A stretch of DNA of 64,000 bases from Tagaea sp. (GTDB lineage Bacteria > Pseudomonadota > Alphaproteobacteria > CACIAM-22H2), in the NCBI GenBank assembly GCA_965279525.1, contig CBDIIB010000004.1, positions 1,152,001 to 1,216,000 on the forward strand. Direction: 5' to 3'. Shown here piece by piece: positions 1 through 64,000 of the stretch. How positions within the stretch are numbered: the stretch's first letter is position 1; each line of letters begins with the position of its first letter. The notes under the pieces are model-generated. The model was not told the DNA's origin. It saw nothing but the letters and a program-made list of their open reading frames with translations, and searched no databases. The translations under genes were made by a program, and so were the position numbers.

Positions 1-1146
1 CAGGTTGGCGAGCGTGGCGCCGGACAGCGGATGCTGGCCGCGCATGGGTGTCACGTCGCGCGGCGGGTTCTCGATCGGGCCGGTCAGCGTGACGGGCACC
101 GACGTTTCGCGGCCGCCGCGCCAGAGGGTGACCCGCACGGTCTGGCCGACGGGCTGGGTCGCGATGCGGAAGCGCAGAGCCTCGTTGTCGGTCACCTCGC
201 GCCCTTCGACCTGCAGCACGACGTCGCCACGCTTGAGGCCCGCCTTGTCGGCAGGTCCGCCGGGGAACACGTCGGTCAGCGCCACGCCCACCGGCCGCGC
301 AAGGCCGAGGCTGGGAGCAAGCTCGCTCGTCACGGTCTGGCCGGAAGCGCCCATCCACGCGCGCACCAGCCGCCCGCCGGAGCCCACGCCCGCCACGACC
401 GTCTGGACCATGTTGGCCGGAACGGCGAAGCCGATGCCGTTCGAGCCACCGTCGCGCGAGAAGATCGCGGTGTTGATCCCGATGAGCCGCCCGTCGAGCG
501 TGACGAGAGCCCCACCCGAGTTGCCCGGGTTGATCGCGGCATCGGTCTGGATGAAGAAGCGGAAATCGGAGATGCCGACCATCGTGCGCGCGACGGCCGA
601 GACGATGCCTTGCGTCACGGTCTGGCCCACGCCGAACGGGTTGCCGATGGCGAGCACGATGTCGCCGACCTCGACATCGTCGGAATCCTTCATGTCGAGG
701 AACGGCAGCCGCTCGGCGCCGGCATCGATGCGCAGGACGGCAAGATCGGTGCGCTCGTCGGCGCGCAGCACGCTCGCCTCGAACTCGCGCCGGTCGGCGA
801 GCGAGACGACGATTTCCTCGGCCCCGCGGATGACGTGGAAATTCGTCACGATGATGCCGCCGGCATCGACGATGACGCCCGAACCAAGCGAGTTCTGCAC
901 CTTCTCGCCCATGCCCGGGATCTGGTCGCCGAAGAAGCGGCGGAACATCGGATCGTTGGCGAACGGCGACGGGACCGCGCGCTGCACGCGCTTCGTGGTG
1001 ATGTTGACCACGGCGGGTGCCGCGCGCTTGACCACCGGCGCGAATGACAGCAGCACCTGCTCGCGGCTCTCCGGCACGGCGCGCGGCTGGGCGGCGGCCG
1101 GAAGCGCGGCGGCGAGAATCAGGAAGGCGGCAGCAAGGAAGCGCAT
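1..1146 (-). CDS. degQ: DegQ/HtrA-family periplasmic serine endoprotease (3' end outside window)
   Basis: Not in the ORF track; translated by hand from ATG at 1146: signal peptide MRFLAAAFLILAAALPAAA, then SFAPVVKRAAPAVVNI and catalytic AAINPGNSGG; usual position after rplQ in alphaproteobacteria. Confidence 0.9.
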   Translation of the reverse strand, partial: MRFLAAAFLILAAALPAAAQPRAVPESREQVLLSFAPVVKRAAPAVVNITTKRVQRAVPSPFANDPMFRRFFGDQIPGMGEKVQNSLGSGVIVDAGGIIVTNFHVIRGAEEIVVSLADRREFEASVLRADERTDLAVLRIDAGAERLPFLDMKDSDDVEVGDIVLAIGNPFGVGQTVTQGIVSAVARTMVGISDFRFFIQTDAAINPGNSGGALVTLDGRLIGINTAIFSRDGGSNGIGFAVPANMVQTVVAGVGSGGRLVRAWMGASGQTVTSELAPSLGLARPVGVALTDVFPGGPADKAGLKRGDVVLQVEGREVTDNEALRFRIATQPVGQTVRVTLWRGGRETSVPVTLTGPIENPPRDVTPMRGQHPLSGATLANL

Positions 1147-1180
1147 GGTCGGATTTTAGCGCCCGTCCCCCGGAATCAGA

Positions 1181-1208
1181 AGCGGCGCCGGTTGGGACCG
1201 GCGCCGCT
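1181..1208 (-). terminator. Hairpin downstream of rplQ, likely terminator
   Basis: Perfect 12-bp stem AGCGGCGCCGGT/ACCGGCGCCGCT with 4-nt loop; weak U-tract. Confidence 0.6.
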
Positions 1209-1240
1209 CTGGCAGTTCAGACAGGAGGTCGGGGGCCCGA

Positions 1241-1687
1241 TCAGGCCGCCACGCCTTCCTTTTCGGTCTTTTCGGCGGCTTCGCGCTCGGCGGCGACGCG
1301 GGCCTTGTCGGCCTTGCCCTTGGCGGCCGGATCGCGGTCGACGAGCTCGATCACCGCGAGCGAGGCGGCGTCACCGTGGCGCATGCCCGCGCGCAGGACG
1401 CGCGTGTAGCCGCCGTTGCGGGCCTTGTAGCGCTCGGCGATCGGGCCGAACAGCTTCTGGGCGACGGTCGTGTCCTGGAGCATCGACAGCGCGCGGCGGC
1501 GATTGGCGAGGCCGCCCTTCTTGCCGAGCGTGATCAGCTGCTCGACATAGGGGCGCAGTTCCTTCGCCTTCGACACCGTGGTCTTGATCTGCTCGTGCAC
1601 GATCAGCGACACCGCCATGTTGGCGAGGGTCGCCTGACGGTGCGGGGACGTGCGGCCCATCTTCCGGCCGGCCATTCCGTGACGCAT
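1241..1687 (-). CDS. rplQ: 50S ribosomal protein L17
   Basis: [19 protein letters not shown]...[10 protein letters not shown]. Confidence 0.98.
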
Positions 1688-1717
1688 GACTTCTTACTCC
1701 TTGAGCGAAGACGCCGT

Positions 1718-2734
1718 TCAGTACGGCTCTTCGAGTTTCTTGGCCAGCTCTTCGATGTTCTCGGGCGGCCAGCCGGGGATCTGCATGCCGAGATGGAGGC
1801 CCATCTGCGACAGGACTTCCTTGATCTCGTTGAGCGACTTGCGGCCGAAGTTCGGCGTGCGGAGCATCTCCGCTTCCGTCTTCTGCACGAGGTCGCCGAT
1901 ATAGATGATGTTGTCGTTCTTGAGGCAGTTGGCCGAACGGACCGACAGTTCCAGCTCGTCGACCTTGAGAAGCAGGTTCTTGTTGAACGGCAGGTCGCCG
2001 ACCTTCTCCTCGACGCGCTCGATGCTCGGCTCTTCGAAGTTGATGAAGAGCTGGAGCTGGTCCTGCAGGATGCGCGCGGCGAGGGCCACGGCGTCTTCCG
2101 GCGTGACGGCGCCGTTCGTCTCGATCTTCATCGAGAGCTTGTCGTAGTCCGTGACCTGGCCGACGCGGGTGTTCTCGATCTTGTACGAGACCTTGCGCAC
2201 CGGGCTGAACAGCGCGTCGACCGGGATGATCCCGATGGGCGCGTCGGCCGGACGCGACGTGGCGCCCGGAACGTAGCCCTTGCCGGTCTCGACCGTCATT
2301 TCCATGACGAGCTTGGCGCCGTCGTCGAGCGTGCAGATCACGTGATCGGGGTTCATCACCTCGATGTCGTGGCCGGCCTCGATCTGGCCCGCGCGCACTT
2401 CGCCGGGGCCGTTGGCCTTCAGCATGATGCGCTTGGGGCCGTCGCCGTGCATGCGAAGGCCGATCGCCTTGACGTTGAGGACGACGTCGGTGACGTCTTC
2501 GCGCACGCCCGGAATCGACGAGAACTCGTGCAGCACGCCGTCGATCTTGATCGACGTGATGGCCGCACCCTGCAGCGACGACAGCAGCACGCGGCGCAGC
2601 GCGTTGCCGAGCGTCAGGCCGAAGCCGCGCTCCAGCGGCTCGGCGACCACGGTCGCTTCGCGCTTGGCGTCGTCGCCCGGCTCGACGTCGAGCTTCTGGG
2701 GCTTGATCAGTTCTTTCCAGTTCTTCTGCAGCAC
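1718..2734 (-). CDS. rpoA: RNA polymerase alpha subunit
   Basis: [34 protein letters not shown]; GTG start. Confidence 0.99.
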
Positions 2735-2867
2735 GGGGTCACCTTTCGAGGTGGGCGGCGGCGGATGGCCCTTTTCGGGAGCCGGTCACGCGCGTCGCAA
2801 GCGATGTCGCGAAGGTCGGCGCGGGGCGCGTCGGAAGACGCGTCGCGCCGTTACGAGGGGATTCGCG

Positions 2868-3275
2868 TCAGACGCGCCGGCGCTTGGGCGGGCGGCAGCC
2901 GTTGTGCGGGATCGGCGTCACGTCGCGGATCGACGTGATCTGGAAGCCGACGGCCTGCAGCGCGCGAAGGGCCGACTCGCGACCGGCGCCGGGTCCCTTG
3001 ACCTCGACCTCGATCGTGCGCATGCCGTGTTCCATCGCCTTCTTGCCGGCGTCTTCGGCGGCCATCTGCGCCGCGTACGGCGTCGACTTGCGGCTGCCCT
3101 TGAAGCCCTGCGTGCCGGACGACGACCACGAGATCGTGTTGCCCTGCGCGTCGGTGATGGTGATCATGGTGTTGTTGAACGACGCATTTACATGCGCCAC
3201 ACCGGACGTGATGTTCTTGCGTTCGCGGCGGCGGGGGCGTCCCGCGCCAGCGGCAGCTGCTTTCTTCTCGGCCAT
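2868..3275 (-). CDS. rpsK: 30S ribosomal protein S11
   Basis: [32 protein letters not shown]. Confidence 0.99.
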
Positions 3276-3299
3276 CGATCTATCCTCGGCTGTATCGAA

Positions 3300-3680
3300 T
3301 TACTTGCGGGTGGCGATCTTCTTGCCAGCGATCGGACGCGCCTTGCCCTTGCGGGTACGCGCGTTCGTGTGCGTGCGCTGACCGCGCACCGGCAGGCCCT
3401 TGCGATGACGCAGGCCGCGATACGCACCCATGTCCATCAGGCGCTTGATGTTCAGCGCGATCTCGCGCCGCAGGTCGCCCTCGACGCGGAATTCGCGATC
3501 GATGCATTCGCGGATCTTCAGCACTTCCTCGTCGGAAAGCTGGTTCACGCGCTTCGCATCGGGGATTCCGACCTTCTTGCAGATATCGACGGCAAGCGCC
3601 GGACCGATTCCGTAAATATAGCGAAGCGCAATAACGACACGCTTGGCAGTGGGAATGTTGACGCCAGCAATACGTGCCAC
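3300..3680 (-). CDS. rpsM: 30S ribosomal protein S13
   Basis: GTG start at 3680 ([10 protein letters not shown]) with upstream AAGGAG; [18 protein letters not shown]. Confidence 0.98.
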
Positions 3681-3894
3681 GTCGTTCTCCTTCGTCTCTC
3701 GTATGGGCGGCAAGCCGCCCTGTTTCCACGGTTCCGTTCGAGGCCGCCTTGACCCCCACCCTTTGGGGTTCGGGGCGTGCGGCCCGAATGCCTAAAATCC
3801 TTTTCCCAACCCAGTTTCCGGTACCCATGCGAGCGCTGCGCAAAGGCAATACCCGTGCGCCTCGCCATGACCCGCCGGCCACCGAGAGGCGCGC

Positions 3895-3922
3895 ATTATA
3901 GGGTCCGCCCCCTTCGAGTCAA
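3895..3922 (-). promoter_or_regulatory. Sigma70 promoter of rpsM-rpsK-rpoA-rplQ operon
   Basis: TTGACT-N16-TATAAT on minus strand. Confidence 0.75.
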
Positions 3923-3947
3923 CCGGCGTAAACAACATTTCTGCCCC

Positions 3948-4610
3948 TCAGATCGCGGCGATCGGCTTGCCCAGGACCTTGGCGATCAGGCCGGTCACCG
4001 CGTCCATTTCGGCCATCCCGTCGATGGCCTTCAGGGTACCCTTGGCGCGGTAATAGGGGATGATCGGGGCGGTTTGGTCGTGATAGGCCTTCAGGCGGGC
4101 CGCGACCGTCTCGGCCTTGTCGTCCGGGCGGCGGACGATGTCGGTCGAGCCGCAGGCATCGCATGTCCCGGCGGTTTTCGTCGGCCGGGTCTTGTCGTGA
4201 TAGACCGCACCGCACTTCTTGCAGCTGAATCGCCCGGAGATCCGCTCGACCAGGGCCGCGTCGTCGACCTGCATCTCGATCACGTGGTCGAGCTTGAGGC
4301 CGCGGGCGGCCAGCATCTTGTCGAGTGCTTCAGCCTGCGCGACCGTGCGCGGGAAGCCGTCGAGGATGAAGCCGTTCTTGCAGTCGGGTTCGCCGATGCG
4401 CTCGGAGATCATCGCGATCAGGATGTCGTCGGAGACGAGCTTGCCCGCCTCCATCACGGCCTTGGCCTGCTTGCCGACATCGGTGCCGGCGGCGACCGCG
4501 GCACGCAGCATGTCGCCTGTCGAAAGCTGGACGAGCCCGAGCGCCTTTTCGATGCGCTTTGCCTGGGTGCCCTTGCCGGCACCCGGCGGCCCCAAAAGAA
4601 CGATGTTCAT
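3948..4610 (-). CDS. adk: Adenylate kinase (Zn-lid type)
   Basis: [12 protein letters not shown]-loop, [14 protein letters not shown]...CDAC lid. Confidence 0.98.
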
Positions 4611-4634
4611 GGCTCCGGCTCCCGTCTTTTTCGT

Positions 4635-5978
<1,344 letters not shown>

Positions 5979-6039
5979 TCGATTCTCGTCTCTCCGATCC
6001 GGTCCCGACTACTGAGGTTGGGTCGATCCTGACGAGCGT

Positions 6040-6606
6040 TCAAGCGGCCGTCTTGGCTCCGCCCTTCTTGGCGTCCTTGGCCTTGCGCTTGGCCTGGCGA
6101 TCGCGCTTCTTCTGCGCATCCGTCTCGACCCGCTCGCGCGCGGTCACGACGATCTCGATCTTGCCGCCGGCCTTCTCGACCGCAGCGATGGCGGTTTTCG
6201 TGGCGCCGTGCGCGATGATGGTGACCTTCGCCTTGAAGTCGTCGCCGCCGTCGCCGAGCACGCGCAGCCCGTCGAACGCGCGGCGCAGCACGCCCGCCTT
6301 GACCAGCGTCGCCACGTCGACCGGCTTGGAAGCGTCGATGCGCTTCTCGTCGATCGCCCACTGGAGTTTGCCCAGGTTGATCTCCTGGTACTCGAGGCGG
6401 AAGATGTTGTTGAAGCCGCGCTTGGGCAGGCGGCGGTAGATCGGGGTCTGGCCGCCCTCGAAGCCGTTGAGCGCCACGCCCGAACGCGCGGTCTGGCCCT
6501 TGCCGCCGCGGCCCGACGTCTTGCCGAGGCCCGAGCCGATGCCGCGCCCGAGGAGCTTGCGGGTCTTGCGCGCACCGGCGTTGTCGCGAATCTGATTGAG
6601 CTTCAT
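6040..6606 (-). CDS. rplO: 50S ribosomal protein L15 (C-terminal basic extension)
   Basis: [40 protein letters not shown]. Confidence 0.98.
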
Positions 6607-6658
6607 GTGACGTTCCGTTCGGATCTGGGTGGGTGGGTATCTGGCGCGGGAATTCGCG

Positions 6659-6844
6659 TCAGGCTTCCACGCGCACCAGGTGCTGGACTTTGCGGATCAT
6701 GCCGCGGACCGAGGGCGTGTCCTCGAGAACGCGCACGTTGCCGATGCGCCGGAGGCCGAGACCGGTGAGGGTCTCCTGCTGGCCCGGGGCGCGACCGGCG
6801 ACGCTGGCGATCTGCTTGACCTTGAGGGTCTTCTTGGCGGGCAT
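6659..6844 (-). CDS. rpmD: 50S ribosomal protein L30
   Basis: [10 protein letters not shown]...[16 protein letters not shown]; spc operon position. Confidence 0.97.
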
Positions 6845-6858
6845 CGGTTTCTCCGGGA

Positions 6859-7452
6859 TCAGGCGGTAGCCGTCGTGGTGCCGTCGGTCTCGCGACGGCC
6901 GACGATATCGCCGATCTTCTTGCCGCGCTTGGCGGCGACGTTGCGCGGGCTCGACATGCGGGTGAACGCGTCGAACGTCGCCTTGATCATGTTGTGCGGG
7001 TTGGACGTGCCCGTCGACTTGGCGACGATGTCCTGGATCCCGAGGCTCTCGAAGATCGCGCGCATCGGGCCGCCGGCGATGATGCCGGTACCCGGCTCGG
7101 CCGTGCGCAGCACGACGTGACCGGCGCCGAAATGGCCGCGCACGTCGTGGTGCAGCGTGCGGCCTTCGCGCAGCGGCACGCGGACCATCGCGCGCTTGGC
7201 GTACTCGGTCGCCTTGCGGATCGCTTCAGGAACTTCACGGGCCTTGCCGGTGCCGTAACCGACCTTGCCCTTGCCGTCGCCCACGACGACGATCGCCGCG
7301 AAGCCGAAGCGCTTGCCGCCCTTCACCACCTTCGCGACGCGATTGATGGCGACCAGCTTCTCGACCAGTTCGACCTCGTCGCGATCGCGCGGACGTTCGG
7401 ACTGATCGCGCCGGCCGCGACCGCGTTCGCCTTCTCCACCCTTGCGTGCCAT
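6859..7452 (-). CDS. rpsE: 30S ribosomal protein S5
   Basis: [25 protein letters not shown]. Confidence 0.99.
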
Positions 7453-7478
7453 GGGCTATACCTTCCTGGAATCCAAAA

Positions 7479-7841
7479 TCAGAACGACAGTCCGCCCTCG
7501 CGCGCGGCATCCGCCAGCGCACGAACGCGACCGTGATAGCGATAGCCGCCGCGATCGAAGGCGACTTCCTTGATGCCCGCCGCGATGGCGCGCTTTGCCA
7601 CGAGCAGGCCCACGGCCTTCGCCGCGTCCAGATCGCCGCCGCCTTTCAGCGAGCCCTTCAGTTCCTTGTCGACGCTCGACGCGGCCGCGATCGTGAGGCC
7701 CTGCGTGTCGTCGATGACCTGCGCGTAGATGTGCTTCGACGAGCGGAAGATCGACAGCCGAACCCGGCCGCCCGACTTCCGGCGCAGCGAGTGCCGCACC
7801 CGCGCCGTGCGGCGGTCGTGCAAGAGCTTTGCCTTGTCCAT
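7479..7841 (-). CDS. rplR: 50S ribosomal protein L18
   Basis: [30 protein letters not shown]. Confidence 0.98.
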
Positions 7842-7853
7842 GGGTCCGGTTCC

Positions 7854-8390
7854 TTACTTCTTCTTGCCTTCTTTGCGGCGGATCGTCTCGTCGGCGTACT
7901 TGATGCCCTTGCCCTTGTAGGGCTCCGGCTTGCGCAGCTGACGGATTTCCGCCGCGACCTGGCCGACCTGCTGACGGTCTGCACCGGTCACGGTGAGTGC
8001 GATGTTCTTCTCGCCGACCTTGATCGTGATCCCTTCGGGGATCGGGAAGACGATCTCGTGGCTGAAGCCGATCTTGAGCAGCAGGTTCTTGCCCTGCACG
8101 TCGGCGCGGAAACCCACGCCGTTGATCTCGAGATCGCGCGAGAAGCCGGTCTGGGCGCCCTTGACCATGTTGGCCACGAGGGCGCGCGAGGTGCCCCACG
8201 CCGAACGCGCCAGCTTGGACTGGCTCTTCGGCACGAAGACGATCTTGCCGTCCTTGACGGCAGCCGATACTTCGCGGTGAAGCGTGAGCGACTTGCGCCC
8301 CAGCTTGCCCGCAACGATGACGTCCTGGCCCTTGACCTCGACGGTCACGCCCTGGGGAACGGTCACCGGGTTCTTTCCGATACGCGACAT
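7854..8390 (-). CDS. rplF: 50S ribosomal protein L6
   Basis: MSRIGKNPV start at 8390; RKPEPYKGKGIKY. Confidence 0.98.
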   Translation of the reverse strand: MSRIGKNPVTVPQGVTVEVKGQDVIVAGKLGRKSLTLHREVSAAVKDGKIVFVPKSQSKLARSAWGTSRALVANMVKGAQTGFSRDLEINGVGFRADVQGKNLLLKIGFSHEIVFPIPEGITIKVGEKNIALTVTGADRQQVGQVAAEIRQLRKPEPYKGKGIKYADETIRRKEGKKK

Positions 8391-8409
8391 GGCTTTTCCA
8401 GTCTCCCGA

Positions 8410-8808
8410 TCAGAACACGGTGCAGAGGACTTCGCCGCCCACGTTCTGGGCGCGGGCCTCGCTGTCCGACATGACGCCGCGAGGCGTCGAGAGGATCGAG
8501 ATGCCGAGACCGCCGTAGAACTTCGGCAGGTCGCGGATCTTCGCATAGACGCGACGACCCGGCTTCGACACGCGCGCGATCTCCTTAATGACCGGTTCGC
8601 CCTCGTGATACTTGAGTTCGACCGTCAGTTCGGGGATCGACGTCTTGCGGTCGATGCTCGCGTAGCCACGGATGTAGCCCTCGCGCTCCAGCACATCCAG
8701 CACGCTCTTGCGCAGTTTTGATGCCGGGACGTCTACGACCGTCCGGCCCTGCGACTGTGCGTTGCGGATGCGCGAAAGCATATCGCCAAGGGGATCGCTC
8801 ATCGCCAT
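8410..8808 (-). CDS. rpsH: 30S ribosomal protein S8
   Basis: [28 protein letters not shown]. Confidence 0.98.
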
Positions 8809-8838
8809 GTCCGTAATCCTTCCTTCGCCGTTTCGCCG

Positions 8839-9144
8839 TTACCAGCTCGCCTTGACCATTCCGGGGATCTGACCCACGGAGGCGAGCTCGCGCAGCTTGA
8901 TGCGGCACAGCTTGAATTTCCGATAGTTGCCGCGCGAACGGCCCGTAAGCTCGCAGCGCAGACGTACGCGGTTGGGTGCCGAGTTGCGGGGCAACGCGGC
9001 AAGCTTGAGGCGCGCTTCGAAGCGGTCCTCCGGCGAAAGCGATTCGTCTTCCGCCGTCTGCTTCAGGCGCGCGCGCTTGCCGGCGAACTGCTTCGCCATG
9101 CGCTCGCGGCGCTTGTTCTTCTCGACTGCGCTTTTCTTGGCCAT
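8839..9144 (-). CDS. rpsN: 30S ribosomal protein S14
   Basis: [19 protein letters not shown]...[11 protein letters not shown]. Confidence 0.98.
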
Positions 9145-9163
9145 GTCGGTCCTTCCCGGCGCG

Positions 9164-9706
9164 TCAGTTGATGAACGGCATGTCGAACGACTTCAGGAGG
9201 GCTTTGGCCTCCTCGTTCGACTTGGCCGTCGTGACGATGATGATGTCCATGCCCCGGACCTGATCGATGCGGTCGTAGTTGATCTCGGGGAACACGATCT
9301 GCTCCTTGATGCCCAGCGAGTAGTTGCCGCGCCCGTCGAACGACTTGCCCGAGAGGCCGCGGAAGTCGCGCACGCGCGGGAGCGCGATCGTGACCAGGCG
9401 GTCGAGGAATTCGTACATGCGCGCACCGCGCAGCGTCACCTTGGCGCCGATCGGCAGGCCGCGGCGCAGCTTGAAGTTCGCGATCGCCTTCTTCGCCTTG
9501 ATCACGGACGGCTTCTGGCCGGTGATCGCCGCGAGTTCGGAAACCGCCGCTTCGAGCTTCTTGGCGTCGTGGGCGGCTTCGCCCACGCCCATGTTCACGA
9601 CGATCTTTTCCAGACGCGGGACCTGCATCGGGCTCTTGTACCCGAACTGCTTCATCAGCGCCGGCTTGATCGACTTGTCGTAGTTTTCCTGGAGGCGAGT
9701 TGCCAT
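9164..9706 (-). CDS. rplE: 50S ribosomal protein L5
   Basis: [28 protein letters not shown]. Confidence 0.98.
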
Positions 9707-9711
9707 GTCGA

Positions 9712-10032
9712 TCACCGATCAATCAGTTCGCCGGACTTGCGCGCGAAGCGGAGCTTGCGGCCGTCGACGGTCTTGAAGCCGACCTTGGTCGGCGAGCGGT
9801 CCTTGGGGTCGAGATGCGCCACGTTCGAGACGTGGATCGGGGCTTCCTTCTCCACGATCCCGCCCTGGCGGCCCTGTGCGGGACGCGTGTGGCGCTTGAC
9901 CATGTTGATGCCCTGCACGACCACGCGCAGCTCGTCGGGGATCACGCGGATCACCTTGCCCGACTTGCCCTTGTCGCGGCCGGTAATCACCACGACCTCG
10001 TCGTCCTTGCGGACCTTGAGCTTCGTCGCCAT
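9712..10032 (-). CDS. rplX: 50S ribosomal protein L24
   Basis: [32 protein letters not shown]; TAATG overlap with rplN. Confidence 0.98.
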
Positions 10033-10400
10033 TACAGCACCTCCGGTGCGAGCGAGATGATCTTCATGTAGCCCTTGCCGCGGAGTTCGCGCGTCACCGG
10101 CCCGAAGATACGCGTGCCGATCGGCTCGCCTTCCTTGTTGATGAGGACGGCGGCGTTGCGATCGAAGCGGACCGACGAGCCGTCGGCGCGGCGGATCTCT
10201 TTCGAGGTCCGCACGATCACCGCCTTGTGCACGTCGCCCTTCTTGACGCGGCCGCGCGGGATCGCCTCTTTGATCGACACGACGATCACGTCGCCGATCG
10301 TCGCCGTCTTGCGCATGGAACCGCCGAGGACCTTGATGCACTGGACCCGACGGGCGCCAGAGTTGTCCGCGACTTCCAGATTGGTGCGCATCTGGATCAT
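10032..10400 (-). CDS. rplN: 50S ribosomal protein L14
   Basis: [24 protein letters not shown]. Confidence 0.99.
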
Positions 10401-10423
10401 GGTTTACGTCCTCCGGGCGCTGT

Positions 10424-10666
10424 TCAAGCAGCCGCTTCGTCGGACACGATTTCCCAGCACTTGCGCTTGGAAATCGGCCGGCATTCGCGGATCTTGACGT
10501 TGTCGCCCACCTTCGAGCGGTTGGTTTCGTCGTGCGCCAGGTACTTCTTCGAGCGCACGATGAATTTCTTGTAGATCGGATGCATCACGCGGCGCTCGAC
10601 CTTGACCGTGACGGTCTTGTCCATCGAGTCGCTGGTGACGATCCCTTGAAGTTCGCGGCGGGGCAT
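10424..10666 (-). CDS. rpsQ: 30S ribosomal protein S17
   Basis: [22 protein letters not shown]. Confidence 0.98.
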
Positions 10667-10689
10667 TTCTGGTCGTCCTCCGGATGCGG

Positions 10690-10905
10690 TCAGGCTTTGG
10701 CGGCGGGCGCGGACTTGCGCCGGCGCTCGCCCAGGACGGTCTCGATGCGCGCGATGTCGCGACGCACGACGCGCACGCGCGCGACGTTCTCGAGCTGCCC
10801 CGAAGCCTTCTGGAAACGCAGGTTGAACTGTTCCTTGCGCAGGTCGCCCAGCTGGTCCTTCAGCTGGTCGTCGGTCTTCGCGCGGATTTCGGTCGGCTTG
10901 GTCAT
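10690..10905 (-). CDS. rpmC: 50S ribosomal protein L29
   Basis: ATG at 10905; [17 protein letters not shown]...RRDIARIET. Confidence 0.97.
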
Positions 10906-10910
10906 GGCGT

Positions 10911-11330
10911 TCAGCCCTCCTCGCCCAGACGCGAAACCATACGCGTCTTGATGGGAAGCTTGGCGGCCGCCAGCTCGAACGCCTCGCTGGCGATCGCCTT
11001 CGGCACGCCGTCGATCTCGAACAGGATGCGGCCCGGGTTGACGCGCACGACCCAGAATTCGGGGCTGCCCTTGCCCGAGCCCATGCGCACTTCGGCCGGC
11101 TTCTTCGACACCGGCACGTCGGGGAACACGCGGATCCACACGCGACCGGCGCGCTTCAGGTGGCGCGTGATCGTGCGGCGCGCGGCCTCGATCTGGCGCG
11201 CGGTGACGCGCTCGGGCTCGAGGGCCTTGAGGCCGTAGGCGCCGAAGTTCAGCGTGAAGCCGCCCTTCGCGTTGCCGTGGATACGGCCCTTGTGCGCCTT
11301 GCGGTATTTGGTGCGCTTCGGGGAAAGCAT
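10911..11330 (-). CDS. rplP: 50S ribosomal protein L16
   Basis: [20 protein letters not shown]. Confidence 0.99.
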
Positions 11331-11356
11331 GGTGCGTTATCCGTCTTTCTCTGAGC

Positions 11357-12034
11357 TCAGCGGGCAGGCTGCTGTTCCATGGCGCGCTTGTCCTGCGCCA
11401 TGGGGTCGTGTGCCAGGATCTCGCCCTTGAACACCCACACCTTTACGCCGCAGGTGCCGTAGTTCGTCTTGGCGGTCGCCGTGCCGAAATCGATCTCGGC
11501 GCGAAGCGTGTGCAGCGGCACGCGGCCTTCGCGATACCACTCGACACGGGCGATTTCAGCACCACCCAGACGACCCGCGCAGTTGATGCGGATGCCCAGC
11601 GCGCCCAGACGCATCGCCGACTGGACCGAGCGCTTCATCGCGCGGCGGAACGCCACGCGGCGCTCGAGCTGCTGGGCGATGTTCTCGGCGATCAGCTTGG
11701 CGTCGATCTCGGGCTTGCGGATCTCGACGATGTTGAGGCTGACTTCGGCCTTCGTGAGCTTGGCGACTTCGAGGCGCAGCTTCTCGATGTCCGCACCCTT
11801 CTTGCCGATCACCACGCCCGGACGGGCGGTGTGCAGCGTGATGCGGGCCTTCTTGGCCGGACGCTCGATGACGACGCGGGCAAGACCGGCCTGCAGCAGC
11901 TTGTCCTGCAGCCAGGCGCGCAGGCGCAGATCCTCGTGCAGGAGCCGCGAGTAGGCCACGTCGGCGAACCAGCGGGAGTCCCACGTGCGGTTGATGCCGA
12001 GGCGCAGCCCGATCGGATTGATTTTCTGACCCAT
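11357..12034 (-). CDS. rpsC: 30S ribosomal protein S3
   Basis: [33 protein letters not shown]. Confidence 0.99.
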
Positions 12035-12044
12035 CGATTGCTCC

Positions 12045-12455
12045 TCAGGCCGCTTTCTTTGCGTCGGCCTTCGCGGCCTTCTTGTCTTCGCGCTCGCGCA
12101 CGACGACGGTGAGATGGGCGAACGGCTTGGTGATCGACGACGACTTGCCGCGGCCGCGCGCGTGGAAGCGCTTCAGCTGGAACGACTTGCCGACGAAGGC
12201 TTCGGCGACGACCAGGCGGTCGACGTCGAGCTGGTGGTTGTTCTCGGCGTTCGCGATGGCGGACTCGAGGACCTTCTTGACGGTGCCGGCGATGCGGCGC
12301 TTCGAGAAGGTGAGCTCGGCAAGCGCCGTCTGCGCCGTCTTGCCGCGGATCGCTTCGGCGACGAGATTGAGCTTGCGCGGCGAGATGCGGATCGAGCGCA
12401 GGATCGCGCGCGCTTCCGTATCCTTCAGCGACCTTGGGCGAGCGGGCTTGCTCAT
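12045..12455 (-). CDS. rplV: 50S ribosomal protein L22
   Basis: [19 protein letters not shown]. Confidence 0.98.
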
Positions 12456-12456
12456 A

Positions 12457-12753
12457 TCACTTCCTCTCCGCCGACTTGTCGCCGCCGCCGCCGCCCGTCG
12501 CGGTGTGACCCGCGAAGGTACGCGTGGGCGAGAACTCGCCGAACTTGTGGCCGACCATGTTCTCGGTCACGAGCACGGGCAGGAACTTGTGCCCGTTGTA
12601 GACGCCGAACGTGAGGCCGACGAACTGCGGCAGGATCGTCGAGCGGCGCGCCCAGATCTTGATGATCTCGTTGCGGCCCGACGCGCGGGATTTTTCGGCC
12701 TTCTTGAGGAGGTACCCATCGACGAACGGGCCCTTCCAGACTGAGCGAGACAC
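12457..12753 (-). CDS. rpsS: 30S ribosomal protein S19
   Basis: [23 protein letters not shown]; GTG start. Confidence 0.98.
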
Positions 12754-12765
12754 CGGTTGCCTCCG

Positions 12766-13593
12766 CTATTTCGCGTTGCGCCGGCGGACAATCATCTTGT
12801 CCGTCGACTTGTTGTGGCGGGTTTTGTAACCCTTGGTCGGCTGGCCCCACGGGGTCACCGGGTGACGGCCGCCCTTGGTGCGGCCTTCGCCGCCGCCGTG
12901 CGGATGGTCGATCGGGTTCATTGCCGTGCCGCGCACCGTCGGGCGGATGCCCATCCAGCGGCTGCGGCCGGCCTTGCCGATCTTGACGTTCTGCTGGTCG
13001 GGGTTCGAGACCGCGCCGATCGTGGCCCAGCACTCGGCCGAGACCTTGCGCAGCTCACCCGACGAGAGGCGCAGGATCGCGTAACCGGCGTCCTTGCCGA
13101 CGAGCTGGACATAGGTACCGGCGGCGCGGGCCATCTGCCCGCCGCGGCCCGTCTTCAGCTCGACATTGTGCACGATCGTGCCGACCGGAATGCCGCGCAG
13201 CGGCAGCGCGTTGCCCGGCTTGATGTCGACCTTCTCGCCCGAGACGACCTTGTCGCCGGCGGCCATGCGCTGCGGCGCCAGGATGTAGGCCTTCTCGCCG
13301 TCGGCATAGGTCACGAGCGCGATGTACGCCGAACGGTTCGGATCGTACTCGATGCGCTCGACCGTCGCTTCGACGTCGTGCTTCTTCCGCTTGAAGTCGA
13401 CGATGCGGTACTTCTTGCGCGCACCGCCGCCGTGATGGCGCGTGGTGATGCGGCCGAGGTTGTTGCGACCGCCGGTCTTCGCACTACCCTCGACGAGCGG
13501 CTTGTGCGGCTCGCCCTTCCACAGACCCGTACGGTCGACGAGCACCAGCTGGCGCAGGCCGGGGGTCTTGGGTTTGAAACTCTTGAGAGCCAT
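12766..13593 (-). CDS. rplB: 50S ribosomal protein L2
   Basis: [22 protein letters not shown]. Confidence 0.99.
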
Positions 13594-13609
13594 TGCCCGA
13601 TCTCTCCGT

Positions 13610-13921
13610 TCAGAGGGTCGCAGTGACGTCGATGGTCTGGCCGGCGGCCAGAGTCACGATCGCCTTCTTCCAGTCGGAGCGCTTGCCGGGGATTCCCTTG
13701 AAGCGCTTGGTCTTGCCCTGGACGACGATCGTGTTGACGGCCTTCACCTTGACCGAGAACAGCGTCTCGACGGCCGCCTTGATCAGCGGCTTGGTCGCGT
13801 CCTCGCGGACCTTGAAGGTCACCTGGTTGTGCTCGGACCCGCGCGTCGCCTTCTCGGTGATCACGGGGGCGAGGATGACGCCGTAGAGCGTCTCCTTCGG
13901 ATATTTCACGACCTTGCTCAC
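13610..13921 (-). CDS. rplW: 50S ribosomal protein L23
   Basis: GTG at 13921 overlapping rplD stop; PVITEKA, KKAIVTL. Confidence 0.96.
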
Positions 13922-14538
13922 TTCAGGCGCTCCTGCAGGGCGGCGACGGCCTCGCGCGTCAACACGAGCGTGTCGCGGCGGAGGATGTCGTACACGTTGG
14001 CGCCCTGCTGCGGCAGGACGTCGATGTGCGGGATGTTGCGCGCGGCCTTGGCGAAGTTCTCGTCCACGGCCGGGCCGTCGACGAACAGGGCCGAAGCGAT
14101 GCCCATCTTCTTGAAGCGCTGCGCCAGATCCTTGGTCTTCGGGCCGGAAAGCTTGGTCGTGTCGAGCACGATCAGCTTGCCTTCGGCCTGCTTGGCCGAC
14201 AGCGCCGACTTCAGCGCCAGCTTGCGGACCTTCTTGGGAAGGTCGTGGGCGTGGCTGCGCGGCGTCGGGCCGAAGATGATGGCGCCGTGGCGCCACTGCG
14301 GCGAACGCGTCGAACCCTGGCGCGCGCGCCCCGAGCCCTTCTGCGCCCACGGCCGCTGGCCGCGGCCGGAGACTTCGCCGATTTCCTTGGTGTCGTGCGT
14401 ACCCGCACGGCGCTTGGCGAGCTGGTAGCGCACCATGCGAGCCAGGATATCCGGGCGCGAGGGGAGACCGAAGATCTCCTCTGCGAGATCGATCTCGCCT
14501 GCCGTCCCGTTATCCAGCGTCTTGACCGCGATCTTCAT
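13918..14538 (-). CDS. rplD: 50S ribosomal protein L4
   Basis: [26 protein letters not shown]. Confidence 0.98.
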
Positions 14539-14555
14539 AATCCGCGTTCCTCGTT

Positions 14556-15242
14556 TCAGGCCGCAGCCGCTTTGCGGAGCGACGCAGGCTGCGGCGCTTC
14601 CTTGGGCAGCTTGCGCTTGACCGCATCGCTGACGAACACGAACGAACCCGCCTGGCCCGGGACAGCGCCCCGCACCATGATCAGGCCCTTGTCGGCGTCG
14701 GTCGCGACGATCTTCAGATTCTGCACCGTGATGTTCGCGGTGCCCATGTGGCCGGCCATCTTCTTGCCCTTGAACGTGCGGCCCGGATCCTGGCGCTGGC
14801 CGGTCGAGCCGTGGCTGCGGTGCGCCACCGACACGCCGTGCGAGGCTTCGAGACCCGCGAAGTTCCAGCGCTTCATGACGCCCTGGAAGCCCTTGCCGGT
14901 CGTGGAACCCGCGACGTCGACGAACTGGCCGGCGATGAAATGGTCGGCCAGAAGCTCGGCGCCCACTTCAAGCAGCTTGTCCGCCGGCACGCGGAATTCC
15001 GCGAGCTTGCGCTTGGGTTCGACCTTCGCCTTGGCGAAGTGGCCGCGCAGCGGCTTGCCGACATTCTTGACCTTCGCCTTGCCGACGCCGATCTGGAGGG
15101 CCGTGTAGCCGTCCTTCTCCTGCGTGCGCACTGCGACGACCTGGCAATGATCGAGCTTCAGCACCGTCACGGGGACGTGGCTGCCCTCCTCCGAGAAGAG
15201 GCGGGTCATGCCGATCTTGCGTGCGATAACTCCGGTCCGCAT
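14556..15242 (-). CDS. rplC: 50S ribosomal protein L3
   Basis: [26 protein letters not shown]. Confidence 0.99.
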
Positions 15243-15263
15243 GGTTTTCTCCGTGCTCCCGGC

Positions 15264-15572
15264 TTACAGCTTGATTTCGACGTCGACGCCGGCGGCGAGG
15301 TCGAGCTTCATCAGCGCGTCCACCGTCTGGGGCGTCGGATCGACGATGTCGAGGAGGCGGCGATGCGTCCGGATCTCGAACTGCTCGCGGCTTTCCTTGT
15401 CGATGTGCGGGCTGCGGTTCACCGTGAAGCGTTCGATGCGCGTCGGCAGCGGGATCGGCCCGCGGACCTGTGCGCCCGTACGCTTGGCGGTGCTGACGAT
15501 CTCGCCCGTCGATTGATCGAGGACGCGATGGTCGAACGCCTTCAGCCGGATGCGGATGCTTTGACTGACCAT
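15264..15572 (-). CDS. rpsJ: 30S ribosomal protein S10
   Basis: ATG at 15572; [17 protein letters not shown]. Confidence 0.98.
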
Positions 15573-15618
15573 TTTCTTTCCTGTCGCGCGCCCGAACCGG
15601 CGCGCGCCTGTTGCCTTC

Positions 15619-16809
<1,191 letters not shown>

Positions 16810-16846
16810 GGTGGATGCCTCGAAGAGATTGCGCGGTTATGCGGGG

Positions 16847-17317
16847 TTACCAGCGATAGTGCGAGAAAGCGCGGTTCGCGTCCGCCATGCGGTGCGTGTC
16901 TTCGCGCTTCTTGACGGCGGCACCGCGGTTGTTCGCGGCGTCCATCATCTCGACCGAGAGACGCTCGGTCATCGTGTGCTCCGAACGATCGCGCGCGGCC
17001 GTGATGAGCCAGCGGATCGCGAGAGCCTGTGAGCGCTCCGGACGGACTTCGACCGGAACCTGGTAGGTCGCACCGCCGACGCGGCGCGAGCGGACCTCGA
17101 GGTTCGGCTTCACGTTGTCCAGAGCCTGGTGGAAGACCTTCAGGCCGTCGGCATTGAGCTTCTTGCCGACGATGTCGAGCGCTCCGTAGACGATCGACTC
17201 GGCGACCGAGCGCTTGCCGTCGTACATGAGGCTGTTGGTGAAACGCGAGATGACGAGGTCGCCGAACTTGGGGTCCGGCAGGACTTCCCGGCGCTCGGCG
17301 CGATGGCGACGCGACAT
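16847..17317 (-). CDS. rpsG: 30S ribosomal protein S7
   Basis: [25 protein letters not shown]. Confidence 0.99.
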
Positions 17318-17335
17318 GGACGATCTCTCCCTGGC

Positions 17336-17707
17336 TTACTTCGGACGCTTGGCGCCGTACTTCGAACGGCGCTGCTTGCGGTCCTTGACGCCCTGCGTGT
17401 CGAGGGTGCCGCGAATGATGTGGTAGCGAACGCCGGGAAGATCCTTCACGCGACCACCGCGGATCATGACGACCGAGTGTTCCTGAAGATTGTGACCTTC
17501 ACCGGGGATGTAGCTCGTCACTTCGAAGCCGTTGGTCAGCCGCACGCGCGCGACCTTGCGCAGCGCGGAGTTCGGCTTCTTCGGCGTCGTGGTGTAGACG
17601 CGCGTGCAGACGCCACGCTTCTGGGGGCTCGCCTCGAGGGCAGGCACCTTGTTGCGGGACGGCTTGTCCGTGCGCCCGTGGCGGATGAGCTGGTTGATCG
17701 TAGGCAT
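17336..17707 (-). CDS. rpsL: 30S ribosomal protein S12
   Basis: MPTINQL start at 17707; [20 protein letters not shown]. Confidence 0.99.
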
Positions 17708-17987
17708 CCGATCGTATCCTTGCGCTCGCTCTCGAACTCGAATTCGCTTCGTGAACCCGCTTCCGGTTTCCCCCGAGCCATGCGCGAACGCACGAAACGG
17801 AAGCCGCCGGAGGCGGCGTGACAAAAAGTCCCTCGAGACGCGGGGCAGAGCCTTACGTCAGGCGAAGAACTTCGAACTTTTCCGGCCATTTATCGTCTGG
17901 CCGCGACGCAACCTGCATTTCGCCCGGGTACCCGAGTTTCGGACGGCTTCGCGCCCGACGTTCCGGCCCCTCTTGAAAGGCGGGCGG

Positions 17988-18016
17988 AACATAGGATTCG
18001 CCCTCCCCAGTGTCAA
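17988..18016 (-). promoter_or_regulatory. Sigma70 promoter of rpsL operon
   Basis: TTGACA-N17-TATGTT on minus strand. Confidence 0.75.
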
Positions 18017-18091
18017 ATGGAAAAGGAAGATTCTTTCCCGCCATTTCGCCGCACCGCAGCGAAAGCCCGAAACCATTGATCAGAAAGCACA

Positions 18092-18117
18092 ACGGCCGCT
18101 CCTTGCGGAGCGGCCGT
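18092..18117 (-). terminator. Intrinsic terminator after rpoC
   Basis: 11-bp stem ACGGCCGCTCC/GGAGCGGCCGT, 4-nt loop, followed by TGTGCTTTCT on minus strand. Confidence 0.7.
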
Positions 18118-18145
18118 CGAGCCGTTTTGGAGGCTGTCGGAAGGC

Positions 18146-22396
<4,251 letters not shown>

Positions 22397-22446
22397 TCAG
22401 AGGGTGTTGGCGGATGCGACCGACCCCGGCCGCATCCGCAAGGCGA

Positions 22447-26616
<4,170 letters not shown>

Positions 26617-26765
26617 CTCGACCTCATCCGTCCACTTAGGGACCAGGTGCCGCCGCAACCGGCGACACCCCAAAAATCCGTTGCGGGCCTATTCGGGGAG
26701 CCCGCGCCCGACCGGATGCCGGCTCCGCCGCGCGAACGCGACGGAACCGGAACCGGATTTCGGTC

Positions 26766-27149
26766 TTACTTGACTTCGACCTTGGCGCCCTGCTCTTCGA
26801 GCGACTTCTTGATCTTGGCGGCGTCGTCCTTGTTGACGCCTTCCTTGACCACCTTCGGCGCGCCTTCGACGAGGTCCTTGGCTTCCTTGAGGCCCAGGCC
26901 CGTGATTTCGCGCACGACCTTGATCACGTTGATCTTCTTGTCGCCGGCCGAAGCCAGCGTCACCGTGAACTCGGTCTGCTCGGCGGCAGCGGCCGCACCG
27001 GCAGCGGCTGCACCACCGCCGGCGGCGGCAACGGCAACCGGAGCGGCGGCGGAAACGCCCCACTTTTCTTCGAGCATCTTGGTCAGCTCAGCGGCCTCGA
27101 GGACCGTGAGGGTCGACAGTTCGTCAACCAGCTTTGCGAGATCGGCCAT
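26766..27149 (-). CDS. rplL: 50S ribosomal protein L7/L12
   Basis: [30 protein letters not shown]. Confidence 0.99.
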
Positions 27150-27200
27150 TTGAATGTTCTCCTGTTTGGACTTGGATCTTCGGGTTGGGTTGGATCGGCT

Positions 27201-27719
27201 TCAGGCCGCGTCCTGCTTCTTCGCGTAGGCACTGATAACGCGGGCCACCTGTGCCGCAGGGGCACCGATGACGGTCGCGATACGGGTTGCCGGCGCGCTG
27301 AGGAGGCCGAGGAACTTGGCCCGCATCTCCGGAAGGGAGGGTAGGGTCGCAAGCGCCTTGACCGCAGCCACGTCGAGCACGCGCTCGCCGAGGCCGCCGG
27401 CGACGATGGTCAGCTTCTCGTTCTTCGCAGCGTACTCGACCGCGATCTTCGCTGCCGCCACGGGATCCGTGGAGTAGGCGATTGCGGTCGGGCCCGTCAG
27501 CGACGTCCCGAGATGCTGGAACTTCGTCCCGTCCAGTGCACGACGCGTGAGCCGGTTCTTCGCGACTTTGAAGCTGGCCCCGGCTGCGCGCATCTTGCGA
27601 CGCAGTTCGGTCACTTCCGCGACAGTCAAGCCCGCCTGCCGGGTCACGATGACCACGGTTGCGTCCTTGAGCTTGCCGTGAAGCGATTCGACCAGTTCCT
27701 TCTTTTGCGAACGGTCCAC
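27201..27719 (-). CDS. rplJ: 50S ribosomal protein L10
   Basis: GTG at 27719 with AGGAG RBS; GLTVAEVTELR, KVAKNRL, LATLPS. Confidence 0.97.
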   Translation of the reverse strand: MDRSQKKELVESLHGKLKDATVVIVTRQAGLTVAEVTELRRKMRAAGASFKVAKNRLTRRALDGTKFQHLGTSLTGPTAIAYSTDPVAAAKIAVEYAAKNEKLTIVAGGLGERVLDVAAVKALATLPSLPEMRAKFLGLLSAPATRIATVIGAPAAQVARVISAYAKKQDAA

Positions 27720-27895
27720 GATCGTCTCCTGGTTTGCCCCGCCGGCACCATGCCGCCGGGGCCGTTTCACACGAGCCTCGTGCCACCCACCGATCCCCGG
27801 AAGGGGATCGCCGGAACGGCCGAGACCCGGCTCGACCTGTCCCAGAAGTCCAAGTCGGACGCGCCCGGGGGAGACCCGGAAGCGCCGATTTGCCA

Positions 27896-27984
27896 CCTCT
27901 GTCTATGCAGGCCGTTCCCCCGGAGGGGACCGTTTATGCCGTCGGGCCGGAAGGCCTTCGGGCACCTGCAGTCTCGGACAGGAG
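27896..27984 (-). promoter_or_regulatory. L10 leader (rplJL autogenous control element)
   Basis: Minus strand CCGAGACTGCAGG...CCTGCATAGAC pairing in the rplA-rplJ intergenic region, typical of the L10 leader. Confidence 0.7.
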
Positions 27985-28086
27985 CGGATGGTCTCCAGCT
28001 CCCGAAGGAGCGTTCGTCCATCCGCCTGTTCCCCGCCGTGCCTGCGTGAGCAGGCACGACGGAATTCGTTTCGCCCGACCGGCCGC

Positions 28087-28806
28087 TTACGCGGCCTGCT
28101 GCGCGACGGCCATGCCGCCGAACGCCGCGATGTCGAGCTTGAAGCCGGGGCCCATCGTCGATGAGACCGTCGCCTTCTTGATGTAGTTGCCCTTCACGCC
28201 CGACGGGCGCGCGCGCACGATGGCGTCGAGGAACGCCTTCAGGTTCTGCGCGAGCTTGGCGTCGTCGAAGCTGGCCTTGCCGATACCGGCATTGATGTTG
28301 CCGGTCTTGTCGGCGCGGAACTCGACCTGGCCGCCCTTGGCGTCCTTGACGGCCTGGCCGACGTTCGGCGTGACCGTGCCGAGCTTCGGGTTCGGCATCA
28401 GGCCGCGCGGACCCAGCACCTTGCCGAGCTTGCCGACGACGGCCATCATGTCCGGAGCCGCGATGACGCGATCGAAGTTGATCTCGCCCGCGAGCACCTT
28501 CTCGGCGAGGTCGTCGCCGCCGACGAGATCGGCGCCTGCGGCCTGCGCCTCGGCGACCTTGGCGCCCTTGGCGAACACCGCCACGCGCACGGTCTTGCCC
28601 GTGCCGTTCGGCAGCGCGACCATGCCGCGGACCTGCTGGTCCGCCTGGCGCGGATCGATGTTGAGGTTCAGCGAAACCTCGACGGTCTCGTCGAACTTCG
28701 CGGTCGCGCGCGCCTTCATCGACTTCACGGCATCGTCGATCGTGTAGACCTTCTCGATGTCGAGACCGTCATAGGCCTTCTTGATGCGTTTTCCCATGCG
28801 AGCCAT
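28087..28806 (-). CDS. rplA: 50S ribosomal protein L1
   Basis: [28 protein letters not shown]. Confidence 0.99.
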
Positions 28807-28808
28807 GA

Positions 28809-29240
28809 TCAGCCCTCCACCACGTCGAGACCCATCGAACGGGCCGAGCCGGCGATCATCATCATCGCGGCCTCGACGTCGTTCGCGTTCAGGTCGACCA
28901 TCTTCTTCTCGGCGATCTCGCGCACCTGCGACTTCGTCACCTTGCCGGCCTTGGCGAGACCCGGCGTCTTGGAGCCGGATTCGATCTTGGCGGCCTGCTT
29001 GAGGAAGTACGACACCGGCGGCGTCTTCATGATGAACGTGAACGTGCGGTCGCCGTAGGCCGTGATCACGACCGGAATCGGGATGCCCGCCTCGATCTTC
29101 TGGGTCTGCGCGTTGAACTGCTTGCAGAACTCCATGATGTTCAGGCCGCGTTGGCCCAAAGCGGGGCCGATCGGCGGCGAGGGATTCGCCTTTCCGGCCG
29201 GCACCTGCAGTTTGATGTACCCGACGATCTTCTTTGCCAT
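28809..29240 (-). CDS. rplK: 50S ribosomal protein L11
   Basis: [22 protein letters not shown]. Confidence 0.99.
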
Positions 29241-29317
29241 CTCACCACTCCTTTGGGCTCCCGGACTGTCCGATAGCGAGGACCACGCCGGTTAGCGCCC
29301 GTTGCAAAATCCGTAAC

Positions 29318-29851
29318 TCAGACCTTCTCGACCTGCCCGTACTCGAGTTCGACCGGCGTGGGCCGGCCGAAGATCGACACCGAAACCTTCAGGCGCGACT
29401 TCTCCTCGTCGATTTCCTCGACCAGGCCGTTGAACGACTGGAACGGCCCGTCGGTCACGCGCACCTGTTCGCCGATCTCGTAGGTGACGGCGGGCTTCGG
29501 TTTCTCGATGCCCTCCTTCATCTGGCGCAGCAGGCGGTCCGCCTCGGCATCCGAGATCGGCTGCGGCTTGCCGCCCGACCCCAGGAAGCCGGTGACCTTC
29601 GGCGTGTTCTTGACGAGGTGCCAGGTCTCGTCCGTCAGGTCCATGCGGGCGAGGACATAGCCCGGGAAGAACTTGCGTTCCGACGAGACCTTCTTGTTGC
29701 CCTTGCGCACCTCGACGACGCTGTCGACCGGCACCATCACTTCCTCGACCAGCGGATCGAGGCCCTTCTGCACGGCCTGCTCCTTGATCGACGAAGCGAC
29801 CTTCTTCTCGAAGCCCGAATAGACGTGCAGCACATACCAACGCATCGCCAT
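29318..29851 (-). CDS. nusG: Transcription factor NusG
   Basis: MAMRWYVLHVYSGFE, FFPGYV, KOW motif DGPF, IFGRPTPVEL. Confidence 0.98.
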   Translation of the reverse strand: MAMRWYVLHVYSGFEKKVASSIKEQAVQKGLDPLVEEVMVPVDSVVEVRKGNKKVSSERKFFPGYVLARMDLTDETWHLVKNTPKVTGFLGSGGKPQPISDAEADRLLRQMKEGIEKPKPAVTYEIGEQVRVTDGPFQSFNGLVEEIDEEKSRLKVSVSIFGRPTPVELEYGQVEKV

Positions 29852-29856
29852 GGCGA

Positions 29857-30069
29857 TCAGCCTCCCAGGCCCAGAATGAGGCGCATTCCCCACGCGATCG
29901 TCGCATCGGCGACGAAAAAGAAGATCGCCGCAAGCACCGACATCACGAACACCATCGCGGTCGTGACGAGCGTCTCCTTGCGGGACGGCCACGAGACCTT
30001 GTGGGCCTCCTGGCGGACCTGGCTGGCGAATTCGGCCGGACCGGTCTTTTGCGTAGCGGGCGGCATCAT
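29857..30069 (-). CDS. secE: Preprotein translocase SecE
   Basis: VRQEAHKVSWPSRKET plus one TM helix; between tRNA-Trp and nusG. Confidence 0.96.
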   Translation of the reverse strand: MMPPATQKTGPAEFASQVRQEAHKVSWPSRKETLVTTAMVFVMSVLAAIFFFVADATIAWGMRLILGLGG

Positions 30070-30110
30070 GCCGTCGTTCCTATCCGTCGTACTTCGTTTC
30101 GACTGTTATC

Positions 30111-30186
30111 TGGCAGGAGTGGGGGGACTCGAACCCACAGCCCCCGGTTTTGGAGACCGGTGCTCTACCAATTGAGCTACACTCCT
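30111..30186 (-). tRNA. tRNA-Trp (CCA)
   Basis: Cloverleaf, anticodon loop CTCCAAA, TTCGA T-loop, encoded CCA end. Confidence 0.97.
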
Positions 30187-30199
30187 AAAGTCTTCCTTC

Positions 30200-31390
<1,191 letters not shown>

Positions 31391-31493
31391 GGTGGCTTCC
31401 GATCGTCCGTTGGTTTGGCGTTGGGTCGGTTAGTTCGGTAGGTCAGCAAGAAAGTCGGTGAGGCGGGATCGCGGCGTCGACAGGCAAAGCAAG

Positions 31494-31567
<74 letters not shown>

Positions 31568-31641
31568 CTGTTTCGTTGCCTTCGTCTCGCTTCGCGTTCG
31601 CACCTCGCTAGAAACTCTTTCGTCTCGTCCGCCCGGACAGG

Positions 31642-31727
<86 letters not shown>

Positions 31728-31870
31728 AACCGTCTGGACCGTTTCGGGCTGACGACAGCCCGCCGTGCATCCCCGGAGGGACAGCCGGTTTGGCTGGTAT
31801 CTGCCTTTGGCGGAGCACCGACCCACCCCGGGATTCTTAGTCTCCGAAGGGCGGTCGACGCGGACCCGGG

Positions 31871-31899
31871 GTTTAATGAGAAAGGGGGCTTGAAGTCAA
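31871..31899 (-). promoter_or_regulatory. Putative sigma70 promoter of tRNA-Tyr-Gly-tuf
   Basis: TTGACT-N17-TTAAAC on minus strand. Confidence 0.55.
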
Positions 31900-32009
31900 T
31901 GCCTAAACCTCACGACAAAACAAGCCGAGCCCCCCAGCCCTCCCGTTTCCGAGACTGGCCGGCGCGCGCGACTTGAATAACTCTACAATACAGCATATTA
32001 AGCGCCCCG

Positions 32010-33257
32010 ATGAGCAAAGGCAAGCACCAGTCCGGCCGCGGCGGTTACGGCACTTCACGCGGCGGCAGGGACGGCGAACGGGGTGACAAGCCCGGCGCCA
32101 AGCGCGGGCCGAACTCGGGCCAGAAGCCCGGTTCCAAAGGCGGATTCGGCGCCAAGCCGGCCCGCGGACCGCGCCCCGAGCGCTTCGAGAAATCCGACCG
32201 GCCGGCCCGGCCGGAACGCTTCGGCAAGCCCGAGCGCCCCGCCCGTCCCGAACGTCCGGCGCGGCCCGAGCGTTTCGGCAAGCCCGAACGCCCCGCCCGC
32301 CCCGAACGTTTCGGCAAGCCCGAGCGCTTCGGCAAGTCCGAGCGTCCCGCCCGCCCCGAACGCTTTGGCAAACAGGAGCGTTTCGGCAAGCCCGACCGTC
32401 CGTTCCGCCCCGAGCGCCCCGCCCGTCCGCCGCGCGAAGTCCGCCCGGAACCCGTCGAACGCGTCCATCGCCCGACCCCGAGCGAGGCCGGCCGGCCGGA
32501 AGCCGGCGGCAACCGCGTTTGGCTCTACGGCATCCATCCCGTTCTGGCGGCCCTCGCCAACCCGAGCCGCAAGGTGCTGCGCATCGCCGTACTTGGCGAG
32601 ATCGAAGCGACCGTCGGCCCGCGCCTGGCCACGCTGGGCGAAACACACCCGACCGGCCTGCCCGAAATCGAGATCCTCGGCCGCGAACTGCTCGACCGGC
32701 TGCTGCCGCGCGCGGCCGTCCATCAGGGCCTCGCCGCCCTCGTCGAGGGGCTGGAAGATCCCGACCTCGAAGACATCGTGCGCGCGACGGACGGCCACGA
32801 CATCGCGCGCGTCGTGGTCCTCGACCAGGTCACCGACCCGCACAATATCGGCGCGATCCTGCGTTCCTGCGCCGGTTTCGGTGTCGCCGCCGTGATCCTG
32901 CCCGAGCGCCATTCGCCGGCGGCCACCGCCGTGATGGCGAAGGCCGCATCGGGTGCCTTGGAGCGCGTGCCGTTCGTGCGCGTGGTCAATCTCGCGCGCG
33001 CACTCGACCGGCTCAAATCCGCGGGCTTCTGGTGCGTGGGCCTTGCCGGCGAAGCGCAGACGCCGATCCATCAGGCCGATCTCACCGGCAAGATCGCGCT
33101 CGTCGTGGGTGCCGAAGGCGAAGGCCTGCGCCGGCTGACGCGCGAGCGTTGCGACCTGCTCGTGCGCATCCCGATGGAAAAAGGCGTGGAAAGCCTCAAC
33201 GTGTCGAACGCCGCGGCGATCGCCCTCTACGAATTGGCACGCCGCACGACCGCTTAG
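32010..33257 (+). CDS. rlmB: 23S rRNA (G2251-2'-O)-methyltransferase RlmB/TrmH family with long repetitive N-terminal extension
   Basis: LYGIHPV, HQG, LDQVTDPHNIGAILRS, GAEGEGLRRL, VESLNVSNAA SPOUT motifs; divergent from tRNA-Tyr. Confidence 0.93.
   Translation: MSKGKHQSGRGGYGTSRGGRDGERGDKPGAKRGPNSGQKPGSKGGFGAKPARGPRPERFEKSDRPARPERFGKPERPARPERPARPERFGKPERPARPERFGKPERFGKSERPARPERFGKQERFGKPDRPFRPERPARPPREVRPEPVERVHRPTPSEAGRPEAGGNRVWLYGIHPVLAALANPSRKVLRIAVLGEIEATVGPRLATLGETHPTGLPEIEILGRELLDRLLPRAAVHQGLAALVEGLEDPDLEDIVRATDGHDIARVVVLDQVTDPHNIGAILRSCAGFGVAAVILPERHSPAATAVMAKAASGALERVPFVRVVNLARALDRLKSAGFWCVGLAGEAQTPIHQADLTGKIALVVGAEGEGLRRLTRERCDLLVRIPMEKGVESLNVSNAAAIALYELARRTTA
32175..32426 (+). repeat. 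In-frame 18-bp tandem repeat, 14 hexapeptide units (PERFGK/PERPAR)
   Basis: Read directly: PERFEK SDRPAR PERFGK PERPAR PERPAR PERFGK PERPAR PERFGK PERFGK SERPAR PERFGK QERFGK PDRPFR PERPAR. Confidence 0.95.
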
Positions 33258-33802
33258 CGCCGCAACGCGCCTTCGACGTATTTCCTGAAATGCGCAGGCT
33301 CGGGCGTGACATAGCCCACGAGCTTGGCTTCCTCATCCCAGCGGCGCAGGCGCAGCGCGTCCTTGGCGAAGCGCTTGGCCGCGAAACGGTCGGCCTCCGC
33401 CTTCGACATCGGCCCGCCCTGCAGCTTCAGCGACAGCACCGAGGCATCCGACAGCCGCTCGGCATAGCCCGGTTCGACCGCGACGAGATAGCGCTTGGCA
33501 TCGACATGCAGCGCCACCGGCCCGACGACGTCCTCGCCGAAATGGCGCAGCAGGAACGCGGCCCCCACCGCCTCGTGCCTTCCGTCGACGCCCTTGTCGG
33601 CGATGTCCTCGCCAAGCCCGTGCAGCAGGTGCCCGACGTCGTGCAGCAAAGCCGCCGCGACGAGGGCGGGGCTCGCGCCTTCCTTTTCGGCGAGCCATGC
33701 GGCCTGCAGCGCATGCTCGCGCTGGCTGATGCCCTCGCCGTAGCCGGCGTGGCCGGCGGGCTGGTCGAAGACGGCGATGAGGCGGTCGACGATGTCGGTC
33801 AT
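33254..33802 (-). CDS. PhnZ/TmpB-like HD-domain diiron oxygenase (phosphonate degradation family)
   Basis: YGEGISQREHALQ, ALLHDVGH, HEAVG, LHVDAKRYL, SLKLQGGPM, LRRWDEEAK. Confidence 0.85.
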   Translation of the reverse strand: MTDIVDRLIAVFDQPAGHAGYGEGISQREHALQAAWLAEKEGASPALVAAALLHDVGHLLHGLGEDIADKGVDGRHEAVGAAFLLRHFGEDVVGPVALHVDAKRYLVAVEPGYAERLSDASVLSLKLQGGPMSKAEADRFAAKRFAKDALRLRRWDEEAKLVGYVTPEPAHFRKYVEGALRR

Positions 33803-33851
33803 GGGCGCTAGTCTATCAGCCAAGAAGCGGACGCGACTAGGGAGAGGCGCC

Positions 33852-34655
33852 ATGCAACTCACGCCAGCACAGGTCGAGGCGTACGACCGCGATGGCTACG
33901 TCTTCATCGAGAACGTCTTCTCGAAGCGCGAGATCGACACGCTGACCGGCGAACTGCCGGCCGCGTTCGCGCAAAAGCGCGAAGAAGTCGTGCGCGAGAA
34001 AGGCTCGGATGCGCCCCGCTCGGCCTTCTATCTGCAGACCTGGAACCCGGTCTACGAAGCGCTGGCGCGCCATCCGCGCCTGCTGAAGCCCGGCATGCAG
34101 CTGCTGGGTTCGGACCGGCTCTACATGCACCAGTTCAAGGTGAACGCGAAGGCGGCGTTCGACGGCGCGGTGTGGCAGTGGCATCAGGACTACGCGACGT
34201 GGAAGGCCGACGACGACATGCCGGAGCCCAACGCGTTCAACATCGCGCTGTTTCTGGCCGACGCGAACGAGTTCAACGGCCCCTTGATGTTCATCCCCGG
34301 CAGCCACAAGCGCGGCGCCATCCAGTCGAGCTGGGACACGACGACGACTTCCTATCCGTTGTGGACCATCGACAACGACACGGTGACGAAGCTCGTCGAG
34401 CGCGGCGGCATCGTGGCACCCAAGGGGCCGGCGGGCAGCGTGCTGATCTTCAATTCGTGCCTCGTGCACGCGTCGGGCTCGAACCTCACGCCGTGGTCGC
34501 GCTGGATCGTGTATCTCTCGATCAACCGCTGCGACAACGCGATCCGGCGGTTCAGGCGCCCGGCGTGGATCGCCAACCGCGACTTCGCGCCGATCGAGCC
34601 GCTGGCCGACGACTGCCTGGCGAAGTTCGCGAAGGACGCAAGGGCGGCCGAGTAG
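33852..34655 (+). CDS. Fe(II)/2-oxoglutarate dioxygenase, PhyH/EctD-like
   Basis: WQWHQDY (HxD), NGPLMFIPGSH, LVHASGSN...R; GGAGAGG RBS. Confidence 0.88.
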   Translation: MQLTPAQVEAYDRDGYVFIENVFSKREIDTLTGELPAAFAQKREEVVREKGSDAPRSAFYLQTWNPVYEALARHPRLLKPGMQLLGSDRLYMHQFKVNAKAAFDGAVWQWHQDYATWKADDDMPEPNAFNIALFLADANEFNGPLMFIPGSHKRGAIQSSWDTTTTSYPLWTIDNDTVTKLVERGGIVAPKGPAGSVLIFNSCLVHASGSNLTPWSRWIVYLSINRCDNAIRRFRRPAWIANRDFAPIEPLADDCLAKFAKDARAAE

Positions 34656-34665
34656 TTTCCAGTCT

Positions 34666-35550
34666 TTACGACGCCGCGAAGTTCGCCCGCATCCACGCGA
34701 CGAGCGGGTCGGCCGCCGGCAGGAAGGCCGAGTTGTGGTCGCCCTCGGGCTCGGCATAGACGCTCAGCGGGTTGCGCGGCATGGACTCGAACGTGCGCCG
34801 CTTGGCGTTGGGCGTGGGATCGCGCGTGCCCGACGTCCAGAACACCGGCAGGCGCGTGGCGGCCAACGCCGCCTTCACGCTCGGGAAGCGCGCCGGATCG
34901 TGGAACGACAGGAACACCTCGGGCGTCGTCGTGTAGCTTTCCTCGACGAAGGATTCGCCGACCGCGTTCTGCCCGCCGAAACGCACCGGCACGCGCCCCT
35001 GCCCCGCCGCCTCGAGTTGCTTCGCCCGGTCGATCTCGGGCTGGACGCGCTTCCAGAAAATGCCGGACGGCGGGATCAGGTCGAGCAGGCCGCCGGGATT
35101 GAGGAACGCCTTGCCGACCACGACGGGCGGCGGATCGGCCGGCCGCCACGTCATCGCGAAGGTGGCGCCGAGGCTCAAACCCCCGACCACGACCTTGCGG
35201 CCCGCGGCCGCCGCAAGCGCCACGAGCGCGTCGACCGCGGCATTGGCATCGGCGACGGTGCCGTTCCACGCCCGGCTCCACGGCATCGCCGGAAGGTAAA
35301 CAGTCGTTCCGGACGCGGCGACGCGCTCGGCGAAATTGCGCATCAGCGGCGAACGCGGGCTGCCGTTCTTGCCGTGCAGCAAGACGAGCGCCAGATTGCC
35401 GTTCGCCGAAAGCTCGTCGAACTCGACGCGCCAGCCGGTCGATGCCGCAAGCGACTGCGCCGCCGGGGCCGGCCCCTGGGCGCGCGCGGCCGGAACGGCG
35501 CCGGCCGCCGCCATCAATCCCCCCAGAAATGCCCGCCGGTCCACGACCAT
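34666..35550 (-). CDS. Tat-exported alpha/beta hydrolase
   Basis: DRRAFLG twin-arginine signal; LLHGKNG, GLSLG nucleophile, GTRD, GDH. Confidence 0.8.
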   Translation of the reverse strand: MVVDRRAFLGGLMAAAGAVPAARAQGPAPAAQSLAASTGWRVEFDELSANGNLALVLLHGKNGSPRSPLMRNFAERVAASGTTVYLPAMPWSRAWNGTVADANAAVDALVALAAAAGRKVVVGGLSLGATFAMTWRPADPPPVVVGKAFLNPGGLLDLIPPSGIFWKRVQPEIDRAKQLEAAGQGRVPVRFGGQNAVGESFVEESYTTTPEVFLSFHDPARFPSVKAALAATRLPVFWTSGTRDPTPNAKRRTFESMPRNPLSVYAEPEGDHNSAFLPAADPLVAWMRANFAAS

Positions 35551-35588
35551 GCAAACCCCTTCAAACCGCAAAACATTGGGTTACTACT

Positions 35589-35602
35589 GGTTACCGGTAA
35601 CC
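35589..35602. promoter_or_regulatory. Perfect 14-bp palindrome GGTTACCGGTAACC, putative operator
   Basis: Seen directly in the AT-rich divergent intergenic region. Confidence 0.5.
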
Positions 35603-35752
35603 TATTTATCCCTTTGAAGTTCAAAGGTTGTTACTGCAACGACACTTCCTGCAACCTTTGTGACGCCTCACCGAATTCTTCCCGAAACACCGTCGCAAAC
35701 TTGTTCCTATAATAGGTAATTTAGCCGTTTTGTCAAGATCGAATTTCGTTTG

Positions 35753-35802
35753 AAATGTATGCTGTTTCCGGTTGTGTTCTTCTTTGATACAGTCTTTGGA
35801 TG
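35753..35802 (+). repeat. Conserved 50-bp upstream element, copy 1 (ends in start ATG)
   Basis: 44/50 identical to 37125-37174 in ungapped manual alignment. Confidence 0.9.
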
Positions 35803-36429
35803 AATAATGTTCTCATCTGGATCGGGCTGATCCTTGCCGTCGTTTCAGGCGGCAGCACGGCACGCGCCGATCCGCTCTGCGCGCTCGGCTGGATTTGCGA
35901 AACGGCGACAGAATTCGAGCTTCTAAATCCTTTGGTTGAGCATGGAGCCACAAGCCCGACCTGCCACCTGCGTCAGATCGCCGTCCTGCGGCAACAGAAG
36001 CTCGGGTTCTGGTTAGTCACGAGCGCGTATCGACTTGGATCCACTGTCGAGCTCTCGTTTGTCGTCGGCCTTTTTCAGGCAAACCCGGATGGGTCGACCG
36101 GGAAAGTCGCGGTACGTACTGCGCGGCTGCTATCCGCAGACAGGGTCATCGACACGGCAGATTGGGCACAGACGATGGATCCGGAGAGCGGCATGGTGTC
36201 GCTCTCGCAATACGGCACCGATATCTCGGATCCGCTTGCGCACGCAGCGTTGGCGGTTGCGTCAGGGGCGCGCTACGGCGCCCTGGTCGAAACCGAATCT
36301 GGCCGGCGGTTTCAGCTCGAAATCGAGATAGGCACGCGAAAAGACGCCAGCAAGCTGGCTATTCGTGCGTTTCGCGCGTGTGTGGAGCGCGACAGACTCT
36401 CCCCGACTGCTCCGAAAGTCGCCGAGTAG
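35800..36429 (+). CDS. Exported hypothetical protein, 4-Cys family, type A
   Basis: Signal peptide ending ARA; CALGWIC, RLLSADRVIDTADW, AIRAFRAC; paralog of 37172-37774. Confidence 0.8.
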   Translation: MNNVLIWIGLILAVVSGGSTARADPLCALGWICETATEFELLNPLVEHGATSPTCHLRQIAVLRQQKLGFWLVTSAYRLGSTVELSFVVGLFQANPDGSTGKVAVRTARLLSADRVIDTADWAQTMDPESGMVSLSQYGTDISDPLAHAALAVASGARYGALVETESGRRFQLEIEIGTRKDASKLAIRAFRACVERDRLSPTAPKVAE

Positions 36430-36432
36430 ACG

Positions 36433-37059
36433 ATGCATTCGACACGTTTTCAAATCAGATGGACGCTGGCGCTAATGCTGGCGCTTGCGAACATCGCGCA
36501 TGCCGACATGACCGAGACCTGCCGCGCCGGCCATGTCTGCGTTGCCGCGAGCGGATATGAGAACATGCGCGCCGGCAAGCCCGACGGTGGCAGCTACGGA
36601 TGCGGATTCCGGTATGGTGCGCGCGATGACAAAACCGGTCGCACGCTCTATGTCGCACTCGTCGGCGGGGAGGGCGACATCCTGCCCTATCTCATCGTTG
36701 AAATGCACATGCGCGAACCGATCCCGGACAGCGAAAAGACAAAACTTCTTACGCCTCGCGCCGGATGGATCTACACGGCCGATCAGACGATCCTGACAAA
36801 AGACTGGAACCTGACAGTCCGCGACCAGTTGCAGGTATCGCGAACAGACATCCTTCCCGAAAACCGCGGCACCATCAGCCAAATGGCGGAATTGCTGGGC
36901 GCTCTTCCCCACACCATCTTGGTCGAGATCACGGAAGGAACTTACATCCGCTATTTCGTCGCGCCCCAATCCGACGGACGTCGTGCCGCCGCGGAGTTCG
37001 TCGCGTGCGTCGATGAGATCCACCAGAGCGTGAAGTCCGTCACGCCAGTGCTGCGATAG
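36433..37059 (+). CDS. Exported hypothetical protein, 4-Cys family, type B
   Basis: Signal peptide ending AHA; CRAGHVC, GEGDILPY, RTDILPENR, AEFVAC; paralog of 37786-38382. Confidence 0.8.
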   Translation: MHSTRFQIRWTLALMLALANIAHADMTETCRAGHVCVAASGYENMRAGKPDGGSYGCGFRYGARDDKTGRTLYVALVGGEGDILPYLIVEMHMREPIPDSEKTKLLTPRAGWIYTADQTILTKDWNLTVRDQLQVSRTDILPENRGTISQMAELLGALPHTILVEITEGTYIRYFVAPQSDGRRAAAEFVACVDEIHQSVKSVTPVLR

Positions 37060-37124
37060 AATGCGATGGCGCGCAGATCCGGTCATCCGCGAGGACTGGC
37101 ATGCCGTTGCGACCAAGCCAGCTT

Positions 37125-37174
37125 AAATGTATGCCTTTTCTGGTTGTGTTCTTATATGATACAGTCTGTGGATG
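37125..37174 (+). repeat. Conserved 50-bp upstream element, copy 2
   Basis: 44/50 identical to copy 1; contains TATGAT -10-like hexamer at 37155-37160. Confidence 0.9.
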
Positions 37175-37774
37175 CGCAAAGTTCTTCTTCCCGTCGTCCT
37201 TGCCGTCGTCGCGGTTTCAGCCGTGCCGGCAGCCGCCCAATCGGCCCCCTTCTGTCCGGAGGGCTGGGCCTGCGGTTCGCCTGACGGACATCGCGCCGAG
37301 ACGCGCCAGGCCACCGGCCACCGCGACGCCTGCCTGATCCACCACGCGCTGACGACGAGTGACGGTGCATGGCAGATGATGACGATCCTCTTCTCGACCG
37401 ACTCGACACGAGACGTCGATATGGGCTTCGCGGTGACCCTTCTGGAATCCGCCACGCCCGGCAAAGACTACCGCCAGATACCGCTGCGTTCGATCCGGCT
37501 GCTGAGCGCGGATCGCCGGCTCGACACGCGCGAATGGCGGGTCACTGGCGCCGGCACGACCCGGACGATCGTGCGCGTGCCGGTCATGGAAGGTGTCGAG
37601 AAGGCGGTCGGCGCGTCGATCGCGATCGCGACGGGTGCGGCCTATGGCGTGCTCGCCGAAACGACGGACGGCAGGCGCGTGCGCATTGAGTCAGCGGCGA
37701 CTGCGCGCGTGCCGACCGCGATCCGGGCGTTCCAGTCCTGTATCGAGAACCGCAGCAAGCCCGCCGGCAACTAG
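37172..37774 (+). CDS. Exported hypothetical protein, 4-Cys family, type A'
   Basis: Signal peptide; CPEGWAC, RLLSADRRLDTREW, AIATGAAYG, ETTDGRR, AIRAFQSC. Confidence 0.82.
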   Translation: MRKVLLPVVLAVVAVSAVPAAAQSAPFCPEGWACGSPDGHRAETRQATGHRDACLIHHALTTSDGAWQMMTILFSTDSTRDVDMGFAVTLLESATPGKDYRQIPLRSIRLLSADRRLDTREWRVTGAGTTRTIVRVPVMEGVEKAVGASIAIATGAAYGVLAETTDGRRVRIESAATARVPTAIRAFQSCIENRSKPAGN

Positions 37775-37785
37775 GAGAAAGTGCG

Positions 37786-38382
37786 ATGCGAATAGCCCCA
37801 GCGGCCTTGGTCGTCGCAATGCCCTTCCTGCTGGCCGCCTGCGCGCAGCCAGCCGAGGAAAGAGGTTGCGGCGACCATATCTGCACGAGCACCGAAGGCC
37901 ACAAGCTCGTCGAGTACCGGAAGGACGGCGAATTGATCGACTGCCGCATCGAGCACATTGCCCGTGCGCTCGACGCTCCCTATGGCTTCGTCGTCGTCGC
38001 GGCTGCCGGCGAGGGCACGATTCTCCCTTACATGCGGATCGTGGTGCGCGGGGTCCACGTCACGCCGGTCGGTCAACCGAATGAAATTCTAGCCCTTCGT
38101 TCGGTCCGGCTGCGCGGAGCTGAGTCGAAGTTCGATACCCGGGATTGGCAGTCGCATGTGCGGGACGGCGCCGTCTGGCTGCGGACCGACGTACTTCCAG
38201 AAGACCGGTCGCCGCTCGCCACGCTCGCCGCCATCGCCACGAGCGAAACCTACGCCATGCACGTCGAGACTGGAGACGGGCGGAAAGTGCCCGTCGGCGT
38301 CGCCCAACTCCGCCCGACCGGCGATATCGCCAAGCGCTTCCTTGCCTGCACCGAGGAACTGCGCAAGGCCGTCGGCGGCTAA
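37786..38382 (+). CDS. Putative lipoprotein, 4-Cys family, type B'
   Basis: Lipobox LAAC; CGDHIC, GEGTILPY, RTDVLPEDR, KRFLAC; AGGAG RBS. Confidence 0.82.
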   Translation: MRIAPAALVVAMPFLLAACAQPAEERGCGDHICTSTEGHKLVEYRKDGELIDCRIEHIARALDAPYGFVVVAAAGEGTILPYMRIVVRGVHVTPVGQPNEILALRSVRLRGAESKFDTRDWQSHVRDGAVWLRTDVLPEDRSPLATLAAIATSETYAMHVETGDGRKVPVGVAQLRPTGDIAKRFLACTEELRKAVGG

Positions 38383-38460
38383 GACCGCCCGCAGGCATGC
38401 TTGATCTCGATCCTTCCGAATTCGTCTCCGCGCGCGATGCGCCCCGCCCAGCATCTCAAA

Positions 38461-38570
38461 AACTGTATGCCGTATTCGACGGTCGGCCCTTTTGATAATT
38501 TTTTCGGAAGAACCGCGTTGGCAGCGGCTGCCTTGCCGTCCTCACGAACGGCGCAATCGCCCGAGGATGA
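38461..38570 (+). pseudogene. Decayed third repeat unit: upstream element plus remnant of a type-A signal-peptide coding region
   Basis: 31/50 ungapped match to copy 1 with TGTATGC and TGATA at identical spacing; ATG replaced by AAG; in-frame CTT GCC GTC (LAV) shared with both type-A genes; TGA at 38568-38570. Confidence 0.6.
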
Positions 38571-38573
38571 TGC

Positions 38574-39221
38574 ATGCCCCCAGCGAAGCACCCGCACGAC
38601 CCTCACTACCACGCACACGGCCCCGACGCCGGCACGCACCTGTCGGACGTCGAGCTCCGGGTGCGCGCCCTCGAAAGCGTGCTCGTCGAGAAAGGCTATG
38701 TCGTTCCGCAAGTCCTCGACGATCTGGTCGAGACCTATGAAAAGAAGATCGGTCCGCGCAACGGCGCGCATGTCGTCGCGAAGGCGTGGACGGACCCGGC
38801 CTATCGCGAATGGCTGCTCGCCGACGCCACGGCCGCGATCGCTTCGCTGGGCTATCCGGGCGGGCAGGCCATGGTTGCCGTCGCGAACGGCCCGGACCAG
38901 CACAACCTCATCGTCTGCACACTCTGCTCCTGCTATCCGTGGCCGGTCCTGGGGCTGCCGCCCGTCTGGTACAAGTCGGCGCCCTACCGGTCGCGCGCCG
39001 TCATCGATCCGCGCGGCGTGCTGGCGGATTTCGGGCTCGTCCTGCCGCCGACGACGCGGATCAAGGTGTGGGATTCGACCGCCGAGATCCGCTATTTCGT
39101 GCTTCCCGAAAGTCCTCCCGGGACCGGCGGAATGGACGAAGCCGCACTCGCCAAACTCGTGACACGCGACAGCCTGATCGGCGTCGGCCTGCCGCTCGCA
39201 CCTGAACGGGCCGCGTCGTGA
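38574..39221 (+). CDS. nthA: Cobalt-type nitrile hydratase alpha subunit
   Basis: VCTLCSCY metal motif (Thr indicates Co type), [18 protein letters not shown]. Confidence 0.96.
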
Positions 39222-39886
39222 ACGGTGCTGCCGACATGGGCGGCATGATGGGGTTCGGTCCCGTCGTGCCTGACGCCGAGACCGATCCGCTTTTCCACGC
39301 GGAATGGGAACGCCGCGTCTTCGCGATGGCGATCGGGATGGCGCGAACCGGGGCCTGGAACGTCGACATGTCGCGTGCCGCGCGCGAAAGCCTGCCGCCG
39401 GTGCAATACCTGTCGATCACCTATTTCGAGATCTGGCTTTGCGCCCTCGAAAAACTGCTGGCGGAACGAAACCTCGTCCAGGCCGACGAGATCGCCGCCG
39501 GCCAAGCCCTGCATCCGCCGGGCCGCGTCCCGCGCATCGGCAAGCCCGAGGAGGTGGCGGCGATCCTCGGCAAGGGCAAGCCCGGCACGATCCGCGAGGC
39601 GGCCGCACCGGCGCGCTTCGCGATCGGCAACCGGGTGCGGATGCGCAACATGCATCCGGCGACGCACACGCGCCTGCCCCGCTACGTGCGCGGGCGCCTG
39701 GGCGTCGTCGAACTCGTTCACGGCGTACACGTGTTTCCGGACAGCAACGCGCTGGGCCGGGGCGAAGCACCGCAGTGGCTCTACACCGTGCGCTTCGCCG
39801 GGACCGAATTGTGGGGTGCGGATGCCGATCAGGCGCTCGCCGTTTCGGTCGAGGCATGGGAGAGCTATCTGGAGGTGCCGGCATGA
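39218..39886 (+). CDS. nthB: Nitrile hydratase beta subunit
   Basis: GTG start; [37 protein letters not shown]. Confidence 0.95.
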
Positions 39887-40239
39887 GCCGCCGATCCGGC
39901 ACCCCCGCGCTGCCCGACCTGCCTTGCGATGCGGAAGGCCCCGTCTTCCGGGCGCCGTGGGAGGCGCAGGCCTTCGCGATGGCGGTGGCTCTCCAGCAGA
40001 AGGGCCTGTTCACCTGGCCCGAATGGGCGGACGCGCTGTCGGGCGAGATCCGCGCCGCACAGGCCGCCGGCGATCCGGATACCGGCGAGACCTACTATGG
40101 CCATTGGCTGCGGGCGCTGGAACGGCTGGTCGTCGAGAAAGGTGCCGCGACGCCCGAGCGGCTCGCCGAACGCGCGGCCGCCTGGGATCACGCGGCACGC
40201 CACACGCCGCATGGCCAGCCGATCGTGCCGCCCGCCTGA
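39883..40239 (+). CDS. Nitrile hydratase accessory/activator protein (P14K-like)
   Basis: ATGA overlap with nthB; GPVFRAPWEAQAFA, FTWPEW, YYGHWLRALE. Confidence 0.92.
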   Translation: MSRRSGTPALPDLPCDAEGPVFRAPWEAQAFAMAVALQQKGLFTWPEWADALSGEIRAAQAAGDPDTGETYYGHWLRALERLVVEKGAATPERLAERAAAWDHAARHTPHGQPIVPPA

Positions 40240-40254
40240 CCTTTTCGCGCGGGG

Positions 40255-41565
40255 CTAGATCGTCCAGCTCCCCGGATCCGCCTCGCTCTGCCCGCCGCTC
40301 TTCATGTCGCGCACGCGGTGCGGGGCACCGGGTTCCTCGGGCAGGAACCATACGAACGGGATGCCCTTGTCGTTGGCGTATTTGAGCTGGGCGTCGGCCT
40401 TGCGGTCCTCGTGGTACATCTCGACCTTCAGGCCGCGCGAACGCAGCGTGCGCGCGACGGCGGCGACGTCGGCATAATTCCCGCCGCGCGGGAACAGCAC
40501 CAGCACATCGGTCGGCGTCTTGCGGGTGGGCTTCAGGCGGCCTTCCTTCTGCAGCTTCCAGAAGATGCGCGTGAGGCCGATGGAAATGCCGATGCCCGGC
40601 AGCCGCCGGTTGATCAGCGAGCCCACCAGATTGTCGTAGCGCCCGCCGCCGCACACGGTCGGGAAATCGGGGAAGTCGGCAAGCTTCGTCTCGTAGACCG
40701 AGCCCGTGTAATAGGCGAGCCCGCGCGCGATCGACAGATCGGCGACGAAGCTGCCCTTCGGGAAGCGCGCCAGCTCGGTCATCACGAAGCCCAGCTCGTG
40801 CAGGCCCTGGCTCAGCAACTCGGACTTCACGCCCAGCTTCTCGACCTGGCCCAGGATCGCGGCATCCGTGCCCTTGATCTCGGTCAGCGCCAGGATCTTC
40901 GCGATGGCATCGTCGCCCAGCGACAGTTCCTTCGCCAGCATGTCCGACACGCCCTTGGCGCCGATCTTGTCGAGCTTGTCGACGATGCGGATGGCGTTGG
41001 CCTGGTCGGCGATGCCGAGGCCCTCGTAGTAGCCCTGCAGGATCTTGCGGTTGTTGAGCTTGGTCACGCTCGGCCCCACGCCCAGCGCGTCGAGCGTCTC
41101 GAACACGATGGCCGGCATCTCGGCGTCGAAATGCAGCGGGATCTCGCGCGTGTCGATCACGTCGATGTCGCACTGGTAGAACTCGCGGAAGCGCCCGTCT
41201 TGCGGACGCTCGCCGCGCCAGGCCTTCTGCATCTGGTAGCGCTTGAACGGGAACACCAGCTCGTTGAGGTTCGCCGCCACATAGCGCGCCATGGGGACTG
41301 TCATGTCGTAGTGGAGGGCGTGCTCGGGCACGGCGTCCTCGCCCGGCTCGGCGAGCAGGCGGCGGATCGCGTAGATCTCCTTGTCGGTATCGCCCTGCTT
41401 CAGCAGCACTTCGACCGGCTCGATCGAGCGCGTCTCGATGGGCGCATAGCCGTAGCTCTCGAAGATGCCGCGGATCGTGTCGAGCCATTTGAGCTCGACG
41501 ATGCGCAGCTCCGGCAGCCATTCCGGAAAGCCGCTGATGGCCTTGAGTTTCTGCTTCTCGATCAC
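40255..41565 (-). CDS. hisS: Histidine--tRNA ligase
   Basis: GTG start; LHYDMTVP, WRGERPQDGRFREFYQCDID, IARGLAYYTG, GGGRYD. Confidence 0.95.
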   Translation of the reverse strand: MIEKQKLKAISGFPEWLPELRIVELKWLDTIRGIFESYGYAPIETRSIEPVEVLLKQGDTDKEIYAIRRLLAEPGEDAVPEHALHYDMTVPMARYVAANLNELVFPFKRYQMQKAWRGERPQDGRFREFYQCDIDVIDTREIPLHFDAEMPAIVFETLDALGVGPSVTKLNNRKILQGYYEGLGIADQANAIRIVDKLDKIGAKGVSDMLAKELSLGDDAIAKILALTEIKGTDAAILGQVEKLGVKSELLSQGLHELGFVMTELARFPKGSFVADLSIARGLAYYTGSVYETKLADFPDFPTVCGGGRYDNLVGSLINRRLPGIGISIGLTRIFWKLQKEGRLKPTRKTPTDVLVLFPRGGNYADVAAVARTLRSRGLKVEMYHEDRKADAQLKYANDKGIPFVWFLPEEPGAPHRVRDMKSGGQSEADPGSWTI

Positions 41566-41695
41566 GTCGCGTCCGCCCCTGTACGTTGCGCCCGTCTGAT
41601 ACCCCAGCCGGAGGAAACGGGCAAAGGCCGAATGGCGCCGGGTGCGGCCATATACCGCGAAACCTGCCGACGTCATCCCCTATACTGTCCGCCGC

Positions 41696-42136
41696 ATGTT
41701 CGACCCCGGGACGATCGTCAGTCCGAGGCTCAAACGCCTTCATGCCTACTGGGACGCCAAGCGCGCCGGCAGGCCGATGCCGGCGCGCGCCGACATCGAT
41801 CCGGTCGAGATTCCGTGGATCCTCGGGGATCTCTCGCTCATCGAGGTCCGCGGGGAAGGCGACTACCACTGGCGGGTCGACGGCTCCAACCTCACCGCGT
41901 TCTTCGGGTGCGAAATGACCGGCCGCTCGATTTCGGAGTATCCCTTCCCCGCCTTCATCGAGAAGATGCGCATGACGCTCGACGAGGCCGTGCGCGCCGG
42001 CGGGCCGTCCCGCAGCGTCCGGCGGTTTTCGACCAAGACCCAGAAATGGAACTACGAGAGCCTCTACCTGCCGCTATCGGGCGACGGACAGCGCATCGAC
42101 ATGCTGATCCAGGCGCTCGAGATCGAACCGAGATGA
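41696..42136 (+). CDS. Stand-alone PAS-like domain protein (PAS_5/DUF1457 type)
   Basis: LHAYWDAKRAGRPMPARADIDP...LYLPLS pattern. Confidence 0.8.
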   Translation: MFDPGTIVSPRLKRLHAYWDAKRAGRPMPARADIDPVEIPWILGDLSLIEVRGEGDYHWRVDGSNLTAFFGCEMTGRSISEYPFPAFIEKMRMTLDEAVRAGGPSRSVRRFSTKTQKWNYESLYLPLSGDGQRIDMLIQALEIEPR

Positions 42137-42170
42137 CCTTCCCGCACTCAGACCGCTAAACTCCCCCGCC

Positions 42171-43349
42171 ATGACCGAGTCCTACGATGTCGTCATCGCG
42201 GGCGGTGCCGCGATCGGCGGGTCCGTCGCCTATCATCTTGCGGCCGATCCGGCCTTCAAGGGCTCCGTGCTCGTGCTCGAGCCCGACCCCACCTATGCGC
42301 GCGCGGCAAGCGCGCTATCGGCCGCGTCGATCCGCCAGCAGTTTTCCAGTGCCGTGAACATCCGCATATCGCTGTTCGGCATCGGCTTCCTGCGCGCCAT
42401 CGGCGAGACGCTGGCGGTCGACGGCGAGCGGCCGGAGATCGGACTCCACGAGGGCGGCTACCTGTTCCTCGCCACGCCGGCGGGTGCCTCGATCCTTGCC
42501 GAAAACCACGCGCTGCAGACGGCCCTGGGGGCGGACATCGCGCATTTCGACCCGGCGGGCCTCCAGCGGCAGTTCCCGTGGCTGGCGACCGGCGACCTTG
42601 CCGGCGGCTGCTGGGGCCGGACCGGCGAGGGCTGGTTCGACGGCTACGGCCTCGTGCAGGCATTCCGGCGCAAGGCGCGTTCGCTGGGCGCCACGTACCG
42701 CAAGGCGGGCCTTGCGCGCATCGAGATGCGGGATGGCCGCGCCGAGATGCTGGTCCTCGACGACGGATCGAGAATTTCGTGCGGCACGCTGGTGATCGCG
42801 GCGGGCACCAGTGCACGCGACCTCGTGCGCCAGACCGGCTTCGACATCCCGGTCCATGCGAAAAAGCGGATGATCTTCACGTTCGAGTGCCGCGAGAAGC
42901 TCGAAGGATTTCCGCTGATGATCGACCCCACCGGCGTCTATTGCCGGCCCGAAGGGGCAGGCTTCATCGGCGGCTCGGCCCCGCCGCCCGATGCGGACCC
43001 GGACGCGACCGATTTCGACGTCGAGCACGGCTTCTTCGACGACGTGGTGTGGCCGGCCCTTGCCGCGCGCGTGCCCGCCTTCGAGGCGATCCGGCCCGGC
43101 CGGGCGTGGGCCGGGCATTACGACATGAACCTGTTCGACCACAACGCGCTCGTCGGCCCCGTTCCGGGGACCGCCAACGTGCATCTGGCCAATGGGTTTT
43201 CCGGGCACGGGCTGCAGCAATGCCCGGCGGTCGGCCGCTATATCGCGGAAACCATCGTCGACGGGCGTTTCCGCACGCTCGACCTTGCCGAACTCGATCC
43301 CGGGCGGCTCGCGGCGAACCGCCCGGTCATCGAGAAGAACGTCGTCTGA
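42171..43349 (+). CDS. FAD-dependent oxidoreductase (DAO/sarcosine oxidase, FOXRED1-like)
   Basis: DVVIAGGAAIG, SIRQQFS, EGWFD, AWAGHYD, GFSGHGLQQ. Confidence 0.88.
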   Translation: MTESYDVVIAGGAAIGGSVAYHLAADPAFKGSVLVLEPDPTYARAASALSAASIRQQFSSAVNIRISLFGIGFLRAIGETLAVDGERPEIGLHEGGYLFLATPAGASILAENHALQTALGADIAHFDPAGLQRQFPWLATGDLAGGCWGRTGEGWFDGYGLVQAFRRKARSLGATYRKAGLARIEMRDGRAEMLVLDDGSRISCGTLVIAAGTSARDLVRQTGFDIPVHAKKRMIFTFECREKLEGFPLMIDPTGVYCRPEGAGFIGGSAPPPDADPDATDFDVEHGFFDDVVWPALAARVPAFEAIRPGRAWAGHYDMNLFDHNALVGPVPGTANVHLANGFSGHGLQQCPAVGRYIAETIVDGRFRTLDLAELDPGRLAANRPVIEKNVV

Positions 43350-43358
43350 CGCCCTCGC

Positions 43359-44954
43359 CTACTTCTTCATCTTGATGAAGCGCAGCTCGACGTCTTCCTG
43401 GACGCGCATGTTGAACTCCGCGACCGTGTCGAGCACGCCCATCACCTGCGGCTCCTGGTGGATGGGCACCATCGGCACGTCGTCGACGATCAGCTGCAGC
43501 GCCTGCTTGGCCAGCGCGTTGCGGGTCGTGGGGTTGGTCTCGACCGCGATGCGGTCACGCAGCGATTCGACCTGGGGGTTCGAATACTTGCCCCAGTTGA
43601 ACGTGCCCGCCCCGCCCGTCATCGTCAGCAGCTCGCGCAGCGGGTTCGAGATGTCGAAGTTCCCCGGCGTCCAGCCCAGCATGTAGAACTGGAACTGGCC
43701 GTTCTGCCCGGCCGGGATGAACTGCGAGAAGTTCATCGCGTTGAGCCGCACCGTGATGCCCACGCGCGCCAGCATCGGCACGATGGCCGTGCAGATCGCC
43801 TCGTCGTTGATGTAGCGGTTGTTGGGGCAGTGCAGCGTGAACGTGAAGCCGTTGGGATAGCCTGCGTCCGTCAGCAGCTTCTTGGCGGCATCCGGATCGA
43901 ACGGGATGCGCGCGTTGAGGCCGGCGTCGAAGCCCTGCACCTGCGGGGCGAGCGGCAGGCCGGTCACCTGGCCGAAACCGCGCATGACGACGCGGCTGAT
44001 GCCGACCATGTCGATCGCCTGGTAGATCGCCTTGCGCACGCGCACGTCGCGCAGCGGGTTCTTCATGCCGGGCTGGTCGAGCACGTCCTCGCGCGCGGTA
44101 TCCATCGCGAAATAGGTCGTGCGCGCGGTCGGCCCCTGCACCACTTTCAGGCCCGCCTGCGACTGCAGGCGCTGCACGTCCTGCAGCGGGACCGGGTAGA
44201 TGAGATCGAGTTCACGCGACAGCAACGCCGCCACGCGCGTGGCCGGGTTGGCGACCGGGCGCCAGATCGCGCGCGTGATTCCGTGCGTCGCCTCGCCCCA
44301 CCAGGCGGCGTTGGGCTCGAGCACGGTGCGCTCGTCGGCCACGCGCTCGACCAGCTTGAACGGGCCGGTGCCGTTGACGTTGACGTTGCCGAAGTTCGTG
44401 TTGGCGCCGGGCTGGCCGGTGCGCACGATCGTCATCGCGTTGTTCTTCTCGATCCACGGCTTGCTCATGATGAAGAACAGCGTGAGATCCTGCAGCAGGA
44501 CCGGGTTCGGCCCCTTGGTGACGATCGTGACGGTGTTGTCGTCGACCTTCTCGATGCGCTCGACCGACACGACCGTGTAGTTCATGTCGGACGAGGCCTG
44601 GCGCACGCGTTCCCACGAGGCGACGACGTCGTCCGCGGTGAACGCCTCGCCGCCGTGGAAGCGCACGTTGCGGCGCAGGTCGAACTTCCACGTCGTCGGC
44701 GTCGTGTTTTCCCAGCGCACGGCAAGGCCGGGTTCGAGCGAACCGTCGAAGCGCCGGCGCACCAGCGGTTCGTACATGTTCGCCTTCATGGCATTCGTAA
44801 CGCCGTGGTTGTTGGCGTGCGGGTCGAGGCCGAGAATGTCATTGGCCGAACCGTAGCGGAACTGCTGGGCCTGCGACGCGGCCGGTGCGAAGGCACCGAT
44901 CGCGATGGCCGCGAGTGCTGCAAGCAGCGCCGCGCGGGGGGAACGGATTTTCAT
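43359..44954 (-). CDS. Peptide/nickel ABC transporter substrate-binding protein (DppA-like)
   Basis: Signal peptide from ATG at 44954; LDPH, PGLA, LRRNVRFH, NGTGPFKL, DVRVRKAI. Confidence 0.9.
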   Translation of the reverse strand: MKIRSPRAALLAALAAIAIGAFAPAASQAQQFRYGSANDILGLDPHANNHGVTNAMKANMYEPLVRRRFDGSLEPGLAVRWENTTPTTWKFDLRRNVRFHGGEAFTADDVVASWERVRQASSDMNYTVVSVERIEKVDDNTVTIVTKGPNPVLLQDLTLFFIMSKPWIEKNNAMTIVRTGQPGANTNFGNVNVNGTGPFKLVERVADERTVLEPNAAWWGEATHGITRAIWRPVANPATRVAALLSRELDLIYPVPLQDVQRLQSQAGLKVVQGPTARTTYFAMDTAREDVLDQPGMKNPLRDVRVRKAIYQAIDMVGISRVVMRGFGQVTGLPLAPQVQGFDAGLNARIPFDPDAAKKLLTDAGYPNGFTFTLHCPNNRYINDEAICTAIVPMLARVGITVRLNAMNFSQFIPAGQNGQFQFYMLGWTPGNFDISNPLRELLTMTGGAGTFNWGKYSNPQVESLRDRIAVETNPTTRNALAKQALQLIVDDVPMVPIHQEPQVMGVLDTVAEFNMRVQEDVELRFIKMKK

Positions 44955-45121
44955 GGGGTCGGTCTCCTCGGCGAATTCGTTTCTTTTCGCGGACGGGCCC
45001 GGGGGCAGGCCCCGTCCCATCCCTGAGCACAAAATGTGCTTTAAACGGCCCCCGGGTGGCAAGGGCCGACTGGCGTCCCGCGCGACCGGACGAGACGTCG
45101 CCTGGCCGGGGTCGAGCCGCG

Positions 45122-46639
45122 CTAGGCCGGGGTCCGGCGGCGCGCCAGGTGCTCGAACAGCAACGCTTCGAAGGCGCGTGCCTGACGGGGCGTGTCCCTT
45201 GCGGTGCGGGCGTCGAAGTCCGCTCGCGCATTCGCACGGAAACGCGCGAGGCCTTGGATATCCGCCGCCCACGCCCGCGCCGTCCCGACCAGCGATTCGT
45301 CGCTGTCATGGGCGGTGCCGGGCCGGTCGATCGCGCCCTCGAGCCAGCGGCCGATCCGCCCCAGCGGCGACGGGTACACCCGGCTCAGCACCGGCACGCC
45401 CTGATACACCGCCTCGAACAACGTCGTGCCCCCGGCGACCGGAACCGTCGCGAGCGCGATATCGATCCCGTCATAGGCGGCGAGATAATCCGGCCAGCCG
45501 CTGACGGCGCCGAACTCGATGCTTGCCGGATCGGCGCCGTGACGCACGAGGCACGCATGCACGCGCGCGCGCACGTCGGCTTCCGCCAATCCCGCATTCC
45601 CCAGGCGCAGACGCGAGCCCGGCACGGCCCGCTGTACCTTCGCCCACAGCGCAAGCGACGCCTCGCCCATCTTGTAGAGGTTCGACAGCGAGCCGAAGGT
45701 CACGTAGCCGGTCTTCAGGCAGGGCGGCGGCGATGGCGGCGGTGGCCGTTCCGGCGAAAGATTGGGGTCGTAGACGAACAGATACACTGGCAGCAGTGCC
45801 GCCTTGCCGCCATAGGCGTCGGCCTGCGCCGGCGGATAGATCGCCGCATTCCCGAACAGCAGGTCGATCGCCGGGTCAGGGCAAGGGCCCAGCATGTTCT
45901 GCCAGCTCACCTGCGCCGGGGCCGGCCGATGCAGCACCAGCAGCGGCGTAGGCCCGAGGCAGTCTCCAAGATCGACCAGCACGTCCAGATCGTAGGCCGC
46001 GAGCTGGCGTGCGGTCGCTGCGGCAGCCCCGGGCGCATCCGGCCGCGCATCGGCCTGCAACGCGAACGCGCGCAAGCCCTGCCGACGCAGCCGGTCGAGC
46101 GTCGCTTCGGGCGCATTGACGACGAAGGCGAGCACTTCCACCTTCGCCGGATCGAGTGCGCGCATCAGGGGCGTGACGAGCGCCGAATAACAGGGAATGG
46201 CGATGTCCAAGCCGAGAAACCCGACCCGCAGGGTTCCGCGCGACGGCCCGAAGGCCGTGCGCAACGGTCTGGCGCGGGTGCGCCGACGCGCCCGGGCGTA
46301 GAACCAGCCGCGCAGCGACATCAGGAAATTCTCGTCGGCGGATTCACGGTAGAGGCCGAGCTGGACCCGGAACTGGTCGAGTTGTGTCGAGTCCGTCGCC
46401 GCACATATCTCGCCCGACAGTTCCCAGGCACGCTCGATGTCGCCGATATCCCGAAGCGCCAGTGCTTGATGGTACATCGCGTCGATGCGCACCGCAGGCG
46501 ACCGGGCCTGTGCCGCCGCGCGTGCCAGCGCTTCGGCCGCGGCCACCATTCCGCCATGCGCGCGGATCCGGGCGGCAAGATCTCCCAGACTGGCACCGTC
46601 GGGCAGCGACCGGGAAATTCGGGGTGAATCTCGATTCAT
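45122..46639 (-). CDS. GT41 (OGT/SPINDLY-like) glycosyltransferase with short TPR-like N-terminus
   Basis: VTFGSLSNLYK, LWAKVQRAVPGSRL, IDIAL, GGTTLFEAVYQGVPV; start codon uncertain. Confidence 0.8.
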   Translation of the reverse strand: MNRDSPRISRSLPDGASLGDLAARIRAHGGMVAAAEALARAAAQARSPAVRIDAMYHQALALRDIGDIERAWELSGEICAATDSTQLDQFRVQLGLYRESADENFLMSLRGWFYARARRRTRARPLRTAFGPSRGTLRVGFLGLDIAIPCYSALVTPLMRALDPAKVEVLAFVVNAPEATLDRLRRQGLRAFALQADARPDAPGAAAATARQLAAYDLDVLVDLGDCLGPTPLLVLHRPAPAQVSWQNMLGPCPDPAIDLLFGNAAIYPPAQADAYGGKAALLPVYLFVYDPNLSPERPPPPSPPPCLKTGYVTFGSLSNLYKMGEASLALWAKVQRAVPGSRLRLGNAGLAEADVRARVHACLVRHGADPASIEFGAVSGWPDYLAAYDGIDIALATVPVAGGTTLFEAVYQGVPVLSRVYPSPLGRIGRWLEGAIDRPGTAHDSDESLVGTARAWAADIQGLARFRANARADFDARTARDTPRQARAFEALLFEHLARRRTPA

Positions 46640-46695
46640 GCCCCGCGACTATGATAGCTTGGCCGCGTACTACGCGAGCTGGAGAGAAAATCCAC

Positions 46696-48216
46696 ATGAC
46701 CGCCATCCCCCGCACCATCCGCCTCAACGCGAGCGACAATCTGGTCGTCGCGGTCGACACGATCCCGCCGGGGGCCGACATCCACGGCGTCAAGGCGGCC
46801 GCGCGTATCATGAAAGGCCACAAGATGGCCATCGCCCCCATCGCCGAGGGCGAGGCGGTGCGCAAGTTCGGCCAGGTCATCGGCTTCGCGCACGGCGCCA
46901 TCGCACCGGGCGAGCACATCCACACGCACAACTGCGATTTCAAGCAGTTCGCGCGCGACTATCATTTTGCCGAGGACGCGAAGCCCTATGCCCCGCTGCC
47001 CGTTTCCGAGCGCGCGACCTTCCAAGGCTATCGCCGCGCCGACGGGCGGGCGGGTACCCGCAACTATATCGGCATCCTCACCTCGGTTAACTGCTCGGCG
47101 TCGGCCGCGCGGTTCATGGCGGAAGCCGTGCAGCGCTCGGGCATCCTTGCCGACTATCCCAATGTCGACGGCGTCGTGTCGTTCGTCCACGGGACGGGCT
47201 GCGGCATGGCGTCGAAGGGCGAGGGCTTCGACGTGCTCAAGCGCACGCAGTGGGGCTATGCGACCAACCCGAACGTGGGTGGCGTGCTGCTCGTCGGGCT
47301 GGGCTGCGAGGTCTTCCAGATCGACGAGATGAAGCGCGCCTACGGAATCGTCGATGGCGATTTCTTCCAGTCGATGACGATCCAGGACACCGGCGGGACG
47401 CGCAAGACGATCGAACAGGGCGTGGAGCGCATCAAGACGATGCTCCCGCTCGTCAACAAGGCGAAGCGCGAGACGATCCCGGCAAGCGAACTGATGCTGG
47501 CGCTGCAGTGCGGCGGCTCGGACGGCTATTCGGGCATCACGGCCAACCCGGCGCTGGGTTCGGCGGTCGACCTGCTGGTCAAGCACGGGGGTACTGCGAT
47601 CCTGTCCGAGACGCCGGAGATCTACGGGGCCGAACACCTTCTCACGCGGCGCGCGCAGACGCGCGAGGTCGGCGAGAAGCTGATCGAGATCATCCGCTGG
47701 TGGGAGGAATACACCAAGCGCAACGACGGCTCGATGGACAACAACCCCTCGCCCGGCAACAAGGCCGGTGGCCTCACGACCATTCTCGAAAAATCGCTGG
47801 GGGCGGCGGCCAAGGGCGGCACCACGACGCTGCGCGGCGTCTTCCGCTATGCCGAGCGCGTCGACACCAAGGGCTTCGTGTTCATGGACACGCCGGGCTA
47901 CGACCCGACCTCGGCCACCGGCCAGGTCGCGGGCGGGGCCAACGTGCTGTGCTTCACGACGGGCCGCGGCTCGGCGTACGGCTGCAAGCCGACGCCGTCG
48001 ATCAAGCTTGCCACCAACACCGACATCTACCAGCGCATGATCGAGGACATGGACATCAACTGCGGCGACATCGTCGACGGCGTTTCGGTCGAGGCGAAGG
48101 GCAAGGAGATCTTCGAGCACATCCTGCGCATCGCGTCGGGCGAACGCTCGAAGTCCGAGCAGCTCGGCTACGGCGACAACGAATTCGTGCCCTGGCAGAT
48201 CGGCGCGACGATGTGA
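46696..48216 (+). CDS. UxaA/GarD-family sugar-acid (altronate/galactarate) dehydratase
   Basis: N-terminal SAF domain (GHKMA, GEHIHTHN), GTRNYI, CGGSDGYSGITANPALG, FTTGRGS. Confidence 0.92.
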   Translation: MTAIPRTIRLNASDNLVVAVDTIPPGADIHGVKAAARIMKGHKMAIAPIAEGEAVRKFGQVIGFAHGAIAPGEHIHTHNCDFKQFARDYHFAEDAKPYAPLPVSERATFQGYRRADGRAGTRNYIGILTSVNCSASAARFMAEAVQRSGILADYPNVDGVVSFVHGTGCGMASKGEGFDVLKRTQWGYATNPNVGGVLLVGLGCEVFQIDEMKRAYGIVDGDFFQSMTIQDTGGTRKTIEQGVERIKTMLPLVNKAKRETIPASELMLALQCGGSDGYSGITANPALGSAVDLLVKHGGTAILSETPEIYGAEHLLTRRAQTREVGEKLIEIIRWWEEYTKRNDGSMDNNPSPGNKAGGLTTILEKSLGAAAKGGTTTLRGVFRYAERVDTKGFVFMDTPGYDPTSATGQVAGGANVLCFTTGRGSAYGCKPTPSIKLATNTDIYQRMIEDMDINCGDIVDGVSVEAKGKEIFEHILRIASGERSKSEQLGYGDNEFVPWQIGATM

Positions 48217-48230
48217 GGGTTGCGCCGGCT

Positions 48231-48245
48231 TTAACTCCACATTAA
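48231..48245 (+). promoter_or_regulatory. CtrA-binding box upstream of MCP 1
   Basis: TTAA-CTCCACA-TTAA (TTAA-N7-TTAA). Confidence 0.7.
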
Positions 48246-48326
48246 TTGCATAACGCGCATCTTCCGGGCGTGCCGGTTTGGACTTTCCGCCGGCGCCAAT
48301 GCTGAGTCCCCCCGGAGGAATGCCCG

Positions 48327-49994
48327 ATGACGATTCGCTCGAAACTCATTGCCGCGATGGCCCTGCTCGCGCTCGCGATCATCGCATCGTCCGCAAGTGG
48401 CTGGATTTCCGGCGGAATCGCCGGCGACGGCATGAAGACGGTCTATGCCGACCGGGTCATCCCGATGCGCGACCTGAAGACGATCGCCGATGCCTACGCG
48501 GTCAATATCGTCGATACGGCGCACAAGGTTCGGAACGGCAACATCGAGTGGGCTGCCGGCACGAAGAATGTCGACGAAGCGCGAAAGACATTGGATCAGG
48601 TCTGGAAGGCCTATTCCGATACCGCGATGGATGACCGCGAGCGCCAGCTCGCCACCACCGCACGCCGCGCGATGACGCAAGCCGACACGATCGTCGCCGG
48701 TCTCGCCGCCGCCATCGCCGCCAAGGACGCCGCCAAGCTCGACGACATCGTCAAGCGCCAGCTCTATGCCGCGATCGATCCGGTCTCCGAGGCGATCGAC
48801 AAACTCGTCATTCTCCAGCAGGACGAGGCCAAGGCGGTCTATGACCAGACATCGGTCGCCTTCGGCATTTCCCGCACCGTGATGATCGCGGTGATCCTCG
48901 CCGCGATCGGCGTCATCGTGTTCGCGCTCTATACGGTCATCCACGGCGTCAGCGGGCCGCTGGGCGCCATGACGGGTGCCATGACCACACTTGCAGCCGG
49001 CGACCTGACGGTCGAGATCCCCGGCCGCACCAAGACCGACGAGATCGGCCAGATGGCCAAGGCCGTGCAAGTCTTCAAGGACAGCATGATCGAGACCGAA
49101 CGGCTCCGCGCCGAGCAGGCCGCCGAGCAGCAGCGCCAGCTTGACCGCGCCAAGCGCATCGAGACCAGCGTCGGCCGCTTCGAGAATGCCGTCGGCGAGG
49201 TCGTCAAGACCGTCGCCGCCGCGTCGACCGAACTCCAGGCGACGGCGCAGGCGATGGCAGGTACTGCCGAAGAGACGACGCGCCAGGCGACGGCCGTCGC
49301 CGCCGCATCCGAACAGGCGACGCAGAACGTTCAGACCGTCGCCTCGGCGACCGAGGAACTGAGTGCTTCGATCAGCGAGATCAGCAAGCAGGTGACCGAT
49401 TCCAACCGCATGACCGCCGACGCCGCGGCCCAGGCGCGCGCCAGCAACGACCAGGTCCTGAGCCTCGATGCGGCGGCGCAGAAGATCGGCGACGTGGTCA
49501 AGATCATCAACGGCATCGCCGGGCAGACGAACCTGCTGGCGCTCAACGCGACGATCGAGGCGGCGCGCGCCGGCGAAGCCGGCAAGGGCTTCGCGGTCGT
49601 CGCCTCCGAGGTGAAGGCGCTGGCCAACCAGACGGCCAAGGCGACCGAAGAGATCGGCGCCCAGATCCGCGCGATCCAGGAAGCCACGCAAAGCTCGGTC
49701 CAGTCGATCCAGGGCATCACCTCGACGATCGACCGGGTCAACGAGACCGCGACCGCCATCGCCTCGGCGGTCGAAGAACAGGGGGCGGCAACGCAGGAGA
49801 TCGCGCGCAACGTGGCGCAGGCGGCCCAAGGCACCCAGGAAGTGTCGCGCAACATCGCCGGCGTCAACGAGGCGGCGGGCCAGACCGGAACGGCCGCAGG
49901 CCAGGTGCTGGAATCCTCGGACGAGCTCAGCAGGAACAGCGAAGCCCTGCGCCAGCAGGTCGATGCGTTCCTGCGCGAGGTGCGCGCCGCATAG
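48327..49994 (+). CDS. Methyl-accepting chemotaxis protein (4-helix sensor, HAMP, MCP signal)
   Basis: Two TM segments, [41 protein letters not shown]. Confidence 0.96.
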
Positions 49995-50058
49995 CGGGCG
50001 AACGATGCAAGCCAGTGTGAACTGATGTTGAGAACTAAATACTAATGTAGGCATAAAT

Positions 50059-50073
50059 TTAACGTCGCCTTAA
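50059..50073 (+). promoter_or_regulatory. CtrA-binding box upstream of MCP 2
   Basis: TTAA-CGTCGCC-TTAA. Confidence 0.7.
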
Positions 50074-50162
50074 ATGCAGGCATTCCATGATCGCGTCGGT
50101 GATCGCTCCGTCAGACGGGCGGCGCGACACGGAAGCGGACCTGCATTCGAGGGAGACGTCCG

Positions 50163-51830
50163 ATGACGATACGCGCACGACTGATCGCGGCCATGGCACT
50201 GCTCGCACTCGCGATCGCCGCCGCCGCCACGTCCGGCTGGGTTTCCGGGGGAATCGCCGGAGCTGGCATGAAAGCGGTCTACAACGACCGCGTGGTGCCA
50301 CTGCGCGAACTCAAGACCATCGCCGACGCCTATGCGGTCAACATCGTCGACGCGGCGCACAAGGTACGCAACGGCAACTTCGACTGGCCGACCGGCGCCA
50401 CCAGCGTCGACGATGCCCGCAAGATCATCGCGCAGACCTGGCAGGTCTATGCCGCGCGCCCGATGGACGATCGAGAGCGCGAAGTCGGCGTTGCCGCCCG
50501 CCGCATCATGACCGACGCGGACCGGATGGTCGTCTCGCTGGTCGAAGCGCTCAACGCCAAAGATGCCGGAAAACTCGATACGATCGTCAAGCAGCAGCTC
50601 TACGCGACGATCGATCCGGTATCCGAAGCGCTCGAGAAACTCGTGATCCTCCAGCAGGAGGAAGCCAAGGCGCTCTACGAGCGCACGTCGGGCGCGTTTG
50701 ACGTGTCGCGCATCGTCATCCTCGGCGTGGTGGCACTCGCGGCCATTGCCATCGCCTTCTCCCTCCTGACGGTGATCCGGGGTGTCAGCCGGCCGCTGCG
50801 CGCGATGGCCGACGCGATGGCCACGCTCGCGCGCGGGGATCTCGCGATCGAGGTGCCCGCACTTGCCAAGAAGGACGAGATCGGCGAGATGGCGAAATCG
50901 GTCCAGGTCTTCAAGGACAGCATGGTCGAGGCCGAGCGCCTGCGCGCCGACCAGGCCGAAGAGCAGCACCACCAGATCGACCGCGCCAAGCGGATCGAAG
51001 GCAGCGTGGCGCGTTTCGAGGCGGCGATCGGCCAGATCGTCAAGTCGGTCGCGACGGCGTCGTCCGGGCTGCAGACGACGGCGCAGGCGATGGCGGGCAC
51101 GGCCGAGGAGACGACGCGCCAGTCCACCGCCGTCGCGGCCGCCTCCGAGCAGGCGACGCAGAACGTGCAGACCGTCGCTTCGGCGACCGAGGAACTCAGC
51201 GCCTCGATCCGCGAGATCGCGAAGCAGGTCAGCGAGTCGAACCAGATGACGGGCGATGCCGCCGAGCAGGCGCGCGCCAGCAACACGCAGGTCCAGAGCC
51301 TCGATGCTGCCGCCCAGAAGATCGGCGACGTCGTCAAGATCATCAACGACATCGCCAGCCAGACGAACCTGCTGGCGCTCAACGCCACGATCGAGGCCGC
51401 GCGCGCCGGCGAGGCCGGCAAGGGTTTCGCGGTCGTCGCCTCGGAAGTGAAGACGCTGGCCAACCAGACGGCCAAGGCGACCGAGGAGATCGCCGCCCAG
51501 ATCCGCGCGATCCAGGAAGCCACGCAAAGCTCGGTCCAGTCGATCCAGGGCATCACTTCGACGATCGACCGGGTCAACGAGACGGCCGGCGCCATCGCCG
51601 CCGCCGTCGAGGAACAGGGGGCGGCAACGCAGGAGATCGCGCGCAACGTGGCGCAGGCGGCCCAAGGCACGCAGGAAGTGTCGCGCAACATCGCCGGCGT
51701 CAACACCGCCGCCGGACAGACCGGTGCTGCCGCCGGACAGGTGCTGAAATCGTCGGGCGAACTCGGCCTCAACAGCGAGGCGCTGCACCGGGAAGTCGAC
51801 GCGTTCCTGCGCGAGGTCCGCGCCGCCTAG
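50163..51830 (+). CDS. Methyl-accepting chemotaxis protein, tandem paralog of 48327-49994
   Basis: Same 555-aa length and architecture. Confidence 0.96.
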
Positions 51831-52726
51831 CCCTGACGCTCGAAGCCGCGCGCTTCGGCGACGATCCACCGGCTCAGGGTCTCGACGCCGGGCGCCGGTT
51901 CCTTGGCGCGCACGATGTAATAGGCCGAAGCACTGTCGATCTCGAGGCCGGCGGGCACCACGAGGGCACCCTTGGCCAGTTCCTCGCGCACGAAGCACGT
52001 CGCCACCAGCCCCACGCCGAGACCGGCACAGGCCGATCGCACGATCAGCGACATGTAGCCGTAGCGCACCGTGTGCGCCGGGACCGCCCCGCGCAGCCCG
52101 TGCGCCTCGGTGAATTCGGCCCACAGGCCGGGCATCTGGAAATGCTGCAGCAGCGTGGCGCGCTGCACGTCGCGCGCGGCCGCGATCCCGCCGATGCGCG
52201 CGAGATAGCCGGGCGACGCCACCAGCGCCACGCGCTTTCCCATCAGGTAGTCGACGCGGCTGTCCGCCCAGTCGCCGTTGCCGTAGCGAAGATCGATGTC
52301 GGGCGCTTCGGACGCGTCCTCCGAGATGAAGTTCGTGAACTGCACGTCGGTCTCGGGGTGGCGCTGGGCGAAGGCCGGAAAGCGGTCGAGCAGCCAGCGC
52401 TCGCCCAGGATCGCCTGCATGTGCAGGCGTACGGGCCGGTTGGTCGCCGCACTCTCGCGTACGCGCACCTTCCCGACGGTCATCTGTTCGAGGGCCGCGC
52501 GCGCATAGGGCAGATACACCTCGCCGGCATGCGTCAGCGCCAGCCCCCGGCCGGTGCGCCGGAACAGCGCCATGCCCACGGCCCCTTCCAGCGCCTTCAG
52601 CCGCTTGGAAACCGCACTCTGCGTGAGATTGCTGGCGCGTGCGGCGGCAGCCGTCGAGCCGCGCTCGGCGACGGCGAGCAGCAGTTGCAGCGAAGCGGTG
52701 GTCGGCAGGCGGGTAGCGGGCGGCAT
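51827..52726 (-). CDS. LysR-family (GcvA-like) transcriptional regulator
   Basis: [29 protein letters not shown]; [11 protein letters not shown]. Confidence 0.92.
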
Positions 52727-52771
52727 CGCGCTACGATAGTCCGATATGGAATATCATGCGAATTCTTTTCG

Positions 52772-52788
52772 TTGGCATGGCGCGTGCT
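52772..52788 (+). promoter_or_regulatory. Possible sigma54 (-24/-12) promoter
   Basis: TTGGCATGGCGCGTGCT = GG-N10-GC, one mismatch to TGGCAYG-N4-TTGCW. Confidence 0.4.
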
Positions 52789-52834
52789 GCTTGGCCACGC
52801 TGGGATCGGCACAACGCGCATTCCGGAGGGTGGC

Positions 52835-54253
52835 TTGGAAGAACGAAGCGGCACGCTGTGGGGAGGCCGGTTCCGCAAGGCGCCGGACGCGCGCCTGATG
52901 CGGCTCTCGCGCAGCGACCCTTCGCATGTGCGTCTCGTTCCCTACGACATCGCCGGCAGCCGCGCGCACGCGCGCGAACTGGGCCGCTCGGGCATCCTCG
53001 CACCGGCGGAACTCGCGACGATCCTGATCGCCCTCGACACGCTGGAAGCCGACGTCGCTTCCGGCCGCACGCAATTCGGCGCCGGCGACGAGGACATCCA
53101 CACGTTCCTCGAACGCGAACTGATCCAGCGCCTTGGCACGCTCGGCGGCAAGTTGCGCGCGGGCCGTTCGCGCAACGACCAGGCGGCAAACGACCTCAAG
53201 CTCTATCTGCGCGCGGTGGCCATCGACATCGCCGGCGACCTGCGCGAACTCGAAACCGCCCTGATCGCGCAGGCCGAAACGCACGCAGACCTGCCGGCCC
53301 CCGGCTTCACGCATCTGCAGCCCGCCCAGCCCGTCACGTTCGGCCATCACCTGCTCGCACATGCGCAGGCGCTGTCGCGCGATCTGGGCCGGATCGCCGA
53401 CTGGCGCGAGCGCGCCTCGCTGTCCCCGCTCGGCTCGGCCGCCCTCGCGGGTTCGGCTCTCGCCAGGCGGCCCGACCTGTCGGCGCTCGAACTGGGATAT
53501 TCGGGGGCGTGCGAGAATTCGATCGACGCGGTGGGGGCACGCGACCATGTCGCGGAGTTCCTGTTCGTCGCGGCGATGATCGCGGTCGACGTGTCGCGTC
53601 TGGCCGAGGAAGTGACGATCTGGTCGACGCGCCAGTTCGGCTGGATCGAACTCGACGACGCGTTCTCGACCGGCTCGTCGATCATGCCGCAGAAGAAGAA
53701 CCCCGACATCGCCGAACTGTCGCGCGGGCGGGCTGCCCGTCTTACCGGCGATCTCGCCGCGATGCTGGGCGCACTCAAGGGCCTGCCGCTCGCGTACAAC
53801 CGCGATCTTGCCGAAGACAAGCGCGCCGCGTTCGACGCAGTCGACGTGCTGGGCCAGGTGCTGCCCGCGATGGCCGGCCTGATCGCCACGATGCGCGTGC
53901 GTACCGAGCGCGTCGCGAAGGATGCCGGCGAAGGGTTCACGCTGGCGACGGAAATCGCCGATTTCCTTGCCCGCAACGGCGTGCCGTTCAGCGAGGCGCA
54001 CGAGGTGGCCGGTGCCGCGGTGCGGCTGGCCGAGGACAAGGGCGTGTCGTTGGGCGAGCTTGCGGCCGGCGATCTTGCCAAACTCGACGCGCGCCTGACC
54101 GCCGACCTGTTGCCGATGCTCGACGTCAAGGTCGCCATCGCCAGCCGCGACGTGTTCGGCGGCACGGCCCCCGGCCGCGTGCGCGAGCAGATCGGCCGGC
54201 TGCGCGAAACGCTCGCCCGGCTCGCCAACCGCCTGCCAGCGCCCGCCGCATGA
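52835..54253 (+). CDS. Argininosuccinate lyase-like C-N lyase
   Basis: TTG start after GGAGG; [36 protein letters not shown]. Confidence 0.9.
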
Positions 54254-55131
54254 CCCGCGAGCCGGCCGAATTCGCCCTCGGGAGCGGGTTGCGCATCGTG
54301 CGCCGGCCGCGCTGGGGGCGCTGGCTGGCCGCCACGCTGCTTGTCGCCATCCTCGTCTGGATCGGCTGGTCCTTTGCACATGGCCAGATCCACTGGCCGA
54401 CGGTGGGCCGCTTTTTCACGGCACCCGCGATCCTCAGCGGCCTTGCGAACACGATCCTGATGGCGTTTTGCGCAATGATCGTGGGCGTGGTGCTCGGCAC
54501 CGTGTTCGCGGTCATGTATCTCTCGCCCAATCCGGTCATGCAGGGCACCGCGCTTTTCTACATCTGGTTCTTCCGCGGCACGCCGCTGCTGCTCCAGCTG
54601 CTGATCTGGTTCAACCTCGCCCTCGTCTTCCCCACGCTTGGCATTCCGGGCCTGTTCGAGTTCCGCACCGTCGACATCATCACGCCGTTCGTCGCCACGC
54701 TGCTGGGCCTCGGCATGAACCAGGGTGCCTACACGGCCGAAGTCGTGCGCGCCGGCATCCTGTCGGTCGACCGTGGCCAGGTGGAAGCGGCACAATCCAT
54801 CGGCATGACGCGCATCACCGCGCTGCGCCGAATCGTGCTGCCGCAGGCCATGCGCGTCATCATCCCGCCGGTGGGCAACGAAGCCGTGTCGATGGTCAAG
54901 CTCACCTCCGTCGCCAGCGTCATCCAGTACGCAGAGATCCTGCGCAACGCGCAGACGATCTACTACGCCAACGCGCGCACGATCGAGCTGCTGATCGTCG
55001 CGGCGATCTGGTATCTCGCCGTCGTCACGGTGCTGCAGGTCGGCCAGCATTTCCTCGAGAAGCATTTCTCCCGCGGGCACGGCGTGCGGCGCGCGGCCAA
55101 GGTCGTCGCCCCGGCCGGAGACGTGCGATGA
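54250..55131 (+). CDS. Polar amino acid ABC transporter permease
   Basis: ATGA overlap; [30 protein letters not shown]. Confidence 0.93.
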
Positions 55132-55901
55132 GTGCCATCCTGCCCATGCTCGTCGCGCGCGACGTGCGCAAGACCTTCGGCTCGCTCGCCGCCGTCGACG
55201 GCATCTCGCTCGACGTCGTGCCCGGCGAGGTCGTCTGCGCGATCGGTCCGTCGGGCTCGGGCAAGTCGACCTTCCTGCGCTGCATCAACCAGCTCGAACG
55301 CATCGACGGCGGGGCGATCTGGGTCGACGGCGAGCTTGCCGGCTTCCGGCGCCAGGGCGACGCCCTTCACGAGCTTTCGGATTCCGAGATCGCGCGCCAG
55401 CGGCTTGCCTGCGGCATGGTCTTCCAGCGCTTCAACCTGTTCCAGCACCTGACGGCCGTGCAGAACGTGACCGAGGGGCCCGTGACCGTCCTGAAGCGCG
55501 ACCGGCGCGAGGCGACCGCCGAAGCGCAAGCGCTGCTCGAGCGCGTGGGTCTTGCCGACAAGCGGGATGCCTATCCTTCGGAGCTTTCCGGCGGCCAGCA
55601 GCAGCGCGTGGCGATCGCCCGCGCGCTCGCCATGAAGCCCAAGCTGATGCTGTTCGACGAACCGACTTCCGCCCTCGATCCCGAACTGGTCGGCGAGGTG
55701 CTGGCCGTGATGCGCGACCTTGCCAAGGGCGGGATGACGATGATCGTCGTCACGCACGAGCTGGGCTTCGCGCGCGAAGTCGCCGGCCGCGTGGCCTTCC
55801 TCGACAAGGGCCGGCTGGTCGAGCTCGGTACTGCCGAAGAAGTGCTGGTCAACCCGTCCCACCCCCGAACCCGCGATTTCGTCGCCGCCGTCTTGCGCTA
55901 G
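55128..55901 (+). CDS. Polar amino acid ABC transporter ATP-binding protein
   Basis: [30 protein letters not shown]. Confidence 0.95.
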
Positions 55902-55916
55902 GCCGTCTTGCGCTAG
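55887..55916 (+). repeat. Perfect 15-bp tandem duplication GCCGTCTTGCGCTAG x2
   Basis: Seen directly; spans the stop codon of the ATPase gene. Confidence 0.85.
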
Positions 55917-55943
55917 AATGCCGGCATAAACAGGAGGTATCCC

Positions 55944-56777
55944 ATGCGCCGTTTCCTCGCCCTCGCCATCGCCGCCGGCCTTGCCGCAACGGCCCCGGCC
56001 CTTGCCCAGGACGTGCCCGCGCGCGTCAAGCAGGCCGGCAAGATCGTCATCGCGACGATGCCGAACTACGCGCCGATCACCTACAAGGACCCGGCGACCA
56101 ACAAGCTGATGGGCTTCGACATCGATCTCGGCGAGGCGGTCGCCAAGGAACTGGGGCTCGCCGTCGAGTGGCAGGAGATCGCCTTCGCGCAGATGCTGCC
56201 TTCGCTGCAGACCGGTCGCGTCGACACGGTGCTCGCGGGCATGAGCGACCTGCCGGCACGCCGGGAAACGGTCGACTTCGTCGACTACCTGAAGTCGGGC
56301 GCGCAGTTCTTCACGCTCGCCTCGCTGTCCGGCTCGATCAAGGGGCCGGACGATTTGTGCGGCAAGGCCGTGGGGGCGAGCCGCTCGACCAACTGGCCCA
56401 AGCAGATAGGCGAATGGAGCGATGCCAACTGCGTGGCCAAGGGCAAGCCGCCGATCAACGTCGTGGGCACCGAAGGCTCGGTCGACGCGCGCACGCAGCT
56501 CAAGACCCAGCGCATCCAGGCGGCCGTGCAGGGCAACGAGACGCTGCCTTATTTCCAGCAGCTCGAGCCCAACACCTACACGATCCTCGGCACCGCCTTC
56601 ACCGAATCGCTGTCGGGCATGCCCTTCGCGAAGACGGCCGAAGGCGCCCAGCTGCGCGCGGCGGTCAAGGCCGCCATCGAGCGGCTGATCGCCAAGGGCG
56701 ATTACGCGAAGATCGCGGCAGCGCACGGGCTGCAGGCGAACAACATCGGCAAGGTCACCGAGAACGAAGGCAAGTAG
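55944..56777 (+). CDS. Polar amino acid ABC transporter substrate-binding protein
   Basis: Signal peptide; GFDIDLG, LQTGRVD; AGGAGG RBS. Confidence 0.92.
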   Translation: MRRFLALAIAAGLAATAPALAQDVPARVKQAGKIVIATMPNYAPITYKDPATNKLMGFDIDLGEAVAKELGLAVEWQEIAFAQMLPSLQTGRVDTVLAGMSDLPARRETVDFVDYLKSGAQFFTLASLSGSIKGPDDLCGKAVGASRSTNWPKQIGEWSDANCVAKGKPPINVVGTEGSVDARTQLKTQRIQAAVQGNETLPYFQQLEPNTYTILGTAFTESLSGMPFAKTAEGAQLRAAVKAAIERLIAKGDYAKIAAAHGLQANNIGKVTENEGK

Positions 56778-56803
56778 GTACAGGCCCAGACAGGGAAAGC
56801 CCC

Positions 56804-57853
56804 ATGGACAAGGACAAGCTCACCGCCCTTCGCGCCCGCTACGGCGACGCGCAGGGCGGCGACATCCATGATCCGCACTTCGCGAAGGTCGCGTCGGCCG
56901 TCTTCACGTCGCCCGACCGGCGCAAGTGGCCGTTCGCCGATCCGGCGACCTTTCTGGGTGCGACGTTCCGTCCGATCCAGTCGGACGCCGATCTCGCCGG
57001 GCTCGACGCGGCCCTGGTCGGCGTGCCGATGGATCTGGGCGTGACGAACCGGGCGGGTGCACGGCTGGGGCCGCGTGCCGTGCGCGCGGTCGAGCGCATC
57101 GGCCCCTACGAGCACGTGCTGCGGCGCACGCCGCTCACCGAACTGAAGGTCGCCGACATCGGCGACGTGCCGATGCGCAGCCGCTTCTCGCTTGCCGACT
57201 GCCATGCCGACATCGAGGCGTTCTACACGCGCCTCGCCGCCGCCGGGATCGTGCCGCTGTCGGTCGGCGGCGACCATTCGATCACGTGGCCGATCCTGAA
57301 GGCGCTGGGGCGCGAGCGGCCGGTCGCGATGGTGCATTTCGACGCGCACTGCGACACCAGCGGCCCCTACGAAGGCGCCAAGTTCCACCACGGCGCCCCG
57401 TTCCGCATGGCCGTCCTCGACGGCGTGCTCGACCCCGAGCGCACGATCCAGATCGGCATCCGCGGCGGGGCCGAGTATCTGTGGGAGTTCTCCTACGACA
57501 GCGGAATGACCGTGATCCATGCCGAGGAGATCGATCCGATGGGCGTGGACGCCATCATCGCCAAGGCCCGCGCGGTCGTCGGAGACGCGCCCGTCTATGT
57601 CACGTTCGACGTCGACGGGCTCGACCCGTCGTTTGCGCCGGGCACCGGCACGCCGGAATCCGGCGGTCTCACGATGCGCGAGGCCCTGGCCATCGTGCGC
57701 GGGCTTGCCGGGCTCGACGTGATCGGCGCCGACGTCGTGGAAGTGGCTCCCCAGTACGATGCCACGACCGTGACGGCCCAGAACGCGGCGCAGATCCTGT
57801 TCGCCGAGTTGAGCCTCGTGTCGATTGCGCGCGAAAAGCGCAAGGCGCCCTGA
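56804..57853 (+). CDS. Ureohydrolase (agmatinase/guanidinobutyrase family)
   Basis: GGDHS, DAHCD, HHG, DVDGLDPSFAPGTGTP, DVVEV. Confidence 0.92.
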   Translation: MDKDKLTALRARYGDAQGGDIHDPHFAKVASAVFTSPDRRKWPFADPATFLGATFRPIQSDADLAGLDAALVGVPMDLGVTNRAGARLGPRAVRAVERIGPYEHVLRRTPLTELKVADIGDVPMRSRFSLADCHADIEAFYTRLAAAGIVPLSVGGDHSITWPILKALGRERPVAMVHFDAHCDTSGPYEGAKFHHGAPFRMAVLDGVLDPERTIQIGIRGGAEYLWEFSYDSGMTVIHAEEIDPMGVDAIIAKARAVVGDAPVYVTFDVDGLDPSFAPGTGTPESGGLTMREALAIVRGLAGLDVIGADVVEVAPQYDATTVTAQNAAQILFAELSLVSIAREKRKAP

Positions 57854-57950
57854 AAAGCTGGTGCGGCGGACGTAACCTCGGCGTGCGCGGCACCGAACGG
57901 TCTGGACGAGCGCGCCCCTGCCCGGGCGCCCAGACCCGAAGGTCCGTCCG

Positions 57951-58427
57951 ATGGAATCGCTCCGAATTGCCGCCCGGCACCTGCTCCCGTGGGCTCTGGC
58001 CCTGTGGATCGCCTACATTTTCATCTGGTACCTCCAGTACAAATTCCTCGGCCACGAGGGCAGCGTGTGGCTGTTCACGGTCCTGACCGACTGGCTGGGC
58101 TTCCCGGGATACGAGAAGGCCATGCGCATCGGCGTCGGCTCGGCCGAACTGGCGGCGGGCCTGCTGTGCCTCTACCGGCCCACGCAGTCGATCGGCGGCG
58201 CCATTGCCGCCGGCATCATGACCGGGGCGATCTTCTTCCATTTCGTCTCGCCCCTCGGCATCGATCCCTACGAAGATGGCGGCGTGCTGTTCAAGGAAGC
58301 GGTCAGCGTGTGGCTCGCCGGCCTCGTCCTGCTTTTCATCCGCCGGGACGAGGCATTGCGGTTCGCAAGGCGGCTTCCCTATGTCGGCCGCTACGCGGAC
58401 GACCTGCTGGCGGGTGCGCGCACGTGA
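57951..58427 (+). CDS. Membrane protein, DoxX-like
   Basis: Hydrophobic segments, IGVGSAEL, MTGAIFFH; overlaps opgC start. Confidence 0.7.
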   Translation: MESLRIAARHLLPWALALWIAYIFIWYLQYKFLGHEGSVWLFTVLTDWLGFPGYEKAMRIGVGSAELAAGLLCLYRPTQSIGGAIAAGIMTGAIFFHFVSPLGIDPYEDGGVLFKEAVSVWLAGLVLLFIRRDEALRFARRLPYVGRYADDLLAGART

Positions 58428-59611
58428 CGACGGCACCCGCGAAGAAGCCGCGCGACGTCCGGCTCGATTTCTTCCGTGGCCTGTCGCTGGTCGCGATCTT
58501 CACGGCCCACGTCCCCGGCGACTGGCTGGCCGAGATCATCTGGGCGCGCTTCGGACTGTCGGACGCCGCCCACGTCTTCGTCTTCATTTCCGGCTACGCC
58601 GCGGCGATGGCCTTCGGCGGCACGTTCCTGCGCCAGGGTTTCGTTGTGGGAACGGCGCGCATCGCGTGGCGCTGCGCGCAGCTCTATTCGGTGCATCTGG
58701 CGCTTTTCGTGCTGGGTGCGGCGATCTGCGCGTGGGCGGCGACGCGCGGGATCGACTATGCCGCCTATCTGGGGATCGCCGATTTCTTCGCCGATCCGGG
58801 GGCGGCACTGATCGGCCTGTTCACGCTGCGCTTCGTGCCCACCTATTTCGACATCCTGCCGCTCTACATGGTGGTGCTCGCGTTCGTGCCGCTGGTGCTG
58901 CTGCTCGCGCGCGTGCATCCGGGGCTGGTGATCGTGCTGTCGGTCGGCCTGTGGTCGTTCGTGCAGGCGACGGGGTTCAATCTCGACGCCGGAACGTCGG
59001 CCGGCCGCGGCTGGGGATTCAACCCGCTTGCCTGGCAGCTCCTGTTCTTCACCGGTTTCGCGCTGTCGCGCGGCTGGGTCGAGGCGCCGAAATTCCACCC
59101 CCTGCTGCTGGCCGCCTGCATCGCCTATCTGGTCTTCGGGCTCGTCGCGATCCATCCGGCCGTCTACGAACTGCATCCCGCCCTCGTGGCACTCAACGAC
59201 TGGGCCTACAGCCACGCGCACAAGCCCAATCTCGACCTGCGCCAGTACGCACATTTCCTCGCACTTGCCTATGTCGTGCTGTGGGCGATCGACGGGCGGC
59301 GCGAACTGCTGACGGCGCGCTTCGCCTGGCCGTTCGTCGTGCTGGGCCGGCAGGCGCTGCCGGTCTTCTTCTCGGGCATGGCGCTGGCACATGTCGCGGG
59401 CATCGTGCTGGCGTTCGGCGGTACTGGCTTCGCGCTCCAGGTGCTGGTGAATGTCGCCGGGATCGGCGGGCTCTACGCGATCGCGCGTGCGTCCGCGTGG
59501 GTCAAGGTCGCCCCGTGGAAGGCGCCGGCACGCACGCCGGTCGCAGTACCGGCACCGGCTGGCGCCGCACCGGCCTATGTCGAGCCGGCCGTGGTGCAGA
59601 CGGCCGCCTAG
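58424..59611 (+). CDS. opgC: OpgC-family membrane acyl(succinyl)transferase for periplasmic glucans
   Basis: GTG start; RDVRLDFFRGL, FGLSDAAHVFVFISG, FDILPLY, FNPLAWQ. Confidence 0.88.
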   Translation: MTTAPAKKPRDVRLDFFRGLSLVAIFTAHVPGDWLAEIIWARFGLSDAAHVFVFISGYAAAMAFGGTFLRQGFVVGTARIAWRCAQLYSVHLALFVLGAAICAWAATRGIDYAAYLGIADFFADPGAALIGLFTLRFVPTYFDILPLYMVVLAFVPLVLLLARVHPGLVIVLSVGLWSFVQATGFNLDAGTSAGRGWGFNPLAWQLLFFTGFALSRGWVEAPKFHPLLLAACIAYLVFGLVAIHPAVYELHPALVALNDWAYSHAHKPNLDLRQYAHFLALAYVVLWAIDGRRELLTARFAWPFVVLGRQALPVFFSGMALAHVAGIVLAFGGTGFALQVLVNVAGIGGLYAIARASAWVKVAPWKAPARTPVAVPAPAGAAPAYVEPAVVQTAA

Positions 59612-59618
59612 GCACGGT

Positions 59619-60467
59619 TCACCTGGCGCGCAGGTGCCGGGCGAGGAAGACAAGCACCTCGGGCAGGGCCGTTTCCCAGGTTCCCCAGTCGTGATCGCCG
59701 TCGGCCGTCGTGGCCGTCACGTTATGGCCGAGCTGGCGCAAGGCCGTCTCGACTGCCGCCTGCTCTTCGGCCAGCCCGAAACGGTCCCCCCGGCCGACCG
59801 TCAGGAACACCGGCGGGCGCAGCGGCGACGCGGCCGCGCGCGCGGCCAGCGCCATCGGGCTCTGCGCCAGGAACCGCGGTACGTCGAACGGCGTGCCGAA
59901 CGCACCTGAAAAGACGCGCGCGAGCCGCGCCTCCATTTCGGCGTCGATCGCCATGCCCGGCCTGATGCGCGTCCAGTAGGCCCCGCTCATCGAGGCGGCC
60001 GCGACGTAGCGCTCCGGATGGCCAAAGGCGAAGCGCAAGGCCCCGAACCCGCCCATCGAGTTGCCCGCGAGTGCGCGTCCCGTCCGGTCGGCGCGCGTGC
60101 CGTAGGTCTTCTCGATGGCGGCGGGCAGCTCTTCCACGAGCGCCGTCTCGATCGCACCGGCCGCGTACCAGGAATTTCCGGCCGCCGGCAGCACGACGAG
60201 CAGCGGTGCGATGCGGCCCTCGGCGATCAGCCGGTCGGCCGTCGCCTTGACCATGCCCATGCGCAGCCATTCGTCGGGGTCGCTGGCGCGCCCGTGCAGC
60301 AGATAGACGACCGGCAGGCCGCGCGTCGGACCGTCGGGGCGATAGACGGCGTACTCGAGCGGGCGGCCAAGCGCCCGGCTTTCCAGCCGGCCGGGCACGA
60401 TCTCGCCCGCATGCGCCGGAACGGCCAGGATCGACAGCGCCAGCAGTGCCGCGGCGTGCCTAGTCAT
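59619..60467 (-). CDS. Exported esterase (alpha/beta hydrolase)
   Basis: Signal peptide ending AHA; PVVYLLHG, GNSMGG, GRGD, GDHDW. Confidence 0.88.
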   Translation of the reverse strand: MTRHAAALLALSILAVPAHAGEIVPGRLESRALGRPLEYAVYRPDGPTRGLPVVYLLHGRASDPDEWLRMGMVKATADRLIAEGRIAPLLVVLPAAGNSWYAAGAIETALVEELPAAIEKTYGTRADRTGRALAGNSMGGFGALRFAFGHPERYVAAASMSGAYWTRIRPGMAIDAEMEARLARVFSGAFGTPFDVPRFLAQSPMALAARAAASPLRPPVFLTVGRGDRFGLAEEQAAVETALRQLGHNVTATTADGDHDWGTWETALPEVLVFLARHLRAR

Positions 60468-61650
60468 CGAACGGCAGGCCGACATAGTTCTCGGCAAGCG
60501 ATGTGCGCGCGGCGCGCGAAGAGACGATGTAGTCGAGATCGGCGAACTGCCGGCGCTCGTCGAACGGGGTCTCGTCGCCGAACCTGTGCAGCAGCGACGT
60601 CATCCACCACGAGAAGCGCTGCGCCTTCCAGATGCGCTTGAGCGCCGTGCGCGAATAGGCGTCCAGACGCGTGTCGTCGCCGCGCCGGTAGTGCGCCACG
60701 ATCGCACGCGCGAGCAGGCGCACGTCGGAGATCGCGAGGTTCATCCCCTTGGCACCCGTCGGCGGCACGATGTGGGCCGAATCGCCGGCCAGGAACAGCC
60801 GGCCGCTCTGCATGGGCTCGGTCACGAAACTGCGCATCGCCGTGATGCCCTTCTGCAGCACCGGCCCCTCGATCAGCTTCCAGTCCGGCCCGCCGGCGAG
60901 CCGCTTGCGCAGTTCGGCCCAGATCGCCGTGTCCGGCCAGTTCGCCACGTCGTCGGCCGGATCGCACTGGATGTAGAGCCGGCTGATCTCGGGCGAACGC
61001 ATCGACAGCAGCGCAAAGCCGCTTTCATGGCGCGCGTAGATCAGTTCGTGCGACGAGGGCGGCGCCTTGGCGAGGATGCCGAGCCAGCCGAACGGATAGG
61101 TGCGGTCGAAGAAGGCGAGCTCGCCTGCGGATACGGCCGGCCGGCTGATGCCATGGAAGCCGTCGCACCCGGCGATGAAATCACAGGCAAGCTCGTGCGG
61201 CCGGCCGCCCGCAACGTAGCGGATCGCCGGCTTCGTGCCCTTGAAGTCGTGCACCGATTCGACCTTCGCCTCGAACTCGATCCGGCCGCCCGCGGCGAGC
61301 CGGGCGGCGATCATGTCCTTGACCACCTCGTGCTGGCCATAGACGGTCACCGCCTTGCCGCCGGTAAGCTCGGCAAGATCGATGCGGTGCCCTTCGCCGC
61401 GGAAGCGGAACTCGATCCCGGTGTGGCGAAGCCCCTCGCGCTGCATGCGCGCACCCAGCCCGGCCTCGACCAGCAGGTCGGCGGCCCCCTGCTCGATCAC
61501 GCCGGCGCGGATGCGGTCCTCGACATAGGCGCGCGTGCGGTCTTCGAGGACGACCGATTCGATCCCTTCCAGATGCAGCAGGTGCGACAGCAGCAGCCCC
61601 GCCGGCCCGGCGCCGACGATGCCGACCTGCGTGCGCGCCTGCACGCTCAC
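60460..61650 (-). CDS. pobA: 4-hydroxybenzoate 3-monooxygenase
   Basis: RTQVGIVGAGPAG, RIRAGV, GCDGFHG, GDSAHIVPPTGAKGMN, AENYVGLP. Confidence 0.96.
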   Translation of the reverse strand: MSVQARTQVGIVGAGPAGLLLSHLLHLEGIESVVLEDRTRAYVEDRIRAGVIEQGAADLLVEAGLGARMQREGLRHTGIEFRFRGEGHRIDLAELTGGKAVTVYGQHEVVKDMIAARLAAGGRIEFEAKVESVHDFKGTKPAIRYVAGGRPHELACDFIAGCDGFHGISRPAVSAGELAFFDRTYPFGWLGILAKAPPSSHELIYARHESGFALLSMRSPEISRLYIQCDPADDVANWPDTAIWAELRKRLAGGPDWKLIEGPVLQKGITAMRSFVTEPMQSGRLFLAGDSAHIVPPTGAKGMNLAISDVRLLARAIVAHYRRGDDTRLDAYSRTALKRIWKAQRFSWWMTSLLHRFGDETPFDERRQFADLDYIVSSRAARTSLAENYVGLPFDD

Positions 61651-62819
61651 TTCGACATGTCCTTGTCGGGCTGGTCGCCCAGCACCTCGCGCACCATCGC
61701 GAACGCGCCGTTGACCGCCGGCACGCCGGCATAGATCGCGGCATGCAGCAGCAGGGCCTGCAGCTCGGCCATCGTCACGCCGTTCTTCAGCGCCGGCTTG
61801 ATGTGGAGCTTGAACTCCGCCTCGCGGCCCAGCGCCACCATCATCGCGAGCGTGACGAGCGAGCGGGTCTTCCACGCCAATGCGGGATTGCCCCAGGTCT
61901 CGCCCCAGGCCGTGCGCGTGATGAAATCCTGCCACGGCATCGAGAAGGCGCCGGCCCCGGCAAGCGAGCGCTGCACGTGCTCGACGCCGAGCACAGCCTT
62001 GCGGTTGGCGATCCCGGCGGCGAAAAGCGCGTCGTCGCCCGCCGCGACTTCCGGCAGGAACCCGCGCAGCACGGCGACGGTTTCTTCCGGCCGTTCGATC
62101 GCCAGCAGGTGGGAGGCCTTCTCGACGACGGCGACACGCGCGCCGGCGATGCCGGCGGCAAGCTCGCGCGACATCTTCACGTCGGTGACGGGATCGTGTG
62201 CCCCCGCCACGACGAGCGTGACGGCGGAGATGCGCTTGAGCGCGGGCCTGAGGTCCATCGCGCCGATCGCAAGGCAGCAGGCGGCGTAGCCCGCCGGATC
62301 GATGCCGAGAAAAAGGGAACGGTAATTCGCGAGCCGGACAGGATCGACGCCTTGCGTGAACCAGCGCGCCATCACCGCATCGACGATGGCGCCCATGCCG
62401 CCCTTCTGCACTGCGTCGGCGCGCGCTTGCCAACCTTCCGGCGGCGGAAGGTGGGCGGCGGTCGCCATCAGCACGAGATTGGCGATCTTGTCGGGATGGT
62501 GGATCGCCAGCGACTGTGCCGTCATGCCGCCCAGCGAAAGGCCCACGACATGCGCGCGCGCGATGCCGAGTGCGTCGAGCAGGCCGGCAAGATCGTCGGC
62601 GAGCATGCGCACCGTGACGGGGCCGGGCCGGGCCGGCGAGCGGCCGTGGCCGCACGTGTCGTAGCGCAGGCAGCGATAGGAAGGTGCCAGCGGCCGGACG
62701 ACCTGGTCCCACATCTCCAGCGTCGTGCCGAGCGAATTTGAGAACACGATGACCGGACCGTCGGCGGCACCGGTCAGATCGTAGAAGAGCTTCGTCCCGT
62801 TGGCTTCGATCAGGGGCAT
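61647..62819 (-). CDS. pcaDC: Fused 3-oxoadipate enol-lactonase / 4-carboxymuconolactone decarboxylase (PcaD-PcaC, PcaL-type)
   Basis: ATG at 62819; FSNSLGT, GLSLGG hydrolase domain then RKAVLG...QDFITRTAWGETW...AIYAGVPA CMD domain. Confidence 0.92.
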   Translation of the reverse strand: MPLIEANGTKLFYDLTGAADGPVIVFSNSLGTTLEMWDQVVRPLAPSYRCLRYDTCGHGRSPARPGPVTVRMLADDLAGLLDALGIARAHVVGLSLGGMTAQSLAIHHPDKIANLVLMATAAHLPPPEGWQARADAVQKGGMGAIVDAVMARWFTQGVDPVRLANYRSLFLGIDPAGYAACCLAIGAMDLRPALKRISAVTLVVAGAHDPVTDVKMSRELAAGIAGARVAVVEKASHLLAIERPEETVAVLRGFLPEVAAGDDALFAAGIANRKAVLGVEHVQRSLAGAGAFSMPWQDFITRTAWGETWGNPALAWKTRSLVTLAMMVALGREAEFKLHIKPALKNGVTMAELQALLLHAAIYAGVPAVNGAFAMVREVLGDQPDKDMSK

Positions 62820-62829
62820 GGAATTTCCA

Positions 62830-64000
62830 TCAGGCGGAAGGTGAAAGCTTGGCGGCGACATCGCGCACATAGGCGACGGCCGGCGCCACGCGCGCCTGTG
62901 CCGCCGCGACGGCAGGTGCCGGGTCGAAGACCTTGTCGAGCGTCGCGGCATCGAGCATGCCGGCGGCGGCCAGTGCCTCGCGCAGCGTGCCGCCGGTCTC
63001 GCGCACCTTGGTGGCGGCGGCTTCGACGGCCGCGTGTGCTGCACCGCGACCGAGCTTCGGCGTAAGGGCCGTCGCCGCCGCATCGGCATAGACGAGGCCA
63101 CGCGTGACGCCCAGATTTTGCGCCATCGCCGCCGGATCGACGACCAGCCCTTCGGCGAGCAAGCGTGCCTGCGCGCACGCACCCGACGCGAGCCCGAAGA
63201 GCGTCGCCAGCGCATGCCATTCAGCGTGCCAGGCACCCGCCGGCCGTTCATGCCCTGCGACAAGGCTTGCCGCCAGCGAAGCCGCATGGCCGTGTGCTGC
63301 CTGCGCGTTGGCGAGGATGACGGCAGCGGCAATCGGATTGCGCTTGTGCGGCATGGCCGACGAACCGCCGCGGCCGGGAATGTGCGGCTCGGCGACCTCG
63401 CCCACTTCGGTCGAGGCGAGATGCACGACATCGCCCGCCATCTTGGCAAGCGTGCCGCACAGCAACGCCAGCCACTGGCCGGCTGCCGCGATCCCGCCGC
63501 GCCGTGCGTGCCACGCGATGACCGGGCGGGAAAGGCCGAGATCCGCCGCGAAACCGGAAAGCACGGCTTCGGCCTTGTCGCCCATCGCCGCAAGCGTGCC
63601 GACCGGCCCGCCAAGCTGTGCGCGGCAGGCATCGACGCGCACCGCCGGCAGGCGTGCGGCTGCTTCGCCGATTCCGGCCGCCCACACCGCGACCTTGAAG
63701 CCGAACGACACCGGGGCCGCATGCTGGCCATAGGTGCGCCCGATGCATGGCGTGCCGGCATGGCGCTCGGCCATCGCGGCAAGACCGGCAAGGATCGCGC
63801 GAAGCTCGACGGCCAGCAGGTCGAACGCCGCAAGCACCTGGAGCGCCAGTGCGCTGTCGGCGATATCCTGGGTCGTGGCGCCGAAATGGACCGACGCCTC
63901 CAGATCCTTCGGCAGCTTCTGCTGCAATGCCTTGACGAACGGGATCGGCAGCACACCGGACAGGGCCGTGCCCTGCCCGAGGGCGTCGAGATCGAACGCG
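62830..64000 (-). CDS. pcaB: 3-carboxy-cis,cis-muconate cycloisomerase (5' end outside window)
   Basis: HFGATTQD, GRTYGQHA, GGSSAMPHKRNP, HERPAGAWHAEW; upstream of pcaDC. Confidence 0.9.
   Translation of the reverse strand, partial: AFDLDALGQGTALSGVLPIPFVKALQQKLPKDLEASVHFGATTQDIADSALALQVLAAFDLLAVELRAILAGLAAMAERHAGTPCIGRTYGQHAAPVSFGFKVAVWAAGIGEAAARLPAVRVDACRAQLGGPVGTLAAMGDKAEAVLSGFAADLGLSRPVIAWHARRGGIAAAGQWLALLCGTLAKMAGDVVHLASTEVGEVAEPHIPGRGGSSAMPHKRNPIAAAVILANAQAAHGHAASLAASLVAGHERPAGAWHAEWHALATLFGLASGACAQARLLAEGLVVDPAAMAQNLGVTRGLVYADAAATALTPKLGRGAAHAAVEAAATKVRETGGTLREALAAAGMLDAATLDKVFDPAPAVAAAQARVAPAVAYVRDVAAKLSPSA

Follow-up and report, generated by a model that had tools for sequence, protein, structure and literature searches.

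A lineage-private tandem array of exported four-cysteine proteins predicted to pair as heterodimers in Tagaea sp.

What is the role of four adjacent genes, each encoding a small exported protein of the same unrecognised family, at a single spot on a Tagaea chromosome? The original prediction for this part of the window (the whole 64,000-nucleotide stretch of DNA analysed) was of an A–B pair that had been amplified and was diversifying rapidly in the manner of immunity or inhibitor cassettes, with a relic third unit downstream. On balance we lean towards a reading in which the array consists of two operons, A1-B1 and A2-B2, encoding exported β-sandwich proteins, with A and B joined in a heterodimer, the pair serving as a non-enzymatic binding module of the envelope and transcription starting from a private leaderless promoter.

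The four open reading frames of about 200 codons are present at the predicted positions (Table 1) and their products are mutually homologous by BLASTP (A1/A2, E = 6e-17; B1/B2, 8e-20; A2/B2, 2e-13; A1/B1, 2e-3). In an alignment of 16 family members the invariant residues, in A2 numbering, are Cys28, Cys34, Cys54, Thr119, Trp122, Phe187 and Cys190, which reproduces the pattern first read from the array: a Cx5C pair, a third Cys, a T..W motif and a C-terminal F..C. Signal peptides, called by eye from the sequence, show a positive n-region and a hydrophobic core followed by ARA, AHA or AAA before the mature end, in agreement with the claim of export. The lipobox assigned to B2 is also evident; the B2 orthologues in genomes G047 and G040 lack its Cys. 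The first unit is indeed less GC-biased, with a GC content of 0.606 for A1 and 0.598 for B1 compared with 0.682 for A2, 0.658 for B2 and 0.664 for the genome; GC3 in this cassette is 0.68/0.72 compared with 0.83–0.91 in the flanking genes. The B1–A2 interval and the sequence past B2 contain no terminator-like site.

Table 1. Features of the array and its immediate surroundings (window coordinates).
Feature	Position	Strand	Description
Sigma-70-like promoter TTGACA-N16-TATTAT, 11/12	35709..35736	-	Faces the Tat-signal alpha/beta hydrolase gene 34666-35571, away from the array
Element copy 1	35753..35799	+	47-nt promoter-like block, 3' end at A1 ATG; TGTATGC box, TTGATACAGT (extended -10-like), GTCTTTGG
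A1	35800..36429	+	A-type, 209 aa, Sec-type signal peptide, GC 0.606
B1	36433..37059	+	B-type, 208 aa, signal peptide; start 3 nt past A1 stop
Element copy 2	37125..37171	+	41/47 identity with copy 1; 3' end at A2 ATG
A2	37172..37774	+	A-type, 200 aa; AlphaFold model pLDDT 86.8
B2	37786..38382	+	B-type, 198 aa, LLAAC lipobox, AGGAGA Shine-Dalgarno upstream; AlphaFold model pLDDT 87.2; predicted A2 partner
Possible 5' remnant of a third gene (fused two-domain type)	38398..38466	+	Encodes MLDLDPSEFVSARDAP...; resembles P0023 N-terminus; weak evidence
Nitrile-hydratase-type box	38464..38497	+	TGTATGCCGTATTCG-N-TTGATA; bipartite core in common with the 47-nt element
Accessory nitrile hydratase operon (alpha, beta, accessory protein)	38574..40239	+	CTLCSC motif

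The description of the family as unrecognised was borne out, there being no match in Pfam, NCBIfam, PADLOC, PHROGs or the sequences of the PDB. The only Pfam match, to DUF3551, is weak (E = 0.075) and lies over the signal peptide; none of the 16 members was matched by PADLOC, no PHROGs match fell below E = 0.07 and the best PDB sequence match of the family profile (E = 0.054) is an unrelated segment of MnmC. The closest clusters in the ESM Atlas all lack a name, and the nearest with one, YfjT (0.90) and VasI (0.88), are to be taken as leads only. Among 1,835,955,588 representatives the 16-member profile retrieved 24 proteins at E ≤ 1e-3, of which one, a repeat protein, is spurious. All four copies in the genome itself lie in this array. 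The family is present in six of the 49 other genomes of the taxonomic family, namely in six of 20 from the genus and in none of 29 from 14 other genera. A three-row family alignment used as a query identified two related loci, both in metagenome-assembled genomes of Tagaea sp., and the B2 protein alone identified none. All seven family-bearing loci sit between TrmH/HD(/PhyH/abhydrolase) and hisS, with TrmH-like, HD, PhyH, alpha/beta hydrolase, nitrile hydratase, GNAT and hisS genes as neighbours. The slot holds zero, one, two or four copies, so that the expected variation in copy number among relatives is found. The family is thus tiny and private to the lineage, carried by a few close relatives at one changeable chromosomal spot.

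The division into two subtypes is reflected in the tree, where A (95/86) and B (99/98) form separate, well supported clades beside a third clade of single and fused forms (99/96). Cassette 1 clusters with the pair of G038 and cassette 2 with the pairs of G047 and G040, with A and B congruent; therefore two old cassette types adjoin in the array, and the idea of amplification by recent tandem duplication is not upheld. Fused relatives with two domains include P0023 (408 residues) and the third gene of G047. In the forms that are both fused and signal-less the four Cys residues are partly lost, Cys28 and Cys190 disappearing together in two of three N-domains.

Rapid diversification is evident in amino-acid identities of 48–71% compared with 82–95% for most flanking genes (two flanking genes in G040 have 77–79%). 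Relative to the flanks, dN is raised three to seven times and dS about two to three times (0.68–1.22 versus 0.30–0.53), although weaker codon bias (GC3 of 0.68–0.82 versus 0.83–0.91) may account for part of the rise in dS. The dN/dS comparison proposed with the original prediction gave pairwise whole-gene values of 0.21–0.47; the genes are therefore under selection, and that selection is purifying overall. In view of these values, the conserved orthologues and the confident folds, we reject chance open reading frames or pseudogenes.

The proposal that A and B work as a pair is very probably right. In three predictions of the A2+B2 complex, from unpaired alignments of our own, ipSAE was 0.78, 0.80 and 0.78 against 0.02 for the best control; these scores pass a mark that 116 of 157 solved complexes and two of 215 mismatched pairs attain, with the caveat that a heterodimer score can also arise between paralogues descended from an ancestral homodimer. 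At least 77% of the contacts are common to the runs and the pLDDT of the partners is at least 86. The predicted interface falls on the subtype-specific motifs that had been noted; its contact surfaces comprise FCPxGW, LSADRxLDT, AYG and RxE on the A side, and GEGxILPY, RTDxLPE and the C-terminus on the B side. Mean column identity at the interface is 0.66 for A compared with 0.30 elsewhere (permutation p < 1e-4) and 0.60 for B compared with 0.32 elsewhere (p = 3e-4), a test that is not fully independent since predictors tend to set interfaces on conserved patches. The single-copy forms of G044 and G041 indicate that an A–B pair is not always needed.

Periplasmic pairs of this kind might neutralise a competitor's periplasm-acting toxin or hydrolase (for example a bacteriocin, a lysozyme or an effector of T6SS or contact-dependent type), the array being a set of orphan immunity genes shaped by an arms race. 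Comparable cases are the T6SS immunity islands and the periplasmic lysozyme inhibitors, among which PliC/MliC represent a soluble and lipoprotein pair. The A and B proteins share with them small size, export, tandem paralogy, fast divergence and variable copy number in an accessory slot; they probably bear disulfides, and B occurs both as a lipoprotein and, in other lineages, as a soluble protein. The excess in dN and dS fits old alleles exchanged between species, and the contrast between a conserved predicted interface and a variable remainder is what a scaffold presenting variable surfaces would show. Unlike such arrays, the A/B genes form obligate-looking pairs under a private promoter, their loci carry no cognate effector and they match no known immunity or inhibitor protein in family or fold. 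The earlier observation that no cognate toxin or mobility gene lies in the window agrees with the annotated neighbours of the array, and at all seven loci no toxin, secretion-system or mobility gene adjoins the family genes. The PADLOC and PHROGs results, a whole-gene dN/dS below 0.5, the codon-bias contribution to dS and the lack of any match to TssC, the T6SS sheath protein, in the genome (97% complete) also count against this role, as does, weakly, the lack of known lysozyme-inhibitor or immunity folds in the 50 best structural matches to each model. The missing toxin neighbours, PADLOC hits and TssC make membership of a toxin-immunity or defence system less likely, and we regard an immunity-like role as possible, if unlikely.

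The models of A2 and B2 (pTM 0.79 each) are β-sandwiches. Both have as their top structural match 8z5n_A, a chain of the LPHT flagellar ring (Z = 8.8; 139 residues aligned at r.m.s.d. 3.8 for A2 and 136 at 3.5 for B2), and both align with the IalB structure 3dtd_A of Bartonella henselae, about 90% of which is covered (127 of 142 residues, Z = 7.8 and r.m.s.d. 3.7 for A2; 128 of 142, Z = 7.3 and r.m.s.d. 3.8 for B2), best Z values of 7–8 (range 7–9) being, according to the tool, common for models without a clear relative. We take 8z5n_A to be the N-terminal domain of MotY (Vibrio LPHT ring chain A, residues 23–176 of 270). This domain of MotY is a periplasmic protein-binding domain. A Foldseek comparison with MotY itself (2zf8) gave a probability of 0.99, E = 9.7e-3 and a TM score of 0.37, and the Foldseek search of the PDB that had been suggested gave no match at E ≤ 1e-3. 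Sequence identity to 8z5n_A and MotY is 9–12%.

These matches raise the alternative of a divergent structural part of the envelope, of the IalB or MotY N-terminal type, working in envelope growth or in a flagellar or other machine and not as a variable binding module. IalB (PF06776) resembles the A/B family in being an exported alphaproteobacterial protein of similar size with four conserved Cys residues, and the predicted β-sandwich-plus-helix fold aligns with it. IalB-domain proteins are reported to be periplasmic, with one of them, RgsG, essential for polar growth in Sinorhizobium meliloti, and the molecular function of IalB itself is said not to be known (PMC7327166). The genome carrying the array has no IalB match above the Pfam cut-off (best 19.7 versus 22.1 bits), while one occurs in 62 of the 121 genomes sampled from the class, a count that includes an unpublished genome (G089) from which no sequence was taken. 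However, profile comparison argues against kinship. Hhalign of the 16-member alignment with 16 IalB domains of other genomes gave a probability of 3.1% (E = 0.014, 41 columns), and the IalB Pfam model matched none of the four window proteins at E ≤ 0.1 and none of the 16 family members at E ≤ 10. The Cys spacing also differs, being W-x3-C-x9-C...C-x4-C in IalB and C-x5-C...C...C in the A/B family, which moreover comes as A–B pairs with a predicted heterodimer interface. As for MotY, the A/B proteins lack its OmpA-like, peptidoglycan-binding C-terminal domain: they are single-domain proteins of 198–209 residues with no match to OmpA or, apart from the weak one over the signal peptide, to any other Pfam family, and the locus has no link to flagellar genes. 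A family absent from 14 of the 20 other species of the genus, varying in copy number and confined to part of one genus among accessory cargo is unlike a core part of the envelope, and we consider this explanation quite improbable.

The array was described as repeating at 35753, 37125 and 38461. Units 1 and 2 do repeat, as a 99-nt direct repeat with 72% identity; the identity of the 47 nt before the A1 and A2 ATGs (Table 1) was counted by hand from the repeat sequences. The third unit does not stand as a decayed cassette. It amounts to a single bipartite match, TGTATGCCGT-N18-TTGATA, within a promoter-type box that four genomes (G000, G040, G038 and G031) retain ahead of the alpha gene of nitrile hydratase; of these, G031 has no A/B genes. 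The 'relic' is thus mainly the promoter box of the nitrile hydratase operon. Some trace of a third gene may precede it, since the segment beginning at 38398 resembles the fused type (tblastn E = 6e-4 in a search space of 401 nt), of which G047 has a full gene.

The 47-nt element is kept before eight A- or single-type genes in seven genomes, whose proteins have diverged to about 25% identity. The pattern TGTATGCNNT-N17-19-TKATA has three matches in the 4.35-Mb genome, all at the array (reversed-pattern control, 0), and 13 in eight of 21 genomes of the genus, all in the slot (control, 3); the other 29 genomes of the order gave one match, probably by chance (control, 9 over all 50 genomes), and no wider regulon was found among the 50. 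The 10-nt core TGTATGCCGT occurs three times in the genome compared with five for its reverse, and the upstream box of this type is found nowhere else there. The element resembles a promoter of the extended -10 type that would fire at the ATG. A simple sigma-70 scan does not call it and its -35 region is not canonical. In line with a leaderless start, in G040 the ATG of the element opens a 12-codon frame whose stop overlaps the start codon of the GNAT gene (ATGA). Upstream of copy 1 GTCAAG/ATAGG is kept across species; the conservation there is accounted for by the minus-strand Sigma-70-like promoter (one site in the scan, with a mean of 0.6 in shuffles). A riboswitch or structured leader was rejected, with a consensus fold of -4.8 kcal/mol, compensatory change in none of 14 pairs and, over 35400–38700, a single chance-level Rfam match (E = 0.12, a hepatitis C virus element). 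As regards an integron-type array, the element is promoter-like and directly precedes start codons, its consensus fold is weak and the annotated neighbours include no recombinase.

The bipartite core is also found ahead of the accessory nitrile hydratase and, in one of the relatives, ahead of a GNAT gene. Could A and B then be periplasmic helpers of the hydratase, co-induced through the shared box and supplying substrate or cobalt? The operon lies directly downstream of the pair in three of the seven family-bearing genomes (G000, G040 and G038), its TGTATGCCGT...TTGRTA box has the same spacing as the A/B element and the lower-ranked structural neighbours of A2 and B2 include periplasmic metal-binding β-sandwiches (CrdA, Z = 6.9/7.5; Tp34 with Co(II), Z = 4.6/5.0; CopC, Z = 4.1–4.2). 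Nevertheless, four of the seven loci have no hydratase in the slot and G031 has hydratase and box without A/B genes. The slot enzyme, whose CTLCSC motif is of the cobalt type, is additional to a core nitrile hydratase that all genomes of the genus have elsewhere, 44–49% identical and lacking the box. Of the candidate ligands in the family the four Cys alone are invariant, there being no invariant His, Met, Asp or Glu, and the pattern of joint Cys loss in the fused forms fits disulfides and not a metal site. We give this proposal little credence.

We return to the binding module. Mature A and B, each a predicted β-sandwich of about 175 residues, would be exported by Sec, with B lipid-anchored in some lineages. 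Each protein would carry two disulfides, probably Cys28–Cys190 and Cys34–Cys54. One A and one B are predicted to associate through their subtype-specific conserved motifs, leaving the remaining surface free to vary. Each A gene would have its own 47-nt promoter with a TGnTAcAGT extended -10, transcription starting at or beside the A of the ATG to give a leaderless message; the upstream TGTATGCCGT box would be the site for a putative factor, and B would be translated by coupling to A. As the same box appears to drive the accessory nitrile hydratase and, in one relative, GNAT, the cargo of the slot is probably switched on together. Most likely the pair acts in the envelope as a non-enzymatic module that binds something variable, because its fold neighbours, the MotY N-terminal domain and IalB, are protein-binding parts of the envelope and because the invariant residues do not look catalytic.

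A more far-reaching version, which we think doubtful, would make the A–B pairs a new envelope recognition system outside the known immunity families. A conserved heterodimer core would carry hypervariable β-sheet surfaces, old alleles would be exchanged between species at one hotspot, and a private leaderless promoter with a dedicated factor would induce the pairs together with scavenging enzymes. The pairs would then act as periplasmic or surface decoys or inhibitors against phage receptor-binding proteins, bacteriocins or effectors.

If the A and B proteins are ordinary envelope fillers, their interest is local only. The family is nevertheless a clean, compact instance of a wider problem, numbering about two dozen representative clusters world-wide. 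Its fold is predicted with confidence and an obligate partner is predicted too; it keeps to one chromosomal address, differs in copy number between genomes and has a conserved promoter element to itself. The shared promoter box provides a handle on the signal or factor that induces the accessory cargo of the hotspot, including the second nitrile hydratase. Solving A and B would show the role of a lineage-private exported heterodimer and may shed light on the still unexplained class of envelope proteins resembling IalB and the MotY N-terminal domain.

The stretch 35753–38570 carries four ORFs on the plus strand, A1, B1, A2 and B2, forming two A–B cassettes. By eye, each protein begins with a signal-peptide-like N-terminus, and B2 has an LLAAC lipobox. 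Three nucleotides separate A1 from B1, and an AGGAGA Shine–Dalgarno site serves B2. The four proteins are mutually homologous, with pairwise E values of 6e-17 (A1/A2), 8e-20 (B1/B2), 2e-13 (A2/B2) and 2e-3 (A1/B1). A family alignment of 16 members, comprising the four window proteins, ten from six other genomes and two metagenomic sequences, has seven invariant columns: C28, C34, C54, T119, W122, F187 and C190 (A2 numbering). The original prediction had described these ORFs, their Cys pattern, a central T..W motif, a C-terminal F..C and the homology of all four proteins, and was correct on each point. Pfam and NCBIfam contain no model that fits any of the four, and searching the 16 members against Pfam at E ≤ 10 revealed no family common to them. 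Scans against PADLOC and PHROGs returned nothing and a PDB sequence search gave no credible match.

Features of the array, its surroundings and related loci (window positions unless another locus is named)
Feature	Position	Strand	Size	Remarks
A1	35800–36429	+	209 aa	
B1	36433–37059	+	208 aa	
A2	37172–37774	+	200 aa	
B2	37786–38382	+	198 aa	
Sequence encoding MLDLDPSEFVSARDAP	38398–38466			
Third unit	~38461			
Nitrile hydratase operon	38574–40239			accessory copy; among the 20 other species of the genus, present in only 3 (82–83% identical)
Core nitrile hydratase	G000:C4:826905–827522			47% identical to window copy; in all 21 genomes of the genus
TrmH-like methyltransferase, N-terminal extension	32010–32500			
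HD-domain and PhyH-family genes	33254–34655			
Palindrome-dense intergenic region	35575–35720			
Palindrome GGTTACCGGTAACC	~35590			
Palindrome CCTTTGAAGTTCAAAGG	35611–35627			
Palindrome CCTATAATAGG	~35707			
Sigma-70-like promoter	35736–35709	−		
Fused third family gene, G047 (locus L017)	8455–9603			
hisS 3'-end copy, G029 (locus L019)	6427–6618		64 codons	

A profile built from the 16 sequences was searched against the whole set of 1,835,955,588 representative proteins and retrieved 24 at E ≤ 1e-3, 21 of them at E ≤ 1e-10; one of the 24, a repeat protein matching the N-terminal 35 profile positions only, is regarded as spurious. A word-indexed search found three relatives besides the query. 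In the genome of the window (4.35 Mb, 97% complete) the family has exactly these four copies. It also occurs in six of 49 further genomes of the taxonomic family, equal to the whole order in the set used. All six carriers come from the window's genus (6 of 20), and the 14 remaining genera have none (0 of 29). Judged by the identity of the neighbouring HD protein, the carriers within the genus all fall in the nearer sub-group (80–96%, versus 62–68% in the others). This is a new and very narrow sequence family.

Confident AlphaFold models computed from family alignments (pLDDT 86.8 for A2 and 87.2 for B2, pTM 0.79 for both) each have about eleven strands and two helices downstream of the signal peptide. 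A Foldseek search of the PDB yielded nothing at E ≤ 1e-3. An exhaustive structural search gave identical leading matches for the two models, the top one for both being residues 23–176 of 270 in chain A of the Vibrio LPHT flagellar ring (Z 8.8), which we take to be the MotY N-domain. Bartonella IalB (3dtd) matched with Z 7.8 (A2) and 7.3 (B2) over about 90% of its chain, and the copper protein CrdA with Z 6.9 and 7.5, respectively. Since best Z scores of 7–8 are common, by the tool's own warning, we take the IalB and MotY-N matches as indicating a fold class and not membership; the models suggest that the family likely belongs to an IalB/MotY-N-like class of exported folds. Membership of IalB fails on sequence, with no Pfam match and an hhalign probability of 3.1% for the family against 16 collected IalB domains, and the Cys pattern differs from that of IalB.

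A2 (residues 23–200) and B2 (residues 20–198), each supplied with its own subtype alignment, are predicted to bind as a heterodimer. The ipSAE values were 0.78, 0.80 and 0.78 versus 0.02 for the best control; among solved complexes 116 of 157 attained the ipSAE mark, as did 2 of 215 mismatched pairs. The runs had at least 77% of contacts in common, with partner pLDDT of at least 86. The confident interface comprises 26–32 (FCPEGW), 111–120 (LSADRRLDTR), 157–159 (AYG), R171 and E173 on the A side, and 77–82 (GEGTILPY), 131–139 (the RTDVLPE region) and the C-terminal VGG on the B side. These residues are the subtype-specific motifs, and conservation of their columns is roughly double that of the remainder, in A (0.66 versus 0.30, p < 1e-4) as in B (0.60 versus 0.32, p = 3e-4). 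Such an interface would account for the distinct motifs retained by A and B, and for their constant co-occurrence with translational coupling. The idea of an A–B pair, already part of the original prediction, gains support from the modelled complex.

Fused two-domain relatives without a signal peptide were also found, which indicates that two family domains are able to work side by side. In two of the three N-domains of the fused form C28 and C190 are jointly absent and C34 and C54 are kept, from which we infer disulfides C28–C190 and C34–C54. The third family gene of G047 encodes two divergent fused domains, has no signal peptide and has lost some of the conserved Cys; a metagenomic relative of 408 aa (P0023) is built in the same way. 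A gene of this type may be a counterpart of the pair that stays in the cytoplasm, or it may be in decay.

The family genes of all seven genomes occupy one identical chromosomal slot. On its upstream side lie a cluster of rpoBC, ribosomal-protein and tuf genes and a gene of TrmH-like type, and beyond it lies hisS. An HD-domain gene adjoins the slot genes, as usually does a PhyH dioxygenase. The cargo varies from species to species. The window's genome (G000) has an alpha/beta hydrolase, A1–B1, A2–B2 and nitrile hydratase; G047 a hydrolase, A–B and the fused gene; G040 A–B, nitrile hydratase and a GNAT gene; G038 A–B and nitrile hydratase; and G029 A–B and then a duplicated hisS 3' fragment. G044 and G041 hold a single gene of the third family type, G031 nitrile hydratase only, G046 an IMP-cyclohydrolase-like gene instead, and G045 and other distant species unrelated genes. 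A second nitrile hydratase, 44–49% identical to the slot enzyme, lies elsewhere in every genome of the genus (21); that of the slot is an accessory second copy.

The hisS fragment of G029 directly follows the B gene, is 66% identical to residues 410–473 and is followed 1.6 kb further on by the intact hisS; it looks like a scar left by an insertion or recombination event where the slot borders hisS. In the window, the HD-domain gene (202 aa, weak MIOX-like Pfam match) and the divergent PhyH-family gene look like a possible pair for oxidative phosphonate cleavage of the PhnZ/PhnY type. As called, the two genes share about 86 nt at their 5' ends, and therefore one start is probably further in. 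The TrmH-like methyltransferase carries a long N-terminal extension of repeated ERPARPERFGKP-like units, of low complexity and very GC-rich (0.73–0.75).

By maximum likelihood, 33 sequences or domains fall into a clade A (13 rows, support 95/86), a clade B (12 rows, 99/98) and a third clade (8 rows, 99/96), which unites the single G044 and G041 genes with the two halves of the fused proteins. Within clades A and B the cassette 1 pair groups with the G038 pair, and the cassette 2 pair with those of G047 and G040. Because the pairs group with those of different species, we regard the array as two old cassette types side by side, not as a recent amplification; the word 'amplified' in the original prediction needs correction. 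The distinct composition ascribed to cassette 1 was borne out: GC is 0.60 versus 0.664 for the genome, and GC3 0.68–0.72 versus 0.83–0.91 in the flanks. Its G038 counterpart is also GC-poor (0.56).

Between species the family genes are 48–71% identical, most flanking genes 82–95% and two in G040 77–79%. Both dN (0.18–0.42 versus 0.04–0.14 in the flanks) and dS (0.68–1.22 versus 0.30–0.54) are raised, with dN/dS of 0.21–0.47 for the family genes; evolution is fast yet purifying. The raised dS could mean that old alleles moved between species, and could in part reflect weaker codon bias.

The 47 nt before A1 and before A2 are identical at 41 positions (our count). In each of the six other genomes this block likewise stands before the first gene of the family, and it is kept despite the drift of the family proteins to about 25% identity. 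It gave no supported RNA fold and no Rfam match. Its 3' part reads TTGATACAGT-CTTTGG-ATG, in which TTGATACAGT fits the TGnTAnnnT extended −10 pattern, and the A genes have no upstream Shine–Dalgarno sequence. From an extended −10 in this position, transcription would start at about the A of the start codon and give a leaderless message. A further copy in G040 precedes the GNAT gene; the ORF of 12 codons that begins at its ATG has a stop codon overlapping the start of GNAT (ATGA), which fits translation starting at the element's ATG.

At the third unit only the bipartite core is present, TGTATGCCGT followed by 18 nt and TTGATA. In G000, G040, G038 and G031, the last of these without A/B genes, the alpha gene of nitrile hydratase is preceded by the conserved form TGTATGCCGTATTCG...TTG(A/G)TA, after which come a normal leader and a Shine–Dalgarno sequence; here the start site would fall about 7 nt after TTGATAAT. 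We read the third unit as a putative nitrile hydratase promoter rather than the dead cassette of the original prediction. A real, very short relic of another gene may also be present just before it, where the encoded MLDLDPSEFVSARDAP is similar to the beginning of the third, fused gene (E = 6e-4, from a very small search space). The core pattern occurs three times in the window's genome, all within the array region, and 13 times in 8 of the 21 genomes of the genus, all in the slot, against three control matches; the other 29 genomes of the order have one occurrence. On these sequence patterns, our reading is that the element would be a private promoter with an upstream box for a putative factor, common to several slot cargo genes.

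Perfect palindromes, which are possible operator sites, lie densely in the intergenic region ahead of the array, and much of this region is kept in G041. A strong sigma-70-like promoter there is aimed at the Tat-signal alpha/beta hydrolase.

We favour the proposal that the pair would act as a non-enzymatic exported A–B binding module, on three grounds: the invariant residues (four Cys and one each of Thr, Trp and Phe) have no catalytic appearance, the closest folds belong to envelope domains that bind proteins, and the conserved part is the predicted dimer interface while the rest varies. An immunity or inhibitor role is possible and would fit export, variable copy number, fast divergence and accessory location, but no toxin or secretion gene lies beside any of the seven loci, PADLOC gave no match and the window's genome has no T6SS sheath gene. 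Adjacency in three of the seven loci and a promoter-type box in common suggest a helper of nitrile hydratase; however, four loci are without the enzyme, G031 has the enzyme alone and the family has no conserved metal ligands. A core envelope role like that of IalB or RgsG fits poorly with the absence of the family from 14 of the 20 other species of the genus. With its predicted heterodimer and putative private promoter element, this new, narrow family holds moderate interest for as long as it lacks a ligand or phenotype.
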